Part shown: positions 1 to 64,000 of the stretch, one piece after another | Layout: every line of letters starts with the position of its first letter | Position numbering within the stretch: the stretch's first letter is position 1 | From: Planctomycetota bacterium | GTDB taxonomy: Bacteria > Planctomycetota > Phycisphaerae > Sedimentisphaerales > Anaerobacaceae | DNA: 64,000 bases | Direction of reading: 5' to 3' | Assembly (NCBI GenBank): GCA_030605475.1 | Contig: JAUWIG010000043.1 | Span: 20,405-84,404 of the forward strand | Translations under genes and position numbers: made by a program | Notes under the pieces: model-generated | Seen by the model: the letters and a program-made list of their open reading frames with translations, nothing else | Told to the model about the DNA's origin: nothing | The model's database searches: none

Positions 1-1
1 C

Positions 2-1135
2 ACTGTCAGCGTAGGCAAAATCAGCCACAGTCCTGACGGACGCAAGCGAGGGCCATCAATTATTGAAACTGATGCTTATGATGCCGGCGATACCGGCGAG
101 CCGGAATTGCCGTTCGGCTGGGACGAAGTTTATACACCGTACGGACAATGGAAAACCGCATGGGGTGCTTTCTTCGCTTATGCAGGAGGCAAGACCCGCA
201 TACCCGGCAAAACCCCTTCCACCGAGGCAGCAGATGTGCCTGACACCGGCTATCCCGACGGGCTTATAGCCCAGGAAGCTATCAAGAAGCTTCGAGAACT
301 AAAAGGTCAACCTTTCTTTCTTGCGGTTGGCTTCTATAAACCACATTTGCCTTTCAACTCACCCAGGAAATACTGGGACGCTTACGAACGCGACAAAATT
401 AAGCTGTCAGCTACTCCGGATGCACCGAAGAACATCGACCCCAATATCAGTCTGCACAACAGTTATGAATTAACTCCAAGATATACGGGTCTGGCCACAC
501 CCGGTGTTGTTACCGGCGACGAAGCGCGAAAACTGCGCCACGGCTACTATGCCTGTGTTCATTATATTGATACCCAGGTCGGCAAGGTATTGAGTGAGTT
601 GGACCGCCTGGGGTTGCGGGACAATACTATTGTTGTTGTCTGGGGTGACCACGGCTGGCACCTCGGCGATTATAGTATCTGGGGCAAATCAACACTCTTT
701 GAGTTTGCATTGCGAAGTCCTCTTATTATTAGGGCTCCTGATGTTTCAGTTGCCGGCGGGAAAAATCCCCAATTGATAGAATCGCTCGACATCTATCCTA
801 CACTCTGCCGGTTGTGCGGCTTGGAGATACCGCAACATCTTGACGGCAAAAGCTTTGCCGCACTACTTAAAAATCCGGACTTACCCGGTAAGGGCTACGC
901 CTGCAGCTATCACAAGAAAGAAGATTTTGTCGGCGAGACTATGAGGACGAATCAATATCGGATAGTTCGCTGGACCGATTTAAATAACAAGACCATTCAA
1001 ATTGAGCTTTATAACCATAAGACCGACCCTGATGAAACAGAAAATATCGCTGATAAGCATCCTGAACTAACCAGGAAATTGTTGTCTCAAATGCGGATAA
1101 TCAATTCACAAACAGTTGGGAAAAAAGGCAAATAA
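2..1135 (+). CDS. sulfatase (iduronate-2-sulfatase-like), 5'-truncated by the window edge
   Basis: The frame is open from base 2, with no stop before the TTG at 107 used by the ORF track. The N-terminus and its active-site motif therefore lie upstream of the window. Sulfatase-family blocks are present: GQPFFLAVGFYKPHLPF and VVVWGDHGWHLGD. Confidence 0.8.
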   Translation, partial: TVSVGKISHSPDGRKRGPSIIETDAYDAGDTGEPELPFGWDEVYTPYGQWKTAWGAFFAYAGGKTRIPGKTPSTEAADVPDTGYPDGLIAQEAIKKLRELKGQPFFLAVGFYKPHLPFNSPRKYWDAYERDKIKLSATPDAPKNIDPNISLHNSYELTPRYTGLATPGVVTGDEARKLRHGYYACVHYIDTQVGKVLSELDRLGLRDNTIVVVWGDHGWHLGDYSIWGKSTLFEFALRSPLIIRAPDVSVAGGKNPQLIESLDIYPTLCRLCGLEIPQHLDGKSFAALLKNPDLPGKGYACSYHKKEDFVGETMRTNQYRIVRWTDLNNKTIQIELYNHKTDPDETENIADKHPELTRKLLSQMRIINSQTVGKKGK

Positions 1136-1140
1136 GAATA

Positions 1141-2265
1141 ATGCAAAAACCGGATTACCAGAAACTTCGAGAGCAAAAACAGTTTAGCTGGTATGTGGCC
1201 TTTTCAGGCAATGCTTTATGGACCCTGGCGGATATACCTATCAAAGATTTCTATACCAATCCCGACGCCTGTATCGAGGCATACCGCAGGGGCAGACCAT
1301 TGCTTAGAGAATTATTCGGGCCTGATGTCCCTTTGGCTCCTGTCAGTACACCTATGATTAAGTACGGCCATATAAATACGCTCGGCGCCAGGCTGAATTT
1401 CCCTGTCGGGGGTGAAGTTAGTTTTACACCGGTATTCGAATCGCCTGAGGAAGGAATTAAACATCTCCAAAAATCCGTGGATTTTGCAGCCGCCGGAATG
1501 ACACCTTTCTATTTGGACTTTTACAAGAAAATGCAGGATGCTTTTCCGGATGAGCGGGTCTATCTCGGCTGGCAATGGGAAGGACCTGTTACCACCGCCT
1601 GGGGGCTGCTGGGCGAGAGCTTTATGTACGATTTATTTGACAAGCCGGACACACTCCGTCAATTTCTGCAACTGTCAACAGCAAGTATGGTGGAGTTCTG
1701 CCGGTTTTTCTGCAAGGTTGAGAATACAGCGGTTCTCGATAGCGAGCCGGACCATGGACGGCTCTGCGATGATATTGCGGCTATGATACCGGCACGAATG
1801 TGGGAAGATTTTGTTCTGCCATACTGGGATATGTACTATGATGGCCCGGCACCGGGCAGAATCGTGCATTGTGAAGATATGATAGCAGAGCAGTTGCCGT
1901 ATCTGGAAAAAATTTCAATAATCGACTATGACCCCGGTATATCGCCTAAGTTAAACCCAAAGATTATCAATTCCACTACAGAGGTTCCATTCGGCTGGCG
2001 GTTAGGCGGATTTCATTACAGCTCTATGAGCTGTCAGGATGTCGAAGACTTTGTATACCAGGCCGTTGCCGACGGTGCCGGTTATGTCTTCACTTTTATT
2101 GAAGCGGTAATGTGCGATGAAACCACTGCCAAAAAAGTCCAGGCATTCATTGCCGCAGCGAAGGAGGCGGAGCGGTTACTTAATGAGGGGGTGGGTCGTG
2201 AGGAAATAGCAAAGCGGGTAAGTCCCACCGGCAGGAAAAAATTCTGGGACCATTGGCTCGATTAA
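1141..2265 (+). CDS. URO-D-like (uroporphyrinogen decarboxylase family fold) protein, function unknown
   Basis: 374-aa ORF starting 6 nt after the sulfatase stop. It resembles URO-D/MtaA-like TIM-barrel proteins (EGPVTTAWGLLGESFMYDLF, DDIAAMIPARMWEDFVLPYW, HCEDM). The family assignment is tentative. Confidence 0.5.
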   Translation: MQKPDYQKLREQKQFSWYVAFSGNALWTLADIPIKDFYTNPDACIEAYRRGRPLLRELFGPDVPLAPVSTPMIKYGHINTLGARLNFPVGGEVSFTPVFESPEEGIKHLQKSVDFAAAGMTPFYLDFYKKMQDAFPDERVYLGWQWEGPVTTAWGLLGESFMYDLFDKPDTLRQFLQLSTASMVEFCRFFCKVENTAVLDSEPDHGRLCDDIAAMIPARMWEDFVLPYWDMYYDGPAPGRIVHCEDMIAEQLPYLEKISIIDYDPGISPKLNPKIINSTTEVPFGWRLGGFHYSSMSCQDVEDFVYQAVADGAGYVFTFIEAVMCDETTAKKVQAFIAAAKEAERLLNEGVGREEIAKRVSPTGRKKFWDHWLD

Positions 2266-2440
2266 CAATCTCAACTGCACAATCGCAAACCTGTCCTGCC
2301 TGCCCTGAGCTTGTCGAAGGGAGCAAGGCCGATGGATCTCAATTAAAACCGCCTCTCCCCCTCTGGCCGGGGTTTCCTGCTGTTTTTTGGTTTTTGGGGA
2401 AGAAATTGATTATTTTGGTAAATAAAAAAAATCTTTTTGC

Positions 2441-2469
2441 TTGACTGGTGTGGGATTTTGGTATATATA
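2441..2469 (+). promoter_or_regulatory. sigma70-like promoter candidate (TTGACT-17 nt-TATATA) for the 1200-aa secreted protein gene
   Basis: TTGACT at 2441-2446 and TATATA at 2464-2469 with a 17-nt spacer, about 130 nt upstream of the ATG at 2598. Confidence 0.4.
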
Positions 2470-2597
2470 GCTTGTAATTGTTATATAGCTTTTAAGTAAA
2501 ATATAGGAGATGAGGGTTGAGGATGGGCGGGCACGATGTAGCGGCGCCCTTTTTAGTGCGCCGGGAGATACTAACAATTTTTTGAGAAAGAGAAAAA

Positions 2598-5500
2598 ATG
2601 AAAAAGATAATTCTGTTGAGCCTTCTGGTACTATTCGCAAGTGGAGTTTCAGCTTTAGGAACTACGCCAAAAGGTAACGGCGTTGTTATTATTACACTTG
2701 ACCCTGTAAATACAACTAATAATGGTGGCATTTTGCCACTTGCAGAATCATATGTGTGGTGGAATTGGAGTGGTTCGCTATCGATACCTGATGGCTCAAG
2801 TGGCTCCGGAACGTGGGTTGGAATAAACTGTAATACACCGAGTGGTATTCCAAGTGGTGCAGTTGTAACCAAAGTAAAAGTTCATCACGAGATCACTCAC
2901 ACCTTTATTGGAGACCTAGAGGTCAAGATATATAATGAACAAACAAGCCATGTCTGGATGGTTCGAAATAGGGAAGGGGGATCAGCAGACAATATAAACG
3001 AAACTAAAACCGAATATAGTATTTTTGATGGGGACAATCCAACACAGAAATGGTACTATCGGGTTCGGGATGTCTGGGGAGGAGATACTGGCACGTTAGA
3101 TGTTATGCAACTGTATGTATATTATGAAACAGCAGCCGAATCAGGTTATATTGTTTCAGCATCTCCATCTTCGTTTACAGGTGGTGTTGCTACTACAGTA
3201 ACTGTTCGTGTGCGTAATACCGGCGATAGCGATGATATGATTATTGAGTGGGACTCCAAGCCATCTGGTTGGAGTATCAACCCAGGATATCGAAATCCAT
3301 ATATGACATCAGGCAGCTATTATAATGCCATCTTTACGGTTACGCCCCCTGTGTCTGGTGGCAGCGGAACAATTGTATGGAAGTTTTACGACGATGATAT
3401 TCTTAGCAATGACCTTCTTGATACATATTATCAGTCTGTTAGTGCAACAGCACAAAAACCAGATTTTATAATAACAGACCTCGATACCGATCCAATCAGT
3501 CCTGTATGTGGCGAACCTTTTACTGTATCGGTTACCGTGACAAATCAAGGGCCGGTTGCTGGAAATGCAGGTTATCTGGATATGTGGATAAACAAGTCAT
3601 CCACCGCCAGTTGTGGGGAACAGGGCGATGACAGATTTTATGTTGGAACGTTGAACGCTGGGCAAAGCTACTTTATAACATTCTTTGGAGGCGCCTTATC
3701 TGCGGCACCATCGCCAGGAGGAAAGACTCTGCGGGCGTTTATTGACAGCGGATGTATCACTTCGGAGGAAATCGAGAGTAATAACCAGTCAACGCATAGT
3801 TACACAGTAATAGAGACCATATCTCCTCCTACCAGTATAAGCGGTGTTTCGTCTACTTACGTAGATAAGAATGAGAGTTATACAGCCAGTGGCGCAACGA
3901 GCAGTGGTGGTCACAGTTTGCAATATCAGTTCGATTGGGGAGACGGAAACTTTTCTGGTTGGGGTAGTGCAACGCAAAGTCATAGCTACGGTAATAGCTC
4001 GACATATAACGTAAAAGCTCGGGCAAGATGTGCTACCCATCCAACTTATGTTTCTTCATGGTCAGAGACGTTAAAATCAGTATCGGTCAGTTGGGTCCAA
4101 TTAAATACTAACGTTAACCCTATTGGGGCGGGTTCTGTTACCAAAAGTCCTGATAGGCCAGTAGGTTATTCTTATGGTGAAATTGTCCAACTTACTGCCA
4201 ACGCAAATTCAGGATATATTTTTGACTATTGGAGTGGGGATGCGTCAAGGTCATCAAATCCCATTTCCATAACAATGAACTCAAACAAAACAATTACGGC
4301 CAATTTCAGGTCAACTCCCGTTATCCGAATTGAGCCAAATTTATTGGAGTTCGAATATTCCCCCAGTATCGGCAGCTCAGCGGCAAGCTATGACCGCGAA
4401 CCTCTTCAAGTCGAGAGGTTTATGGAATCTTCCGTGAACGAGCAGGTACAGTTGCCTGCCTATGATGGGCCTCAACAAAGCAAGACCGGACCAACTCCAC
4501 CTCCAGGTGTTCCAGAAAAAATCCGTGAGATTGGTATCCTAGCTGAGGTTACACTTCCTTCAGTACCACCTTATTCTTGGAGGCATGGTTGCGGACCTAC
4601 AGCAGTAGGCATGGTTGTAGGTTATCATGATAGCCAAAGCTATAATGACCTCATCACAGGAGATGCTTCAACACAGACCGACGAAGTCAACCAGGCAATA
4701 GCTTCGGGAGGAACATCTGGGAGTCCTTATCCCTCGGGTTCAGAACAACATTATGAGGATTATTCCCGCCCCGAAGACCCACCTCCAGGGGTGATGCAAA
4801 CCGACGATTATATCACCCAAGCTCGCATACCTCATTCTGACAACTGCATTGGGGATTATATGGACACATCCAAGAGCACACGCGACAACCGTTACGGCTG
4901 GAGTTGGTCCAGTGATGTTGGGCCATCGTTTGTCTCTTATGTGGATCAGCAAAATTTAAGCTACAACCCATCCTACCAACAGTACCAAATGGGCAGCACG
5001 CTCACTTGGAACATTCTTACCACAGAAATAGACAATGGTCGACCCATGGTTTTCCTCGTTGACACTGATGCTGATGGAGGCACAGACCATTTTGTGACAG
5101 TTGTGGGATATCGAGACACGCCTTCCCAGCAATATGGATGTCTAGACACTTGGGCCCCAGCCGATATTGTCAGGTGGTGTGACTTTGCACAGATGAGTGG
5201 CGGGCAACCTTGGGGAATTTGGGGTGGATGGTCCTTTAGTCTTGCACCACTAAGCGAAGATTCTTTTACAATCTATAATGACGGAACAGCGGATCTTGAA
5301 GTAAACAGCATTTCTAAGAGGGATGGTGATGCCTGGCTGGCTTCCTGGGCTCCAGATGCACCATTCACAATAGTCCCAGGCGGAAGCCAAACTGTGGTTG
5401 TGAATATTGACGGGGCATTGGGTGCCCCGGGACTTAATGAAGAGCAATTGATTGTTTTAAGCAATGATGACGACAAGAGTCCATATCCCGGTGGTGTATA

Positions 5501-6200
5501 TGTTAATCTTACGGTAACATGTGTTTCTACAACGATTGAGCAACCGCCTCAGGATATTACTATATGCGAAGGCCAAGATGCTGTGTTTGATATTGTTGCG
5601 ACCGGGTCAGGGCCATTACATTACCAATGGAAAAAAGATAGTGTTGATGTTGGTAGTGATAGCTCGATGTTAACTTTATCCAATATGCAGTTGGCAGATG
5701 ACGGTTCAGAGGTTTGGTGCGAGGTGACTAATGCATGTGATTCTATAGTTGCTAGTACATCAGCCTTTTTAACAGTGTACCCTTGGCCAACGGTGACCAT
5801 TAATCCAAATCCTGACCAGTTAAATGCCGGTTGGATTTTGGATGGTCCTAATGGCTATACGTATAGTAATAACGGTGATGAGACAATAGCAGATCTTGAA
5901 TTTGGTAGCTATACAATAACATGGTCTAGTATACCGAGGTGGAATACTCCCTTACTTAATCCTGATACAAAGAACTTATCAGTTGGAAACTCCATCAATT
6001 TTATTGGCAATTACCAACTTATTGCAGACCTCAATAATGATTATTCTGTGGACTATGAGGATTTGGCGAGGCTGGCAAATGAGTGGCTATGGACGGGCCA
6101 GTCGGGCGGTATCCCCGAAGATATTATGCAAGATGGTATTGTAAACTTTGCTGATTTCGCTCTATTAGCTCAAAACTGGTTGGCAGGTGTTACCCCTTGA
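2598..6200 (+). CDS. giant secreted multidomain protein: signal peptide, proprotein-convertase P-domain, CARDB, PKD-like, InlB B-repeat-like, C39-like cysteine peptidase, Ig-like and dockerin-like C-terminus
   Basis: N-terminal signal peptide MKKIILLSLLVLFASGVSA. P-domain signature VKVHHEITHTFIGDLEVKIYN. CARDB-like ITDLDTDPISPVCGEPFTVSVTVTNQG. InlB-B-repeat-like VNPIGAGSVTKSP..LTANANSGYIFDYWSGD. C39-like Cys (SWRHGCGPTAVGMVVGY) and His (TDHFVTVVGY). Ig-like LHYQWKKDSVDV. C-terminal paired DLNNDYSVDYEDLARLANEWL / DGIVNFADFALLAQNWL. Confidence 0.8.
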   Translation: MKKIILLSLLVLFASGVSALGTTPKGNGVVIITLDPVNTTNNGGILPLAESYVWWNWSGSLSIPDGSSGSGTWVGINCNTPSGIPSGAVVTKVKVHHEITHTFIGDLEVKIYNEQTSHVWMVRNREGGSADNINETKTEYSIFDGDNPTQKWYYRVRDVWGGDTGTLDVMQLYVYYETAAESGYIVSASPSSFTGGVATTVTVRVRNTGDSDDMIIEWDSKPSGWSINPGYRNPYMTSGSYYNAIFTVTPPVSGGSGTIVWKFYDDDILSNDLLDTYYQSVSATAQKPDFIITDLDTDPISPVCGEPFTVSVTVTNQGPVAGNAGYLDMWINKSSTASCGEQGDDRFYVGTLNAGQSYFITFFGGALSAAPSPGGKTLRAFIDSGCITSEEIESNNQSTHSYTVIETISPPTSISGVSSTYVDKNESYTASGATSSGGHSLQYQFDWGDGNFSGWGSATQSHSYGNSSTYNVKARARCATHPTYVSSWSETLKSVSVSWVQLNTNVNPIGAGSVTKSPDRPVGYSYGEIVQLTANANSGYIFDYWSGDASRSSNPISITMNSNKTITANFRSTPVIRIEPNLLEFEYSPSIGSSAASYDREPLQVERFMESSVNEQVQLPAYDGPQQSKTGPTPPPGVPEKIREIGILAEVTLPSVPPYSWRHGCGPTAVGMVVGYHDSQSYNDLITGDASTQTDEVNQAIASGGTSGSPYPSGSEQHYEDYSRPEDPPPGVMQTDDYITQARIPHSDNCIGDYMDTSKSTRDNRYGWSWSSDVGPSFVSYVDQQNLSYNPSYQQYQMGSTLTWNILTTEIDNGRPMVFLVDTDADGGTDHFVTVVGYRDTPSQQYGCLDTWAPADIVRWCDFAQMSGGQPWGIWGGWSFSLAPLSEDSFTIYNDGTADLEVNSISKRDGDAWLASWAPDAPFTIVPGGSQTVVVNIDGALGAPGLNEEQLIVLSNDDDKSPYPGGVYVNLTVTCVSTTIEQPPQDITICEGQDAVFDIVATGSGPLHYQWKKDSVDVGSDSSMLTLSNMQLADDGSEVWCEVTNACDSIVASTSAFLTVYPWPTVTINPNPDQLNAGWILDGPNGYTYSNNGDETIADLEFGSYTITWSSIPRWNTPLLNPDTKNLSVGNSINFIGNYQLIADLNNDYSVDYEDLARLANEWLWTGQSGGIPEDIMQDGIVNFADFALLAQNWLAGVTP

Positions 6201-6235
6201 GTTCGTCAGAGTTAAAGGATAAATTAGAGGGCCGT

Positions 6236-6261
6236 GAGCGTATATCGCTTGCGCTCTTTTT
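6236..6261 (+). terminator. rho-independent terminator candidate after the 1200-aa gene
   Basis: GAGCG (6236-6240) pairs with CGCTC (6252-6256) across an 11-nt loop, followed by TTTTT. The stem is short, so confidence is moderate. Confidence 0.35.
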
Positions 6262-6547
6262 CTATGCTCTTTCCACGTTGAATCGCTTCGGATTCTCTCC
6301 AGAATTTCTCAAGCTCAGAATGAGCGCAGATCCCGCACCAATTTTGTTTTTTAAATTTGGTGCGTGGACAATCTCCGCAATCCCAAAATCAAATCCGCGT
6401 CTAATTTTTCATAGTGTTTTTTGTGCCTAAAAAAATCTGCGTTAACTTGTGCCAGTGCAAACGGGAAATCCGTGGCCAAGTTTCTCTGTGAAATCCGCGC
6501 TCTCCGCGGTTAAAAAACTATGAACCATGAACTATAAGCTATGAACT

Positions 6548-6700
6548 AAAAGTGCGCAAAAAAGCGCACTTTTTAGCATTTTTTCTCATTTTCTTGCACT
6601 TTTTGCTCACTTTCTTGCACTTTCTTGCATTTTTTACTCACTTTTTTTGCATTTTCTTGCAATTTTTTGCAGTTTTTTACCACAACTTGCGCATTTATGC
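6548..6700 (+). repeat. hairpin plus degenerate tandem array (about 11 units, 10-12 nt period, core TTKCWTGCA), copy 1 of 2
   Basis: AAAAGTGCGC-AAAAAA-GCGCACTTTT hairpin at 6548-6573. It is followed by ttctca/ttcttgca/tttgctca/ttcttgca/ttcttgca/tttactca/ttttgca/ttcttgca/ttttgca units and ends in acttgcgcattt. A homologous array lies at 44952-45098. Confidence 0.8.
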
Positions 6701-6825
6701 CGTTAGAGAAGAGTCTCTAATGGTATTTGATTGAAGATTTAATCTATTTTTGAAAGTCTCCCGAAACCTGAAAATATCTGGTTGCTGTTTTTATTAATCT
6801 ATGTAGTATATGCACTTAAACAATT

Positions 6826-7968
6826 ATGCCCGAGAAAGACAAAACATATCGGATTTTTATAAGTGCCGCTGAGCCAAGCGGCGATGCCCACTGTGCGGAT
6901 TTGATAACCACCTTAAAGCAAAGCACTTACAACATCGAATTCGTCGGCGTGGGCGGCCCAAAAATGGCCGAAGCCGGCTGCCAACTGCTCGAAACCATCG
7001 TCGGCAAAGCCGCAATGATATACAAAGCATTCACCCACATCCTCCGCTATTACAAGCTGATAAGGCGCATAACTCGTTTCTTAAAAAGCACTAAGGTCGA
7101 CTTGGTTATCGTCTGCGACTCCCCGGCTTTTAATTTTCACGTCGCAAAAGCCGCAAAAAAAGCAGGCATAAAGACTCTTTTTTATGTCGCTCCCCAGTTA
7201 TGGGCCTGGGCCGGCTGGCGAATTCGCAAACTGCGAAAATGTTGCGATAAACTCTGCTGTATACTACCTTTCGAGCAAAAATGGTTTAGTGAAAAGGGCA
7301 TTGATGTAACCTTCGTGGGCAATCCACTGCTCGATGAACTGGATACTAATTTGGGCCGTTATAGAAAAAAATATACTGATTTTGAGCCAAAAAACGTGAA
7401 AATCGCTTTTATGCCCGGCTCGCGAGCCGCAGAAATAGATTTGCTCTGGCGACCGATGCAGCAGATAGCGGTTCGGATAAAGCGAAAATACCCCAATGTC
7501 GCTTTTACCGCTGTGGCTGTGGACGACCAGAGAAAAGAAATTCTAAAAACAAGGCGAGTTCTCGGCTTCAGGTGCGAATATGTCGTCGGCTCAGTTAGCG
7601 ATATTGCCGCCGCTGCCGATTTTGCAGTTGTGGCAAGCGGAAGTGCCACTTTGCAGGTGGCAGCGGTGGGATGTCCTATGGTGATAATGTATCAATCCAG
7701 CAGAATATTATGGCACCTGATAGGGCGTTGGCTGTTAAAAACAAAATACCTGTCTTTGGTCAATATTTTAGCGAAAAGAGAGCTGGTGCCGGAGTTTATG
7801 CCGTATTTTTCTTCGATTGAACCCATTGTGCAAGCTATTGAGCAGCTTTTAGAAGACAGGGGCAGGTTAATTCGAATCAGCAGAGAGCTTACTCAACTGG
7901 CAGAGCCGTTGGGCCGGGCAAAAGCATCAGAAAAGGTCGCGCAAATCGTTAGCCAGATGTTAGATTAA
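6826..7968 (+). CDS. lpxB: lipid-A-disaccharide synthase
   Basis: N-terminal YRIFISAAEPSGDAHCADLI and FYVAPQLWAWAGWR blocks typical of LpxB. 380 aa. Confidence 0.85.
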   Translation: MPEKDKTYRIFISAAEPSGDAHCADLITTLKQSTYNIEFVGVGGPKMAEAGCQLLETIVGKAAMIYKAFTHILRYYKLIRRITRFLKSTKVDLVIVCDSPAFNFHVAKAAKKAGIKTLFYVAPQLWAWAGWRIRKLRKCCDKLCCILPFEQKWFSEKGIDVTFVGNPLLDELDTNLGRYRKKYTDFEPKNVKIAFMPGSRAAEIDLLWRPMQQIAVRIKRKYPNVAFTAVAVDDQRKEILKTRRVLGFRCEYVVGSVSDIAAAADFAVVASGSATLQVAAVGCPMVIMYQSSRILWHLIGRWLLKTKYLSLVNILAKRELVPEFMPYFSSIEPIVQAIEQLLEDRGRLIRISRELTQLAEPLGRAKASEKVAQIVSQMLD

Positions 7969-7997
7969 GTTCACTCTTTGTTAACGCTATAGAAGCT

Positions 7998-8429
7998 ATG
8001 CCGGATAAGCAAAGAGTAAAAATACTGTTTTTATGCACGGCCAATTCGTCCAGAAGCCAGATGGCTGAGGGCTGGGCTGAGCACTTAAAGAGCGATTGTA
8101 TCGACGCTTACTCTGCTGGTATCAGGCCGAGCAGGGTCAGTGAGCGGGCAATTGAGGTCATGGCTCAGGCCGGCGTGGATATCTCCGGGCACATTTGTAA
8201 GCACGTTGACGACCTTGCGGGGATTGACTTTGATTACGTAGTAACCGTCTGCGATAACGCGAAGGAACATTGCCCAACGTTTCCCGGCAGGGTCAAACTT
8301 GCTCATAAAAGTTTTGACGACCCTTCCGGCACAACAGGGACATCTGAAGAAGTTATGGCTGAGTTTAGGAGGGTCCGTGATGAAATCAGGGCTTTCGTGG
8401 AGACTTTGCCTGAGAGTCTGGCCTTATGA
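7998..8429 (+). CDS. arsC: low-molecular-weight phosphatase-family arsenate reductase
   Basis: P-loop LFLCTANSSRSQMAEGW (CX5R-S) and downstream Cys residues (VTVCDNAKEHCP) typical of thioredoxin-coupled ArsC/LMW-PTP enzymes. Confidence 0.7.
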   Translation: MPDKQRVKILFLCTANSSRSQMAEGWAEHLKSDCIDAYSAGIRPSRVSERAIEVMAQAGVDISGHICKHVDDLAGIDFDYVVTVCDNAKEHCPTFPGRVKLAHKSFDDPSGTTGTSEEVMAEFRRVRDEIRAFVETLPESLAL

Positions 8430-8464
8430 GGTGATGCGCAAGAGACTTGCAAAAGGTATTCGTT

Positions 8465-9472
8465 ATGAGTGAAAAGATATATACGCTCTCTGACGTTCCT
8501 TTCGAACAGGCTGCGCTGCTGATGTGTGCTTTTAGTGGCGTTGAGCAGCAGCCGCTCTTAAAAATGATGGGGCGAAGGCGGAAATATTCCCGCAGCAAAT
8601 TGATAAAGCTCGCGGAATATGGTGTGGGTCAAAAGGCCATCGAATCTGTGAAAGTGCGTCTGCACGATGGCAGTATTGAGACGGTTGTCAATCAGAGGAC
8701 CTTTCCCACGGAATTCTCCGCTTTCCTCGAGAAGGTTGCCGGCGGCGAGGCGGGCCTGTCCCGAACACAGGTTCGGCGTATTCTTCGCAGCGGGCGCAGC
8801 TATAAACGAGCGTTGCTCCGGTATATTCATTCGACGCCCATACTTCTGCGGATATCCGAGCGGTTCTGCCGAGATTTGGACGCGTTCATCAATCTGGTCG
8901 ATGTCAGTCGGTTTCGGGCGGTTCAGAACCATAGTGAGATACGTGGTTTGCTGGAGTTGCTTGCCGACAGGCGGCCGAAGACGCTTCTGGAAATCGGTAC
9001 TAATAAGGGCGGTAGCCTGTACCTTCTTACGAAGGTCGCCGATTCCGCTGCCGCAGTGGTCAGCGTTGATATTCATATCGAAAACAAAAAGCTGCTGAAC
9101 TCATTTGCGCGAAAACAGCAGCGTCTTATGATTATCGAGGCGGACTCAACCGCACCGGAGACGATTGTCAAGATTCGCAGCATTTTCGAGGATGGCGTGG
9201 ACTTTTTGTTCTTAGACGGCGACCACTCGTTCGAGGGGATTAAAAAGGATTTTGAGAACTACTGGCCTCTCGTTCGCCCAGGTGGATTGGTAGCCTTGCA
9301 CGACATTATTGAGGACGCCAATACACGCTATGGCGTTTGTACAGGTGGATGGGTCGGCGGCGTGCCGACCTTCTGGCGGGAACTTAAGCCACGTTTCCGG
9401 CACGTCGAGTTTATTGACCATCCGGAGCAGGACGGTCGCGGAATTGGAGTTTTGTTCAAGCCACAGGCGTGA
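8465..9472 (+). CDS. class I SAM-dependent methyltransferase (Methyltransf_24/CmcI-like) with an uncharacterised N-terminal domain
   Basis: TLLEIGTNKGGSLYLL (SAM motif I) and FLFLDGDHSFEGIKKDFENYWPLVRPGGLVALHDI. The ORF track starts at TTG 8447. The ATG at 8465 is the first ATG in frame. Confidence 0.7.
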   Translation: MSEKIYTLSDVPFEQAALLMCAFSGVEQQPLLKMMGRRRKYSRSKLIKLAEYGVGQKAIESVKVRLHDGSIETVVNQRTFPTEFSAFLEKVAGGEAGLSRTQVRRILRSGRSYKRALLRYIHSTPILLRISERFCRDLDAFINLVDVSRFRAVQNHSEIRGLLELLADRRPKTLLEIGTNKGGSLYLLTKVADSAAAVVSVDIHIENKKLLNSFARKQQRLMIIEADSTAPETIVKIRSIFEDGVDFLFLDGDHSFEGIKKDFENYWPLVRPGGLVALHDIIEDANTRYGVCTGGWVGGVPTFWRELKPRFRHVEFIDHPEQDGRGIGVLFKPQA

Positions 9473-9514
9473 GGAAGGCTCGAAAGGGCGGGAACTTGGT
9501 TTTGTTTTTAAGTC

Positions 9515-10756
9515 TTAAGTTTTGGGTTTGGACGGTGGTAAGTCAAGAATTCTTTTGCAGCGGGGACATTTGACCTTATTGCCTTTGAAATTTGGTGGTA
9601 CTTTTAATTTTAAGCCGCACAAACAAGTTAAGAAAATAAAGCCATTGACCCTTCGCATAATGTCGCCGACCTGATGAAGTTGTTTTTCGAGACGTTGTTT
9701 CTTTTTGGCCTCGGCGGGAGCTTTGCGCAAAGCGATGTCCTCTTTAGTTAAAGCGGCAGAGGGGACGACTGTTTTAGTGTGCGTTATTTTACTGTAAGAA
9801 TCTGAGTAGTCTTTGAAAGACGCTCCGTGGGTCATATTACGCAGGATTTTTATCCTTTCCGAAATCGGCGGGTGGGTGCTGGACAAGTCGGATAGTTTCA
9901 TTCGCTTGCCTTTCTTTTTGAAGGGATTGACGATGTACATCGGGGCGGTGACTTTATTGGCGGTGGCTAATTGTGGGGATTTGTCGTTGGCGATTTTTTC
10001 CAAAGCGCCGGCGAGGCCTTCGGGATAGCGGGTTAATCTGGCGGCGCCGGCGTCGGCGAGGTATTCCCGCCTTCTTGAAAGGGCAAAGTATAACAAATAC
10101 GCCATTATTGGCGCGAGGATGGCAGCAGCTATCGCGATTATGAGCATAATAAGCTGGGCCTGGCCGCCTCCTCTGCCGCCGGCTGAATATCTTCGTCGGC
10201 TGCCGGTCATTGAACTATAGAACATACCTCGCAGAAAAACCTGCGACAGTAATACAATCGAGCCGAGCATTATACCGGCGAGCGTAACGAAAAGGATGTC
10301 GCGGTGCAGGATATGGCTCATCTCGTGGGCGATGACACCCTGCAGCTCATCGCGGTTGAGCCGGCCCAAAAGGCCTGCGGTTACGGCGACCGAGGCGGTT
10401 TGGGGTTTCCGGCCGGTAGCAAAGGCGTTGGGAGCAGGGTCGGCTATGATATAAACTTTGGGCATAGGCAGGGCGGCGGAAATGGCCATTTCTTCGACGA
10501 CATTGAATAACTGCGGGTGGACATCGTGAGTAACGGGCCTTGCTTTACTTGAAGCCAGGAGGATTTGGTCGCCGCCTGAGAAGCTGATAAGTGTTAGTAT
10601 TATCCAGATTCCAGTTGCAATAATCAGGCCGATGAAACCACCATCGGGGCCGAAGAAAACCAGCCCGATGATGAAACCCAAGAGCAGCAGCACCGCTGCC
10701 ATTAGGGACATCAGTACTATAGAGTTTCTCTTGTTGGCGCGTATCAACTCCCACAT
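9515..10756 (-). CDS. M48-family (HtpX-like) membrane zinc metalloprotease with C-terminal zinc ribbon
   Basis: HEMSHILHRD (HExxH) sits between transmembrane segments. The C-terminus reads CLCGLKLKV..VKCPRCKRIL. The gene lies downstream of lemA. Confidence 0.8.
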   Translation of the reverse strand: MWELIRANKRNSIVLMSLMAAVLLLLGFIIGLVFFGPDGGFIGLIIATGIWIILTLISFSGGDQILLASSKARPVTHDVHPQLFNVVEEMAISAALPMPKVYIIADPAPNAFATGRKPQTASVAVTAGLLGRLNRDELQGVIAHEMSHILHRDILFVTLAGIMLGSIVLLSQVFLRGMFYSSMTGSRRRYSAGGRGGGQAQLIMLIIAIAAAILAPIMAYLLYFALSRRREYLADAGAARLTRYPEGLAGALEKIANDKSPQLATANKVTAPMYIVNPFKKKGKRMKLSDLSSTHPPISERIKILRNMTHGASFKDYSDSYSKITHTKTVVPSAALTKEDIALRKAPAEAKKKQRLEKQLHQVGDIMRRVNGFIFLTCLCGLKLKVPPNFKGNKVKCPRCKRILDLPPSKPKT

Positions 10757-10768
10757 AGTTTTTAGTTC

Positions 10769-11155
10769 TTAGTTCTTAGTTTTTAGTTCATAGTTTTTGG
10801 TTTCAATCATTTTAGCTGAACTCGTCTTGACTATACTGGTGAGAATCTTTATCAGTTCCTCTGAGTCTACAACAAGCACTTCCACATGGTTTCCTGGGAG
10901 TAAAGCTGAGTCCCGGATTAATCTTAACCAATAGTTTGCCTCTCTTGTTTCCTTAGAAGCAATAGACATTTTGGCAACAAAGTCTTTTCTACTTTGTCCT
11001 GCCAATGCCTCTTCAACATTAGCTCCTACGCTTGTGGCCGACTTAATAAGCTGTGCGGGTATCTCGAAGTGTTTTTCCCGTCTTAATAACTGATGTAGTT
11101 TTATGATTTGTAAAGCAAAGTCGTAGCTTTTTTGCTTTATAATACTATCTTGCAT
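10769..11155 (-). CDS. four-helix-bundle protein (23S rRNA intervening-sequence protein family)
   Basis: Matches the TIGR02436-type family pattern: SYDFALQIIKLHQLL, SATSVGANVEEALAGQSRKDFVAKMSIASKETREANYWLRL. The gene is flanked by low-complexity AACTAWGAAC-type repeats. Confidence 0.85.
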   Translation of the reverse strand: MQDSIIKQKSYDFALQIIKLHQLLRREKHFEIPAQLIKSATSVGANVEEALAGQSRKDFVAKMSIASKETREANYWLRLIRDSALLPGNHVEVLVVDSEELIKILTSIVKTSSAKMIETKNYELKTKN

Positions 11156-11178
11156 AACTCAAAACTCAACACTCAAAA

Positions 11179-11733
11179 CTAAAAACTCACTTTTGGGACT
11201 TCGCGTTCGGTGGCACTTTCAAGCTCGAAGAAATCGCGCTTGGTAAAACTGAACATACCAGCAATGATGTTGGAAGGGAACATCTGAGTCTTGTTGTTAA
11301 AGAACAAAACCTGGTCGTTGTAGCTCTGGCGGGCAAAAGAAATCTTGTTTTCGGTGCTGGTAAGCTCCTCCTGGACGGAGAGGAAGTTCTGATTGGCTTT
11401 GAGGTCGGGGTAATTCTCAACGATTAGCATAAATTTGCTGAGCGCCTCGCCGAGAGCGCCTTCAGCTTTCGAGGCTTCAGTGACGGTCTTTGCTCCCATA
11501 GCCTGGCTCCGGGCCTTGGTTATTGCCTCGAAAGTTCCGCGCTCGTGCTTCATATAGCCCTTGGCGGTTTCGACGAGGTTGGGAATCAAATCGTGACGGC
11601 GCTTCAGCTGAACGTCAATCTGCGACCAGGAATTGTCAACCTGATTGCGAAGCCGAATCAAAGCGTTGTAAATGCCGATTACAAAAATAATGAGCAAAAC
11701 AACAACAGCGGCAATGATAATTAGTGCGAGCAT
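11179..11733 (-). CDS. lemA: LemA family protein
   Basis: N-terminal TM helix followed by YNALIRLRNQVDNSWSQIDVQLKRRHDLIPNLVE and NRFPSN-like FPSNIIAGMF blocks characteristic of LemA. Confidence 0.85.
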   Translation of the reverse strand: MLALIIIAAVVVLLIIFVIGIYNALIRLRNQVDNSWSQIDVQLKRRHDLIPNLVETAKGYMKHERGTFEAITKARSQAMGAKTVTEASKAEGALGEALSKFMLIVENYPDLKANQNFLSVQEELTSTENKISFARQSYNDQVLFFNNKTQMFPSNIIAGMFSFTKRDFFELESATEREVPKVSF

Positions 11734-11778
11734 AATCGGTCTCCTAAAAGATAAGTTATTGTGTGTCCATAAAATTTT

Positions 11779-12177
11779 TTAAGGGCTCTGCTCTGAGCCG
11801 AACATATCAGCTAATAATTTTTGAATTTTATTGTCTTTATCCAGTTGTGCCCTGTTTAAGATATCCTGCAATTCACCTTTGTCAAACCATAGGCCGTCGC
11901 CTCTTGTGCATTTGTCTATGAGCAGGATGGGCTTTGATTGGCCGATGATGATTTTCTGCATTTTTTTCAGGCATATAGGGCATTTTCTCCGGTTTTCGGT
12001 GGAATCCGAGTCGATTTTGAAGGAGTCGAGCAGTTGTTTAGATTTTTCGGGGTCACCGAGCAGCAGTTCCAGCTCCCCGGCGTCGAGCCAGATACCGCCG
12101 CAGTCGGTACAATGGTCGATTTCAACGTCCGTGAGTTCGAGGGTAATCATCGCGTTTTTGCAAACCGGACAATCCAT
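11779..12177 (-). CDS. tandem TFIIB-type zinc-ribbon (zf-TFIIB) domain protein
   Basis: Two copies of CPxC...C..C(GG)(I/L)W(L/F)D.GEL. The start is set at ATG 12177, preceded by GAGGAG. The ORF-track extension to 12243 has no support. Confidence 0.7.
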   Translation of the reverse strand: MDCPVCKNAMITLELTDVEIDHCTDCGGIWLDAGELELLLGDPEKSKQLLDSFKIDSDSTENRRKCPICLKKMQKIIIGQSKPILLIDKCTRGDGLWFDKGELQDILNRAQLDKDNKIQKLLADMFGSEQSP

Positions 12178-12264
12178 AAAAATTCTCCTCTGAAAGAGTT
12201 TATACGATTGGGGTATATTACATTCGCCGGGCGTTCGGGTCAAGAAAAGCCTTAATATTTGTTC

Positions 12265-12293
12265 TTGACGGCTGCGATTGATTATTGATAATT
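12265..12293 (+). promoter_or_regulatory. sigma70-like promoter candidate (TTGACG-17 nt-ATAATT)
   Basis: Hexamers at 12265-12270 and 12288-12293, about 25 nt upstream of the amidohydrolase gene. Confidence 0.4.
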
Positions 12294-12316
12294 GAGGCGA
12301 TTAAAGGTGCGACGGA

Positions 12317-13141
12317 ATGATAGTTGATTGCCATACACATATAGATTTTTCGGCTGACGATAGTGTGTCGTCGGAGCATCTGGAGGCGGCGGAAACAGTA
12401 GATGTCTGCATAGTACTGGCCGGTGCCGAAGATTCAAGCCAGCGAGTCAATAAGAAATTGGCCGACTATGTCAGCAAGCATAAAGAAAAAATGGTTGGCT
12501 TTGCGTTTGTAGACCCAACCAAAGACGAAACAAGCGTTAAAAAACTGGCATCCACCCCTGAGAAGCTGGGGCTGGGCGGCGTGGTTCTGTATTGTTCGAA
12601 CTGCGGTTTTCATCCAGCCCACAGCAGAGCGATGCGATTTTACGAATCGGCACAAGAGCTCGGCCTGCCTGTCTTCTTCCATAACGGAGGCCATGCCCTT
12701 AGGGCTAAGGCGATATTAGATTATGCCCAGCCATACCTTTTGGATGAAGTGGCCAGAACATTTCCAAATTTGAAAATCGTCATTGGCGCTATGGGTATGC
12801 CCTTTGCCGAGCAAACATTGTCAATGATAGCGAAACACGAAAACGTCTATGCGGACCTGACAATAAAGCCCAGCAGCGTATGGCAGGTCTACAATACGGT
12901 ATTGGCGGCATACGAACGCGGGGTGATGGATAAATTGCTGTTCGGCAGCGGATTCCCGTTCGGCAACGCAGGAGAGTGTATGGAAACACTGCTTGGCTTT
13001 AATAAGCTTCTGGGCGATACAAACCTGCCGGCGGTCCCACGAGGTAACATTCGAAGTATCATCGAACGCGATACGCTGGAAGTGCTCGGAATAAAACACG
13101 AGAGCATAAAAGCACAAGAGCATAGGAGCACAATGGTGTAA
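12317..13141 (+). CDS. amidohydrolase-family (TIM-barrel metal-dependent hydrolase) protein
   Basis: MIVDCHTHIDF N-terminal HxH metal motif, and later FHNGGH and GSGFPF blocks. Confidence 0.7.
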   Translation: MIVDCHTHIDFSADDSVSSEHLEAAETVDVCIVLAGAEDSSQRVNKKLADYVSKHKEKMVGFAFVDPTKDETSVKKLASTPEKLGLGGVVLYCSNCGFHPAHSRAMRFYESAQELGLPVFFHNGGHALRAKAILDYAQPYLLDEVARTFPNLKIVIGAMGMPFAEQTLSMIAKHENVYADLTIKPSSVWQVYNTVLAAYERGVMDKLLFGSGFPFGNAGECMETLLGFNKLLGDTNLPAVPRGNIRSIIERDTLEVLGIKHESIKAQEHRSTMV

Positions 13142-13161
13142 TCGCAGGGAGATAGGCAGGG

Positions 13162-15207
13162 ATGGCTGAGCTTCTGGAAGAGCGGAGGGAAAGCTGGGGG
13201 ACGCGGGGCGGATTTATTCTTGCGGCCGTAGGCTCGGCGGTGGGTCTGGGTAATTTGTGGGGGTTCCCATATAAGCTTTACAGCTTTGGCGGAGGAGCGT
13301 TTTTGATTCCGTATATAATCGCTTTGTTTCTGGTTGGTATCCCTCTGATGATACTTGAATTCAGCCTCGGCCATTATACGCAGCGAGCGGCACCTGATGC
13401 GTTCAAGCGAGGACACAAGCGTTTTGAGATGGTTGGCTGGTGGGGAATTATTCTCGCTTTCATCATCATTACTTATTACCCCGTCATTTTAGCGTATTGC
13501 ATCAGTTTTTTAGGGTACAGCATTGTTGGAATGTTCAACGGCGGGCAGCTGCCGTGGGCCGGTGTAGGAATTGAAGGGGTGGATAACGCAAAGAACTTCT
13601 TCTTCCAGACATATCTCGGCTATCAAAAAGGCACGGAGCTTGGTGGTATTCGATGGAATATAGTGCTGCCTCTGATAATAGCCTGGGTGTCGATGTACTT
13701 TTGTATTTTCAAAGGAGTCAAACTTGTAGGCAGGATTGTGTGGCTGACTGTTCCTCTGCCGTGGTTGATGCTGCTTATACTCGCTGTACGGGGTTTGACG
13801 CTTGAAGGTAGTATGCAGGGGTTGGTTTATTATCTCGACCCGGTGTGGTCGGAGCTTGCCAAACCTGTTACGTGGCGTTACGCGTTCGGGCAGGTGTTCT
13901 TTTCATTGAGTCTTGCGTTCGGCGTAATGATTACTTATGCCAGCTTCCTGCACAGAAAAAGCGACATAAACAACAATGCAGCGATAATATGTATTGCTGA
14001 CTTTGCGACAAGTTTTGTTGCGGGGCTGGCGGTGTTTGCGACCTTAGGGGCAATGGCTTTTGCAACACAGCAGGCAGGTAACCCCGTAGCGGTTGAAAAT
14101 GTGGCCGAATCCGGGCCATCGCTGGCGTTTGTAGCGTTTCCTTATGCGCTGGCGCAGCTGCCGTATTCAGCGTACTTTAGCTTTGTTTTCTTTTTTGCGC
14201 TCATTACGCTGGGAATCGACTCGGCGTTTTCTATTACCGAGTCGGTGCTGGCAAGTATAGTTGACAAAACGGGATGGCGAAGAAGTATTGTTCTGCCTGT
14301 GATGAGCCTGGTGGGGCTTGCCTTTGGGCTGATTTATGTGACAAGAGGGGGGCTGAACTGGCTGGGAACTATTGACGGGTTTGTAAACGGAACGAGGGGC
14401 ATAGCCTTTATGGGGCTGCTGGAATGTGTGGTTCTGGGATGGCTGTGGCGGATTGGGACATTGAGACGCCATGCAAATAGTCGAAGCGACTGGAAACTCG
14501 GTAAATGGTGGGATTATCTGATTAGATTAGTGATTCCAGTGGTGCTTGGTACGCTTTTCTTCTGGCAGCTTTTTGATGATATTAGCAGCGAGGGCTTTTT
14601 GATGACGCCGGAAGGCAAATGTAACTTGCCAAACTGCGTCGGATTAGCGGTCTTGGTGCTGGCTCCTGTCACCGCTGTTGTTTTCAGTTTAGTCAGAAGC
14701 CGGCTGGGTGTTGAAACATTACAGCGTGAGGAGCGGAATTTGGAAACCAGGGGAAGATTGGGTGGAGTGATGGTTTTTGTACTGGCGTTGATTCCCGCAG
14801 GATTGTTCATTATTACCCTTGCGGTTTCAATCCCGCGAGCGGCTGAGAATGCGGTTCTTTGGGCATTGCCGACTTGTGGTATTATTGTAATGCTGCTGAG
14901 TAACTACATTGTCGATAAATATAATACTTCCGTCAGTCAGGCGTCGTGGTTTGCCAGGTGGGCGGGAATACTGGCAGTGATGGATGTGAGCGCGTTTATC
15001 GCAACAATTCTGTTTCGTCTGACGCGCACGGTGAGAGTTGAAGAGGCAGCAGCGCCTATCCGCGATAAGTTGGGTGGAGTCTCGTATTTAATCCTTGCCG
15101 TGGTATTCCTGATTATGATAGGGGGTCTGGGCTGGTGTTTCTATAAGGCTCTGGTTGCAGCAGGCAGGTCTGTCGAACTGCAGTCTCCTGATGAGGTTGG
15201 CAATTAA
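13162..15207 (+). CDS. sodium-dependent transporter, neurotransmitter:sodium symporter (SNF) family, with extra C-terminal TM extension
   Basis: Canonical GFILAAVGSAVGLGNLWGFPY motif and many TM helices. 681 aa. Confidence 0.85.
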   Translation: MAELLEERRESWGTRGGFILAAVGSAVGLGNLWGFPYKLYSFGGGAFLIPYIIALFLVGIPLMILEFSLGHYTQRAAPDAFKRGHKRFEMVGWWGIILAFIIITYYPVILAYCISFLGYSIVGMFNGGQLPWAGVGIEGVDNAKNFFFQTYLGYQKGTELGGIRWNIVLPLIIAWVSMYFCIFKGVKLVGRIVWLTVPLPWLMLLILAVRGLTLEGSMQGLVYYLDPVWSELAKPVTWRYAFGQVFFSLSLAFGVMITYASFLHRKSDINNNAAIICIADFATSFVAGLAVFATLGAMAFATQQAGNPVAVENVAESGPSLAFVAFPYALAQLPYSAYFSFVFFFALITLGIDSAFSITESVLASIVDKTGWRRSIVLPVMSLVGLAFGLIYVTRGGLNWLGTIDGFVNGTRGIAFMGLLECVVLGWLWRIGTLRRHANSRSDWKLGKWWDYLIRLVIPVVLGTLFFWQLFDDISSEGFLMTPEGKCNLPNCVGLAVLVLAPVTAVVFSLVRSRLGVETLQREERNLETRGRLGGVMVFVLALIPAGLFIITLAVSIPRAAENAVLWALPTCGIIVMLLSNYIVDKYNTSVSQASWFARWAGILAVMDVSAFIATILFRLTRTVRVEEAAAPIRDKLGGVSYLILAVVFLIMIGGLGWCFYKALVAAGRSVELQSPDEVGN

Positions 15208-15283
15208 AAAGATAGGGACAAGGCACTGCCTCTTTTAGTGTGTAGCGCGATACGATGGTTGGCCGGTTCACCGTTGCCGCCCG

Positions 15284-15553
15284 CTATTTAGGTTTGAAGC
15301 CTTCTTTCATTTCGCCCGTATATTTTTCGCAGGCCTTTTCCAAATCCACGTTGCTTATATTAGCCAGTGTACAAAGCCAGGCAAGCACATCAGCAAATTC
15401 CTCCTCTTTGTTTTTTCCGCCATTGGAAGCCAGGGTGGTAGCAAGCTCGCCGACCTCTTCAATAAACCACATAAACGTAGCGGGAGTTCCTCTTTCCCGG
15501 TCGCGCTTCTCGTATTTTCTTGAAATTAGCTGTTGAAATTCGCTAATGTGCAT
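15284..15553 (-). CDS. MazG-like nucleotide pyrophosphohydrolase domain protein
   Basis: 89 aa with FMWFIEEVGELA and EEEFADVLAWL (EExxE/D-type MazG helices). Confidence 0.7.
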   Translation of the reverse strand: MHISEFQQLISRKYEKRDRERGTPATFMWFIEEVGELATTLASNGGKNKEEEFADVLAWLCTLANISNVDLEKACEKYTGEMKEGFKPK

Positions 15554-15744
15554 TTTTAGCGTATAGTATTTAGCAGATAGCGTTTAGTTTTTCTTTCGGC
15601 GCCGAGTTCGTGGAGTTTAGTTTTAATATTTACTTTGCGTCCCCTGCCCCGTAAGTTAGTCATTGGCTCTTACGAGACTCTGCGGTCAATCTATGTATTG
15701 CTATCCGCTAAACGCCGTCCCGGCGTACCAGGATTCACCATTCT

Positions 15745-16143
15745 CTATGCTCTCGTTAAATCTGAGAGCTTGGCTTTTTGGAAAACACTTCTGGCTTGGG
15801 CGATTGCTTTTTCGTAGGTTTTTTCGGCCCTGATAGCGAAACTTTGTCTGCGTGCCTGCCGAGCCAGGTCTAATTGACTGACCATAGGTCCGTCGACCGC
15901 TTCGATAATCTGGAGCATTGTGATTCTTCTTGTTGGTTTTGCCAGCGAGAAGCCGCCGCGAGGGCCTCTTTTGCTGCGCAGCACATTTGCTCTTACCAAC
16001 TGCTGCAGTATCTTGAGCAGGTATTCCAGAGGTATCTTGTATTCTTTAGATATGGTTTGGGATAAAATAATCCCTTCCTTTTGATGCTGGGCAATATAGC
16101 CGACCGCCAGCAGCGCATAACCTGTTGACCTGCTGATTCTCAT
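15745..16143 (-). CDS. Rrf2 family transcriptional regulator
   Basis: MRISRSTGYALLAVGYIA and wHTH block ISKEYKIPLEYLLKILQQLVRANVLRSKRGPRGGFSLA. Confidence 0.85.
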   Translation of the reverse strand: MRISRSTGYALLAVGYIAQHQKEGIILSQTISKEYKIPLEYLLKILQQLVRANVLRSKRGPRGGFSLAKPTRRITMLQIIEAVDGPMVSQLDLARQARRQSFAIRAEKTYEKAIAQARSVFQKAKLSDLTRA

Positions 16144-16451
16144 TTTAATCTCCTTCCAAATATTTCAATAACGGTAAAGATTCTCTTGTCCGCCGTACCC
16201 AAACACGCGACGGTGGAAAAGCAAATTCAATGTAATAGTCGTGAACGTTGTTCTCCAGCGCTGCACATGTGGTTATTTAGGATATGTCAAGGTCGAAAAC
16301 GCGCGACAGTTCCTTATATTTTCCATCTATTATCCACAATGTATTTCAGGTTGCAAGAGTTTTCCTGTCGTAAAATACACGAAATTGCAAAAAAATTGTA
16401 TTGCTTAGAAAAACGGCGAAACCTTATAATTATTCCCAAAATGCAAAAAGC

Positions 16452-16480
16452 TTGACATGCTAATAGTTCTAATATAAGCT
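16452..16480 (+). promoter_or_regulatory. promoter candidate (TTGACA plus AT-rich -10 region)
   Basis: TTGACA at 16452-16457. TATAAG/TAAGCT lies 15-17 nt downstream, so the -10 register is ambiguous. Confidence 0.3.
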
Positions 16481-16516
16481 TTCAGTGCAATTTTGTGCTT
16501 TTTTAGGGAGATTGTT

Positions 16517-16885
16517 ATGGTGCCGGTTAAGCCGAGAATAAGTGTTGAGTATGCTGAGAACGCGGTTATTATCACTTTTACTGACGAAAAAATCCTCGAG
16601 GAGAAGGACATTCAGGCACTTCAAGAGTCAGTTATGTCTGTCGTTGAGCAAGCAGAGCGGATAAATATAATTTTGGATTTTTGTAATGTCCGGTTTTTGT
16701 CCTCCGCCGTTTTAGGACTTTTAATAAGAGTCAGCAAAAAGATTTACGAGCAGGACGGCAAATTAAAGCTTTGCAATATAAATCCAAAAATCTATGAGAT
16801 TTTTAAAATAACGCGGCTGACCAAAATTTTCGATATCTACGAAGATGTTGAAAGTGCGGCCGAAAGTTTATCTGCAGAAGATTAG
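16517..16885 (+). CDS. STAS-domain anti-sigma-factor antagonist
   Basis: STAS pattern: ILDFCNVRFLSSAVLGLLIRV, LKLCNINPKIYEIFKITRL. The start is set at ATG 16517 after AGGGAG. Confidence 0.8.
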   Translation: MVPVKPRISVEYAENAVIITFTDEKILEEKDIQALQESVMSVVEQAERINIILDFCNVRFLSSAVLGLLIRVSKKIYEQDGKLKLCNINPKIYEIFKITRLTKIFDIYEDVESAAESLSAED

Positions 16886-16972
16886 GCAGCGATTTTTTTG
16901 CTTTGCTCACAAGGGCTTGGAGCCTGGCGCGATTAAGTTCACTGCAGGTGGCTTCCGGGAAGGTATAAGTTT

Positions 16973-17407
16973 ATGGTCTCAAAGGTTGTCGAAAGCACAC
17001 CGTCGGCTATTGAGGGGGTGTGCAGGCGGATTTTATCTGAGCTCGAAGCCAAAAATTTCAACCAGGACGGTATTTTTGCTGTTCATCTTGCCGTAGAAGA
17101 AGCTTTTCTAAATGCCCTCAGGCACGGCAATAAAATGGACCCCAACAAGGAGATTAAAATCGACTATCTGGTGAGCGGGGAGAAGATAGAGATTTTTATG
17201 ACCGATGAAGGTAACGGGTTTGACCCTGATGTAGTACCGGACCCGAGATGCGGCGAAAATCTTTATAAGCCCGAGGGCAGGGGATTACTGCTTATGCGCT
17301 CGTATATGGATGTGGTCGAATTCAACGAGCGGGGCAATAGTGTGCGTATGGTCAGATATAAAGAAAGGCCGCGTTTAAAAAAGAACCTGAACCAGACACA
17401 GGTATAA
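16973..17407 (+). CDS. anti-sigma factor serine kinase (RsbW/SpoIIAB-like, HATPase_c_2)
   Basis: AVEEAFLNALRHGN (N-box) and DEGNGFD (G1 box). It lies next to the STAS gene. Confidence 0.8.
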   Translation: MVSKVVESTPSAIEGVCRRILSELEAKNFNQDGIFAVHLAVEEAFLNALRHGNKMDPNKEIKIDYLVSGEKIEIFMTDEGNGFDPDVVPDPRCGENLYKPEGRGLLLMRSYMDVVEFNERGNSVRMVRYKERPRLKKNLNQTQV

Positions 17408-17476
17408 TCGATAATAGAGCTTTGATAACGACAGCAAAGGCGGGCTCCTTAACGGATAAGAAGAAATAATTAAAAG

Positions 17477-18115
17477 ATGTTTAGCAAAGTTTCCATTGTT
17501 TGCGGTTGTTTGTTTGTTTTGGGTGGTTGTGTGTACAATGACGAGCCGATGCCCAAGATTGATTACGCCCTAAGTGGTTCAACAGCCCGGGTTGTTCAGC
17601 CGAGGGCTTTGGAGCCGAGGCAAACGTGGGAGAATGTCCCGAAAAATTGGCTGCCCCTTTCGCAGGTGGAGAGAAAATGGACAGCTATAGTAATACATCA
17701 TTCAGGAACGGAAAATGGAAATGCAGCTATATTTGACAGGTGGCACAAGGAAGGGAACTATTGGGAAGGGGTTGGCTACGATTTTGTTATAGGTAACGGT
17801 AACGGCAGCGGTGATGGTCAGGTTGAGGTAACATTTCGCTGGAAAAAGCAAAAAACAGGTGCTCATTGCGGGGGCACGCGTGGAAATTGGGCAAATAAAT
17901 ATGCAGTAGGAATTTGTCTTGTGGGTAATTTCAATCAGACCACGCCTACTGCACGGCAGATGCAGTCTCTTGTGAAATTGATTCACTTCCTTCAGGACCG
18001 CTATGGGATTGTGAAAAGCCGGATTTACGGCCATAATACCACTCCGGGAGCGCGAAAAACTGACTGTCCCGGAAAAAAGTTTCCGATGGCCAGGCTAAAA
18101 TCGATGCTTAATTAG
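17477..18115 (+). CDS. N-acetylmuramoyl-L-alanine amidase (Amidase_2/PGRP fold) lipoprotein
   Basis: Lipobox-like LGGC. Also IVIHHSGT, GYDFVIGNG, HNTTPGARKTDCPG. Confidence 0.8.
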   Translation: MFSKVSIVCGCLFVLGGCVYNDEPMPKIDYALSGSTARVVQPRALEPRQTWENVPKNWLPLSQVERKWTAIVIHHSGTENGNAAIFDRWHKEGNYWEGVGYDFVIGNGNGSGDGQVEVTFRWKKQKTGAHCGGTRGNWANKYAVGICLVGNFNQTTPTARQMQSLVKLIHFLQDRYGIVKSRIYGHNTTPGARKTDCPGKKFPMARLKSMLN

Positions 18116-18172
18116 CATGTAGCGTATAGTTTTCTTTTTCTATCTGCCATAGGCTAATGAGTAGAGGGAAAA

Positions 18173-19648
18173 ATGAAATTTCAGGTTTTTAAAAACGGCG
18201 AAGTTGTTGATAAGTTCAGATTATGCGGCGCTTATCTTTTCGGGACCGATGGAATTGCTGTTCGCCAGGCGCAAGTTAGACTGAAAAACGGCTTTATCGA
18301 GTGTGAAAAGTCGAATCTGCAAACAGCGGGATTTGCTCTATTGTGGCCTATTGATGGTTTTGGCAAGGTGCTTTTACCGACAACCTGTCTGTCTGAAAAG
18401 GCTCGCCCGTATAATTTGAACGTCGAGATAGCTCGTGCGAAACTGATGCAAATCATTGACAAGCGAGAGGACTGGTCGTTCTTTAACAGCATAGAAGGCT
18501 TAGGAGATACTTCAAAAGAGGCACAGGACTTGTTCATTCAGGCGGTTCAAAACATCTCTGTGCCGCCCTTTGCGTCTAAATCAGCGGATGAATCACTTAA
18601 AAAAGCTATAGTTTTTTCTGAAAAGCTGGCAACGAAGCAGGCAGAGTTGCTTTTCGATACAAAATGCAAAACCCATGGTTTTGGCCGTGGCTGTCTTGGC
18701 TGCAGAATAGACCCTGCGCAGATTGGTAATTCTAAATATGTCGCGAAGCTGCTTGAATTGTTCGGCTTTGTAACCATACCGATAAACTGGGCTCAGATAG
18801 AGTTGCGTAAGGGCAGTTATGATTTTTCGACGATTGACGCCTGTATTGATGTGCTCGGCAAAGAGAAGCTGGCAATCGGCGCAGGTCCGCTGCTTCGCTT
18901 CTCAAAAGAGTATCTGCCCAGATGGCTGCTTCGTGACGGGACGGAGTTTGAGAAGATTCGCGAAACTGCGTATCAATTCATTTCGCAGATGGTTGCCAGG
19001 TATTCAGGAAGCATTTGCGCGTGGCGCGTTGTAAGCGGTTTGAATGTGTTTAATCATTTTGAGTTTAGCTTCGAGCAGGTCCTGGAAGTGACACGTGCAG
19101 CTAATATGGCCGTAAAACAGGGAAGTGACAGAGCTCTGAAGATAGTAGAAGTCAGCAACCCGTGGGGCGAGTATTATGCAACAGCACATAATACCATTCC
19201 GCCGTTAGTGTATATGGATATGGTTGTGCAGAGCGGAATTAATTTTGACGCGTTTGGATTGGCTATGCAGTTTGGTAAAAATCAGGCGGGTATGCATGTC
19301 AGGGATATGATGCATATATCGACAATTCTGGATTACCTGGGCCATATCGCCAAACCATTGCATATAACCGAGGTGGAAGTTCCGAGCCAAAATGGCGATG
19401 GCTTACACGACGGCGAAGTTGCCGGCGTGTGGCATCATGAATGGGACCAATCGCGGCAGGGACAATGGATTGAGCAGTTCTATAAAATAGCACTTAGCAA
19501 ACAGTTTGTAGATAGTGTGACATATTCGAACCTCACCGATGTAAAGGACAGTACCATAGCCAACAGCGGCCTGTTGACGGACCGGCTCGAACCTAAAAAA
19601 TCGTTTAGAGTCTTGAAGCAGCTGCATAATGCTATTTTCAATCGGTAA
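18173..19648 (+). CDS. glycoside-hydrolase-like TIM-barrel protein (GH10-like, tentative)
   Basis: INWAQIELRKGSYDFSTID and LHITEVEV resemble GH10 blocks (nucleophile ITELD-like). The usual acid/base NE motif is not obvious (AWRVVSGLN). Confidence 0.4.
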   Translation: MKFQVFKNGEVVDKFRLCGAYLFGTDGIAVRQAQVRLKNGFIECEKSNLQTAGFALLWPIDGFGKVLLPTTCLSEKARPYNLNVEIARAKLMQIIDKREDWSFFNSIEGLGDTSKEAQDLFIQAVQNISVPPFASKSADESLKKAIVFSEKLATKQAELLFDTKCKTHGFGRGCLGCRIDPAQIGNSKYVAKLLELFGFVTIPINWAQIELRKGSYDFSTIDACIDVLGKEKLAIGAGPLLRFSKEYLPRWLLRDGTEFEKIRETAYQFISQMVARYSGSICAWRVVSGLNVFNHFEFSFEQVLEVTRAANMAVKQGSDRALKIVEVSNPWGEYYATAHNTIPPLVYMDMVVQSGINFDAFGLAMQFGKNQAGMHVRDMMHISTILDYLGHIAKPLHITEVEVPSQNGDGLHDGEVAGVWHHEWDQSRQGQWIEQFYKIALSKQFVDSVTYSNLTDVKDSTIANSGLLTDRLEPKKSFRVLKQLHNAIFNR

Positions 19649-19704
19649 ATAATTCGTGGCTCGGGACTCGAGGGGGCGAGGCGGTACGATATACGCAATG
19701 TGAT

Positions 19705-20055
19705 ATGACGGAAGTCACGCAAAACAAGATTCAATCATTTGCATTTGTTATCGCTGCAAGTGTGTGCGTTTTGCTTTCTATTTGTTTTGTGGTTTCAGGC
19801 CTTGTCGGGTTTGGACAATCGTGTGAAATTAGCTTAGAGAGCCGAATAAATCCAAACGATGCACCGGTAGCGAGTTTGGTAAGATTGCCCGGTATAGGCA
19901 TTGGAAGAGCCGGGGCAATAGTGGCTTATCGTGCGAATTTCGCCGGACAAAACAACGGTAGGACCGCCTTTCGAAATCGCGATGATTTGCAGAAAGTCGA
20001 AGGTATAGGGCCTAAAACAGCACAAAATATAAGCCAATGGCTAAAGTTTGAATAA
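19705..20055 (+). CDS. comEA: ComEA-like helix-hairpin-helix DNA-binding protein
   Basis: TM anchor, then NPNDAPVASLVRLPGIGIGRAGAIVAYR and LQKVEGIGPKTAQNI (two HhH motifs). Confidence 0.75.
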   Translation: MTEVTQNKIQSFAFVIAASVCVLLSICFVVSGLVGFGQSCEISLESRINPNDAPVASLVRLPGIGIGRAGAIVAYRANFAGQNNGRTAFRNRDDLQKVEGIGPKTAQNISQWLKFE

Positions 20056-20236
20056 GAATTAAGTATGTAGGCGGCTGATTTGGGTATTTTGTTGTGTGAA
20101 GGTTGTTCACGGCGGTCGTGGACGTAGCTTGTCCGGTAAGTTTCGGCTAAATTTGGAGGGGTAGGGTGTCAGATTTTTCAGCAAAATTGGCCCGGGCGCT
20201 TTGTTCATAGCCAGAGGCGAGGAAGGATACATTCGG

Positions 20237-22477
20237 ATGACGAATCAATCGCATCGCTGCGATAAGGAAGATGCCGTACCGCCGGTAGCGCAGAATGAGC
20301 TTCAGGATGCTGGGCGGCTCGGCTCGAACGGCGCCGACGCGACGGAAACTGATGGTACGAAGACCAACCTATTGTGGGGTGTTCGCGGTCTTCTTGGCTA
20401 TCTCGCTTTTACATGGCTTAGCCTGGTGTGGGTCGAGTTGCTGCTGGCGAGGATGATTTCCCGCTCGATGTTGAACGCCCTCATCCTGTCGCGTTCGGTT
20501 CGAATGACTCTGATGTCAGATGAGTTCCTTGCGTTGGCAGTTGTGGTCGCGGTGGTAGCGACGCCGCTGCTCGTTCTCAGTTACCTCGCCGGCCGTGCGT
20601 TGTCGAATCGAGCTGCCCTGTTGCGGGTAGGTTGGTGTGTGTTGTTCGCTTTGGTGTGGGTATTGCTGTTGTTGTATGCGGCCAGTTGGTTCACGTTCCG
20701 AAGCACCGGTATCTTCCTCGCTACTGAGGGGCTGGTGTTCTTCGCTACCAATTCCGTTCAGTTCCTGCAGCACGTCGCGCACATGGAACCATATCTGGTG
20801 TTAACGGCTCCGCTGGTCGTCTCGGCGGGTGCCCTGGTGCTGATGTGGCTGGTCCCAAAGCTGTTAGCGCAGCTGCGTGGTTGGTGGATGTGGATGTTTA
20901 TCGCCGGTGTCAGCGTGTTGCTGTGCGCATGCGTCTGGTTTTCCGTTGGCGGCGGTATGAGGGTAAGCGGAGAAGACGCGGGTATGCCGGTACTCGACCC
21001 GCACGTGGGTGTGGTTTACACACATGGTGAGCTCTATGCCGATTGCCGTGACGGTCGGACCGGGCCCTTACTGTACCTCTGGGCCGACGTCCGCCGTCGC
21101 TTGTGGAGCGAGGCTGAACCACTGATGGCCAGCGACGACCTGCCGGTCACGTGGCGTCCGATTATCTCAATGGATGAATACTTGCGAAGTGTCGATAGGA
21201 AGCGTATGCATCGATGGAACGTGATATTTATTTTAGTCGAGTCGCTGCGTCCCGACCAATTGCAGGTTTGCGGTGGTCGCCGGGAGGTCATGCCGGCTCT
21301 CGAGGCATTGGCACGCCAGAGCCGCGTCTTTTTGAACCACTACACTCAGTCCAGCCACTCCAATTATGCGGACGTGTGCCCGCTTTCCTCGCATTACCCA
21401 CTGCGCTCCGAGCGGACCCACGTGTACCAGGAGAATCCGACCTACCCCCGCGTCCTGATATACGATGTGCTGAAACAGCTTGGTTATCGCACCGCAATTA
21501 TCTCATCCCAGAACGAGAATTGGGGTGCGATGCTTAACTACATGCAGACCGGCTACCTCGACCACGTGTTTCATTCACGGACGTTCACCGGCCCGACGTA
21601 CGTGCCCCGTGGCGACGCAGGTTTCGAGGCGTTTGTCAAGGGCCAGAAGCGGTCGGGCAAGATTGACGACCGCTTCACCATAGCCGAGGCCATTCGGTGG
21701 ATTGACTCGGTGAAGGACGAGCCCTTTTACATCTATATGAACCTTCAGAGCAGCCACTTACCCTACGAGACGCCGGCCGATTTCCCTCGTCGCTTCGGTC
21801 GCGACAAACTGCCTTTCACCATACGATTCAACAAGTACCCACCTGAAGCAGCGGAACTGGTCAAGGACGAATACTCCAATAGTCTGGCCTATGTGGATTC
21901 GCAGTTGCAGCGACTGTTTGAGCACCTCAAGGAACGAGACCTGTGGGAACGCACCGTAATAGTGGTGAGCGGCGACACAGGCCAGGCGTTCTTCGAGCAT
22001 GGCTTCGCCGCCCACGCCAACATGTTGTTCAACGAAGTAATGCAGGTCCCGCTGGTCATCTGGGCACCAAACCTGCGTCCCGGCGTGGACAGTCGGCCGG
22101 CACAGCATATCGATGTGCCGCCATCGGTGTTCAACCTGCTGGGGCTGCCGCCGCATCCGAGCTTTCAGGGCATCAGCCTGTTCGGGCCCGACCCGAAACC
22201 CAACCGGTCGCTCTACCTGGTGGCTCAGTGTCCACCAGCCCACCAGTTCGCTGTGGTCCGCGGTGACTTCAAGCTTATCTACGATGTGCGTCGGCGACGG
22301 CGATTTCTGCTGAACTTGAAATTCGACCCCGGCGAAACCCGCGACTTCTCCAGAAGTAATCCGGACGTGTTGAAGGAGTTGTCGGTCCGGCTGGACACCT
22401 GGCGCAAACTGCAGCTCGACTACTACCGCAGGATTAATCTTCACAGCCGCTGGTATCCGCCGGCACTCGGCGACTGA
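20237..22477 (+). CDS. membrane-anchored sulfatase-like hydrolase/transferase (LTA-synthase / alkaline-phosphatase superfamily)
   Basis: The N-terminal half is multi-TM. The C-terminal half has NVIFILVESLRPDQL, SGDTGQAF and HANM blocks of the sulfatase/LtaS fold. There is no Cys-x-Pro-x-Arg motif. The start is set at ATG 20237, and 20201 is the alternative. GC content is visibly higher than in the flanks. Confidence 0.75.
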   Translation: MTNQSHRCDKEDAVPPVAQNELQDAGRLGSNGADATETDGTKTNLLWGVRGLLGYLAFTWLSLVWVELLLARMISRSMLNALILSRSVRMTLMSDEFLALAVVVAVVATPLLVLSYLAGRALSNRAALLRVGWCVLFALVWVLLLLYAASWFTFRSTGIFLATEGLVFFATNSVQFLQHVAHMEPYLVLTAPLVVSAGALVLMWLVPKLLAQLRGWWMWMFIAGVSVLLCACVWFSVGGGMRVSGEDAGMPVLDPHVGVVYTHGELYADCRDGRTGPLLYLWADVRRRLWSEAEPLMASDDLPVTWRPIISMDEYLRSVDRKRMHRWNVIFILVESLRPDQLQVCGGRREVMPALEALARQSRVFLNHYTQSSHSNYADVCPLSSHYPLRSERTHVYQENPTYPRVLIYDVLKQLGYRTAIISSQNENWGAMLNYMQTGYLDHVFHSRTFTGPTYVPRGDAGFEAFVKGQKRSGKIDDRFTIAEAIRWIDSVKDEPFYIYMNLQSSHLPYETPADFPRRFGRDKLPFTIRFNKYPPEAAELVKDEYSNSLAYVDSQLQRLFEHLKERDLWERTVIVVSGDTGQAFFEHGFAAHANMLFNEVMQVPLVIWAPNLRPGVDSRPAQHIDVPPSVFNLLGLPPHPSFQGISLFGPDPKPNRSLYLVAQCPPAHQFAVVRGDFKLIYDVRRRRRFLLNLKFDPGETRDFSRSNPDVLKELSVRLDTWRKLQLDYYRRINLHSRWYPPALGD

Positions 22478-22646
22478 ATTGTTCGACCCGGAAGTGAGAA
22501 TCCAATGCGTGAGGAACGCAAAGACGCGTTGCGGGGTACAAAAAGGGCTGGAATTGGCCCGCCGATTCAGGTATTATTCTAAAAGATGATTGGCAACTCT
22601 GGCGGTATCGCAGGGCATAGGCTATCCTGGGAATATTGGCTAAATA

Positions 22647-23150
22647 GTGGAGAAAAAACAAATGGATGAGTGGGAAATTGACAAGCCGCTTGGTCAATGC
22701 TACGGCACAGGTAAAAAAATCGAGTACGGAGAAGAATACTTTGCCGCCCTGGTAGAAACTGAAGATGGACTGCAACGGCGGGATTTCTGTGCCGATTACT
22801 GGCTGGCCGAAAAGCCAAATGTATTTTGTTATTGGAAAACCAAGCTGCCACACCCCGACCGGAAAAAGCATATATTTGTTGATGATGAGATGCTGATGGC
22901 CTTCTTTGAACGGCTGGAACGGGAGACCGAGCAGGAAAGAATAAATTTCCGTTTTGTCCTGGCACTAATCTTGATGCGAAAAAGACGTCTGAAATATGAT
23001 TCGTCCAAAATCGAAGACGATAAGGAAATCTGGCGTCTGAGAATAGTCAGCGATAAGCAGTTCGTCGATGTGGTAAATCCGCATCTTAGTGAGGAGCAAA
23101 TCGAGCAATTATCGTCGCAGCTAAGCGAGATTCTACAGGCGGATTTATAA
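22647..23150 (+). CDS. hypothetical protein
   Basis: 167-aa ORF with coding-like composition. GTG at 22647 or ATG at 22662 (GGAG 10 nt upstream). No family recognised. Confidence 0.5.
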   Translation: MEKKQMDEWEIDKPLGQCYGTGKKIEYGEEYFAALVETEDGLQRRDFCADYWLAEKPNVFCYWKTKLPHPDRKKHIFVDDEMLMAFFERLERETEQERINFRFVLALILMRKRRLKYDSSKIEDDKEIWRLRIVSDKQFVDVVNPHLSEEQIEQLSSQLSEILQADL

Positions 23151-23153
23151 AGA

Positions 23154-24098
23154 GTGAAATATCGGCAGGTAAACCCTCAATTGTTCTTTCGTTTTGTTGC
23201 AGCAGTATTGTTGGCTGCCACAATTCTTGCCGGCTGTGCCCCTCAGGTGCAAAAGCCGATGCGAATTTGTCCCGGCGCCGAATCTGTGACCGACGCGTTA
23301 TCTTTGTTGAGGTCGCGCTCACAAAATATAGTGCCGCTGAGAGCTAACGGCCAGTGCCGTTTGCAGTATTATATTGATGGAAAGCCGCATAAAGAAAACT
23401 TTCCCGTGAAACTTTGGATTAATCCCGTTAGAAGTCCCCGCAGGCAGGTGGCAGACGCCGGGCGTTTTACTTCTAACGGGGCCAATCTGTCTGCTCAAGT
23501 TTACCTGCAGGGTGACGTGGCTTTCGACCCAAAGGGGCTTGTTGCAGGCTCGAACGAACGGGAATTTTGGCTGTCAATAAAACCCAAAGAGGTCAGCAGT
23601 TACTGGTGGGGCCGGTGGTCGCAGGCTAATTTCTCTGAAAAGCTGATGTTCAGTCCTGAACTGGTGCTCGAGGCTCTCGGAATCGCTGAAGTCGGCGGTG
23701 CGGAAAATTGGTCCTTGGCAAACGAAGGCGCCTTTGATGTACTTACAAAGCGAGATGGCCGAGGTGCGGTAATCAAAAAAGTATATATCTTTAACTGTGA
23801 CCATCTGGTTTTGAAAATTGAGTATTTTGACACGAACGGCCGGGCTGTAGCTGCTATAGAATTGGGTGAATATAAAGAAGTCTCCGAATGGTTTTCCGTC
23901 CCTGCCGCCATAAAGATTATCAATCGTGTGGCTGACAGTGCGGGAGGCTTAATCAGTATTACTATCAGCTTGAAGTCTGTAAAGTCGGCGCACTTTACCG
24001 AAAAGGCACTGAGACGTCTTTTTACTCGTCCGCAGCCGCGAGGTTTCAAGAACATTTACAAAATCGTCGACGGCAAGATAATTGAACAGCCGCGTTAA
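23154..24098 (+). CDS. hypothetical lipoprotein (possibly LolA/LolB-like fold)
   Basis: Signal peptide with lipobox LAGC. GTG start 4 nt after the upstream stop. It contains an in-frame palindromic element at 23424-23480. Confidence 0.55.
   Translation: MKYRQVNPQLFFRFVAAVLLAATILAGCAPQVQKPMRICPGAESVTDALSLLRSRSQNIVPLRANGQCRLQYYIDGKPHKENFPVKLWINPVRSPRRQVADAGRFTSNGANLSAQVYLQGDVAFDPKGLVAGSNEREFWLSIKPKEVSSYWWGRWSQANFSEKLMFSPELVLEALGIAEVGGAENWSLANEGAFDVLTKRDGRGAVIKKVYIFNCDHLVLKIEYFDTNGRAVAAIELGEYKEVSEWFSVPAAIKIINRVADSAGGLISITISLKSVKSAHFTEKALRRLFTRPQPRGFKNIYKIVDGKIIEQPR
23424..23480. repeat. palindromic element (arms CCCGTTAGAAGT / ACTTCTAACGGG) inside a CDS, 57 nt, in frame
   Basis: 12-bp perfect inverted arms at 23424-23435 and 23469-23480. 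The same arms, extended to 15 bp, recur at 36133-36171. Confidence 0.8.
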
Positions 24099-24174
24099 GT
24101 AAAGCGTATAGCGTTTAGCGTTGTTATTTTTGTGCAAGCAGGTATCTATTCTCTATTTTTAATGGAGTTTATTT

Positions 24175-25098
24175 ATGACCAGAATAAATCTAAGAGAGAG
24201 AATTCAGCAGGGGTTGTTTTTGCTGGATGGTGCGATGGGGACGCAGTTGATTGCTCGCGGCCTCGAGGCCGGCAAGTGCAATGATTATCTTAATATCGAA
24301 TCGCCTGATATTATTTTTGATATTCACAAAGCCTATTTTGAAGCTGGCAGCGATGCGGTCCTTACCAACACGTTCGGGGCCAATAGATATGCTCTGGCCC
24401 GCCATGGGCTTGCCGAAGAGGCTATCAGGATAAATACCGCAGCCGGCCAAATAGCTCGCCGGGCTGCCGGCGATGAATACTATGTCTTGGGCAATATCGG
24501 GCCGACCGGCGATTTTTTACAGCCGTTAGGGAATTTGAAGCCGGAAGGGTTAAAAAATGCCTTCGCTGAGCAGGCCAGAGCACTTTTGGATGGTGGTGTG
24601 GACGCTCTTCTAATCGAGACGATGACGGCCCTTGATGAAATTGCAATCGCAATCGAAGCGGCAAAATCGGTCGGCGATTTGCCTGTGCTTGCGTCAATGG
24701 CTTTCGACAAGGCCGGCGGTGATTTTAAAACGATGATGGGCGTTGATGTCGAAACCGCAGTTTCAAAAATAGTTTCCCTGGGGGTTGACGCAGTAGGATT
24801 TAATTGCGGCACAGTTTCACTTGAGGAATATGTAGAGCTGGCGGAAAAGTTTGTTTCCACAATAAGAGCTTCGGAGCAGACACGGGTCACGGGTCACGGG
24901 TCACGGGTCACGATTTTAGCAGAGCCAAACGCCGGAAAGCCGGAACTGGTGGATGACCGCGCGGTTTACAATGTATCGCCTCAGGATTTCGCAGCGGCAG
25001 CGGAAAAGATTCATTCAGCCGGTATAAACATCATCGGCGGCTGCTGCGGAACCAGCCCCGCACATATCGAAGCTATGGCTAAAAGGCTAAAAGGATGA
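24175..25098 (+). CDS. homocysteine S-methyltransferase domain protein (MetH N-terminal-domain-like)
   Basis: LLDGAMGTQL, TNTFGAN, GFNCGT and C-terminal GGCCGTSPAHI (zinc-ligand Cys residues). Confidence 0.8.
   Translation: MTRINLRERIQQGLFLLDGAMGTQLIARGLEAGKCNDYLNIESPDIIFDIHKAYFEAGSDAVLTNTFGANRYALARHGLAEEAIRINTAAGQIARRAAGDEYYVLGNIGPTGDFLQPLGNLKPEGLKNAFAEQARALLDGGVDALLIETMTALDEIAIAIEAAKSVGDLPVLASMAFDKAGGDFKTMMGVDVETAVSKIVSLGVDAVGFNCGTVSLEEYVELAEKFVSTIRASEQTRVTGHGSRVTILAEPNAGKPELVDDRAVYNVSPQDFAAAAEKIHSAGINIIGGCCGTSPAHIEAMAKRLKG
24881..24912 (+). repeat. heptanucleotide tandem repeat (CACGGGT) x about 4.5 inside the CDS
   Basis: cacgggtcacgggtcacgggtcacgggtcacg, translated as TRVTGHGSRVT. Confidence 0.9.
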
Positions 25099-25116
25099 TG
25101 ATACGGTAAATGTTTT

Positions 25117-26439
25117 TTAGCAGCCGGCATTTAGAAATTTTGCGATTTGGTCTATGGTTTTAGCTGTGGCGCCCTGATTTTTTCTGATTACCTCTCGGCC
25201 GTTCTGGGCAATTTGCCGGGCAAAATCCGGTTCAGTGAGACATTTTTGCATTGTTTGGAGCAGGTCATCTTCGTCTTTTACCATAATAGCACCCCGACAT
25301 TCTAAAAGTGCATCGACGGTTTGTTTGAAATTGAAGGCATAAGGGCCGAATAGGGTACATTTTCCGAGAGCTGCTGCCTCGACCATATCGGAGCCGCCCA
25401 TTGGCACCAGTGACCGCCCTACAAAAATTATCGTTGCAAGTGAGTAAAATTTTCGCAAATCGCCCATAGTATCACCGAGAATTACCGCCTGCTTGTCGGT
25501 TGTCAGCGGGGCGGTTTCATCTTTTATCTGGCTGTACCGGATTAAATCAAAACCAGCCTGTTTTATTAATTGTGCAACTTCGTCAAATCTTTCGGGTTTA
25601 CGCGGCACAATCACCAAACGCAGGTCGCTGAATCGGTCTTGTTGTTTTAGATTCCGGAAAGTCTCGAGCAATATCTTTTCTTCATCGTTTCCGGTGGCGC
25701 CGGCAACCCACAACTTTTCGTTGTTAATTTTAAGTTGAGATGCCAATTCGTCTGTCCCTTCGACTTTATCGGTAATTTGAGCGGTGTCGTATTTCAGTGA
25801 GCCGGTAACGATTACTCTTTCAGCAGGAGCGCCGATTCTAACGAAACGCTGGGCATATTCATCCGTCTGCGCAAGAATGAGACTTACTTTCCGGAATATG
25901 TTTCTGGCAATCGGCTTTATTTTTTTATATCTGGAAAAACCTTTGTCGCTTATTCGGCCGTTGACTACAACAACTGGTATATTTAGCTGCTGTGCGATTT
26001 GGACGAAATTGGGCCAGACTTCCTGTTCCATTAAGAGACAGATTGCTGGCTGGATTTCACGGAAGGCGCGGTGCATTATCCAGGAAAAATCAAGCGGAAA
26101 GTAAAACACTTGCAATCTATTGCCGAATAACTCGGTTGCACGGGCAAAGCCGGTATCGGTAGTAGCGCTTATTACGATTTCAAAACTTGTCCTCGACTCC
26201 GTTCGGGGTTCGCCGAATCTGTTTTTAAGCTCTTCGATGATAGTCTTTGTTGCGTTAACCTCGCCGACGCTTACTGCGTGAAGCCAGATACATTTTTCCC
26301 CGGGATTTTTGCGAGTGATTTTGCCGAATCGCTGTGCCCAGCCGATGCGGTAGCGTTTGTACCTGACGATGCGATATAGAACCATAGGGCTTATTACTAC
26401 AAAGGCCAGCAAATATACGCAATCTACGATGAATTTCAT
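25117..26439 (-). CDS. waaA: 3-deoxy-D-manno-octulosonic acid (Kdo) transferase
   Basis: IWLHAVSVGEVNATKTIIEELK and GGSDMVEAAALGK blocks. The start is set at ATG 26439 (MKFIVDCVYLL TM anchor). The ORF-track extension to 26595 is unsupported. Confidence 0.85.
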   Translation of the reverse strand: MKFIVDCVYLLAFVVISPMVLYRIVRYKRYRIGWAQRFGKITRKNPGEKCIWLHAVSVGEVNATKTIIEELKNRFGEPRTESRTSFEIVISATTDTGFARATELFGNRLQVFYFPLDFSWIMHRAFREIQPAICLLMEQEVWPNFVQIAQQLNIPVVVVNGRISDKGFSRYKKIKPIARNIFRKVSLILAQTDEYAQRFVRIGAPAERVIVTGSLKYDTAQITDKVEGTDELASQLKINNEKLWVAGATGNDEEKILLETFRNLKQQDRFSDLRLVIVPRKPERFDEVAQLIKQAGFDLIRYSQIKDETAPLTTDKQAVILGDTMGDLRKFYSLATIIFVGRSLVPMGGSDMVEAAALGKCTLFGPYAFNFKQTVDALLECRGAIMVKDEDDLLQTMQKCLTEPDFARQIAQNGREVIRKNQGATAKTIDQIAKFLNAGC

Positions 26440-26623
26440 TTGCCTTTCCCACAAAAGACTAAACGTGTCAACGAGCGGTAAATGATATTTGTAAAGCTTC
26501 GACTTGTCAAACAATTGCCCAAGCTCCCAAATAATCAAAAATGCAGCCTTGACTTTGATATTTTTTTGCCGTAAATAGTGAATAGTCGTTAGCAATTAAC
26601 GACCGAATACTAACGGCTGTTTT

Positions 26624-26697
26624 GTCCCCGTAGCTCAATTGGATAGAGCGTTGGCCTCCGGAGCCAGAGGTTGTGCGTTCGAGTCGCACCGGGGATA
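26624..26697 (+). tRNA. tRNA-Arg (anticodon CCG)
   Basis: Cloverleaf read by eye. Acceptor GTCCCCG/CGGGGAT, D-arm AGCTCAATTGGATAGAGC, anticodon stem-loop TTGGC-CTCCGGA-GCCAG, T-arm GTGCG-TTCGAGT-CGCAC. No encoded CCA. Confidence 0.85.
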
Positions 26698-26979
26698 TTG
26701 TAAGTCGCTTTTATTAAAGGGGTTAGATTTCTGCTGGAATTTTTCGCCCCCCGAGCGGGTCGCACCGGTTATTGGGATTTTCCCTGACAAATCCGTTTGC
26801 ACACACATTGAATTGACTATTGAATATTTTCAGTATTGCCGCATCGCTGCGCTCCTTGTGGTGACATAAGGATTCCAGCTTTTACGGCAATAACAGGGGG
26901 GGTGATTAGAATAATAAAATGCTTGCATAAGTTGGTTATTTTTAATCTTATACGCTGCCTGATTGGAGAAGGTTAGTGA

Positions 26980-27945
26980 ATGGACGCTGTGAATATTCGA
27001 AAAATTGACGTCTCAGCCACTTTTGCTTGCATCGGTTCGCTGGTTTGCTGGTCGGTGGGGCCGATTTTTATAAAATTTCTGACCGGCTATCTGGACGTGT
27101 GGACGCAAAATCTGCTGCGGTACTCGACGGCCTGTCTTTTTTGGCTCCCGTTCTTGCTGTTTGCTGTTAGGAGAAAACGGATTGATAACAGGGTTTGGCG
27201 GCGAGCGGTTCTGCCGGCTGCCGCAAATACCATTATGCAATCTTTTTGGGCTGGTGCTTTTTACTATATCAACCCAGCTTTTATGGTTCTGTTGATGAAA
27301 TCGTCTATTATCTGGATAGTGGGCTTTTCGCTTATTTTCTTCGCCGAAGAAAGACCGCTGGTCAAAAGTAAACGCTTCTGGTTTGGAGTGGCGCTTTGTG
27401 TAACCGGCGTAGTCGGCGTGACGCTTTGTAAGGAGGATTTCACCGCCACTGAGACCATAATCGGCATAGCCCTTGCCCTTACGGCAGCTTTTATGTGGGG
27501 GGTTTATACGCTTTCTGCGAGGATTGCTTTCAGGAATATTGACTCTCGCAACAGCTTCTCCGTAGTAACCATTTACACGGTTGTCGGGCTTTGCATCCTT
27601 GCGTTGATATTTGGCAGGCCGGCCGATTGCATGAAAATGAACGCCTGGCCGTGGGCATGTGTTGTGATTTCGGCGCTGGTGAGTATAGCGTTTTCCCATG
27701 TGCTCTACTATGCAGCGTTGAAACGCATCGGGGCGACTATCCCGTCGCTTGTACTCTTGTCGTCGCCCTTTATCGTGCTTGCGGTTTCCAGTGTTGTCTT
27801 TGGCGAATCGTTAAACGCGCCTCAATGGCTTTTTGGCGTGGTTCTCGTGGCAGGTTCGGCCATTGCTATTTGGGCTCAGCGGCACTTAAGAGCCGAGAAG
27901 CCCGAAGCAGCCGACAGCCGACAGAAGACAGAATCTGACATCTGA
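26980..27945 (+). CDS. DMT-superfamily (EamA-like) transporter
   Basis: About 10 TM helices in two EamA-like halves. 321 aa. Confidence 0.75.
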   Translation: MDAVNIRKIDVSATFACIGSLVCWSVGPIFIKFLTGYLDVWTQNLLRYSTACLFWLPFLLFAVRRKRIDNRVWRRAVLPAAANTIMQSFWAGAFYYINPAFMVLLMKSSIIWIVGFSLIFFAEERPLVKSKRFWFGVALCVTGVVGVTLCKEDFTATETIIGIALALTAAFMWGVYTLSARIAFRNIDSRNSFSVVTIYTVVGLCILALIFGRPADCMKMNAWPWACVVISALVSIAFSHVLYYAALKRIGATIPSLVLLSSPFIVLAVSSVVFGESLNAPQWLFGVVLVAGSAIAIWAQRHLRAEKPEAADSRQKTESDI

Positions 27946-27973
27946 CCGGTTACGGAAAAACAAAATTTTTCTC

Positions 27974-28003
27974 TTGACTTTTTAAGGACAGACTGCCTAC
28001 GAT
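27974..28003 (+). promoter_or_regulatory. promoter candidate (TTGACT-18 nt-TACGAT)
   Basis: Hexamers at 27974-27979 and 27998-28003, upstream of the S8 protease gene. Confidence 0.3.
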
Positions 28004-28063
28004 GTAAAATTGTGTTGTCTACCATTCATTTCCTAACAGGACTTTAAGGAGAGGAGGTGTTCA

Positions 28064-31000
28064 ATGCGAAGGTCAAATCTTTTAATTCTCTCGATGGCTT
28101 TGGTATTTTGTCTTCCGCAGGTGCTGTTGTCAGATGATGCAAAGCAAGGCATACCCCTGCAAGGCGAATACGTTGGACCTGGGCAGCCGAGTGACAGCCG
28201 CCCTTGCGAAATTGACGTGGACAAAGCCGCCGAAGAAAGTCCCGGCTCCGTTCTGAGTTTCCAGGAACTGCCGGTTATCGAAGAGGCTTTGGCCCAAAAG
28301 GCCGTGGGAATGGGCCCCACTGAACTAATGAGGGTCATCATCTTTCTTGATTACCAGCCGCAGGATGTGATTGCACAACAGGTAACAGACCGACATGCTG
28401 AACAGCTTGAGCAAATCAGGGCTGATGCCGGGGCCATCAATGCCAAATATGCGCGAAAGCGAAATTTGCAGGCCCCAGCGGACGCCGAAAACTACCGTCA
28501 GGACATCCTGGCCCTCAGCAGCGAAGATGCCCAAACAATGCGCACCATTGCCGAACGCCACGAAGCACTTTCTCTGACCGTTAAGAATGAAATCGTGGCG
28601 GCATTATCAGTAGAAATTGGAGATTATCAGCAAAGCGTTAAGGATGCCATCGAAGACCTCGGCGGCGTAGTGGAATTCAGCACGATTGCAGGCAATGCAG
28701 TTGTGGCCCTGATTCCTGTGGGTATCCTGGACGAAGTCGGCAATCTGGATAAGATAGCCCGCGTGGTGGAAGACAAACTAATGGAAGCCCACCTGAACAT
28801 AGCTGATGACGCCACCAGGGTTGGTGATATTGGTAGTTTATGGGATAACGGTGAAACCGGCGGACTTTATGACCCAGCCGTCTTAGACAGCGGAACCGAT
28901 TTGGACCATCCGGCCCTCGAGGACAGCAACGACCGAGATAATTTCTATTCATGGTATCTCGTAGCCGCCTGGGCCAATAGGGCCACAAACGGCTGGGACG
29001 ATGAGATAAGCGAAGATGACTTAAACGGTCACGGAACCCACGTGATAGGTATAGTAGGCAGTTATGGCTCGACCGGATGGACGGACTACCTGGGAATGTC
29101 CTACGGTGTTGACAAGGCCGTTACCTTGAAAGCTGGTTATAACAAAACTAACGGCAGGGCTGGTATGTACTACTCCGACTCTATGCACCTCGTGGACAGG
29201 GCGTTGTATCACGACGAGGATTTAAGACCCGTTGATACATTCAGCGACGACGTGGACGGAATAAACTTAAGCTACGGCGGCGATGCCTACAGCGATGAGA
29301 CGGACTACAGCCGCTTCTGGGACTCGGTAGTCTCGTCGTACACTGACCTGGTGGTTACAATTAGCGCCGGCAATTCCGGTCCAGATAATGCTTATTTTTG
29401 CACTCCGGCCTGTGCGTACAACCCCATTACTGTAGCCAGTGTGGACCACGAGAATACAACGACCAGGGACGATGATGAAATATCCTGGTTTAGCACCCGC
29501 GGCCCGACAGATAGCGGCAGAAGAAAGCCCGATATCGCAGCCCCTGGAGCTGGGGATTCTAATCTCTGTTGTTGTCCTCCACCTCCATTCGATTGTCTTC
29601 CCGGCCACGGTATTCACTCGTGTAACAACGATTGGGAGACCCAAGCTGACTTTGTAGAGGCGATGGGCACCAGCATGGCCGCCCCGATGGTTCAGGGCGT
29701 GGCCATGGACCTTATGGACGCCGGTGTTACCGACGAGCTGAAAATCAAGGCCCTGCTGATAAACACCGCACAGAAAAACGAGCCGGGCATCGATTTTGAG
29801 GACGACGCCGACGGTTGGGATGAGGCCTTTGGCTGGGGATATATGAATGCCTGGGCAGCATATTACCACCGAAATGACGTTATAACGGACTCGGTAAAAG
29901 AAAAACCAAATGCCGGCTACTACCATCTTTACAAGGGGCAAATGCACGACGAAGGCTCAGGCGGAGAGGGACGCGACCGCGTTACGATGGTCTGGAACCG
30001 ACACGCAACCTATGAACCCAATGATTACCCGGGTACCTACTACAGCTTAAGTGACCTTAACCTGCGGCTTTACAGAGAAACAGACAACGTGCTTATCGAC
30101 CATGATTTCGCTGGGGATAACGTACACCAGGTCCGCATCGATTCCGGTGCAGGCTTTACGGATGTGATCGTCAAGGCATACGCGTATTCCACTAACTTTG
30201 CTCACGGTGGAGATACCGAAACGTTTGCCCTGGCCACTGAGGAAGGCTTTGTCGAGGTCGAGCTGCCCGGTGACTTTCAAGGAATAAGCAACTGGCCGAA
30301 CGAAATGGAGCCGGGTGAAGAGAGGGATTTTGAATTCTGGTTGAGCAATGATAGCAATGTTGCCTCCCATAACAATCAGTTCGACCTTATCCTGCCGGCC
30401 GGCTGGAGCAAACTCTCAGGCTCTGACCCTTATAGTGCCGGTTCCATTGCCGCTGGTGAGCATTCATCTCATATCACGTGGACATTGAAAGCACAATCGA
30501 CAGAAGAAGACGGGCTCTTGATTAAATCCCGGCACACCCACGATTCTTACGCCGAATCCTGGGGACCTTTCGACTGGCACATGGGCGTCAACGTCCGATG
30601 GGATACCACGCCGCCGTCTCCAGACCCGATGACCTGGCAAACCGAACCATACCAGACCAGCACCTTTTCCATCAGCATGGTTGCGACCACCGCAACTGAC
30701 ATCCATAAGCCTATAGACTATCACTTTTTCGTCTACGACTTGACCGATGGCGGTGTTTACTACGACGACGACTGGCAATCAAGTACCACTTACGACAGTA
30801 CCGGGTTGGCAACGAACAACTGTTATCGCTACCATGTTCGGGCGCGGGACAGTGCAACCGCTGGCAACACTACGGGCTGGTCCGATCCGAACGACGAATA
30901 TACGGACATTGAAACCCCCAGCGGTATTACCTTTGGCGCTGTCACAACCGCCACCATCCAGGCGAAATCCACCAACACGCCCACAGGTCTGACCCGCGAC

Positions 31001-31993
31001 AGCTCTGGGCTGTACATTCAAAACACAACCGCTGGCGCAGGCTCCGGATGGAAACAAAACAACAATTACTGGACCTGCAGCAAATTGATTCCCGATACGT
31101 GTTATTACTTCCGTGCCAAGGCAAGGAACGGCGATGGGGATGAAACCCCGTACTGTTCTTCAGAAGGGAAATACACCCTTGCCGACACACCCGACGCTCC
31201 CACGGTGGACAACCCAACAACTTCGTCCCTGGATATTACTATAAATCCCGGTGTAAATCCCAGTTATACCCAATATGCCATCGGGATAAGCGGTGGAGGC
31301 GACTCCTATTATCTTAACGCCAAGGGCGGTAACAACGGCACTACCCCTGTCTGGCAGAGCATTTCGTCCTGGGGCACGGTGACTGCCGCTGGGCTGCAAT
31401 CTAACACTACATACGCCGTCGAGGTCAAAGCACGCAATGTTGAAGGCTTTGAGACAGCCTTTGGCCCGCCGGGATATGGTACAACTTTGCCCGTTCAGTA
31501 CACACTGTCGGTAACCTCCAGTCCGGAAATCAATGTTCTGATAGACGTTTTCCCTGACCCAAACGGCACCACGCCTTTCACACGAGACTACGTTGAAGAA
31601 ACACTATTATCGCTGACCGCACCGCAGAGCCACGGCGACTACTGGTTCGTACGCTGGCGACTGGACGATGTGAACCAACCGCTTGGGCAGCAAGAGTTGG
31701 ACGTAACTATGGACGACGACCACGATACCCAGGCCGTCTACGCCATCTGTGGCGACGCCGACCACCCGTATCCCACGGGCGACCTGAGTCAGAATTGCTA
31801 CGTCGATTGGCCCGATGTCGATATACTCGGCGAGCACTGGCTGGACACCGGCTGCGACGACCCGAATTCGAATTGGTGTGAGGGGGCCGATTTGGATGAG
31901 AGCACCGATGTGCGCTTCCCTGATTTTGCCATATTGGCAGCACATTGGCTCGATTGCACCGCTCCCGGACCGCCGTGTGAGTACAACCCGTAG
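28064..31993 (+). CDS. secreted subtilisin-family (S8) serine protease with FN3-like repeats and dockerin-like C-terminus
   Basis: Signal peptide. Catalytic triad blocks DSGTDLDHPAL (Asp), NGHGTHVIGIV (His), GTSMAAPMVQG (Ser). Several FN3-like modules (YRYHVRARD, YYFRAKARNGDG, YAVEVKARN). C-terminal GDLSQNCYVDWPDVDILGEHWL / DVRFPDFAILAAHWL. Confidence 0.85.
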   Translation: MRRSNLLILSMALVFCLPQVLLSDDAKQGIPLQGEYVGPGQPSDSRPCEIDVDKAAEESPGSVLSFQELPVIEEALAQKAVGMGPTELMRVIIFLDYQPQDVIAQQVTDRHAEQLEQIRADAGAINAKYARKRNLQAPADAENYRQDILALSSEDAQTMRTIAERHEALSLTVKNEIVAALSVEIGDYQQSVKDAIEDLGGVVEFSTIAGNAVVALIPVGILDEVGNLDKIARVVEDKLMEAHLNIADDATRVGDIGSLWDNGETGGLYDPAVLDSGTDLDHPALEDSNDRDNFYSWYLVAAWANRATNGWDDEISEDDLNGHGTHVIGIVGSYGSTGWTDYLGMSYGVDKAVTLKAGYNKTNGRAGMYYSDSMHLVDRALYHDEDLRPVDTFSDDVDGINLSYGGDAYSDETDYSRFWDSVVSSYTDLVVTISAGNSGPDNAYFCTPACAYNPITVASVDHENTTTRDDDEISWFSTRGPTDSGRRKPDIAAPGAGDSNLCCCPPPPFDCLPGHGIHSCNNDWETQADFVEAMGTSMAAPMVQGVAMDLMDAGVTDELKIKALLINTAQKNEPGIDFEDDADGWDEAFGWGYMNAWAAYYHRNDVITDSVKEKPNAGYYHLYKGQMHDEGSGGEGRDRVTMVWNRHATYEPNDYPGTYYSLSDLNLRLYRETDNVLIDHDFAGDNVHQVRIDSGAGFTDVIVKAYAYSTNFAHGGDTETFALATEEGFVEVELPGDFQGISNWPNEMEPGEERDFEFWLSNDSNVASHNNQFDLILPAGWSKLSGSDPYSAGSIAAGEHSSHITWTLKAQSTEEDGLLIKSRHTHDSYAESWGPFDWHMGVNVRWDTTPPSPDPMTWQTEPYQTSTFSISMVATTATDIHKPIDYHFFVYDLTDGGVYYDDDWQSSTTYDSTGLATNNCYRYHVRARDSATAGNTTGWSDPNDEYTDIETPSGITFGAVTTATIQAKSTNTPTGLTRDSSGLYIQNTTAGAGSGWKQNNNYWTCSKLIPDTCYYFRAKARNGDGDETPYCSSEGKYTLADTPDAPTVDNPTTSSLDITINPGVNPSYTQYAIGISGGGDSYYLNAKGGNNGTTPVWQSISSWGTVTAAGLQSNTTYAVEVKARNVEGFETAFGPPGYGTTLPVQYTLSVTSSPEINVLIDVFPDPNGTTPFTRDYVEETLLSLTAPQSHGDYWFVRWRLDDVNQPLGQQELDVTMDDDHDTQAVYAICGDADHPYPTGDLSQNCYVDWPDVDILGEHWLDTGCDDPNSNWCEGADLDESTDVRFPDFAILAAHWLDCTAPGPPCEYNP

Positions 31994-32319
31994 GATATGT
32001 TGCAATACCGTCGAGAAAAATAGTAAAAATAGGGAACAGTTAGCAATGGCGGTTGATTAAGTGTTTCTACTCGCAATGGTATTTACGTGCGTCATCCCCG
32101 TCAGTGTCGCCGCGATACCGCCAATCCCGCTGGCATTTTTCGACCTGGACAAGGGCAGATATGTGGTAGCCAAAACCGGGCTGATAAGGCTCGATGTAGC
32201 ACCGACGAGAATATTGACCGATGCGGATTTGGGCTGCTTAACTGTCGTCCCCATTAATTGTTCTTAAGTATATTATAAGAAAGCAGGTCTTTCGGCCCAC
32301 ATTCCATTACGCCCAGCTT

Positions 32320-32751
32320 TTACGGAGTCTCGTCCCACGTACCGTCCTGGTTCAGCGTTACCACTGAAGGCCATGAAGGCTTCTCGGAGCTGCTGGAATT
32401 ACTGGCGGTTACAGTAACCGTATAAGTATCGTAGCCGGTAAACGAAATAGAATAAGCCCCATAATTTGTTCCATCGTTATTGAAGTACTTGCCGCTTAGG
32501 TCAGCGTATGTGAAGCCCAGGTCGTCCAGGTCCACATTAACCCAGGTACCACCCCAGTCCGGCCCCTTTTCAGCGCAGAAAGCACGGGCTGCCGTGCGGA
32601 GACTTCCGGCAGCGGCTTTGCCTTCCGACCACTTGGCTGAATCCACACGACCACGCATAAACGGAATTGCCGCCACGGCCAGAATGCCTATGATGAAAAT
32701 TATCACCATCAGTTCGATTAAAGTGAAGCCTTTTCTCTTTTCCGTTTTCAC
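32320..32751 (-). CDS. prepilin-type N-terminal cleavage/methylation domain protein (T2SS pseudopilin-like)
   Basis: KGFTLIELMVIIFIIGILAVAAIP motif. The start is proposed at GTG 32751, which gives a short basic leader VKTEKRKG. The ORF-track N-terminal extension to 32823 translates a REP-like hairpin (IPAFAG) and is probably not coding. Confidence 0.75.
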   Translation of the reverse strand: MKTEKRKGFTLIELMVIIFIIGILAVAAIPFMRGRVDSAKWSEGKAAAGSLRTAARAFCAEKGPDWGGTWVNVDLDDLGFTYADLSGKYFNNDGTNYGAYSISFTGYDTYTVTVTASNSSSSEKPSWPSVVTLNQDGTWDETP

Positions 32752-32779
32752 TTCTCCTAAAAAGCGTGTTGAAACTACG

Positions 32780-32806
32780 CTTGTGCCTGCGAAAGCAGGT
32801 ATCATT
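32780..32806. repeat. REP-like hairpin module (CCTGC-GAAA-GCAGG)
   Basis: tgtgcctgcgaaagcaggtatcat. It belongs to the same family as 43625-43649, 44270-44288 and 48882-48903. Confidence 0.6.
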
Positions 32807-33018
32807 TCTTCCAATGTTACCATATTTTCAATCGGTCGATTTATTAAACGGCTTTATCAGCTTTTCTCTTTGCTTCTTGTGTGTCTCAGGGTGGTAAATA
32901 TAGGGCTTAGCCGGCAGGATGATAAAAATACTTGCAGAAACGGGAGTTTTGGGTTATTCTTCTTGCTTCTTTTTGTTGGCAAAAGTGTAATTGGAAACCC
33001 TTATTTAGGAAGCTTGTG

Positions 33019-35049
33019 ATGAGTGTATCTGTAAAAAGCTCAGGTTTGTCTGAACTTGACCAGCTTGCTGTTCAAACAATTCGGTTTTTGTCTATAGAAG
33101 GTGTCCAGAAAGCCAAATCGGGCCATCCCGGTATAACGATGGGAATGGCGCCGGCGGCGTACGTGCTCTGGACCAGACACCTCAAATACAATCCCTCCAA
33201 TCCGCGGTGGCAGGCTCGTGACCGCTTTGTTCTTTCAGCCGGACACGGCAGCATGCTGCTGTATTCGCTGCTGCACCTGACAGGTTATCCTTTGAGTATG
33301 GAGGATTTGAAGAATTTCCGGCAGTGGGCGAGTAAGACGCCGGGACATCCGGAATATGAGCCGAACCACGGGATTGAGGTTACCACCGGCCCACTCGGCC
33401 AGGGGCTCGCTAATGCGGTCGGGATGGCAATAGCACAGAAAAATTTAGCCGGCTATTTCAATCGGGATGGCTTTCCCATCATTGACTATAGAGTTTATTG
33501 CATAGCTGGTGACGGCGATTTGGAGGAAGGTGTTACTTCTGAGGCCTGTTCGCTGGCAGGACACTTGGGACTGGACAACCTGATTGTGATTTACGATGAC
33601 AATCATATCACTATCGATGGTGATACGACCCTTACCTTTACCGAAGATACGGCCAAACGCTATGAGGCTTATGGCTGGTATGTGCAGATGGTGCCGGGCG
33701 ACGGCAATGATATGGCTGCTTTTGAAAAGGCTTTGCAGAAAGCAAAAAGTGAAAAGACTCGGCCCTCCATTATAAAGCTTCGCACACATATCGCTTACGG
33801 AAGCCCGAACAAGCAGGATACCGCTGAATCGCACGGTGCTCCGCTGGGCGATGACGAAATCAGGTTGATTAAGAAAAAATTCGGCTGGGACCCTGATAAA
33901 AGTTTCTATGTGCCGCAGGAAGTGTTGACTCATATGCGAAAAGCCGTCGAGAAGGGCAAAGAAGCACAAGCAGCCTGGGACAAGATGTTTGACGAATACG
34001 CCGGGGCCTATCCGAACCTTGCTAAGCAGTTCCGTGACGCCGCAGCTGGAAAGTTAAGTGTAAATCTTGACGGGCTTTTGCCGAAGTTTGACCCAGGCAG
34101 CTCTATCGCGACCCGCAAAGCCTCAGGAAAAGTTTTAGATGCCTTGATGCCTGAGCTGCCGTTTGTTTTGGGAGGCTCAGCGGATTTGACGCCCTCGAAC
34201 AATACAAAGTTCGCCGGCGCAAAGGATTTTCAAAAAGATGCAAGGGACGGCAGATACATACGCTACGGCGTCCGAGAGCACGCAATGGGGGCGGTAATGA
34301 ACGGCATTTCCGTAAGCGGCCTGACCAGGGCCTATGGTGGAACATTTCTGGTTTTCTCCGATTATATGCGGGCGGCGATTCGCGTGGCAGCTATGTCGAA
34401 GTATCCGACAATATTTGTTTTCACACACGACAGTATTGGTATCGGCGAGGATGGCCCAACCCATCAGCCGGTAGAGCACATCGCGGCCCTTCGCACGATG
34501 CCCAATTTGAGCGTGATTCGACCGGCCGATGCCAATGAGACTGCCCAGGCCTGGAAGTTTGCGTTGGAGCATCGTGATGGCCCGGTAGCTCTGCTTCTTA
34601 CTCGTCAGGGACTGCCTGTTATCGACCAGGACAAATACAATTCTGCGGTGAATCTAAGTAAAGGTGCTTACATTCTGGTCGGCGCTGATAAACCTGATGT
34701 ATTGTTATTGGCGACCGGCTCGGAAGTTAATATTGCCTTGGAGGCACGCGAGAGACTGGCTGCCGATGGAGTTAGTGCACGGGTCGTTAGTATGCCTTGC
34801 TGGGAGCTGTTTGAAAAGCAGAGCCGGGAATATAAAGACTCCGTTCTTCCGCCTGATGTAAAGGCCAGGGTTGGCATTGAGACCGGCGTCGAGCTGGGCT
34901 GGAGCAAATGGCTCGGCGACAATGGCATCTTTATTGGAATGTCATCTTTCGGCGCCTCCGCACCCGGCAAGGTCTGCTTCGAAAAATTCGGAATTACAGT
35001 TGAAAAAGCAGTTGAAGCAGCCGAAAAATCGATAGCGGATAGCGAATAA
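33019..35049 (+). CDS. tkt: transketolase
   Basis: SGHPGITMGMAPAAYVLW, GDGDLEEGV and FTHDSIGIGEDGPTHQP motifs. The start is set at ATG 33019. Confidence 0.9.
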   Translation: MSVSVKSSGLSELDQLAVQTIRFLSIEGVQKAKSGHPGITMGMAPAAYVLWTRHLKYNPSNPRWQARDRFVLSAGHGSMLLYSLLHLTGYPLSMEDLKNFRQWASKTPGHPEYEPNHGIEVTTGPLGQGLANAVGMAIAQKNLAGYFNRDGFPIIDYRVYCIAGDGDLEEGVTSEACSLAGHLGLDNLIVIYDDNHITIDGDTTLTFTEDTAKRYEAYGWYVQMVPGDGNDMAAFEKALQKAKSEKTRPSIIKLRTHIAYGSPNKQDTAESHGAPLGDDEIRLIKKKFGWDPDKSFYVPQEVLTHMRKAVEKGKEAQAAWDKMFDEYAGAYPNLAKQFRDAAAGKLSVNLDGLLPKFDPGSSIATRKASGKVLDALMPELPFVLGGSADLTPSNNTKFAGAKDFQKDARDGRYIRYGVREHAMGAVMNGISVSGLTRAYGGTFLVFSDYMRAAIRVAAMSKYPTIFVFTHDSIGIGEDGPTHQPVEHIAALRTMPNLSVIRPADANETAQAWKFALEHRDGPVALLLTRQGLPVIDQDKYNSAVNLSKGAYILVGADKPDVLLLATGSEVNIALEARERLAADGVSARVVSMPCWELFEKQSREYKDSVLPPDVKARVGIETGVELGWSKWLGDNGIFIGMSSFGASAPGKVCFEKFGITVEKAVEAAEKSIADSE

Positions 35050-35219
35050 AAAAATAGCCACAGAGATGTCATCGCGATCCGCCGCAGGCGGAGAAGCAAT
35101 CTCAAACTATGAACAATGAACTACGAACTATAAACCAAATTCCTTGACCGCAAATGCGGGTTTGGGTTTATTGAATGATTCCGCGAGTGCAAACAACTTG
35201 CACTCTCTGATGGAAAAAC

Positions 35220-35549
35220 TTAATCTAAAAGTTCTGTGATAAAGTCCCTGAATTGCGGTAGATTATTTTTGCAGGTATCCCACACCACTTTTTTATTAAC
35301 ATCAAAGTACTCATGAATCAGAATATTTCGCATATCCGTTGCATCACGAAGTGGTACATTTGAGTGCTGCTCGCGAAAATCATCGCTTAAACTCCTTGAG
35401 GCTTCCCCAATTATCTCAAGCTCACGAACCACAGCATCTACAATCATATCGCTGTTGGCAAATTCCTCAAAACTCATTTTGCCCAAATACTGCTCAATCT
35501 TATCTATGGCTTCAAGGATATGCAAAAGATAGGTTTGGTCATTTTTCAT
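35220..35549 (-). CDS. hepT: HepT-like (DUF86) ribonuclease toxin
   Basis: 109 aa with RNILIHEYFDV (Rx4HxY motif). It overlaps the upstream nucleotidyltransferase gene by 11 nt. Confidence 0.8.
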   Translation of the reverse strand: MKNDQTYLLHILEAIDKIEQYLGKMSFEEFANSDMIVDAVVRELEIIGEASRSLSDDFREQHSNVPLRDATDMRNILIHEYFDVNKKVVWDTCKNNLPQFRDFITELLD

Positions 35550-35844
35550 AGAAACATTCCGCCTGCTGAAGAACTTCGGCTCTGAAAAATTTGCTTATTG
35601 CCGGTGGAGTCAACAAGTCTACAGTCTTTCCTGAAAATGCTTCGAGATTTCTCTTAATCTGAGCCAGTTCAAAATACCCTATCTTCGCCGTAGACACGAA
35701 ATCAATAAGAACATCAATGTCGCTGTCGGCTTTGGCCTGGTCGGTTAGGTAAGAGCCGAAAAGAGCCACAGACTTGATTTCCGCGAGATGCGAATCGCTT
35801 TTAACAGCTTCCAGCAATTTGCTTTTAATTTCCTTTTTATCCAT
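35539..35844 (-). CDS. mntA: MntA-like minimal nucleotidyltransferase antitoxin
   Basis: ALFGSYLTDQAKADSDIDVLIDF (GSx10DxD motif). The start is set at ATG 35844. The upstream ORF-track extension translates a repeat module. Confidence 0.8.
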   Translation of the reverse strand: MDKKEIKSKLLEAVKSDSHLAEIKSVALFGSYLTDQAKADSDIDVLIDFVSTAKIGYFELAQIKRNLEAFSGKTVDLLTPPAISKFFRAEVLQQAECFYEK

Positions 35845-36132
35845 AACAATAAGTCTAAAGCCTGAGTTAATCCGTGTCAAAACAAATTCCCCAAAAAAGG
35901 GCATACACGCCTCGGCTGAGATCACGAAGTCAGCACACACTACAGGGATAGAATAAGCCGGGTAGGGTGGGGCTTGCCACACGCGGTTTTTCTATTTAAG
36001 AAAAGATAGAATTGTCCGGCGCTGCGATTTCGCTTACAATAGTTTTTGGTAAAGAACCGTTGTTGCGGTAATCCTGTGGACCTTGGACAAGATAAGACAG
36101 TTGCCAAGCTAATCTCCCGGCTTGAGGCCGCC

Positions 36133-36171
36133 AGCCCCGTTAGAAGTCGACGACTTACTTCTAACGGGGCT
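36133..36171. repeat. palindromic element, 15-bp perfect arms (AGCCCCGTTAGAAGT / ACTTCTAACGGGGCT), 39 nt
   Basis: Arms at 36133-36147 and 36157-36171 with a 9-nt loop. It is homologous to the element at 23424-23480. Confidence 0.85.
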
Positions 36172-36186
36172 AAGGACGGCGGGGGG

Positions 36187-39100
36187 GTGGTTAAGGCCGA
36201 GGGGACGTGGGGGTCCTTTGCGCCTATGCTGGCGGCTCACATCTCTAAAGAACTCGGCAGGCCGATTTTATACATCTCCCCGTACATCGACGATACCGAC
36301 AGGGTCGCCGATGATTTACTTGTATTTGGGGGCGAAAGAATCGAAGCTTTACCTGCATGGGAGGGCACCGAAGATTTGGCCGACGCCACCGATGAAATCA
36401 GGGCTGAAAGGTTAAGGGTCACGTTGAAAACACTTTCGCACGGGGACAAATTTATTGTCCCGGCACCGATACAGGCACTTTGTCAGCCGATACCAAAGCC
36501 GGAGATTCTGGAAGAGAGCTGCCTGCGATTGCAGGTCGAAAAAACAGTCTCACCCGAAGCGATAGTTAGATGGCTGGTTGATAACGGCTTTGAGCGAGTG
36601 GATAGAATCGACCTGCCCGGCCAGTTTGCGCGTCGCGGTGGAATCGTTGACATTTACGCACCGCTGAGCATCGGAAAAATCCTGTCAGACGACCACCAGC
36701 CGGGCCCCTCCGGCCAGGGCGGTGAGGCGGTCAGGATTGAATTTTTCGGCGACACCATAGAGAGTATCCGCCAAATCAATCTGGATACGCAGCGCTCGAC
36801 CCGGCAGATAGAAAGCATCGGAATAGTTTCGGCGGTGTGCGGGGGCACAACGGAAGAGAGGGAGCTTTTCATAAATATCCTGCCGGCCGATACCATAATT
36901 GTTCTTGAAGAGCCGGTTGACATTGAGGAAGTTGCGAAGGTGTTTCGGGAACGTATCGAGGATGCAGGTCGCCTTTATAACTGGGCCGATATTTATGCGG
37001 CTGCAAGGAAATTTACGCAGCTCCACATTTGCAGATTTGCCGCTTCGGCACCAGGTGATTTTCTTAAGCTGAATATAAAAAGCGCCCAGCGGTTCCAGCA
37101 CAGGGCCGCTTCTTTATGGGCGGGACATAAGGAGGCTTTGGAGCAGTTAGTTCAGGAAGCAGAGCAGGGAAAGACGGTTCATCTTTACTGCGAAAGCCCG
37201 GCTGAAATCAAGCGACTCGGCGAGATTGCAGCAGAGAGCAGCAAAAAGCTGCTGGCAAATTTCAAATTGCTGTTAGGCTTTATTCATCAGGGCTTTGTCA
37301 TAGATTCGCTAAATACAATTGTAATAAGTCATCACGAGTTGTTTGGCCAGTATGTGCTCAGAAGAAGGCAGCGGCCGGTCCGGCCCACCTCGCCGGTGGA
37401 TACCCTCGCCGATTTGCAGCCCGGCGACTATGTTGTCCATATCTCCTACGGCATCGGAAAGTTTTTAGGGATAAAAACCATACAAGAAAAGGGGGCACAG
37501 AGTGAGTATCTTACGATTGAATATGCCGACGGCGTAAAAATCCAGGTATCGGCACGCAATATCGCGCTGGTGCAAAAGTTCATAGGGACAAGTCCGAAAC
37601 GACCGAAGTTGAGCAAGGTAGGCTCAAAAAGGTGGCAGAGGCAGAAGGAAAAGGTTGCAAATGCTGTTCGGGACCTTGCCGACGAACTGCTTGAAATTCA
37701 GGCCAAACGCCAGAGTATGAGCGGCATTGCCTTCGGGGCCGACTCGAGCTGGCAGGCCGAATTCGAAGAATCATTCCCTTACCAGGAAACAGCGGACCAG
37801 ACCACAGCCGCAGAGCAAATCAAGACAGATATGAAAGAAGCTGTGGCGATGGATAGACTGCTCTGTGGCGATGTCGGCTACGGCAAAACAGAGATTGCAA
37901 TGCGCGCGGCCTTCAAGGCGGTTGAAAACGGAAAGCAGGTCGCTATCTTAGTGCCGACAACGGTGTTGTGTGTGCAGCACGGAAGGACTTTCACAGAACG
38001 GTTTGCCGATTTCCCGATTTGTATCGAGGTTCTAAACCGGTTCAGGACGGCAAAGCAGGCAGCCGATATCATCAAACGGACAAAACAGGGGCGGGTTGAC
38101 ATACTGATAGGGACGCATCGGCTCCTGAGCGGCGACGTGGGCTTTAAGGATTTGGGCCTTTTAATAATCGACGAAGAGCAGCGTTTTGGCGTTGAGCACA
38201 AAGAGAAACTCAAAAAGTTGCGCGTCGATGTCGATGTTCTTACAATGACGGCCACGCCGATTCCACGGACATTGCATATGTCACTATTGGGGCTGCGCGA
38301 TATAAGTTCGTTAGGGACTCCGCCATTGGACAGGAGAAGTATAGTAACAACGGTAACGGCCTACAACTCCGAGCTTATCAGAAAAGAGATAATTCGTGAA
38401 TTGAACCGACAGGGACAGGTGTTTTTCGTGCACAACAGGGTCAAGACGATTGAAAAGAAGGCCTGGGAAGTTCAAAAACTCGTTGGTGACGCAAAGGTTG
38501 CCATCGCGCACGGCCGGATGGCAAAGAGCGAGCTCGAAAAAGCGATGATAGATTTTGTGATGGGCAAAACCGACGTGCTTGTCTGCACCACGATTATCGA
38601 ATCGGGCCTGGACATTCCGAACGCAAATACGATTTTTATAGACAGTGCCGACAGGTTCGGCCTCGCAGAGCTCCATCAGCTTCGCGGAAGGGTCGGCAGG
38701 TATAAGCATCGGGCCTATGCATATATGATGCTGCCGGCCTCAAGGTCGATTACACCGGTGGCGGCCAGACGCCTAAAGGCCATTGAAGAGTATTCGCATT
38801 TAGGTGCCGGTTTTAGAATTGCTCTAAGGGATTTGGAAATCCGAGGGGCGGGCAACATATTAGGAGCTGAGCAGTCAGGCCATATTCAGCTGGTGGGCTA
38901 TCAGATGTATTGCGATTTATTGGGTGATGCCGTTAGAAAATTAAAGAATCAGCCCATCGAGCCGATACCGACAGCGAGTTTGGATTTAGGTTTTGCCACA
39001 TATATACCCAAAAATTACATACCGTCCGACAGGCACCGGATGGACGTTTACCGCAAAATTGCCGTTGCGAGAACAGGCGACGACTTAAAACAGGTCGCCG

Positions 39101-39399
39101 CCGAGTTGGCCGATGTATATGGCACGGTGCCGGATGAGGTCGAGCTGCTGATGGAATTGGCTCACCTGCGAATCGAGGCAGGCAGGTGGGACATAAAAAG
39201 TATCGTTGCCTCGGGCCAGGATTTGGTCTTTTCATTTGCAAAAGACGCAGGCGGCAAAGCTGATTCTTTATTTGCGACAGCGGCGGGCAAGGCAAGGTTC
39301 GCCGACTACAAGACAGCGTATTTGCGTTTGCCGAAGAATTATTTCGAGCCGAGAACACTCATAACCGTCTTGCAAAAAATTTTCAACACGACTTCATAG
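36187..39399 (+). CDS. mfd: transcription-repair coupling factor
   Basis: DVGYGKTEIAMRAAF (Walker A), LLIIDEEQRFGV (DEEQ), the TRG/RIG region and a helicase C-terminal block. The start is uncertain. GTG 36187 lies just after the palindromic element, and TTG 36046 is the ORF-track alternative. Confidence 0.85.
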   Translation: MVKAEGTWGSFAPMLAAHISKELGRPILYISPYIDDTDRVADDLLVFGGERIEALPAWEGTEDLADATDEIRAERLRVTLKTLSHGDKFIVPAPIQALCQPIPKPEILEESCLRLQVEKTVSPEAIVRWLVDNGFERVDRIDLPGQFARRGGIVDIYAPLSIGKILSDDHQPGPSGQGGEAVRIEFFGDTIESIRQINLDTQRSTRQIESIGIVSAVCGGTTEERELFINILPADTIIVLEEPVDIEEVAKVFRERIEDAGRLYNWADIYAAARKFTQLHICRFAASAPGDFLKLNIKSAQRFQHRAASLWAGHKEALEQLVQEAEQGKTVHLYCESPAEIKRLGEIAAESSKKLLANFKLLLGFIHQGFVIDSLNTIVISHHELFGQYVLRRRQRPVRPTSPVDTLADLQPGDYVVHISYGIGKFLGIKTIQEKGAQSEYLTIEYADGVKIQVSARNIALVQKFIGTSPKRPKLSKVGSKRWQRQKEKVANAVRDLADELLEIQAKRQSMSGIAFGADSSWQAEFEESFPYQETADQTTAAEQIKTDMKEAVAMDRLLCGDVGYGKTEIAMRAAFKAVENGKQVAILVPTTVLCVQHGRTFTERFADFPICIEVLNRFRTAKQAADIIKRTKQGRVDILIGTHRLLSGDVGFKDLGLLIIDEEQRFGVEHKEKLKKLRVDVDVLTMTATPIPRTLHMSLLGLRDISSLGTPPLDRRSIVTTVTAYNSELIRKEIIRELNRQGQVFFVHNRVKTIEKKAWEVQKLVGDAKVAIAHGRMAKSELEKAMIDFVMGKTDVLVCTTIIESGLDIPNANTIFIDSADRFGLAELHQLRGRVGRYKHRAYAYMMLPASRSITPVAARRLKAIEEYSHLGAGFRIALRDLEIRGAGNILGAEQSGHIQLVGYQMYCDLLGDAVRKLKNQPIEPIPTASLDLGFATYIPKNYIPSDRHRMDVYRKIAVARTGDDLKQVAAELADVYGTVPDEVELLMELAHLRIEAGRWDIKSIVASGQDLVFSFAKDAGGKADSLFATAAGKARFADYKTAYLRLPKNYFEPRTLITVLQKIFNTTS

Positions 39400-39410
39400 A
39401 AACATAGGTG

Positions 39411-42400
39411 TTACGGCCTCAACTTAAAGCTGTTCACAATCGAGTCAAATTCATCCTTATTGGATTCAAACTCGTCTTTTTCAATTCGGAACACGAACCA
39501 GTAGACCATCGATTTGCCGAGCAGATAAGTGCGATACTCAACCATTGCTTTTCCTTTATACAAATAGTCAGCGGCGTATTGCGCCGCGGCCAAGCCACCA
39601 ATCTCGGCCTGAGTCCAACTGTCTGCCCGCACAGCGTAATCCTTGAAGTAACCTTTGAGAATCTCCACATCCGCTTCTGCTATTTGAAGAACGGAGCTAA
39701 CCTGGGAAGCTCTCTCATTACATAATAGCATTACATCAGCTTTTAACTCCGGTGCCAGCAGCTTCAACATAAATTTATATCTCCCCACAGATGTGCTTTT
39801 GTAGCAGTGCCAGTCGGCGGGTATTGTGATAGACAGATTCAGCCCTTCATCGCTGATATTTTGCGGCCTGTTCTGTTTAACACCTACTTCCGCCAATTCC
39901 ATTATTGCCGCGCCTGAATCGTATTTAACCAGATACTGATGTTCGTCTGCCGAGAACCACAATTTATGTTCAAGGGCCTTGATAGTCCCGGAGTACGCCG
40001 CGAGAGTGGTTTTGTAACAGTCGAAGGTCCCCGCGGGGGCGGTCAATTTCTCTTTGCCCGCAACCTGAATCACACTATCGACAACCGTACCTCCCTGCAC
40101 ACTGAAAATAGGAAATTTTGCCTGGTAACCTTCTTTCAAAGGCAGCCGCCTGATAAGATAAATAGCCTGTTCATTATCATACACCACGTCCTCAATCTCA
40201 ATTTCCCGGACTGTTTCTTTGTCACCAGCAGCAAAGGTAAGCTCGACTTTGTCCGGCCTATACTTGGCCTTGAAATCACCCAATTGATTTTTGGTTCTGC
40301 CGGTTATCGGTGTGAAACTATCACGTTCAGCCTCAACGCGGGTAAACTGCTGCATATTATTGATTGGAACGGCCATGTATGACTCCACTCGCCACGCTTT
40401 TTTTTCGGCAGCCATAACCGACTCAGCGGTATAGATAATCGTGCCAATCTCCATACCGACCATAGTATTCAGGTTCAGCCGCATTACTTCACCGTCAACC
40501 CACGGCGCAGCGTTAAGATGCAAATCGGCAGTCTTCGTTGATACGGCTTGCTTGCTCTGTTCGGAACGAGAATTTATTTTCCTTGCATAAGCCAGCATAT
40601 CTTCTGGTATCGCTGTGGGTTTCCCATCGACATTTTTGGTAGCGAATACAATTACATATTCCCGTGCCGGCACTCTCGCCGTCGTCTGAAAGTTTTTATG
40701 ACTTGGCCCGTTGATGCCTATCAAATATGCTTTGCCCGGCTTCAGCTTAACCGGCATAGAACACGTCATATTGCTACTGTCATAGTAAATTGGGCCTTTT
40801 CTTTCTGGAAACGTATCGCCCCCGCCGGTCCACGACCAGCTGCCGTCCATCATCGGCTGGTCGAACGTAACCGTAATTCTTTTCAGGCTTGGCGGGACAT
40901 CATCAGCAAAGGCCGCAGGAATTGTACTTACCACAACAGGGGCCCTGCGGCCACGGCGAGCAGGTTTGGCTGGTTTGGTGAATTCGGCGGCATGTATAAT
41001 CTCGTCGGAAAGCCACTTTGACTGCTTGTCATTCTGTTCTGGCACCGCTTTTTCAACCTCAACCTGAACTTCGGATGTCTCCGGCTCACCGTACATTATC
41101 TTCAATTTCCCCATCTGTGATTTGATAGTATTAAGCATCTGCTTTCTCTCATCTCTTATATTTGCTCGCTGTTTATACTTTACGCGGGCCAAATCAAGCT
41201 CTCTCTTTTGTGCCACCGCTCCCTCTCGCATCTCTTCTAATTCTTTCAGCTTACTTCGCAGCACAATCAAACTCTCTCGTGCTTTTTTAAGGTTCTCTTG
41301 TCCTTTAGGACTCACTACCTGCTTCTCAAGATTTTTTATCTTGGGTTGGAGCTGTGCTATTTCCAGAACACAATCGTCTCTCTCTTGTTCCAAACGCATC
41401 AATCTTGAGGTGACCGGATGCGGATAACTATGCTCTTCAAGGTCGGTGAAACCAAATCTCGCACGAACCTCATCCAGTGCCCTCTCAGCTGAGTCCAAAT
41501 CTCTTTGAACACGCGCTCGCTGGTTTTGAAGATTTTCCAGCTTCGCAGCAATCTCCGCCTGCCTTGCACTTACATCCGCCCGACCCCTTTCGGGCTCCTC
41601 AGGTGTTGCTGCTTTCCCGGCCTTCTCTTCTGGTGTGAGTCCCGCACCAACCTGCACATCCGTCTTCACCCCCGGCTTTAGCGATACATTCTTAAACTCA
41701 ACCCACTCATAAGGCCGGGTCTGGAACTGAAACTCCTTGATTTGCTTCAGGCCAAGGTTTTTAAAGTGGGCTACTGTCTGACGCATTTTACCTACACCAA
41801 CCCAGGGCTTAGAGACAGCCCCAAGTACATTACCCTCAGCATCAACCGCAGCGATACGGTGCTCGAGCTCATTAAGGTCATCCGAAACAGTTATCTTTAC
41901 TCCTTTGTCTGATTCATAAGCTTCCGAAAACATCACAGCGCCCTGCTTGCGTCCTGTACCCATAATTCCTCTGCCGCTATGTGCAGCTTCGTTCTGCCAC
42001 GGCCCGCTCGCTACAGCCAAACGCAAAGTAGCACCTACTTTTTGCTCGTCAATACTAGCTTGAATCGCCTGCATACCCTTGACCTCGCGGCCTTGTTCAT
42101 CTATCACTTTTCCTTGAGCCAAGCATCTTGTATCCTGAGTCTGGCCCCACTTAAAGTTCAAATCTGTAGGCCCGTCAATTCGCACCACGAATGCGTAAGG
42201 TTTGCCTCTAAATGCATCCTCTATGTCACATGCTAACCTGCCATAAATCTTTATACCCATAGTTTCCTTAAGCAGTGAACCATCCGGCCGCCACCACTTC
42301 TTGCCTTCACTCGGATGTTCACAAACCCCAACCAGCTCAACTGTAACGCCGTTAGACAGCGTCGCTGTAAATTGTGATTGCTTTGGTGTATCATCTTCAG

Positions 42401-43529
42401 CAGCGACTTCCTTCTTGGCTGCCGCCGCCATCGGCAACAATACGCAGCCTGCGACAAAAACCACAATCAATCCAAGAATCCCAAGCTTTGCACTTTTCGG
42501 CATCGGCCGATTCAACATATGTTTAATCCTGACTTTTAACGTGCTTTTCGATTCCACAACGCCTATCAATCGCAAACTTAAAGCTGGCCGCTTAAATGCC
42601 AGCTTCGCCACGTCCACCAGCGTCTGCGGATACTGCCGTGCCTTCTCACCCATCGCCACGAGCACCATCTCATCAACTGCCTGCTCACGTACCCTGCGGA
42701 TTATCGAGTTTGCAAGCCAGAGCAGCGGATTATAGAAATAGGCAATCTGCAAAACAGTCTGCGCCAAATTGACCCACAAATCGCCTCGCTTGATATGAGC
42801 AAGCTCATGCAGCAAAACACTTCGCAGATGACTTGACCCTAAGCTCGGCCCTAAATCCGAAGGTACCAAAATCACAGGACTAAATAATCCACACACCGCC
42901 GGACTCGTCGCGTTCGCTGAAACCTTTAGCCGAACTTTACTCTTAATCCCCATCTGCCCACAGCAGAACTTAAGTGTGTCATTCATTAAACCATTTGCGT
43001 TCTTGGCTTGTGCAACAAGCCCACTTACAAACATCGCCCGCTGCAGCAGCAATAACCCCATCACTATAACGACACCTAACCAGACCAAAAACACAGCCCC
43101 TTGCCACGTTACCGGCCTCACTGATGCCGCCAGCCGAGCAATATCTTCTGCCGCTACCGGCTCAACATCCATCGTTGTCGACGCCGCTGATGGTGCTGCG
43201 CTTGCCACTTCGGTAGGCGCAACTTTTGCCATTTGCCGCATCACCGCCACTTCTACCGTAGCGGCCGTATCACTTATCTTTATACTCTGTAGTTCAGCGC
43301 CAAACCAGTATCCCAGACTCATAGGTGATGACAGCGAGGTCGGCAAAACCAGCTTTACCAGCACCAGCATCCATATACAGTACCGAAACACAGCACGCAC
43401 TTTTTTCCGCAGTACGAAATCCACCAGCAATAGAATTAATATCAGCACGCTCGACTGCACCAGCATCGGCAGGGCAAATTCCACAAACGCATATCCTGCC
43501 GAATTAATCTGCTCTAATATCGTATTCAT
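39411..43529 (-). CDS. BlaR1/MecR1-like M56 peptidase sensor with about 1000-aa extracytoplasmic extension
   Basis: N-terminal multi-TM M56 domain with HELAHIKRGD. An additional TM segment is followed by a long region including a coiled-coil stretch (AEIAAKLENLQNQRARVQRDLDSAERALDEV) and beta-rich modules. The start is at ATG 43529, preceded by GGAGG. It lies immediately downstream of blaI. Confidence 0.8.
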   Translation of the reverse strand: MNTILEQINSAGYAFVEFALPMLVQSSVLILILLLVDFVLRKKVRAVFRYCIWMLVLVKLVLPTSLSSPMSLGYWFGAELQSIKISDTAATVEVAVMRQMAKVAPTEVASAAPSAASTTMDVEPVAAEDIARLAASVRPVTWQGAVFLVWLGVVIVMGLLLLQRAMFVSGLVAQAKNANGLMNDTLKFCCGQMGIKSKVRLKVSANATSPAVCGLFSPVILVPSDLGPSLGSSHLRSVLLHELAHIKRGDLWVNLAQTVLQIAYFYNPLLWLANSIIRRVREQAVDEMVLVAMGEKARQYPQTLVDVAKLAFKRPALSLRLIGVVESKSTLKVRIKHMLNRPMPKSAKLGILGLIVVFVAGCVLLPMAAAAKKEVAAEDDTPKQSQFTATLSNGVTVELVGVCEHPSEGKKWWRPDGSLLKETMGIKIYGRLACDIEDAFRGKPYAFVVRIDGPTDLNFKWGQTQDTRCLAQGKVIDEQGREVKGMQAIQASIDEQKVGATLRLAVASGPWQNEAAHSGRGIMGTGRKQGAVMFSEAYESDKGVKITVSDDLNELEHRIAAVDAEGNVLGAVSKPWVGVGKMRQTVAHFKNLGLKQIKEFQFQTRPYEWVEFKNVSLKPGVKTDVQVGAGLTPEEKAGKAATPEEPERGRADVSARQAEIAAKLENLQNQRARVQRDLDSAERALDEVRARFGFTDLEEHSYPHPVTSRLMRLEQERDDCVLEIAQLQPKIKNLEKQVVSPKGQENLKKARESLIVLRSKLKELEEMREGAVAQKRELDLARVKYKQRANIRDERKQMLNTIKSQMGKLKIMYGEPETSEVQVEVEKAVPEQNDKQSKWLSDEIIHAAEFTKPAKPARRGRRAPVVVSTIPAAFADDVPPSLKRITVTFDQPMMDGSWSWTGGGDTFPERKGPIYYDSSNMTCSMPVKLKPGKAYLIGINGPSHKNFQTTARVPAREYVIVFATKNVDGKPTAIPEDMLAYARKINSRSEQSKQAVSTKTADLHLNAAPWVDGEVMRLNLNTMVGMEIGTIIYTAESVMAAEKKAWRVESYMAVPINNMQQFTRVEAERDSFTPITGRTKNQLGDFKAKYRPDKVELTFAAGDKETVREIEIEDVVYDNEQAIYLIRRLPLKEGYQAKFPIFSVQGGTVVDSVIQVAGKEKLTAPAGTFDCYKTTLAAYSGTIKALEHKLWFSADEHQYLVKYDSGAAIMELAEVGVKQNRPQNISDEGLNLSITIPADWHCYKSTSVGRYKFMLKLLAPELKADVMLLCNERASQVSSVLQIAEADVEILKGYFKDYAVRADSWTQAEIGGLAAAQYAADYLYKGKAMVEYRTYLLGKSMVYWFVFRIEKDEFESNKDEFDSIVNSFKLRP

Positions 43530-43624
43530 AACGAGTCCTCCATTTATTAAGACCACGTTCTCTTTTACTTCTTTCTGCGTTTTCTTTTAATCATCATTCC
43601 CAGCTCACTTAAACGAACAAAGTT

Positions 43625-43649
43625 GTCATTACCGCGCAAGCGGGAATCC
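43625..43649. repeat. REP-like hairpin module (CCGCG-CAA-GCGGG core)
   Basis: gtcattaccgcgcaagcgggaatcc, between blaI and the blaR1-like gene. Confidence 0.6.
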
Positions 43650-43656
43650 ACTGTCC

Positions 43657-44058
43657 TTATTTTTTTCTCTTGTCACCCCCTCTACTTCTCTTTTTCCTGA
43701 TTATCACTTCCAGCTCACTTAACTGTTTTTGCGATAGATTATTGTTATCGAGCAGAAATTGCATCATTGGCGTAAGGGCACCATCGAATGCCCTTTTTAC
43801 TGTCCGCATAATTTCGCCCTTTTGCGCCTCTTGTTTTGTGATAGTTGAGCGGTACAGAATAAGGTTACGGATTCGCTCTGTCCCGAGCAGCCCTTTGGCC
43901 GTCATCCGGTCCATGATTGTCTTGACGGTGCTGTAGGTCCACCCCTTTGTGGCCTCTAGCGCCTCCTGGATGGTCGGGGCTGCGCACGGCTCGTTGTCCC
44001 AGACCGCCCTGACAATCGCCCATTCAGCCTCGGTAAGTTCATAGTGTTTCTTTGCCAT
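43657..44058 (-). CDS. blaI: BlaI/MecI/CopY family transcriptional repressor
   Basis: LTEAEWAIVRAVWD and wHTH block KGWTYSTVKTIMDRMTAKGLL. It lies upstream of the M56 sensor gene. Confidence 0.85.
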   Translation of the reverse strand: MAKKHYELTEAEWAIVRAVWDNEPCAAPTIQEALEATKGWTYSTVKTIMDRMTAKGLLGTERIRNLILYRSTITKQEAQKGEIMRTVKRAFDGALTPMMQFLLDNNNLSQKQLSELEVIIRKKRSRGGDKRKK

Positions 44059-44215
44059 AATAACCTCCTTTTCCTTTAACTATGTCAATATTACTCTACA
44101 GTTGTAGAGATTACAAGAAAAAAATAAAAATTTTTTAATTTTTTTTTGCTCTGTTATCTCCCAGGAAGCTTACCCTTAGCCTCACAGCAGAAAACCCGGT
44201 TGTCGTTATTTTTAG

Positions 44216-44243
44216 CCCCGCAATTTGTTGCGGGGTTATTTTA
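44216..44243 (+). terminator. orphan rho-independent terminator-like hairpin
   Basis: CCCCGCAA-TTTG-TTGCGGGG followed by TTATTTTAT. No annotated plus-strand gene lies upstream. Confidence 0.45.
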
Positions 44244-44269
44244 TAATCTCAAACTGACCGATTCGTACC

Positions 44270-44312
44270 GTCATCCCTGCGAAAGCAGATGTAGGGTGGG
44301 GCTTGCCCCACC
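44270..44312 (+). repeat. composite REP-like module (GTCATCCCTGCGAAAGCAG plus GGTGGGGC-TT-GCCCCACC palindrome)
   Basis: The same two-part architecture occurs in inverted orientation at 48850-48903. The palindrome half occurs alone at 35962-35980. Confidence 0.65.
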
Positions 44313-44951
44313 ATCAGCATCTTTTCACCCATCCCCGCTACGGCGACGCATACGAAATCCGCACACTTGGACTTGAGCCAAGTCCTGAGCCAAGTCCTGA
44401 GCGCAGCCAGCACTGTTTACCATGAGCGAGCTTAGTGAGTCGAATGGAGCGAAGCCTGCACTGAGTGCCGAAGTGTCGAAGGAGCAGCCGAAGGCTCTCA
44501 AAAATCGTCAATAGTAAATAGCCAATAGTAAATTGAAAATGCCTCCATCCTCCGTCATCCGTCGTCTGTCGTCCCTCCTCCATCCTTCGTCTCCTACTCT
44601 CTGCGTCCTCTGTGTGCTCAGTGGCAAAGATTTCGACAAATCATATCCGCAATACCCAGTCCTCACATCGAGCCTTGTCCGCCGTAGGCGGAATCCAGCA
44701 TCCCGCAACTCGCATCCCCGTCAAAATAAAAAATTCCCACCTTCGACATTCGATATTCCTTGTTCGATATTTGATATTCCCTTCCCTCCTCCGTCGTCCA
44801 TCATCCCTCGCCCGCAACCCGTAACGAGTTTACCCTGAGTGAAAGAGTTTACCCTGAACCAAAGCGAAGGGAAGGGCAACCCGCAACAACAACTACCAAC
44901 CGAAGCAGAGCAAAGTCCTGAGCGAAGCGCAGCGTAGTCGAAGGGTTGCCC

Positions 44952-45098
44952 AGTGCGCGCAAAAAAGCGCACTTTTTCGCATTTTTTTGCACTTTCTTGC
45001 ACTTTTTTGCATTTTCCTGCAATTTCTTGCAATTTTTACTCACTTTTTTGCAATTTCCTGCAGTTTCCTGCAGTTTTTTAAACGCCACTTGCGCAAAT
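44952..45098 (+). repeat. hairpin plus degenerate tandem array (core TTKCWTGCA), copy 2 of 2
   Basis: GTGCGC-gcaaaaaa-GCGCAC followed by tttttgca/ttcttgca/ttttgca/ttcctgca/ttcttgca/tttactca/ttttgca/ttcctgca/ttcctgca units, ending in cacttgcgcaaat. It is homologous to 6548-6700. Confidence 0.8.
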
Positions 45099-45269
45099 GA
45101 TTGAATTTTCCCTCTCCTATTCCACCCAAAATCCCCACATTATCAACACCTACCAACAGCCGGATTTAACATTTTCGAAGGTTCTAAAAATCCCTCACAT
45201 TCACAGCCCCAAGCAGAAAAGCGGTTCGCTTTTGCGTAAAATCCCCCCTATCAATCCAAAATCCCTGAA

Positions 45270-45312
45270 ACAAAATAAAAAAGCCAGATTCTAAATACAA
45301 CAGAATCTGGCT
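45270..45312 (-). terminator. rho-independent terminator (minus strand)
   Basis: 11-bp perfect stem AGCCAGATTCT / AGAATCTGGCT with a 9-nt loop, followed on the minus strand by TTTTTTATTTTG. Confidence 0.6.
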
Positions 45313-45629
45313 TCGGAGGAGGGTGATGAAAAGCTAAATATAGACTAATCGCTTTCAAAAAAGCGACTGTTCGCTTTTAACTGTCCTTAATTGTGTAATC
45401 GAACAAACGGCAAAAATTTCTTTAAGAAAAATTTGCAAAACTTTACACTTTTTTTGTGGAAAATCAAACCTCTAATCGTAAAAATCTAAATTTTTTTGCT
45501 ATTTTCCCACAAAATAGCCGAATCTGGCCCCAAAAGCCACGTTATTTTACGCTCGATAAACCACCTGTGTTCTCATATTTTAACCAATAACCTGTTATTT
45601 CTTTTTATTTACTCTTCAGAAAGGCTGAT

Positions 45630-45816
45630 ATGGATACCAAAATTACGATTGCAGACTTGCTGTCAGCCAAGCGCCAAAATCGCAAAATTGTTGCGGTTAG
45701 CTGCTACGACTATATCACAGCCCAGCTTGTTTCGCAGACCGATGTACAGATGATATTGGTGGGTGATTCCGCTGCCCAGGTTGTGCTGGGCTTTGAATCG
45801 ACGCTGCCGGCGACGG
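45630..45816 (+). pseudogene. panB: 5' fragment of panB (3-methyl-2-oxobutanoate hydroxymethyltransferase), about 62 codons only
   Basis: KITIADLLSAKRQNRKIVAVSCYDYITAQLVSQTDVQMILVGDSAAQVVLGFESTLPAT matches the PanB N-terminus. Similarity stops about 18 nt before the convergent asnA stop codon. The rest of the ORF is antisense to asnA. Confidence 0.7.
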
Positions 45817-45833
45817 CTAAACATAACGACTGT

Positions 45834-46964
45834 TTATTCTATGACGTGGATGTTTTTCTTTCTGCACATATCCTTGAATATCTTCGGCCAAACGGTGGCA
45901 CTGACCTCTCCAATGTGGGCTTTTTTGAGCAGTAACATAAAGGTACGGGACTGGCCGATGCCTCCGCCGACGCTGAGCGGGATTTCGTTGTTCAGGATTG
46001 CCTGGTGGTACGGGAGCTTCAGGAAATCAAGCTGGCCGGAAATCTCCAGCTGCTTTTTGAGCGTTTCGGCATTAACGCGGATACCCATTGATGTCAGCTC
46101 GTGGCGGCGCTTTGTCACCGGGTTCCAGACAAGGATGTCACCGTTAAGGCCGTGCATAGGTCTGCCGTCGTCGGAGGTAGTCTCAGTGACCCAGTCATCG
46201 TAGTCAGCGGCCCTGAGTTCGTGGGGGTAGCCGTCCTTGAGCACCCAGCCAATCCCGTAGATGAACATCGCGCCGAGGTCTCTGGCAATTTCTGTTTCTC
46301 GCTGCTTGCGCGGCAGGTCCAGGTAGCGGTCAAGTATGCCTTCGGCGTGTATGAAAGTGAGCTTGTCGGGCAGGTCTGGGTATTTATCTGTTTTTAGCTG
46401 GGGGAAAAGTTGCTGGACGTGGGCCTCAGCGCCTTTGATGACCTTCCAGATTTTCTCTACGATTTGCCTTAGGAACTGGAGGTTTCGCTGGTCTTTTGTT
46501 ATCGCCAGCTCCCAGTCCCACTGGTCCACATAGGCGCTGTGGTCGTGGTCGAGGAAGTAGTCCTTGCGGACGGCGCGCATATCAGTGAGCAGGCCCTCTC
46601 CGATGTCCATTTCGAACTGCTTGAGGGCGATGCGCTTCCACTTGGTCGCGGCTTGCACGACCTGGGCGTCGATTGGGTTCTTGTCGTGGTCGTTTGAGAT
46701 GTGGAACCCGATTGGGGTCCGTGAGCCATCACGGTCGAGGAGGTCGTTGATGCCGCTTTCGACGTCTACGATAAGAGGAACCGTAACGCGAATGAGGTTA
46801 AGCTCTTTGCAGAGATTGGCCTCGATGTAGTCTTTCACAGCATAGATGGCATTTTGCGTTTGCTTTGGGGACAGTAGAGAAGTGTAATCCTGTGGTAGGA
46901 TTTTCTCCAGCTCGGTATAGTCGCCAATACCTGGCCCGGCCAGGTCTGCTTTCTTGTCTGCCAT
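45834..46964 (-). CDS. asnA: aspartate--ammonia ligase (asparagine synthetase A)
   Basis: HSAYVDQWDWE and class-II synthetase-like blocks. The start is set at ATG 46964 with AGGAGAC 7 nt upstream. Confidence 0.8.
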   Translation of the reverse strand: MADKKADLAGPGIGDYTELEKILPQDYTSLLSPKQTQNAIYAVKDYIEANLCKELNLIRVTVPLIVDVESGINDLLDRDGSRTPIGFHISNDHDKNPIDAQVVQAATKWKRIALKQFEMDIGEGLLTDMRAVRKDYFLDHDHSAYVDQWDWELAITKDQRNLQFLRQIVEKIWKVIKGAEAHVQQLFPQLKTDKYPDLPDKLTFIHAEGILDRYLDLPRKQRETEIARDLGAMFIYGIGWVLKDGYPHELRAADYDDWVTETTSDDGRPMHGLNGDILVWNPVTKRRHELTSMGIRVNAETLKKQLEISGQLDFLKLPYHQAILNNEIPLSVGGGIGQSRTFMLLLKKAHIGEVSATVWPKIFKDMCRKKNIHVIE

Positions 46965-47081
46965 TGTGTTGTCTCCTGAGTGTTTTGTGGATAGGCACAT
47001 TCAATATAACATAGCTGGTCATTACTTAGGTGCGTTGCAAATAATAATCCCGGTGTTGATGCTTTTCAAGATTATTTTAGT
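46902..47081 (-). repeat. direct repeat copy A (asnA first about 21 codons, RBS and promoter-proximal block)
   Basis: Block 1 at 46902-46977 and block 2 at 47037-47081 are near-identical to 48645-48720 and 48778-48822. Confidence 0.85.
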
Positions 47082-47175
47082 ACAAAATCATATTTTATCT
47101 GGTATTTACTGAATATCACAGCAAAGATACAAACATTGCTCTATCTAAGCTTGGGACTAAAGCGGTCGGACGAGT

Positions 47176-48597
47176 CTACAAGTAGCCAAGACTCTTGAGT
47201 TTGTTGATTTCTTCCGGAGTGAGTGGTGGAAGCGAAGAGCCTGCTTTGCTAATACCCATAAAACTTTTCAGTTGTGCAAACATCGAATCGACGAGTGGGG
47301 TGTGCTTAGAGACGATATCAATTTTCTCCTTCGGGTCATTCTGCAGGTCAAAAAGCCGTTTTTCTTTTGTCAATTTATTATAATGGAGCTTATAGCGAGG
47401 ATGACGGACGGCACGTTTGATGTCATGCTTTACATCGTATTCCTGGGGCACTACGCTCTCTTTGCTGCCCTCGGCAAAGATGTAGCGCCGGCCCAGTTGA
47501 GTATCACTTTTTTCCCATAACCGGCACAGGTCGATACCGTCCATCGAATAAGGTATAGCAATGCCGAGCAGAGAGAGTACGGTGGGCATAACATCTACAA
47601 GGGAAATGATGTTGCTGAGGCGTTTTGGTTGGCCAAGCCCGGGTCCCCGCATGATGAGAGGGATGTGGATGAGTTCCTGGTACTGGGTTTGGCTGTGCAG
47701 GACTCCACCGTGGTCCAGGAATTCCTCGCCGTGGTCAGAAGTGACGATGATTAGCGAATTATCAAGTAGTCCCCTGGTTTCAAGGAGCTTTAGCAGCCGG
47801 GCGATGCCGTCGTCGAGCTGGCGAATGCTCGCGTCGTAGAGGTCAATCAGGTGCTCAGCGTCCACTTGGTTTAGCGAGACCAAATTCTTACGGAAAAGGG
47901 ATAGTTGCACGGTAGTGCCGTCTGCAACTCCCTTGTATGGACGGACGAACTGCTTCTCATAACGCAGCGTTGAACTATAATCGCTGTGGACGTCGTAGTA
48001 ATGCAGGAATAGGAAAAACGGCTGACTGCTGTTTTTCGATAGCCATTTTACGGTGTGGTGCTCAACTTCCGATGGCATCCACAGGTCAGGGATTTCCTCC
48101 ACGTAGGTAAAATCATCGAATCCTCTATCAAGCCCCCATTTTCGGCTGAGATATATGGAATTGACAACCGTTGCGGTTGAGAAGTCGTGTTCCTTAAGAA
48201 CATCGGCCAAAGTTACGACGTCGGTCGGCAAGTATTTGTCGAGTGATTTTAGACCGTGCCGATTAGGGTACAATCCGGTCAGCATGGACCCATGGGAGGG
48301 CAAGGTCCAGGGCGAAGTCGCCGTAACGTCCTCAAACAGCAGGCCCTGGGAGGCCAATTTGTCGAGTGTGGGTGAAGTGGGCCTTTGGTAGCCGTAGCAG
48401 CCGAGATGGTCGGCACGTAAAGTGTCAATCGAGATGAGTATGATGTTGGTCGGTCTTATATCAGCTTGCTTTTTCCCGCAGCCTCCCAGCCAAAGGCTAC
48501 CCGGCAGACCCGCCGCCAGACCACCGTAGAGTCCGTACTTCAACATCTCGCGCCGAGTCAGACCTCTGCTGTAAGTTCGCTTTCTACTCATACCCAT
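47176..48597 (-). CDS. sulfatase-like hydrolase (alkaline-phosphatase superfamily) lipoprotein, Thr variant of the active-site motif
   Basis: Tat-like/lipoprotein leader (TRREMLKYG..WLGGCG). SIDTLRADHLGCYGY and SDHGEEF blocks. The active-site position reads T-L-P-S-H instead of C/S-x-P-x-R. Confidence 0.8.
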   Translation of the reverse strand: MGMSRKRTYSRGLTRREMLKYGLYGGLAAGLPGSLWLGGCGKKQADIRPTNIILISIDTLRADHLGCYGYQRPTSPTLDKLASQGLLFEDVTATSPWTLPSHGSMLTGLYPNRHGLKSLDKYLPTDVVTLADVLKEHDFSTATVVNSIYLSRKWGLDRGFDDFTYVEEIPDLWMPSEVEHHTVKWLSKNSSQPFFLFLHYYDVHSDYSSTLRYEKQFVRPYKGVADGTTVQLSLFRKNLVSLNQVDAEHLIDLYDASIRQLDDGIARLLKLLETRGLLDNSLIIVTSDHGEEFLDHGGVLHSQTQYQELIHIPLIMRGPGLGQPKRLSNIISLVDVMPTVLSLLGIAIPYSMDGIDLCRLWEKSDTQLGRRYIFAEGSKESVVPQEYDVKHDIKRAVRHPRYKLHYNKLTKEKRLFDLQNDPKEKIDIVSKHTPLVDSMFAQLKSFMGISKAGSSLPPLTPEEINKLKSLGYL

Positions 48598-48644
48598 TCT
48601 GCCTTACTCTCAACATTATCAAGTGCCAAGCCTGTTCTCAGGAC

Positions 48645-48822
48645 TTTCTCCAGCTCGGTATAGTCGCCAATGCCTGGCCCAGCCAGGTCTGCTTTCTTGT
48701 CTGCCATTGTGTTGTCTCCTAAATGATTCGGGGCAAGCCATCCACAAGCTTCGCTTGAGGCTGCCACCCTACCGACTGCAAATAATAATCCCAGCGTTGA
48801 TGTTTTTCAAGATTATTTTAGT
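48645..48822 (-). repeat. direct repeat copy B (duplicated asnA 5' end and promoter-proximal block) upstream of the sulfatase-like gene
   Basis: It contains the ATG at 48707 plus 21 asnA-identical codons (MADKKADLAGPGIGDYTELEK). The sequence then diverges and stops, overlapping the sulfatase-like start codon. Confidence 0.85.
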
Positions 48823-48849
48823 TAAAAACTCCTTGTAAAATCCCGAGGA

Positions 48850-48903
48850 ATCGGGGCAAGCGTGGGGCCAAATATTTTTGGGACCCGCCTTCACGGGAAT
48901 GAC
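48850..48903 (-). repeat. composite REP-like module, inverted orientation
   Basis: The reverse complement reads gtcattcccgtgaaggcggg...ggccccacgcttgccccgat, the same two-part layout as 44270-44312. Confidence 0.55.
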
Positions 48904-49004
48904 ATTTTTGTAGTGGCTAAGAGATTGGTTTTGCGATAATATATTTGCCATCTTAATCCGAGTGTCTGGATTGTACGTTATCAGGTAGCCGTTAAGGTAA
49001 ATTT

Positions 49005-50102
49005 ATGGGCGAAGAGCAAAAAGATTCAACTTCAGGGACAGTTACAAAGAAAACGGTTCGGCCGGCTTTGATTGTATCAGAGAAAACAATCTCCGAGTAT
49101 TCGATATCCTTACATCATCTATTGGTTGGGCTGGCTGATGAGTCTATTGCTGTGAATCTGGTCTGTCCGCCGGGCTGCGATGTGGATTCGGTTGTATCGC
49201 CCTCTGTTGAGGTCGTCAGGCATCCGGTTTTTCAGCTGCCTTTGATGGGGTATCAAAATAAAAAGATACTTGTTGAACGGCTTGAAAAGTTCAAGCCAAG
49301 CGTTCTACACTGCTTGTGCGAGAGCAAAGCGAAACTTACGAGACAATTGGCGAGACAATTGGATTTGCCTTATGTGTTGACGGTTAATTCGCTGCAGGGG
49401 CGATTCGGTCAGCTTTCTATTTCGTTGAAGCGCTGTGCAAAAATCATAGTGCCGGCGAAGAGCATCGCGGCTAATATCGCGGCAGTTTACCCTAAGTTTG
49501 CCGAACGGATTGAGCAGATAAATATCGGCACTTTCGCGGGAGAGACAAGCGGCTGTTTCCGTGAGCCTGGGCGACTGGCGAGTGTAGTGGTAGGCGGTCC
49601 TTTGAGAAATGAGAGTGAGTTTGAGAAATTGCTTGGGGCGGTTAAGCATCTGGCGATTGAGGGGTATGAATTTATGCTGGTGTTGATAGGCGGGGGGCGG
49701 GCGGAGAGGCAACTGCGGGAATCGCTATCAGCACAGGGCCTTTTACAGATTGTTATTAGTGTTCCGAAATCGGCGCCGTGGCGTTCGGTTCTTGCGGCGG
49801 GCGATATTTTCATTCAGCCTGCAGCCAGCAGTGCCTTTAACCCTTTACTATTAGAGGCGATGAGTGTTGGGGCGGCTGTGGCAAGCTGTAAGGGTGGTGT
49901 TGACGATTTGATTATCGAGGGCAAGACCTGCGTTGTGTTTGACCCGGATGATGAGCTTAGTATAAGAGGGAGTCTGCAGGAGCTGCTCGACAGGCGAGAA
50001 TTTGCACAGCAACTGGCCAGAGGGGCACAGGAATATTTGAGAGAAAATCATACGGTCAGTAAAATGGTTTCTTCTATTTTGCAGATATACCGTGAGGCAT
50101 AA
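49005..50102 (+). CDS. GT-B glycosyltransferase (family 4/1-like)
   Basis: C-terminal half has FIQPAASSAFNPLLLEAMSVGAAVAS (E-x7-E-type block). Confidence 0.7.
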   Translation: MGEEQKDSTSGTVTKKTVRPALIVSEKTISEYSISLHHLLVGLADESIAVNLVCPPGCDVDSVVSPSVEVVRHPVFQLPLMGYQNKKILVERLEKFKPSVLHCLCESKAKLTRQLARQLDLPYVLTVNSLQGRFGQLSISLKRCAKIIVPAKSIAANIAAVYPKFAERIEQINIGTFAGETSGCFREPGRLASVVVGGPLRNESEFEKLLGAVKHLAIEGYEFMLVLIGGGRAERQLRESLSAQGLLQIVISVPKSAPWRSVLAAGDIFIQPAASSAFNPLLLEAMSVGAAVASCKGGVDDLIIEGKTCVVFDPDDELSIRGSLQELLDRREFAQQLARGAQEYLRENHTVSKMVSSILQIYREA

Positions 50103-50178
50103 GAGCGGCTGAAACGCTAAGGGCGGTTTTGGTCGCTGTACAGTAAGTTTATTACGAAGGTTAATAGCTAAGGGGTGT

Positions 50179-51366
50179 ATGATGGAGCGGATGAACAAGG
50201 GAGAACGTTCGGTAAGTCGGATTGTCGAGATTAAAACGCCTGGAGCGATTGTTTTTGGCGTGGGTGCTTGCGAGAAATTACCTGAGCGAATCAAGGCGTT
50301 GTCGAACGGCGCTGTCTTAATTGTGACCGATGCGGGGCTGGTGAAGGCTGGGACAGCAAAAAAGATTAAAGATTTAGTTTCATCAGCAGGGCTTGAGGCT
50401 GGGGTTTTCGATGGTGTTGAGCCCGACCCTGATAAGGAAAACGTTTACAAGTGCCTGGAGATGGTCAAATCCACGGGTGCTCAAGTGCTATTGGGGCTTG
50501 GCGGAGGCAGCAGTCTTGATGTTGCTAAGACGGCCGCAGTTCTAAGTGTAAGTGAGGGTCGATTAGCTGATTACGTGGGAATCAACAAAGTAGCCAAGAA
50601 GGGTCTGCCGACTGTTTTGCTGCCGACCACTTCCGGTACCGGCAGCGAGGTAAGCCCCATAGCTGTTATCTCCGACAAGAAGCAGCATTTGAAATTAGGC
50701 ATTGTGAGTCCGTATCTTTATTGTGATTTGGCTATTGTTGACCCGGGGCTGACGGTAAGCTGTCCGGCTGGTATTACCGCCTCGGCGGGAATGGATGCCC
50801 TTACCCACGCGATAGAGATATATACCAACAAGTTCTCCGTTCCTATTATTGACGCGATAGAGCTTGAAGCAATTCGTTTGATTGGGCGGCACCTTCGCAA
50901 ATGTGTTCAGGACGGAACAGACTTAGTCGCGCGGGAGGGGATGTCTCTTGCAGCTCTTTACGGGGGATTGGGTTTGGGGCCTGTTAATACCGCTGCGGTG
51001 CACGCATTAGCTTATCCATTGGGTGGAACGTTCGATGTCGCTCACGGCCTGGCTAACTCGATACTTCTGCCGTACGTTATGGAGTTTAACCGTCCGGCCC
51101 GCGAAGAAAAATTTGCGAAGATAGCCGATGCTCTGGGGACAGCCGGGGCAGAGAGTATGTCGGATAAAGCAAGCGCTGCGGTAAAGGCGGTTGTTGATTT
51201 GTCAAGGGACGTGGGTATCCCAAAACACATGCGAGATATTAATATTCCGGCGGATGCTATACCGGAGATGGCCGCCGGTGCTATGAAGGTGACGCGGCTG
51301 CTAAACAATAATCCGCGAGAAATGACGCTTGGAGATATCGAAGGGATATATCGGCTTGCCTATTGA
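50179..51366 (+). CDS. iron-containing alcohol dehydrogenase
   Basis: GLGGGSSLDVAK, TTSGTGSEV and His-rich metal site (DALTHAIE, HALAYPLGG..HG). Confidence 0.85.
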   Translation: MMERMNKGERSVSRIVEIKTPGAIVFGVGACEKLPERIKALSNGAVLIVTDAGLVKAGTAKKIKDLVSSAGLEAGVFDGVEPDPDKENVYKCLEMVKSTGAQVLLGLGGGSSLDVAKTAAVLSVSEGRLADYVGINKVAKKGLPTVLLPTTSGTGSEVSPIAVISDKKQHLKLGIVSPYLYCDLAIVDPGLTVSCPAGITASAGMDALTHAIEIYTNKFSVPIIDAIELEAIRLIGRHLRKCVQDGTDLVAREGMSLAALYGGLGLGPVNTAAVHALAYPLGGTFDVAHGLANSILLPYVMEFNRPAREEKFAKIADALGTAGAESMSDKASAAVKAVVDLSRDVGIPKHMRDINIPADAIPEMAAGAMKVTRLLNNNPREMTLGDIEGIYRLAY

Positions 51367-51415
51367 TGTTGAGGGCAATTCCTGTTGATACTAATCATGA
51401 AATTGGAGTCTTAAG

Positions 51416-53164
51416 ATGAAGGGTTTTTTTAATAAATTGCTGAGGGTCGACCTTTCTAAGCGGAGTTTCGGTTATGAAGACATTGGCGATGAGGTTTTGC
51501 GCCAGAGCTTAGGGGGCAAGGGATTAGGCTGCTATCTTCTGATGAAAGAGAATCCGCCGGGAGTTGACCCCTTTTCACCGGAAAACATTTTTGTAATTGC
51601 TACAGGGCCGGTGACGGGGACGAAGATGTGGAGCCAATCAAGGTTTGGAGTTTATTCGAAAAGCCCGGCTACCGGGGGCTACGGTGAGTCGTATTGCGGG
51701 GGGGAACTTGCGCCAAAGATTAAAGGCTGTGGTGTTGATGCTATTATTCTGCAAGGTAAATGCGAGGGCCTTTCATTTCTTGTGATTGACGAGAATGGGG
51801 CTTCTTTTCAGGATGCTTCGGGCCTTAAAGATAAAGATACCGCCGAGAGCGAAGAATACATCCTGGCACGAGCACCTGAAGAAGCCGGAGCTATGACAAT
51901 AGGGCCTGGGGGTGAAAACAGAGTGGCATTTGCCTGTATAAAAATAGATAGATGGCGCAGCCTCGGCCGGGGCGGTATGGGTGCTATCCTCGGCTCAAAG
52001 AATGTAAAGGGGATTGTATTTGCCGGTACAAAACAATGCGAGATAGAGGACGAGCAGCTGCTGAGGAAGGTCATTAAGGACGTAGCCAAAAAAGGGAAAG
52101 AGTCACCGGTCACAAAAAAGTATCAGCAATTAGGGACACCGATGCAGGTTGCGGTGACCAATAAGCAGAATTGTTTTCCGACGAGATACTGGCAGTCCGG
52201 TCACTTTTCAAAATGGGAGAATCTGTCGGCTGACTATATGCAAAAGAATTTCGAGGTCAAGGCGAAAGGGTGTCCGAACTGCTTTTTGAACTGTACGAAG
52301 CACTCGCGCATCAAACAGGGTCGTCATAAAGGGCTGGAATTAGATGGGCCGGAGTTTGAAACGATATACGCTATCGGCGGACTTAATGCTATCGACAGCT
52401 TAGAGGAAGTGGCCTGGCTGAACGTTATTTGTGATGAGCTGGGAATCGACACGATGAGCGCGGGCAACATTTCTTCTTTTGCCATCGAGGCCTGCAAAAG
52501 AGGTAAAATTGATTTTGAGATAGATTATAACCAGCCGGACCGCGTGGCTGAGCTTTATAGACTTATCGCTAAGAATGAGGGTGTAGGGGCGTTATTAGGT
52601 AAAGGGATAAAACACGCGGCGAAGGAACTGGGGCTGGAAGATATCGCCATACACGTGAAGGGCCTGGAGCCGGCAGGTTTCGACCCGAGAGTGCTTAAAG
52701 GTATGGGGCTTACCTACGCCGTTGCCGCCCGGGGGGCGTGTCACCTGCGGGGGACATTCTACAAAGCGGAACTGTCCGGAGAGATGGACAAAAATCAAAT
52801 TGAGGGCAAAGCCAGGCTGATGGTAGATTATGAGGACCGGGCGGCACTTTTTGACTCGTTGATTTTGTGCAGGTTTTATAGAGATTTTATTCTGTGGGAC
52901 GAGCTGGCGAGTATCATCAAGGCCACAACGGGTATGGACCTTAGTAAAAGTGAGCTTGAGGTGCTGGCAAACAAAATTACGCAACAGAGCCGTGAATACA
53001 ACAGACGAGAAGGGCTGGACAGCTCGAAAGACACATTGCCGAGGAGATTTCTGACCGAGGCGACCGAGGAGGGTGCAAAGCTGTCTGGGCAGGAACTTGA
53101 GATTATGATAAAAGAATACAACGATATCCGAGAATCGAGAGAGCGAGAAATTAGAAGTGTCTAA
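51416..53164 (+). CDS. aldehyde:ferredoxin oxidoreductase (AOR) family tungsto/molybdo-pterin enzyme
   Basis: N-terminal LRVDLSKRSF..GGKGLG..ATGPVTGT pattern. 4Fe-4S ligand motif CPNCFLNC (CxxCxxxC) plus distal LILCRF. Confidence 0.85.
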   Translation: MKGFFNKLLRVDLSKRSFGYEDIGDEVLRQSLGGKGLGCYLLMKENPPGVDPFSPENIFVIATGPVTGTKMWSQSRFGVYSKSPATGGYGESYCGGELAPKIKGCGVDAIILQGKCEGLSFLVIDENGASFQDASGLKDKDTAESEEYILARAPEEAGAMTIGPGGENRVAFACIKIDRWRSLGRGGMGAILGSKNVKGIVFAGTKQCEIEDEQLLRKVIKDVAKKGKESPVTKKYQQLGTPMQVAVTNKQNCFPTRYWQSGHFSKWENLSADYMQKNFEVKAKGCPNCFLNCTKHSRIKQGRHKGLELDGPEFETIYAIGGLNAIDSLEEVAWLNVICDELGIDTMSAGNISSFAIEACKRGKIDFEIDYNQPDRVAELYRLIAKNEGVGALLGKGIKHAAKELGLEDIAIHVKGLEPAGFDPRVLKGMGLTYAVAARGACHLRGTFYKAELSGEMDKNQIEGKARLMVDYEDRAALFDSLILCRFYRDFILWDELASIIKATTGMDLSKSELEVLANKITQQSREYNRREGLDSSKDTLPRRFLTEATEEGAKLSGQELEIMIKEYNDIRESREREIRSV

Positions 53165-53243
53165 AGTGAGCTAAAGTGGCTGAAGTTAGGTGGTGGGGTA
53201 AGCCCCAGCGTACAAGTATCGAGCATCGAGAGTAAATTTTCTT

Positions 53244-54593
53244 ATGAAAACAGTTTCGCTGAAGTACGGTAAAGAGCAGATAGAAGTCAATGTTCCTGAC
53301 TCGTCTGATATTTTATGCGGGGGGAAAGTTGAACCATTACCAGAGCCGGCAAAAGAGATTTGGCGTAGTTTGAATGAGCCGATAGGGACAGCGCCTTTGT
53401 CCGGATTGGCCAAAGGCTGCAAAGACGCTGCCATTGTGGTGTCGGACAGTACGCGGCCGGTGCCCTATAGCGGAGCAAATGGTATTTTGAAGCCTATAAT
53501 AGATACGCTTAAGAAAAACGACATCGGCCATATCAAGATTATCGTTGGAACCGGCACTCATCGCCCAATGGAGGAGAGTGAACTAAGAGAGATGCTTGGC
53601 GAATCTGCTTTTCAAGCGGGGGTGGAGGTCATAAACCACGTGGGTACGGATAGCTCAATGCTTCGCTCGATAGGCCAAACTGAGCGTACGCCCGATGTGA
53701 GCGTTAACAGTTATTACTTAGATGCTGAGCTAAAGATTGCCACCGGCCTTGTGGAACATCACTACATGGCTGGTTTTTCCGGCGGGCGCAAGGCGATTTG
53801 TCCCGGCATCTGCGGCCAAAGCGTGACGTACGGCTTTCACTCCGCCCCGATATTAAATGAGAAAAATACCGCGAGCCTGGTTTTAGAAGGCAACCCCTGC
53901 CACGAAGAGGCCCTGCGTATTGCAAAAATGGCTGGCGTGGATTTTAGTGTCAATGTTACGATTGATAACAACAAGCAGCTTACGGGTGTTTTTTCCGGCG
54001 GTCTGGAAGAGGCCCACCTCGCGGCGGCAGAGCATATTCGCGGCTCTATTTGCGTTGAGCTGGACAGGTTATATGATGTGGTTATCACCCAGGCAGATAA
54101 AGTTGGCGTCAATCATTACCAGAGTCTGAAGGCTGCGTTTGAAGCCAGCAGGGCGGTGAAACCCGAGGGCCGAATCGTGCTTTTAGCCAGGCTAACCGAC
54201 CCTGACGCGGTCGGCACTGAGGATTATAAGAGAATGCTTTCTCTGCTCGTCCGCTTAGGTCCTGAGAAACTTTGCGCCAGGCTTTTGTCCGACGACTGGA
54301 CTTTTGAGCCTGAGCAGTGGCAGGTCCAGATGTGGTCAAAGGTTTTCAAAAGGATTGGCAATCCGAAAAATTTATACACGTGCGCTATGCGGTTGGCTGA
54401 AGTTCCATGCGGATTGATAGCTGAGACCAACGTAGCTGCTGAAATCAAGCGTATTGGCGGCGAAGATGAATTGGCCTATGCCGAACGAATGGTCCAGACG
54501 ACCGTCGATAAGATATTAGCTGTATGTCCGGAGAGCAAGGCGCTCGTTTTGCCCGATGGGCCTTATACAGTGCCAAGTTACTCTCGTGGCTAA
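53244..54593 (+). CDS. LarA-like nickel-pincer-cofactor-dependent racemase/epimerase (DUF2088 family)
   Basis: VSDSTRP, GTGTHRPM, HYMAGFSGGRKAICPGI (Lys tether position) and GNPCHEE blocks as in lactate racemase LarA. Confidence 0.75.
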   Translation: MKTVSLKYGKEQIEVNVPDSSDILCGGKVEPLPEPAKEIWRSLNEPIGTAPLSGLAKGCKDAAIVVSDSTRPVPYSGANGILKPIIDTLKKNDIGHIKIIVGTGTHRPMEESELREMLGESAFQAGVEVINHVGTDSSMLRSIGQTERTPDVSVNSYYLDAELKIATGLVEHHYMAGFSGGRKAICPGICGQSVTYGFHSAPILNEKNTASLVLEGNPCHEEALRIAKMAGVDFSVNVTIDNNKQLTGVFSGGLEEAHLAAAEHIRGSICVELDRLYDVVITQADKVGVNHYQSLKAAFEASRAVKPEGRIVLLARLTDPDAVGTEDYKRMLSLLVRLGPEKLCARLLSDDWTFEPEQWQVQMWSKVFKRIGNPKNLYTCAMRLAEVPCGLIAETNVAAEIKRIGGEDELAYAERMVQTTVDKILAVCPESKALVLPDGPYTVPSYSRG

Positions 54594-54618
54594 TAGCCGC
54601 TGCTGAAGAGTCAGGATA

Positions 54619-56253
54619 ATGAATAAAAAAGTGTTTGACAGGTATGGTACTGTTTGGGCCTGTGTATTTCTGGTGGTGGCGACACTTGCCGTCTTTAGTC
54701 AGGTCCATAAACATGAGTTTCTCGACTTCGACGACTCCGAATATGTTACCGAGAATGAGCATGTGCAAAGCGGATTAACCCGTGATAGTATCATCTGGGC
54801 TTTCACTACCGGTCACGCCAGTAACTGGCATCCGTTAACCTGGTTGTCGCTTATGCTGGACTATCAACTCTTCGGATTAAGGGCCGGCGCTTTTCATATA
54901 ACCAATTTACTGCTTCATACAGCAAATACCCTGCTGCTGTTTCTGGTTTTAAGGAAGATGACGAGGTCGCTGTATCGGAGCGGCTTTGTGGCATTGGTTT
55001 TTGCACTGCATCCGCTGCACGTGGAATCGGTGGCGTGGGTGGCTGAGCGCAAAGATGTCCTGAGCACCTTGTTCTGGCTGTTGACGATGTGGGTTTATAG
55101 CAGTTATGCTCAGCGGGGCGGGGGAGTGCGATATTTGATTATCCTTTTGCTCTTTGGGCTGGGTCTTATGGCCAAGCCGATGCTCGTTACACTGCCCTGC
55201 GTATTATTGCTTGTTGACTACTGGCCTTTGAGGCGTCTGGAGTCTTCCGGCCGGGACGGGGAGGGTGTGAAGAAACAGCGAACTCGACTGACAGTGGCAC
55301 GGCTGGTTCTGGAGAAAATACCTCTGTTTGTCCTTTCGGTGATTTCAAGCATTATTACAGTTATTGTGCAGCGAGGCGGAGGTGCCGTGATTTCCGCCGG
55401 GGCTTTACCAATCGGGTGGCGTGTCAGCAACGCGATTGTTTGCTATGTAGTTTATATACTAAAGATGATTGTGCCGGTGAGATTAGCAGCCTTTTATCCC
55501 AATATGTCGCCGCCTGCTTTGATAGAGACGATTGGAGCGGCGGTGGCGCTGGTCTGTATAACTATTGTTGTTGTTCGTGGCGCCAGGCGGTGGAGGTACC
55601 TTGCCACGGGATGGCTGTGGTATATAGGGACATTGGTGCCGGTAATCGGTGTCGTGCAGGTAGGGGCCCAGGCGTACGCTGACCGCTATGCGTACGTGCC
55701 GTTGATTGGACTGTTCATTATCGTCGGCTGGCTGGTTCCGGATATTCTTGCCGGCTGGCGGTATAAAAAAATTGCGATTTGGCTGTGCACGTTCTTAGCG
55801 GTGGTGCCAATGGCAATTGCTGCAACATTGCAGGTAGGGCACTGGCGTAATACGGTCGCGCTTTTTGAACATACTCTTGCCGTTACTGAAGATAACTGCG
55901 TTGCGCACAACGGCCTGGCCAATAAGTACGGCAAGCTCGGTCAAATTGATAAATCTATTGAGCACGGCAGAGAAGCGGTGCGGATTTGCCCTCAATACCG
56001 TATGGCACATTATAACCTGGGGATGGGCTATTACCACAAAGGTGAATTAGAGAAAGCGATTGAGCGTTGGCAGGAGGCCCTGCGGCTCAAGCAGGATTAC
56101 AGGGAGGTCAACTTCAATATCGGTGTTGCTTTCGAGGCCCTCGGTGAGGCTGACAAGGCTGTAGAGTATTTTCGCAGTGAGCTGGCCATCAATCCGGGGC
56201 ATAAGCGTGCACAGCAAAAGCTTGACGCTCTGCTGACGAGACATCCTCATTGA
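54619..56253 (+). CDS. PMT_2/TMTC-like membrane glycosyltransferase with C-terminal TPR repeats
   Basis: HEFLDFDDSEYVTENEHV loop motif, about 10 TM helices and C-terminal TPR repeats (AHYNLGMGYYHKGELEKAIERWQEALRL). Confidence 0.7.
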   Translation: MNKKVFDRYGTVWACVFLVVATLAVFSQVHKHEFLDFDDSEYVTENEHVQSGLTRDSIIWAFTTGHASNWHPLTWLSLMLDYQLFGLRAGAFHITNLLLHTANTLLLFLVLRKMTRSLYRSGFVALVFALHPLHVESVAWVAERKDVLSTLFWLLTMWVYSSYAQRGGGVRYLIILLLFGLGLMAKPMLVTLPCVLLLVDYWPLRRLESSGRDGEGVKKQRTRLTVARLVLEKIPLFVLSVISSIITVIVQRGGGAVISAGALPIGWRVSNAIVCYVVYILKMIVPVRLAAFYPNMSPPALIETIGAAVALVCITIVVVRGARRWRYLATGWLWYIGTLVPVIGVVQVGAQAYADRYAYVPLIGLFIIVGWLVPDILAGWRYKKIAIWLCTFLAVVPMAIAATLQVGHWRNTVALFEHTLAVTEDNCVAHNGLANKYGKLGQIDKSIEHGREAVRICPQYRMAHYNLGMGYYHKGELEKAIERWQEALRLKQDYREVNFNIGVAFEALGEADKAVEYFRSELAINPGHKRAQQKLDALLTRHPH

Positions 56254-56295
56254 ACGACGAAGCGGCTGGATGGCGGGACGTAGGGTCGTTTTTAG

Positions 56296-57171
56296 TTATA
56301 ACAGGCCGTAATTTTTCAAAGTTTGTTTGAGGATAATTTTTTTGCTTTCATCCATAGGGACCATAGGCAGACGCAACTCCTCCGAAGCCATATTCAGCAT
56401 TGCCATCGCGGCCTTGATTGGTATGGGGTTGGTTGCCAGGCCAAGCAGGTTCCTGCAGAGGACAAAGAGCTTGTTGTGCCATTTGCGGGCTGAGACCAAG
56501 TCTCCTGCGAGGATTAAATCGGTCATTGCTTTTACGTCCGCGGGGACGATGTTTGCCACTACACTAATGACGCCATTGCCGCCGACCGAAGCAATCGGCA
56601 AGGTAAGCGAATCATCACCTGAGACAATGGTTATATCGCAGCGGGTTGCGATTTCGCTGGCCTGGTCGAGCTTGCCGGAGGCCTCTTTGATTGCGACGAC
56701 GTTTTCGATTTCTTCAGCCATTCGTGCGATGGTATCCGGGGCCAGGCCGGTTCCGCCGCATCGGCCGGGGATGTTGTATAATACTATCGGCAGGTTGACC
56801 TCTTCTGCTATTGCTTTGAAATGCTGATAGAAGCCTTCCTGCGTGGGCTTGTTGTAATATGGACAAACCTGCAGCGTGGCATCGGCACCGACCTTTTTTG
56901 AGAATGCGGTCAGCTCGATTGCCTCTGCAGTTGAGTTTGAGCCGGCACCGGCAATAACGGGGACTTTTCCGCCCACGGCTTTGACGACCCTTTCGATGAC
57001 CTTTTTTTGCTCGTCGTGACTTAGTGTCGGCGATTCGCCGGTCGTGCCGCAGGGCACTATCGCATCTATACCGTTTTCCAATTGGAAGTCAATCAGCTCG
57101 TCGAGAGTTCGAAAATCTATTTCGCCATCCTGAAAGGGCGTAATCAACGCCACCATTGCACCTGTAAGCAT
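56296..57171 (-). CDS. dapA: 4-hydroxy-tetrahydrodipicolinate synthase
   Basis: GAMVALITPF, VPCGTTGESPTLS, YNIPGR and AIKEASG (Schiff-base Lys). Confidence 0.9.
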   Translation of the reverse strand: MLTGAMVALITPFQDGEIDFRTLDELIDFQLENGIDAIVPCGTTGESPTLSHDEQKKVIERVVKAVGGKVPVIAGAGSNSTAEAIELTAFSKKVGADATLQVCPYYNKPTQEGFYQHFKAIAEEVNLPIVLYNIPGRCGGTGLAPDTIARMAEEIENVVAIKEASGKLDQASEIATRCDITIVSGDDSLTLPIASVGGNGVISVVANIVPADVKAMTDLILAGDLVSARKWHNKLFVLCRNLLGLATNPIPIKAAMAMLNMASEELRLPMVPMDESKKIILKQTLKNYGLL

Positions 57172-57214
57172 TTTTAATCTCCTTGATTTAGTGACGCGCG
57201 GCCTGTGACCCGCA

Positions 57215-57949
57215 TCATGAATTTTGAATGCTGAATTTGTTTATCAACTCTATCATTTGAGCAGTTGCCTGCCTTATGCCGACGAAGACGGCCCTTGCTA
57301 CGATGCTGTGGCCGATGTTGAACTCACAGAGTCCTTTGATGCGTGCGACGGGACCGATGTTGCGATACGTCAAGCCGTGGCCGGCGTGAACGATAAGATT
57401 GTTTTCCATTGCGAAGTCGCGGGCGCGCGAGAGCTCAGCGAGTCTTTTGTTAACGGCCCTTTGAGTTTTGGCGTTTGCGTACATACCGGTGTGCAGTTCG
57501 ACGGTGTCGCAGCCGGTCCGGGCTGAGGCGGCTATCTGCGTTTTTTCAGGCGCGATGAAGGTGCTTACCAGGATACCCTTCTTGTGCATTCTTTTGACGA
57601 CTTCGGCAAGGCGTTTTTTATGTTTAGCGCAGTCGAGGCCGCCTTCGGTGGTCAGCTCTGCCCTTTTTTCGGGGACAAGAGTTATCTGGTCGGGTTTTAG
57701 TTCTTCGGCGATTTTTACTATGGGTTCGGCCATACACATTTCGAGATTTAATTTGCAGGCGACGGTTTGCTTTAGCAGTCTGACGTCGCGGTCGTTGATG
57801 TGGCGTCTGTCCTGGCGGAGGTGAATGGTAATACCATTTGCACCGGCCAGCTCGCACTGGACGGCTGCCCAGACAGGGTCTGGCTCATCGGTGAGCCGGG
57901 CCTGCCTGACCGTTGCAATGTGGTCGATATTGACATTCAGTACAGCCAT
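57215..57949 (-). CDS. pdxJ: pyridoxine 5'-phosphate synthase
   Basis: LNVNIDHIATVRQAR, ITIHLRQDRRHI, VELHTG, HAGHGL. The start is set at ATG 57949. Confidence 0.9.
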   Translation of the reverse strand: MAVLNVNIDHIATVRQARLTDEPDPVWAAVQCELAGANGITIHLRQDRRHINDRDVRLLKQTVACKLNLEMCMAEPIVKIAEELKPDQITLVPEKRAELTTEGGLDCAKHKKRLAEVVKRMHKKGILVSTFIAPEKTQIAASARTGCDTVELHTGMYANAKTQRAVNKRLAELSRARDFAMENNLIVHAGHGLTYRNIGPVARIKGLCEFNIGHSIVARAVFVGIRQATAQMIELINKFSIQNS

Positions 57950-58475
57950 ATTTTCTGCCCTCAAAAACCTCTGCAACTATATCGCGGCGTTGGTCTCTGT
58001 CAAGAAAATTAAGCTGGAGAAAAATTAGCCGCTGAGTGCGCCGAGGACGCAGAGGAGTTGAATAACCAAAGGGCAAAAGCAGAAAGGCGAAAAGGGTGAG
58101 AAGTCATCCCGGTGTGCCAGGATAACGTCGTCGCGGTGGTGGGCAATAAAACACGGCAGGGGCGGGGGCGAATATGAGATTGCGGCGTTCCGCCGTAGGC
58201 GGACTTTCAGGGCTGCACTGCTCAACGGCGGAGGAGAAGGTGTTTGCAATGGCGACAAAGGGCAAGGGCGATTCGCGAATTGCCATTACGGTTTTTATGG
58301 GAAATGTTTTTTTTGGGCAAAAGCGGCTGCTATGAAAATAGGAAAAATAGCTGTTGTAGCAAATTTTTTCTAAATAAACTTCTTGCGGAATATTTGTAAC
58401 AACCTGCAAATGCAGGGGTTACGAGCTTTCGTACAGTTTTACTGGGAAGTTTTGTAGCGTCCCATAATGTTTTTC

Positions 58476-58505
58476 TTGACGAGAAGATGGGTGGTCTGGT
58501 AGAGT
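58476..58505 (+). promoter_or_regulatory. sigma70-like promoter with extended -10 (TTGACG-18 nt-TAGAGT, TG at -15/-14)
   Basis: The same architecture and spacing occur at 63582-63611, upstream of the second PEP-CTERM gene. Confidence 0.5.
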
Positions 58506-58879
58506 GAAAGAGATGAATGCGTGCGCGCTTTGTTAGTGCAGCCTGTACGAACTCTGCGTTTTTGAGGTGAAAAAGCTATTGTATTGAGTGAGGTACAGAG
58601 TTGTAGTGAGAGTTTTGCGCTTTGGAATTAAGGTTTTTATACCTCAATAATTTCCGTCTCAGACTGGCTTCTGAAGGAAGAGGGTAAAAGGAAAGGAGGG
58701 TAAGGATAGAGGGTAAATTCGAGTTTTAAGACGTTGGAAGTTGTTTTGCCGAAGGTTGCGGGTTGTTTGAGACAAGCACGAAGCATGGTTAAGATGCTTG
58801 CCGAAAGCAGCAATGTTTTGGCGAAGAGCCAAAAAGCGTTTTGTAGTTTTAGTTTGTGAGAAGAAGAAGGAGGAATATT
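58506..58879 (+). promoter_or_regulatory. conserved long 5' leader (about 370 nt) of a PEP-CTERM gene, candidate cis-regulatory RNA
   Basis: Blocks are shared with 63612-63991, including gcttctgaaggaag..gagggtaaggatagagggtaaat and gacaagcacgaagc. A TTTTGGC-GAAGA-GCCAAAA hairpin with a U-rich tail (58816-58855) lies just before the AGGAGG RBS. Confidence 0.5.
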
Positions 58880-59737
58880 ATGTGTAGAAAATTGTTTCTT
58901 TTAATTTTGGTACTAGGTCTGGCTGCGAGTGCATCTGCTCAGATTAACTATACATGGGTCGGTGGTATATCCCCGCGGTGGACGAAAGCGGGCAACTGGG
59001 ATTTGGGCATCGTCCCGGGCGCAAGCGATACAGCCGACATCCGGCCGGGTTCAGTGGCTGACCCGATTATTCATGCGGGTACGCCTCTTCCCTATGACAC
59101 GGCTCTGAATCGCCACATTGATATATTCTTTATTAACTCGGGCATAGTGCATGTTAAGTCAGGCGGATACCTCCACTCCAGAAGGGGTTATGCCGGCAAT
59201 ACAGGAGCTACGTATGGATTTACCGGGACGGCGAGGTTACGAGTATGCGAAGGCACTGTAACAACCAATGATGACTTTCAGGTTGGCCGCAGGGAAGACG
59301 GTCTTGTTGAACTGCTGCATGAAAGTGCACTGTTTGACATTGGCGGTAAATTCAGAGTCGGCGGCAGCAAGAATAGCGAGACCTCTACCGGTTTCGTACA
59401 TCTGTATGCCGGGACTATTACCTGCGGTACGTTCTTACCGTATGATGATAACCCGGTTACTGGTGACCCAGGCGCCCGTATCGATATCAGGGCAGGTCAG
59501 TTGATAATAGACAGCGACCCGAACAATGCGGTGGGTGTAGTCTCAGACGCTGTCCTCGCAGGTCGGATTGGTGCCTACGGCCGTTACTACGGCGACTGCG
59601 GATTCGGCACTGTGTTCGATATAACCGTAGAGGAGGTCGCTGGTGTAGTGACGGTAACGGCAGTCCCGGAGCCGGCAACGATAGCTCTACTTGGTCTTGG
59701 TGGATTGGTTCTGTTTCGCAGGAAGCGACGATTATAG
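58880..59737 (+). CDS. PEP-CTERM sorting-domain secreted protein
   Basis: Signal peptide MCRKLFLLILVLGLAASASA. C-terminal VPEPATIALLGLGGLVLFRRKRRL. ATG 58880 is preceded by AGGAGG. Confidence 0.85.
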   Translation: MCRKLFLLILVLGLAASASAQINYTWVGGISPRWTKAGNWDLGIVPGASDTADIRPGSVADPIIHAGTPLPYDTALNRHIDIFFINSGIVHVKSGGYLHSRRGYAGNTGATYGFTGTARLRVCEGTVTTNDDFQVGRREDGLVELLHESALFDIGGKFRVGGSKNSETSTGFVHLYAGTITCGTFLPYDDNPVTGDPGARIDIRAGQLIIDSDPNNAVGVVSDAVLAGRIGAYGRYYGDCGFGTVFDITVEEVAGVVTVTAVPEPATIALLGLGGLVLFRRKRRL

Positions 59738-59971
59738 TCCAAAAGTAAGTTAGGTTGCTTGTACCAATTCGGGACCTATACCGATTAGCTCGATATAGGC
59801 TGTGGTTGTATGGTGTCGTGCGTATTGAGTATTACGGGACGTAGATTATCTCTTGTTGGGGGATGACAGCAAAAATCAGTTAGTTTGAGTAATTAATAAT
59901 CACTCCAATCTTTTTGTTTGACAAGTCTATTCTATTGCTAAATTTGGTTTTGTGATTTAGTATATCGGCCA

Positions 59972-60718
59972 ATGGAACTTAGGAGAAAGAGCGCTATTAT
60001 TACGGGGTCGAGCGGGCGGTTGGGGGGCGCTATTGCGTTGGCTCTGGCACGGGCCGGCTGTAGCTGTGTCTGCCACTATAACAGCAATAAACAAAAGGCA
60101 GAACAACTTGTCGAGCAGATTCGAGAAATGGGGGCTCCAAAGGCGCTGGCGATTGAAGCTGACCTTAGTAAACCTCGGAAAATAGAGGATTTGTTTGAGA
60201 AAGCAGCGGAAATTGGCACGGCGCAAGTTTTGATAAACTCGGCTGCTGTTTTTTCGAGGCAGCCGTTGGCTGAGGTGACTTTTGAAGAAGCGCAGAGGGT
60301 CTTGAATTTGAATCTGACAGCGGCGATTTTGGCCAGTCGGGCGTTCGCTAAACAGATAACCGCTAAATTCGGCGAAGCTGAGACAGTGGTCGGTAAGATA
60401 ATCAATATCTCCGATGTTGGGGGGATTCGGCCGTGGGCTGAATATGTCCTTTACTGCTCATCAAAAGCGGGGCTGAACGGCGCTACGAAGGCGCTCGCGA
60501 AAGAGTTGGCTCCTTGCGTGTGCGTGAACTCCGTGGCTGTCGGTGTGGTGAACTGGCCGAGCGATTTTGATGAGGAAGAAAAAAAACGGCAGCTTTCACT
60601 TATACCTGTAAGAAGAATTGCAGAACCAAACGAGGTCACCGAGGCGATAATTTTTCTGCTCAAGAATGATTACATAACCGGGCAGGTACTTAATGTTGAT
60701 GGCGGGCGATGTATTTAG
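59972..60718 (+). CDS. SDR-family oxidoreductase
   Basis: ITGSSGRLGGAIALALARAG (TGxxxGxG), NSAA and YCSSKAGL (YxxxK). Confidence 0.8.
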   Translation: MELRRKSAIITGSSGRLGGAIALALARAGCSCVCHYNSNKQKAEQLVEQIREMGAPKALAIEADLSKPRKIEDLFEKAAEIGTAQVLINSAAVFSRQPLAEVTFEEAQRVLNLNLTAAILASRAFAKQITAKFGEAETVVGKIINISDVGGIRPWAEYVLYCSSKAGLNGATKALAKELAPCVCVNSVAVGVVNWPSDFDEEEKKRQLSLIPVRRIAEPNEVTEAIIFLLKNDYITGQVLNVDGGRCI

Positions 60719-60764
60719 TAGCGGATAGCATATAGCGGATAGGGTATAGTGTAAGGGTGAGACT

Positions 60765-61385
60765 ATGAAGTTGAATTGGGCCAGTCGGATCACGATTATT
60801 CGGATACTGTTGATAATACCATTTGTCAGTTGTATGTTGAAGATAAACGATGCTGCGCTTAGCGAGACAATGCGCAGCGCGATGCGGTATGCTTCAATCA
60901 TTATTTTTTTGGTTATGGCGGGCAGCGACGTGGTTGACGGTTACTTAGCTCGCAAGAACAGAGAGGTTACAAGGTTTGGTTCGTTTCTGGATCCGCTGGC
61001 GGACAAGCTTCTTATGACCTGCGCGTGCCTGCTGCTGACGTCGAAGCGAGCAGGTGTCGCGGGTTTTCTACTGCCGCCAACGGTGGTGGTTTTGGTAATC
61101 GGCAAAGACATGTTTTTGCTAATTGGTTTTGTCATTGTTTATTTTGTCACTTCACAGGTTCTTATTGTTCCTGCGTTAATCGGCAAGGTAGCAACCACGC
61201 TGCAGTTGTCGATGGTGGCGGCGATTCTGCTCGCTCCAGAGATTAGTCGTTTTGTGCCGGGCTGGATTTGGTTTTTGCGGGTTCTGTGGTGGTCGGCGGC
61301 GGGAACGGCCATTTTGGCAACCCTTATTTACATTCACACCGGAAGTCGCTATATTGAAGAGTATGAACAAAATATCAGCGGATAG
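60765..61385 (+). CDS. CDP-alcohol phosphatidyltransferase family protein
   Basis: DVVDGYLARKNREVTRFGSFLDPLADK, which is the D(x)2DG(x)2AR...G(x)3D(x)3D motif. Confidence 0.8.
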   Translation: MKLNWASRITIIRILLIIPFVSCMLKINDAALSETMRSAMRYASIIIFLVMAGSDVVDGYLARKNREVTRFGSFLDPLADKLLMTCACLLLTSKRAGVAGFLLPPTVVVLVIGKDMFLLIGFVIVYFVTSQVLIVPALIGKVATTLQLSMVAAILLAPEISRFVPGWIWFLRVLWWSAAGTAILATLIYIHTGSRYIEEYEQNISG

Positions 61386-61447
61386 CGAGCAGCGTATAGC
61401 GGATAGATTGCTTCGCTTCATCCGCTCGCAAAGACTAAGGACCAAAT

Positions 61448-62689
61448 ATGGTGGTGGAATTCAGTGAAATAGCGGAGGTTTTGGAAGAGCTTCGGCGAGG
61501 CAAATTGGTCGTTCTTGTTGACGCTGAAGACCGTGAGAATGAAGGAGACCTTGTCTGCGCGGCTGAGAAGGTAACGCCGGAGATTATCAATTTTATGGCT
61601 AAATACGGTCGCGGTCTTATCTGTCTGCCGTTAGCAGGCGAGAAGTGCGATTCGCTCGGTCTCTATCCTCAGACGGTTGAGAATACGGCGCGGTTTAGGA
61701 CGGCGTTTACGGTCAGTATTGACGCGGCTGAGGGGATAGGCACGGGTATCAGCGCCGCTGACAGGGCACGGACGATTCAGGTTGTGATAGCAGACGAGTC
61801 AAAAGCCAGCGACCTTGCTCGTCCGGGGCATATATTTCCGCTGCGCGCGCGTGAAGGTGGAATATTGGTTCGAGCGGGGCAGACCGAAGGGGCGGTTGAT
61901 TTGATGCGATTGGCGGGATTGGCCCCGGCTGGGGTCATATGTGAAATTATGAACGAGGACGGCTCAATGGCACGGGTGCCGCAGTTGTTGAAATTCTGCG
62001 AAAAGCACAAGCTCAAAATCGCTTCAATCGCCAAGCTCATAGAATACCGTCTGCAGCGTGAGAGCCAAATCAAGCGTGTTGAGTGCGTGAATTTACCCAC
62101 CGACTACGGGGAATTTAAGCTGATTGGTTATGATAGCATAACATCTGCGGAGCCGCATCTGGCGTTGTGTAAAGGCAGCGTCGGCGAGCTTGATAAGGAT
62201 GGCGAGCCTGTTGAGCACAATGAGCCGGTTCTGGTGAGGGTGCATTCGGAATGCCTGACGGGCGATTTGTTTCGTTCGCAAAGGTGCGAATGCGGTTATC
62301 AAATGGTAGCGGCGATGAAGATGATTGAAGAGGCCGGTGAAGGGGCATTGATTTATCTGCGGCAGGAGGGCAGAGGTATCGGGCTGAGGAATAAACTGCG
62401 GGCTTATAAACTTCAGGAGCAAGGCCTTGATACGGTTGAGGCCAATCTGGAACTGGGGTTTATGGCTGACAAGCGGGACTACGGGATTGGGGCTCAAATC
62501 TGTCGCGACCTGGGACTGAGAAAGATACGGATACTAACCAATAATCCGAAGAAGATAAGCCGGCTCGAGGTTTATGGTATGAAAGTTGTTGAGCAGATAC
62601 CGCTAAGGGCTGAGCCCGGCAAGCACAATGTTGACTATCTGCGGACGAAAAAATACCGTCTCGGCCATATGCTGGATGAAGACTTGTAG
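61448..62689 (+). CDS. ribBA: bifunctional 3,4-dihydroxy-2-butanone-4-phosphate synthase / GTP cyclohydrolase II
   Basis: DAEDRENEGDLV and PGHIFPL (RibB half). RVHSECLTGDLFRSQRCECG (RibA zinc site). Confidence 0.9.
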   Translation: MVVEFSEIAEVLEELRRGKLVVLVDAEDRENEGDLVCAAEKVTPEIINFMAKYGRGLICLPLAGEKCDSLGLYPQTVENTARFRTAFTVSIDAAEGIGTGISAADRARTIQVVIADESKASDLARPGHIFPLRAREGGILVRAGQTEGAVDLMRLAGLAPAGVICEIMNEDGSMARVPQLLKFCEKHKLKIASIAKLIEYRLQRESQIKRVECVNLPTDYGEFKLIGYDSITSAEPHLALCKGSVGELDKDGEPVEHNEPVLVRVHSECLTGDLFRSQRCECGYQMVAAMKMIEEAGEGALIYLRQEGRGIGLRNKLRAYKLQEQGLDTVEANLELGFMADKRDYGIGAQICRDLGLRKIRILTNNPKKISRLEVYGMKVVEQIPLRAEPGKHNVDYLRTKKYRLGHMLDEDL

Positions 62690-62793
62690 TTAAATTAAAA
62701 GTTGGTTAAATGGTTAAATGGTTAAATGGTTAATTGGTAATTGACGAGTTGCTGATTGCCAATTAACCACTCACTACTCACCAATCACATTAT

Positions 62794-63318
62794 ATGAAAA
62801 CAGTCGGTGTAATATTTCAGATGTTTATCTTTGTTCTGCTTCTGGCCGGGGGGGGTTGTGAATCGATGCCGGCCACTGCTGAAGCACCGCCCAAGGCTGA
62901 CGAGAGCTTTGATGTTTCCATCTATGCTCGTTATGCTCCTGTGAAAATCGATATTATGCCGTTAACTGAACTTGTCAGCGTCGGGGACGATGAAGAGGGG
63001 TCAGAGATAAATGTCTATGTGAGTTTGCTGGACTCATCTGGTTGTCAGATAAAAACGCCGGGGGTGTTTCGGTTTGAGTTGTATGAGAAGGTTGAGCGTT
63101 CTGCTGAGCCGAAGGGCAAGAGAATTTTTATCTGGCCGGATATCGATTTGACAGGGCTGAGCGAAAATAACGGGTACTGGCGGGACTTTTTAAGAGCTTA
63201 CGAATTCAATCTGGGTTTTGGTTCTCTGGGTGGCCAGAGCTGCATATTACAAGTTACATGTCTGTGTCCCAACGGTAAGCGGCTTTCGGCTGAGTTTGGT
63301 CTTAAACAGGCGGAGTGA
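62794..63318 (+). CDS. hypothetical lipoprotein
   Basis: Signal peptide with lipobox-like LLAGGGC. No family recognised. Confidence 0.5.
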   Translation: MKTVGVIFQMFIFVLLLAGGGCESMPATAEAPPKADESFDVSIYARYAPVKIDIMPLTELVSVGDDEEGSEINVYVSLLDSSGCQIKTPGVFRFELYEKVERSAEPKGKRIFIWPDIDLTGLSENNGYWRDFLRAYEFNLGFGSLGGQSCILQVTCLCPNGKRLSAEFGLKQAE

Positions 63319-63581
63319 GGTGTTGCGGGTGCGTGATGCCCTTCGACAAGCTCAGGGTAAACTCGTTGTGAGTTGCGTATATCGTGGTTGTGGTGACTGG
63401 CGGTAAAACGCCGATAAAACCGGGGCGAAAGCGGCGGTTGCGAAAGAAAATAGCTGCTTCAAAAAAATTTTTTTAGGTGATTTTTTCTTCGTAGAGTGCT
63501 TATAACGGCTTGTAAATGCAGCAGTTACGCGTTTTCAGGCGATTTTAATGAAAAATTATCTAACATCCTATAATATTTCTC

Positions 63582-63611
63582 TTGACGAGAATATAGCTAA
63601 TTTGGTAAAGT
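63582..63611 (+). promoter_or_regulatory. sigma70-like promoter with extended -10 (TTGACG-18 nt-TAAAGT)
   Basis: Paralogous to 58476-58505. Confidence 0.5.
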
Positions 63612-63991
63612 TAAATAGATGTATGTGTGGGCTTTGCCCTTGTAGTATGGGTAACTTCCACGGTTTTTGAGGTAAAATAAGGAGAGTGAGTGAAGTGCGG
63701 AGCTGTGGTGAGGGCTCTGTGCTTCGGAGGTGCGGTTTTTAAAGTTCAATTTACATCAGAATTAGCTTCTGAAGGAAGGAGGGTAAGGATAGAGGGTAAA
63801 TTTAAGCTTTGAAGCCGCTTTGTCAAAGTTAGCATGTTGTTTTGGACAAGCACGAAGCGTGGTGAAGGTACTTTGGCGTAGGGCCAAAGAGTTTTCGAGG
63901 CCTGTAGGAAACAACAGATGTTTTGGCGAAGAGCCAAAAAGCGTTTTGTAGTTTTAGTTAGTTTGTGAGAAGAAGAAGAAGGAGGAATATT
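63612..63991 (+). promoter_or_regulatory. conserved long 5' leader, second copy
   Basis: Homologous to 58506-58879. It has the same terminal hairpin (63921-63939), U-rich tail and RBS context. Confidence 0.5.
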
Positions 63992-64000
63992 ATGTGTAGA
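63992..64000 (+). CDS. start of a second PEP-CTERM-type gene (3 codons, truncated by the window end)
   Basis: aggaggaatattATGTGTAGA is identical to the start context of the 58880 gene (MCR...). Confidence 0.5.

What the first reader, a model, noticed from the sequence alone, without database searches (positions are those of the whole stretch)
58403..58879. Paralogous promoter plus ~370-nt structured leader upstream of two PEP-CTERM genes, candidate novel cis-regulatory RNA
The regions 58403-58879 and 63508-63991 are clearly homologous although non-coding. Both have identical promoter geometry (TTGACG-18 nt-TAGAGT/TAAAGT with TG at -15/-14). Both share blocks such as tttttgaggt(g/a)aaa, gagtgag..g.ggtgag, gcttctgaaggaag(g)agggtaaggatagagggtaaat and gacaagcacgaagc. 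The last ~75 nt are nearly identical. That stretch holds a TTTTGGC-GAAGA-GCCAAAA hairpin followed by agcgttttgtagttttagtt and then gagaagaagaaggaggaatattATGTGTAGA. A hairpin with a U-rich tail directly in front of the RBS looks like an attenuator or expression platform, and the conserved upstream blocks could be a ligand- or protein-binding aptamer. Non-conserved segments between the blocks, including an indel of one gagggtaaaaggaaag unit, argue for selection on the blocks rather than recent duplication alone. I do not recognise it as any known riboswitch class.
Basis: seen in the sequence. Interest (0 to 1): 0.7.

Follow-up and report, generated by a model that had tools for sequence, protein, structure and literature searches.

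The report
Conserved structured leader of PEP-CTERM genes
The two look-alike non-coding stretches are copies of a promoter plus a roughly 370-base folded mRNA leader that precedes a family of exosortase-sorted surface-protein genes in several uncultured bacteria; it matches no described RNA family, probably tunes mRNA stability or translation, and does not look like a transcription terminator switch.

Summary
Window 58340-58888 and 63440-64000 are homologous (81% column identity). They share a TTGACG-N18-TA(G/A)AGT promoter with TG at -15/-14 and a nearly identical last ~75 nt.

It is more than a local duplication. Related leaders precede related PEP-CTERM genes (proteins down to 29% identity, nearly all starting MCRKLFLL) on 10 or more metagenomic contigs. 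They also precede the neighbouring large Laminin_G_3-domain (LamG) gene.

A core of about 80-130 nt is conserved:
- a long hairpin, P1 (GUUGUUU-GA-GACARGC...GCYUGUC-GA-AAACAAC), with a purine-rich loop (UGGUGAAGGU);
- one to three UUUUGGC/GCCAAAA hairpins;
- then a U-tract, a perfect Shine-Dalgarno (SD) sequence and the AUG.

About 95% of base-pair cells are kept, against 36-54% when partners are slid. Roughly 18% of cells are G·U, which places the fold on the + strand as RNA. Changes on both sides of a pair are few.

No Rfam family matches. No conserved terminator, uORF or sigma-54 box was found.

The attenuator reading is not supported, and the aptamer reading is untested. My best reading is a post-transcriptional stability/translation leader, with an operator-like palindrome upstream of the promoter. 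I rate it a new member of a known kind, of moderate interest.

The parts
58396..58421 (.). Imperfect palindrome GTAACAACCTGCAAATGCAGGGGTTA, about 55 bp upstream of the -35 hexamer. Candidate binding site for a dimeric transcription factor (copy A).
   Evidence: Only two matches in the window, against 0 expected. Conserved as GTAACnnCTTGTAnATRCAGnnGTTA in L036, L039, L048, L060, L061, L062 and L051. Its distance to the -35 varies, which is why I read it as DNA-level. The function is inferred.
58476..58505 (+). Sigma-70-type promoter of copy A: TTGACG, 18-nt spacer with TG at -15/-14, TAGAGT. An A/T-rich conserved block (CCCATAATGTTTTTC) lies just upstream.
   Evidence: Promoter scan. The same geometry and much of the spacer (ATAKRGSTAATYTGGTAAAGT) recur in homologues. 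The transcription start site (about 58512) is inferred, not measured.
58512..58879 (+). Roughly 370-nt 5' leader of PEP-CTERM gene A (whole element).
   Evidence: No conserved ORF on either strand. Homologous to copy B and to leaders in other assemblies.
58596..58617 (+). Hairpin M1 (CAGAGUU...AGUUUUG), weak in copy A.
   Evidence: RNAalifold on the four window-type leaders predicts a 14-bp helix here with G·U/A-U/G-C exchanges. In copy A alone the MFE fold uses an alternative pairing.
58674..58717 (+). Purine-rich tandem units (AAGGAAGAGGGTAA x3.1) containing the SD-like AAGGAGGGUAA, with no start codon after them.
   Evidence: TRF. The GGAGGGTAAGGATAGAGGGTAAA block is identical in both copies. 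Related AAGGAGGR blocks occur in L060, L048 and L045. RNAalifold pairs GGAGG with the upstream CUUCU.
58762..58811 (+). P1 long hairpin of copy A: GUUGUUU-GA-GACAAGCA / UGCUUGCC-GA-AAGCAGC, with a 2x2 GA/GA internal loop and an apical loop containing UGGUUAAGAU (58786-58795).
   Evidence: Covariance-model (CM) hit 58760-58838, 61.7 bits, E about 7e-12.
58816..58834 (+). Hairpin hp2: UUUUGGC-GAAGA-GCCAAAA.
   Evidence: Invariant position in all homologues, with structure-preserving changes elsewhere (UUCUGG/CCAGAA in L051, UUUCUGGC/GUCAGAAA in L060, UUUUGCG/CGCAAAA in L041).
58835..58879 (+). U-rich linker, purine tract and SD (GGAGGA at 58869-58874).
   Evidence: The consensus UUUUU-GAAGGAGGAGUAUU-AUG recurs across homologues and paralogues.
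58880..59737 (+). PEP-CTERM protein gene A (285 aa, MCRKLFLL...).
   Evidence: TIGR02595, 27.3 bits against a cut-off of 16.
63502..63527 (.). Palindrome, copy B (ATAACGGCTTGTAAATGCAGCAGTTA).
63582..63611 (+). Promoter of copy B: TTGACG-18-TAAAGT with TG.
63618..63991 (+). Roughly 375-nt 5' leader of PEP-CTERM gene B.
   Evidence: MFE z-score -3.0 against shuffles.
63695..63722 (+). Hairpin M1 of copy B (GUGCGGAGC...GCUCUGUGC).
63772..63801 (+). Purine-rich SD-like block, copy B (two units).
63836..63915 (+). P1 of copy B: GUUGUUU-UG-GACAAGC / GCCUGUA-GG-AAACAAC. It encloses UGGUGAAGGU (63860-63869) and the nested hairpin hp1, CUUUGGC-GUAGG-GCCAAAG (63871-63889).
   Evidence: CM hit 63834-63943, 80 bits..
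63921..63939 (+). Hairpin hp2 of copy B.
63940..64000 (+). U-rich linker, SD (63981-63986) and the start of PEP-CTERM gene B (ATG at 63992; the gene runs off the window; product P0003, 280 aa).

Best explanation
The two regions are copies of one expression cassette. The cassette precedes a family of small, exosortase-sorted (PEP-CTERM) surface-protein genes in an uncultured bacterial lineage.

DNA level:
- An operator-like palindrome lies upstream of a near-consensus extended -10 sigma-70-type promoter.

RNA level:
- The transcript begins with a leader of about 300-400 nt that folds into conserved helices.
- The 5' half holds hairpin M1 and purine-rich SD-like repeats.
- The invariant 3' core holds a long hairpin, P1, with a GA/GA internal loop and a purine-rich SD-like apical loop. 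One to three UUUUGGC/GCCAAAA hairpins follow.
- About 35-50 nt further on come a U-tract, a perfect SD (AAGGAGGA) and the AUG. The first eight codons are nearly invariant even at synonymous sites.

Proposed mechanism:
- I think the leader acts after transcription initiation. It would set mRNA lifetime and ribosome loading, acting as a structured stabiliser/translation leader for abundant surface proteins.
- On/off control would be exerted mainly at the promoter, through the palindrome.
- It does not work by premature intrinsic termination.

Shown: homology beyond the window, the promoter geometry, the conserved + strand RNA helices, and the absence of a conserved terminator, uORF, sigma-54 box or Rfam match.

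Inferred: the transcription start site, that the palindrome binds a regulator, that the SD-like blocks bind 30S subunits, and that the net effect is on stability and translation.
For: 1. Spread beyond the window. Leaders homologous to both copies precede homologous genes in L034, L035, L049, L060 (window type), L036/L039/L040/L050/L051/L061/L062 (second type), and L043, L045, L048. L036, L039 and L051 keep the synteny of copy B (ribBA, lipoprotein, then the PEP-CTERM gene).
2. Recovery in non-seed sequences. A covariance model of the core finds both window copies (61.7 and 80 bits). It also finds four non-seed copies upstream of the next gene: the Laminin_G_3 gene in L040, and partial or uncalled genes starting ATGTG in L060, L048 and L051 (40-63 bits). 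Each has its own TTGACG-N15-TGGTATAAG promoter, and the upstream gene ends in a genuine terminator.
3. Structure. RNAalifold on the seven second-type leaders independently predicts P1, hp1 and hp2, with almost no broken pairs. On an unsupervised MAFFT alignment of 15 leaders, 94.8% of cells pair, against 37-52% when partners are slid. One pair splits AU:7/GC:7. On the 19-sequence CM alignment, 95.9% pair.
4. RNA on the + strand. 62 of 345 cells are G·U (summed) and would be A·C mismatches on the other strand. The series UUUUGG/CCAAAA, then UUUUGG/CCAGAA, then UUCUGG/CCAGAA passes through a G·U intermediate.
5. Signs of high expression. The promoter is near consensus with an extended -10. The SD is perfect, with a U-tract just 5' of it, in all paralogues. 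The second-type leaders have a hairpin near the predicted 5' end and fold with z = -4.5.
6. Precedent. Haft et al. 2006 note that most PEP-CTERM genes are single-gene operons with large upstream regions. They add that the classes outside Proteobacteria remain undescribed.
Against: - There are no expression data. The transcription start site, transcript abundance and half-life are unknown.
- Stem sequences are conserved more strongly than pairing alone requires (hp2, and the 5' strand of P1), while hairpin loops vary freely. That pattern would suit a sequence-specific trans-acting factor or alternative pairings, meaning a regulatory element rather than a constitutive one.
- Carriage of the same core by several genes in one genome is also typical of riboswitch or regulon control.
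- The SD-like blocks may be paired (CUUCU with GGAGG) rather than free to bind ribosomes.
- The predicted pairing of the SD with codons 5-8 is no stronger than in composition-matched controls.
- Copy A alone does not fold better than shuffles (z = -1.06).
Confidence: 0.45

Rival explanations
1. Translational operator for a trans-acting factor. A protein (for example a CsrA-like or other global regulator) or a small RNA would recognise the conserved P1/hp2 module, or the SD/start region. It would thereby co-regulate a regulon of PEP-CTERM surface proteins.
For: - The same core precedes at least two gene classes per genome.
- Stem sequences, the GA/GA internal loop and the UGGUGAAGG loop are conserved at the sequence level.
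- The 37 nt around the SD and AUG are nearly invariant between proteins only about 30% identical.
- Several GGA motifs lie in purine-rich stretches.
Against: - No candidate regulator gene was identified.
- Hairpin loops, the usual protein contacts, vary freely (GAAGA, UUGUA, GUGUA, GAACA). One even carries a 23-nt insertion.
- GGA motifs are not consistently placed in loops.
Confidence: 0.2
2. A new riboswitch class. P1 with its internal and apical loops would be a ligand-binding aptamer, for example for a second messenger. The hp2/U-tract/SD region would be a translational expression platform.
For: - The structured core is conserved, has conserved unpaired nucleotides and matches no Rfam family.
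- It is multi-copy upstream of functionally linked genes.
- There is precedent: c-di-GMP riboswitches precede PEP-CTERM genes in Methylophaga GP59.
- UUUUGG-like tracts next to the SD could compete for the GCCAAAA strand in some members.
Against: - The core is essentially one irregular hairpin whose apical part varies from 16 to about 70 nt, plus simple hairpins. It has no multi-helix junction.
- Copy A has a shortened loop in which the conserved motif carries two substitutions.
- No alternative pairing is conserved across members.
- Only 4-5 pairs show changes on both sides.
Confidence: 0.15
3. No RNA-level function. The similarity would reflect paralogy (duplication or gene conversion of promoter-proximal DNA), with selection only on the promoter and ribosome-binding site.
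For: - The two window copies flank paralogous genes 71% identical.
- Most substitutions in helices are one-sided transitions, which U/G-rich strands tolerate by chance.
- Contigs often break in the leader, which suggests repeats.
Against: - The core survives between leaders whose proteins are only 29-34% identical and whose other leader parts have diverged beyond alignment.
- Pairing is 95% against 36-54% in slid controls.
- An inserted C-G pair appears on both strands of hp2 in L060, and G-C swaps to C-G in L041.
Confidence: 0.08
4. Transcription attenuator. The UUUUGGC hairpin with its U-rich tail would be a regulated intrinsic terminator.
For: The lenient scan lists 58816-58834 and 63921-63939 as terminator-like, with tail AGCGTTTTGT.
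Against: - The stem is 7 bp with 3 G-C pairs, -8.4 kcal/mol.
- The U's sit on the 5' side of the stem and A's on the 3' side.
- In the second-type leaders the tail is GGCGAGAACUUGAUG, and in others UAAUGAAAUUG or CCUAAUUAAUC.
- Genuine terminators in the same contigs look quite different: GGGCCTATACCG...CGGTATAGGCCCTTTTTTT.
Confidence: 0.03
5. DNA operators. The TTTTGGC-N5-GCCAAAA palindromes would be binding sites for a dimeric repressor downstream of the promoter.
For: The palindrome is perfect and its half-sites are highly conserved.
Against: - The spacer between half-sites ranges from 3 to about 30 nt.
- Substitutions go through G·U (A·C on the other strand), and both arms change together. 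That fits RNA pairing and not a fixed-geometry DNA site.
Confidence: 0.03

Closest known systems
c-di-GMP-I (GEMM-I) riboswitches upstream of PEP-CTERM genes, e.g. Methylophaga nitratireducenticrescens GP59 (PMC12530212)
   Same: A structured leader RNA present in several copies in front of single PEP-CTERM genes. It shows that this gene class can be controlled through its 5' UTR.
   Different: No match to any Rfam model, RF01051 and RF01786 included, even at E up to 10. The architecture also differs: one long irregular hairpin plus simple A/U-rich hairpins.
Proteobacterial 'PEP-CTERM box': PrsR enhancer site plus sigma-54 promoter (Haft et al. 2006, PMC1569441)
   Same: A conserved non-coding element shared by the large upstream regions of many single-gene PEP-CTERM operons in one genome. 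An upstream site for a dedicated regulator is plausible here too (the palindrome).
   Different: The promoter here is sigma-70-like with an extended -10, not -24/-12. No TGGCAC-N5-TTGCW-like site lies in either leader. Most of the conserved element is transcribed RNA structure rather than a DNA motif. The lineage is not proteobacterial in gene content or synteny (inference).
5' mRNA stabilisers and non-initiating SD elements: STAB-SD of Bacillus thuringiensis cry3A, the ompA 5' UTR, long leaders of S-layer genes (from my own knowledge, not tested here)
   Same: A long 5' UTR on a probably abundant secreted or surface protein, with hairpins, SD-like sequences that have no start codon after them, and a strong ribosome-binding site.
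   Different: Those elements are short and simple. This one has a conserved multi-helix core shared across paralogues. No half-life data exist, and the SD-like block may be base-paired.
fourU / ROSE RNA thermometers (from my own knowledge)
   Same: Weak A-U/G·U-rich helices and U-tracts next to the SD.
   Different: The U-tracts are not consistently predicted to pair with the SD. SD accessibility does not differ from composition-matched controls.
Orphan cis-regulatory RNA motifs found by comparative genomics (Weinberg-type motifs in Rfam)
   Same: Defined by conservation upstream of one gene class, with stems supported by compatible substitutions and function unknown.
   Different: This one is not among the 4227 Rfam 15 families.

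Membership tests
Intrinsic-terminator attenuator | A stable G+C-rich stem followed immediately by a U-tract, conserved among homologues. | tested here: not met
   The stem has 7 bp with 3 G-C pairs, -8.4 kcal/mol. Its tail starts AGCG. In homologues the tails are GGCGAGAACUUGAUG, UAAUGAAAUUG or CCUAAUUAAUC. Only the lenient scan flags the window copies.
Intrinsic-terminator attenuator | A mutually exclusive anti-terminator structure, conserved. | tested here: not met
   No alternative pairing is shared by all members.
Riboswitch (any known class) | Match to a curated covariance model. | tested here: not met
   Rfam 15 at the gathering threshold on the whole window finds only a tRNA. At E up to 10 on both leaders it returns only noise.
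Riboswitch (generic) | A conserved aptamer fold supported by covariation. | tested here: inconclusive
   Helices are kept in 95-96% of cells, against 36-54% when slid. Only 4-5 pairs change on both sides, and most of those stem from few events.
Riboswitch (generic) | Ligand binding and a ligand-dependent expression platform. | not testable with these tools
   Needs in-line probing and reporter assays.
Sigma-54/PrsR PEP-CTERM box | A -24 GG / -12 GC promoter motif upstream of the gene. | tested here: not met
   No TGGCACN5TTGCW-like site (up to 2 mismatches) lies within 58300-58900 or 63400-64000. The promoter present is -35/-10 type.
Leader-peptide (uORF) attenuation or translational coupling | A conserved short ORF in the leader. 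| tested here: not met
   The AUG in GAUGUUUUGGC is absent in L060, L061, L048, L045 and L043. AUGGAUGCUCGUUGA occurs only in the second-type leaders. Frames are broken by indels.
5' UTR stabiliser / STAB-SD-like element | A non-initiating SD-like sequence and/or 5'-proximal hairpin in a long leader. | tested here: met
   AAGGAGGGUAA at 58693-58703 and 63776-63786 has no start codon after it. Equivalent blocks occur in L060, L048 and L045. The second-type leaders have a hairpin near the predicted 5' end.
5' UTR stabiliser / STAB-SD-like element | Increases mRNA half-life through 30S binding. | not testable with these tools
   Needs rifampicin-chase and toeprinting experiments.
PEP-CTERM/exosortase substrates (the downstream genes) | A C-terminal PEP motif, a transmembrane helix and a basic tail (TIGR02595). 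| tested here: met
   P0001 scores 27.3 bits, P0003 23.3 and P0006 25.4, against a cut-off of 16. The sequence ...VPEPATIALLGLGGLVLFRRKRRL is.

The most novel reading that the evidence does not exclude
The P1/hp2 core is the sensor of a previously unknown riboswitch or RNA-protein switch. It would co-ordinate a regulon of exosortase-sorted surface proteins in an uncultured, probably PVC-group, lineage. It could respond to a second messenger such as c-di-GMP, as GEMM-I does for PEP-CTERM genes in Methylophaga, but with an unrelated fold.
Probability: 0.15. Interest if true: 0.8.

Novelty: new member of a known kind. Interest (0 to 1): 0.5.

Why it matters
PEP-CTERM/exosortase substrates are very common in sediment and biofilm bacteria. 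How they are controlled outside Proteobacteria is largely unknown. Haft et al. (2006) explicitly left the large upstream regions of non-proteobacterial PEP-CTERM genes unexplained.

This work defines a concrete element that can now be tested:
- window coordinates for every part;
- a covariance model;
- about 20 members across two gene classes.

With these, one can ask whether the surface proteins are regulated through their mRNA leader (stability, translation, or a ligand or protein switch) and through an upstream operator.

If the leader proves to be only a strong-expression cassette, it is still a useful marker. It flags abundant surface proteins and offers a portable promoter/UTR for an uncultured lineage.

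Tried and rejected
1. Genome-collection scan with the 19-mer hairpin. It returned 33 hits, all matching no more than 20-27 nt and none sharing the rest of the leader.
2. Exact-protein look-ups of the window's own proteins (P0001, P0003, the lipoprotein). None is on record, so the rest of gene B and its downstream region could not be fetched.
3. Rfam at gathering and at permissive thresholds. Nothing relevant turned up.
4. SD sequestration by codons 5-8 (UUGUUUCUUUU). It is predicted in many members (SD unpaired probability 0.2-0.4). It is no stronger than when the coding tail is shuffled, and it is absent in the LamG-gene paralogues. It remains unproven as an explanation for the invariant synonymous sites of MCRKLFLL.
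5. A switch between hp2 and a hairpin formed by its 3' strand with the U-tract. It is seen in some members only, with small energies.
6. uORFs. The candidates are MFWRRAKK... from the AUG in GAUGUUUUGGC, and MDAR* in the P1 3' strand. Neither is conserved across leader types.
7. Minus-strand ORFs (58637-58813, 58659-58832, 63746-63937). They share only the residues encoded by the conserved hairpin and then go out of frame.
8. A terminator-like hairpin in leader B (63717-63735 plus UUUUU). It is half G·U, and only about half of the homologues keep the U-run.
9. A sigma-54 promoter. None was found.
10. RNAalifold on the gap-rich 15-sequence alignment. It recovered only hp2. P1 needed either the subgroup alignment or a structure that I supplied, so the P1 counts on A3 and A4 lean toward my model.
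11. Taxonomy. It could not be established with the remaining tools. 'PVC/Planctomycetota-like' is my guess from gene content only.
Full report
**1. Observation**

The two regions are homologous.
- MAFFT of 58340-58900 against 63440-64000 gives 81% column identity. Several gaps are not multiples of three (1, 2, 4 and 7 nt among them), so no ORF is conserved on either strand.
- Both copies have TTGACG, an 18-nt spacer with TG before the -10, then TAGAGT or TAAAGT (58476-58505; 63582-63611).
- The last ~75 nt are 98-100% identical apart from a 7-nt indel.
- The hairpin 19-mer and the 23-nt purine block each occur exactly twice in 64 kb. For the hairpin pattern about 0.03 matches (at up to 3 mismatches) were expected by chance, and for the purine block 0.
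- The extra unit in copy A is one repeat of a 13-14-nt tandem array at 58674-58717.
- Homology begins further upstream than reported. It includes a palindrome at 58396-58421 / 63502-63527. It also continues into the genes, whose ATGs are at 58880 and 63992.
- Both products carry a PEP-CTERM domain above the TIGR02595 cut-off.

**2. It is not confined to this genome**

A protein search with gene A found the paralogue on the same 86-kb NCBI contig (71% identity). It also found relatives down to 29% identity. Nearly all start MCRKLFLL.

Fetching their contigs, plus a metagenome scan for the start-codon 20-mer, gave upstream regions from at least 10 distinct assemblies.
- L034, L035 and L049 carry near-copies of leader B.
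- L060 (protein 29% identical) carries a diverged window-type leader.
- L036, L039, L040, L050, L051, L061 and L062 carry a second leader type.
- L043, L045 and L048 carry further variants.
- In L036 and L039 the gene sits after CDP-alcohol phosphatidyltransferase, ribBA, a small lipoprotein and a divergent TPR gene. The shorter L051 contig shows the TPR gene upstream as well. Leaving the TPR gene aside, this is the position of copy B in the window. Copy B is therefore the ancestral locus and copy A a lineage-specific duplicate.
- The genome-collection scan with the hairpin 19-mer gave only chance hits.

**3. Anatomy shared by all members**

- (a) A palindrome, GTAACnnCTTGTAnATRCAGnnGTTA, lies at a variable distance upstream of the -35.
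- (b) An A/T-rich block, AACATCCTATAAYATTTTT, sits just upstream of the promoter.
- (c) The promoter is TTGACR-N15-TGGTAAAGT, and much of its spacer is conserved.
- (d) The 5' half of the leader differs between types. In the window type it contains hairpin M1 and the purine-rich SD-like repeats.
- (e) The core begins with P1: 5' GUUGUUU-GA-GACRRGY ... RCYYGUY-GA-RRACRAC 3'. P1 usually has a 2x2 GA/GA internal loop. It encloses a purine-rich loop (UGGUGAAGGU; variants UGAGGAGGU, GGAAGAGAGAGGA) and sometimes a nested hairpin.
- (f) One to three hairpins, UUUUGGC-loop-GCCAAAA, follow.
- (g) Then come a U-tract and AAGGAGGA(G/A)UAUU-AUG-UGU-AGA-AAA-UUG-UUU-CUU-UUR.

**4. Evidence for RNA structure**

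- RNAalifold on the seven second-type leaders, with no input from me, predicts P1 (two segments), hp1 and hp2 with almost no broken pairs.
- MAFFT of 15 trimmed leaders aligned both P1 strands across types without guidance.
- On that alignment my structure has 94.8% of 345 cells paired, against 37-52% when the 3' partners are slid by 1-3 columns. Five pairs change on both sides, including one split AU:7/GC:7.
- A covariance model built from it scores copy A at 61.7 bits and copy B at 80 bits. It finds no other site in the window.
- The model also finds four sequences that were not in the seed, upstream of the next gene in L060, L040, L048 and L051 (40-63 bits). In L040 that gene is the large Laminin_G_3 gene.
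- Those copies have their own TTGACG-N15-TGGTATAAG promoter, and the upstream gene ends in a genuine terminator.
- On the 19-sequence model alignment, 95.9% of cells pair.
- 62 of 345 cells are G·U (summed). They would be A·C mismatches on the other strand.
- hp2 evolves from UUUUGG/CCAAAA (L039) through UUUUGG/CCAGAA (L036) to UUCUGG/CCAGAA (L051).
- hp2 gains a C-G pair on both arms in L060 and is UUUUGCG/CGCAAAA in L041.
- Its loop ranges from 3 nt to one with a 23-nt nested hairpin.

Together these points argue for + strand RNA helices, not DNA operators.

Caveats:
- The sequences are few and related.
- Most changes are one-sided transitions, which U/G-rich strands tolerate easily.
- The structure for P1 on A3 and A4 was supplied by me.
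- Copy A alone does not fold better than shuffles (z = -1.06). Copy B (z = -3.0) and L036 (z = -4.5) do.

**5. What it is not**

- Not any Rfam 15 family.
- Not a sigma-54/PrsR box (Haft 2006).
- Not a conserved terminator. The hairpin has its U's 5' and its A's 3', has only 3 G-C pairs (-8.4 kcal/mol) and lacks a U-tail in most homologues.
- Not a leader peptide. Candidate uORFs are not conserved.
- No conserved switch was found. Pairing of the SD with codons 5-8 is predicted but is no stronger than in tail-shuffled controls. Pairing of the hp2 3' strand with the U-tract occurs in only some members.

**6. Most likely mechanism**

- The cassette combines a near-consensus extended -10 promoter, a long structured leader and non-initiating SD-like blocks. 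It also has hairpins just before a U-tract and a perfect SD.
- The first codons are almost invariant, even between proteins only about 30% identical.
- The simplest reading is a leader that sets mRNA stability and ribosome loading for abundant exosortase-sorted surface proteins. Transcriptional control would come from a factor bound at the palindrome (confidence 0.45).
- Two facts keep a trans-factor operator (0.2) and a new riboswitch (0.15) alive. The same core precedes several genes per genome. Stem sequences are conserved beyond what pairing requires.
- c-di-GMP riboswitches upstream of PEP-CTERM genes in Methylophaga are a precedent for the riboswitch reading.
- Pure paralogy without RNA function (0.08), attenuation (0.03) and DNA operators (0.03) are unlikely.

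**7. Novelty and verdict**

- Full-text searches combining PEP-CTERM with 'riboswitch' or 'untranslated region' found no description of this element.
- It is a new candidate cis-acting RNA motif, a new member of a known kind. It fills a gap that Haft et al. noted for non-proteobacterial PEP-CTERM genes.
- Interest is 0.5.

Noticed in passing
window 6554-6677 and 44947-45078; L036 7640-7740: Arrays of a 10-nt periodic unit TTGCAnTTTTY (9 register-shifted matches to a 51-nt reference, 61-92% identity). The reverse-complement unit AAAGTGCAAAA also occurs upstream of the leader promoter in L036. This may be phased A/T-tract bending DNA or a repeated protein-binding site.
   Followed up: no
window 44059-45620: About 1.5 kb with no long ORF. 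It contains pyrimidine-rich CCTCCRTCNTC stretches (44540-44600, 44780-44810) and the array described above.
   Followed up: no
window 46850-47180 and 48590-48930 (minus strand): Two adjacent paralogous genes (N-terminus MADKKADLAGPGIGDYTELEK) share their first ~30 codons and an upstream block, ACTAAAATAATCTTGAAAAGCATCAACACCGGGATTATTATTTGCA. The block is probably a shared promoter. This is a second case of paralogous 5' regions in the window. The listed start of ORF 47176-48597 is probably too far downstream.
   Followed up: partly
window 60719-60742, 61377-61406, 62703-62738: Short tandem repeats in the spacers between the housekeeping genes: TAGCGGA x3.4, AGCGGAT x4.3 and TGGTTAAA x4.5.
   Followed up: no
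L036 9179-9245; L040 1081-1145; L048 1190-1235; L051 3870-3910; L060 2085-2125: The PEP-CTERM genes end with a canonical terminator (GGGCCTATACCG...CGGTATAGGCCC + T7-8), conserved across contigs. It contrasts usefully with the leader hairpins.
   Followed up: partly
L048 1590-1640: The hp2 loop carries a 23-nt G+C-rich nested hairpin (CCCCGCUCCUCGGAGGGGCUGGG), so the loop is not constrained.
   Followed up: yes
L052-L059 (contigs carrying P0016): Many high-coverage contigs (up to 86x) end either about 245-305 nt or only 32 nt upstream of the ATG. This suggests assembly breaks at a promoter/leader part that is repeated in those genomes.
   Followed up: no
L049 1-222: The gene start occurs on both strands within 222 nt of the contig end. 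This is probably a fold-back assembly artefact.
   Followed up: no
L036 8200-8215, L039, L061 and L048 (P1 3' strand): A mini-ORF, AUG-(G/A)AU-GC(U/C)-CGU-U(G/A)A (MDAR*/MNAR*), sits 6 nt after AAGGUGA in the second-type leaders. Both synonymous and stop-codon changes preserve it. It is absent from the window-type leaders, so I judged it incidental to P1 pairing.
   Followed up: partly
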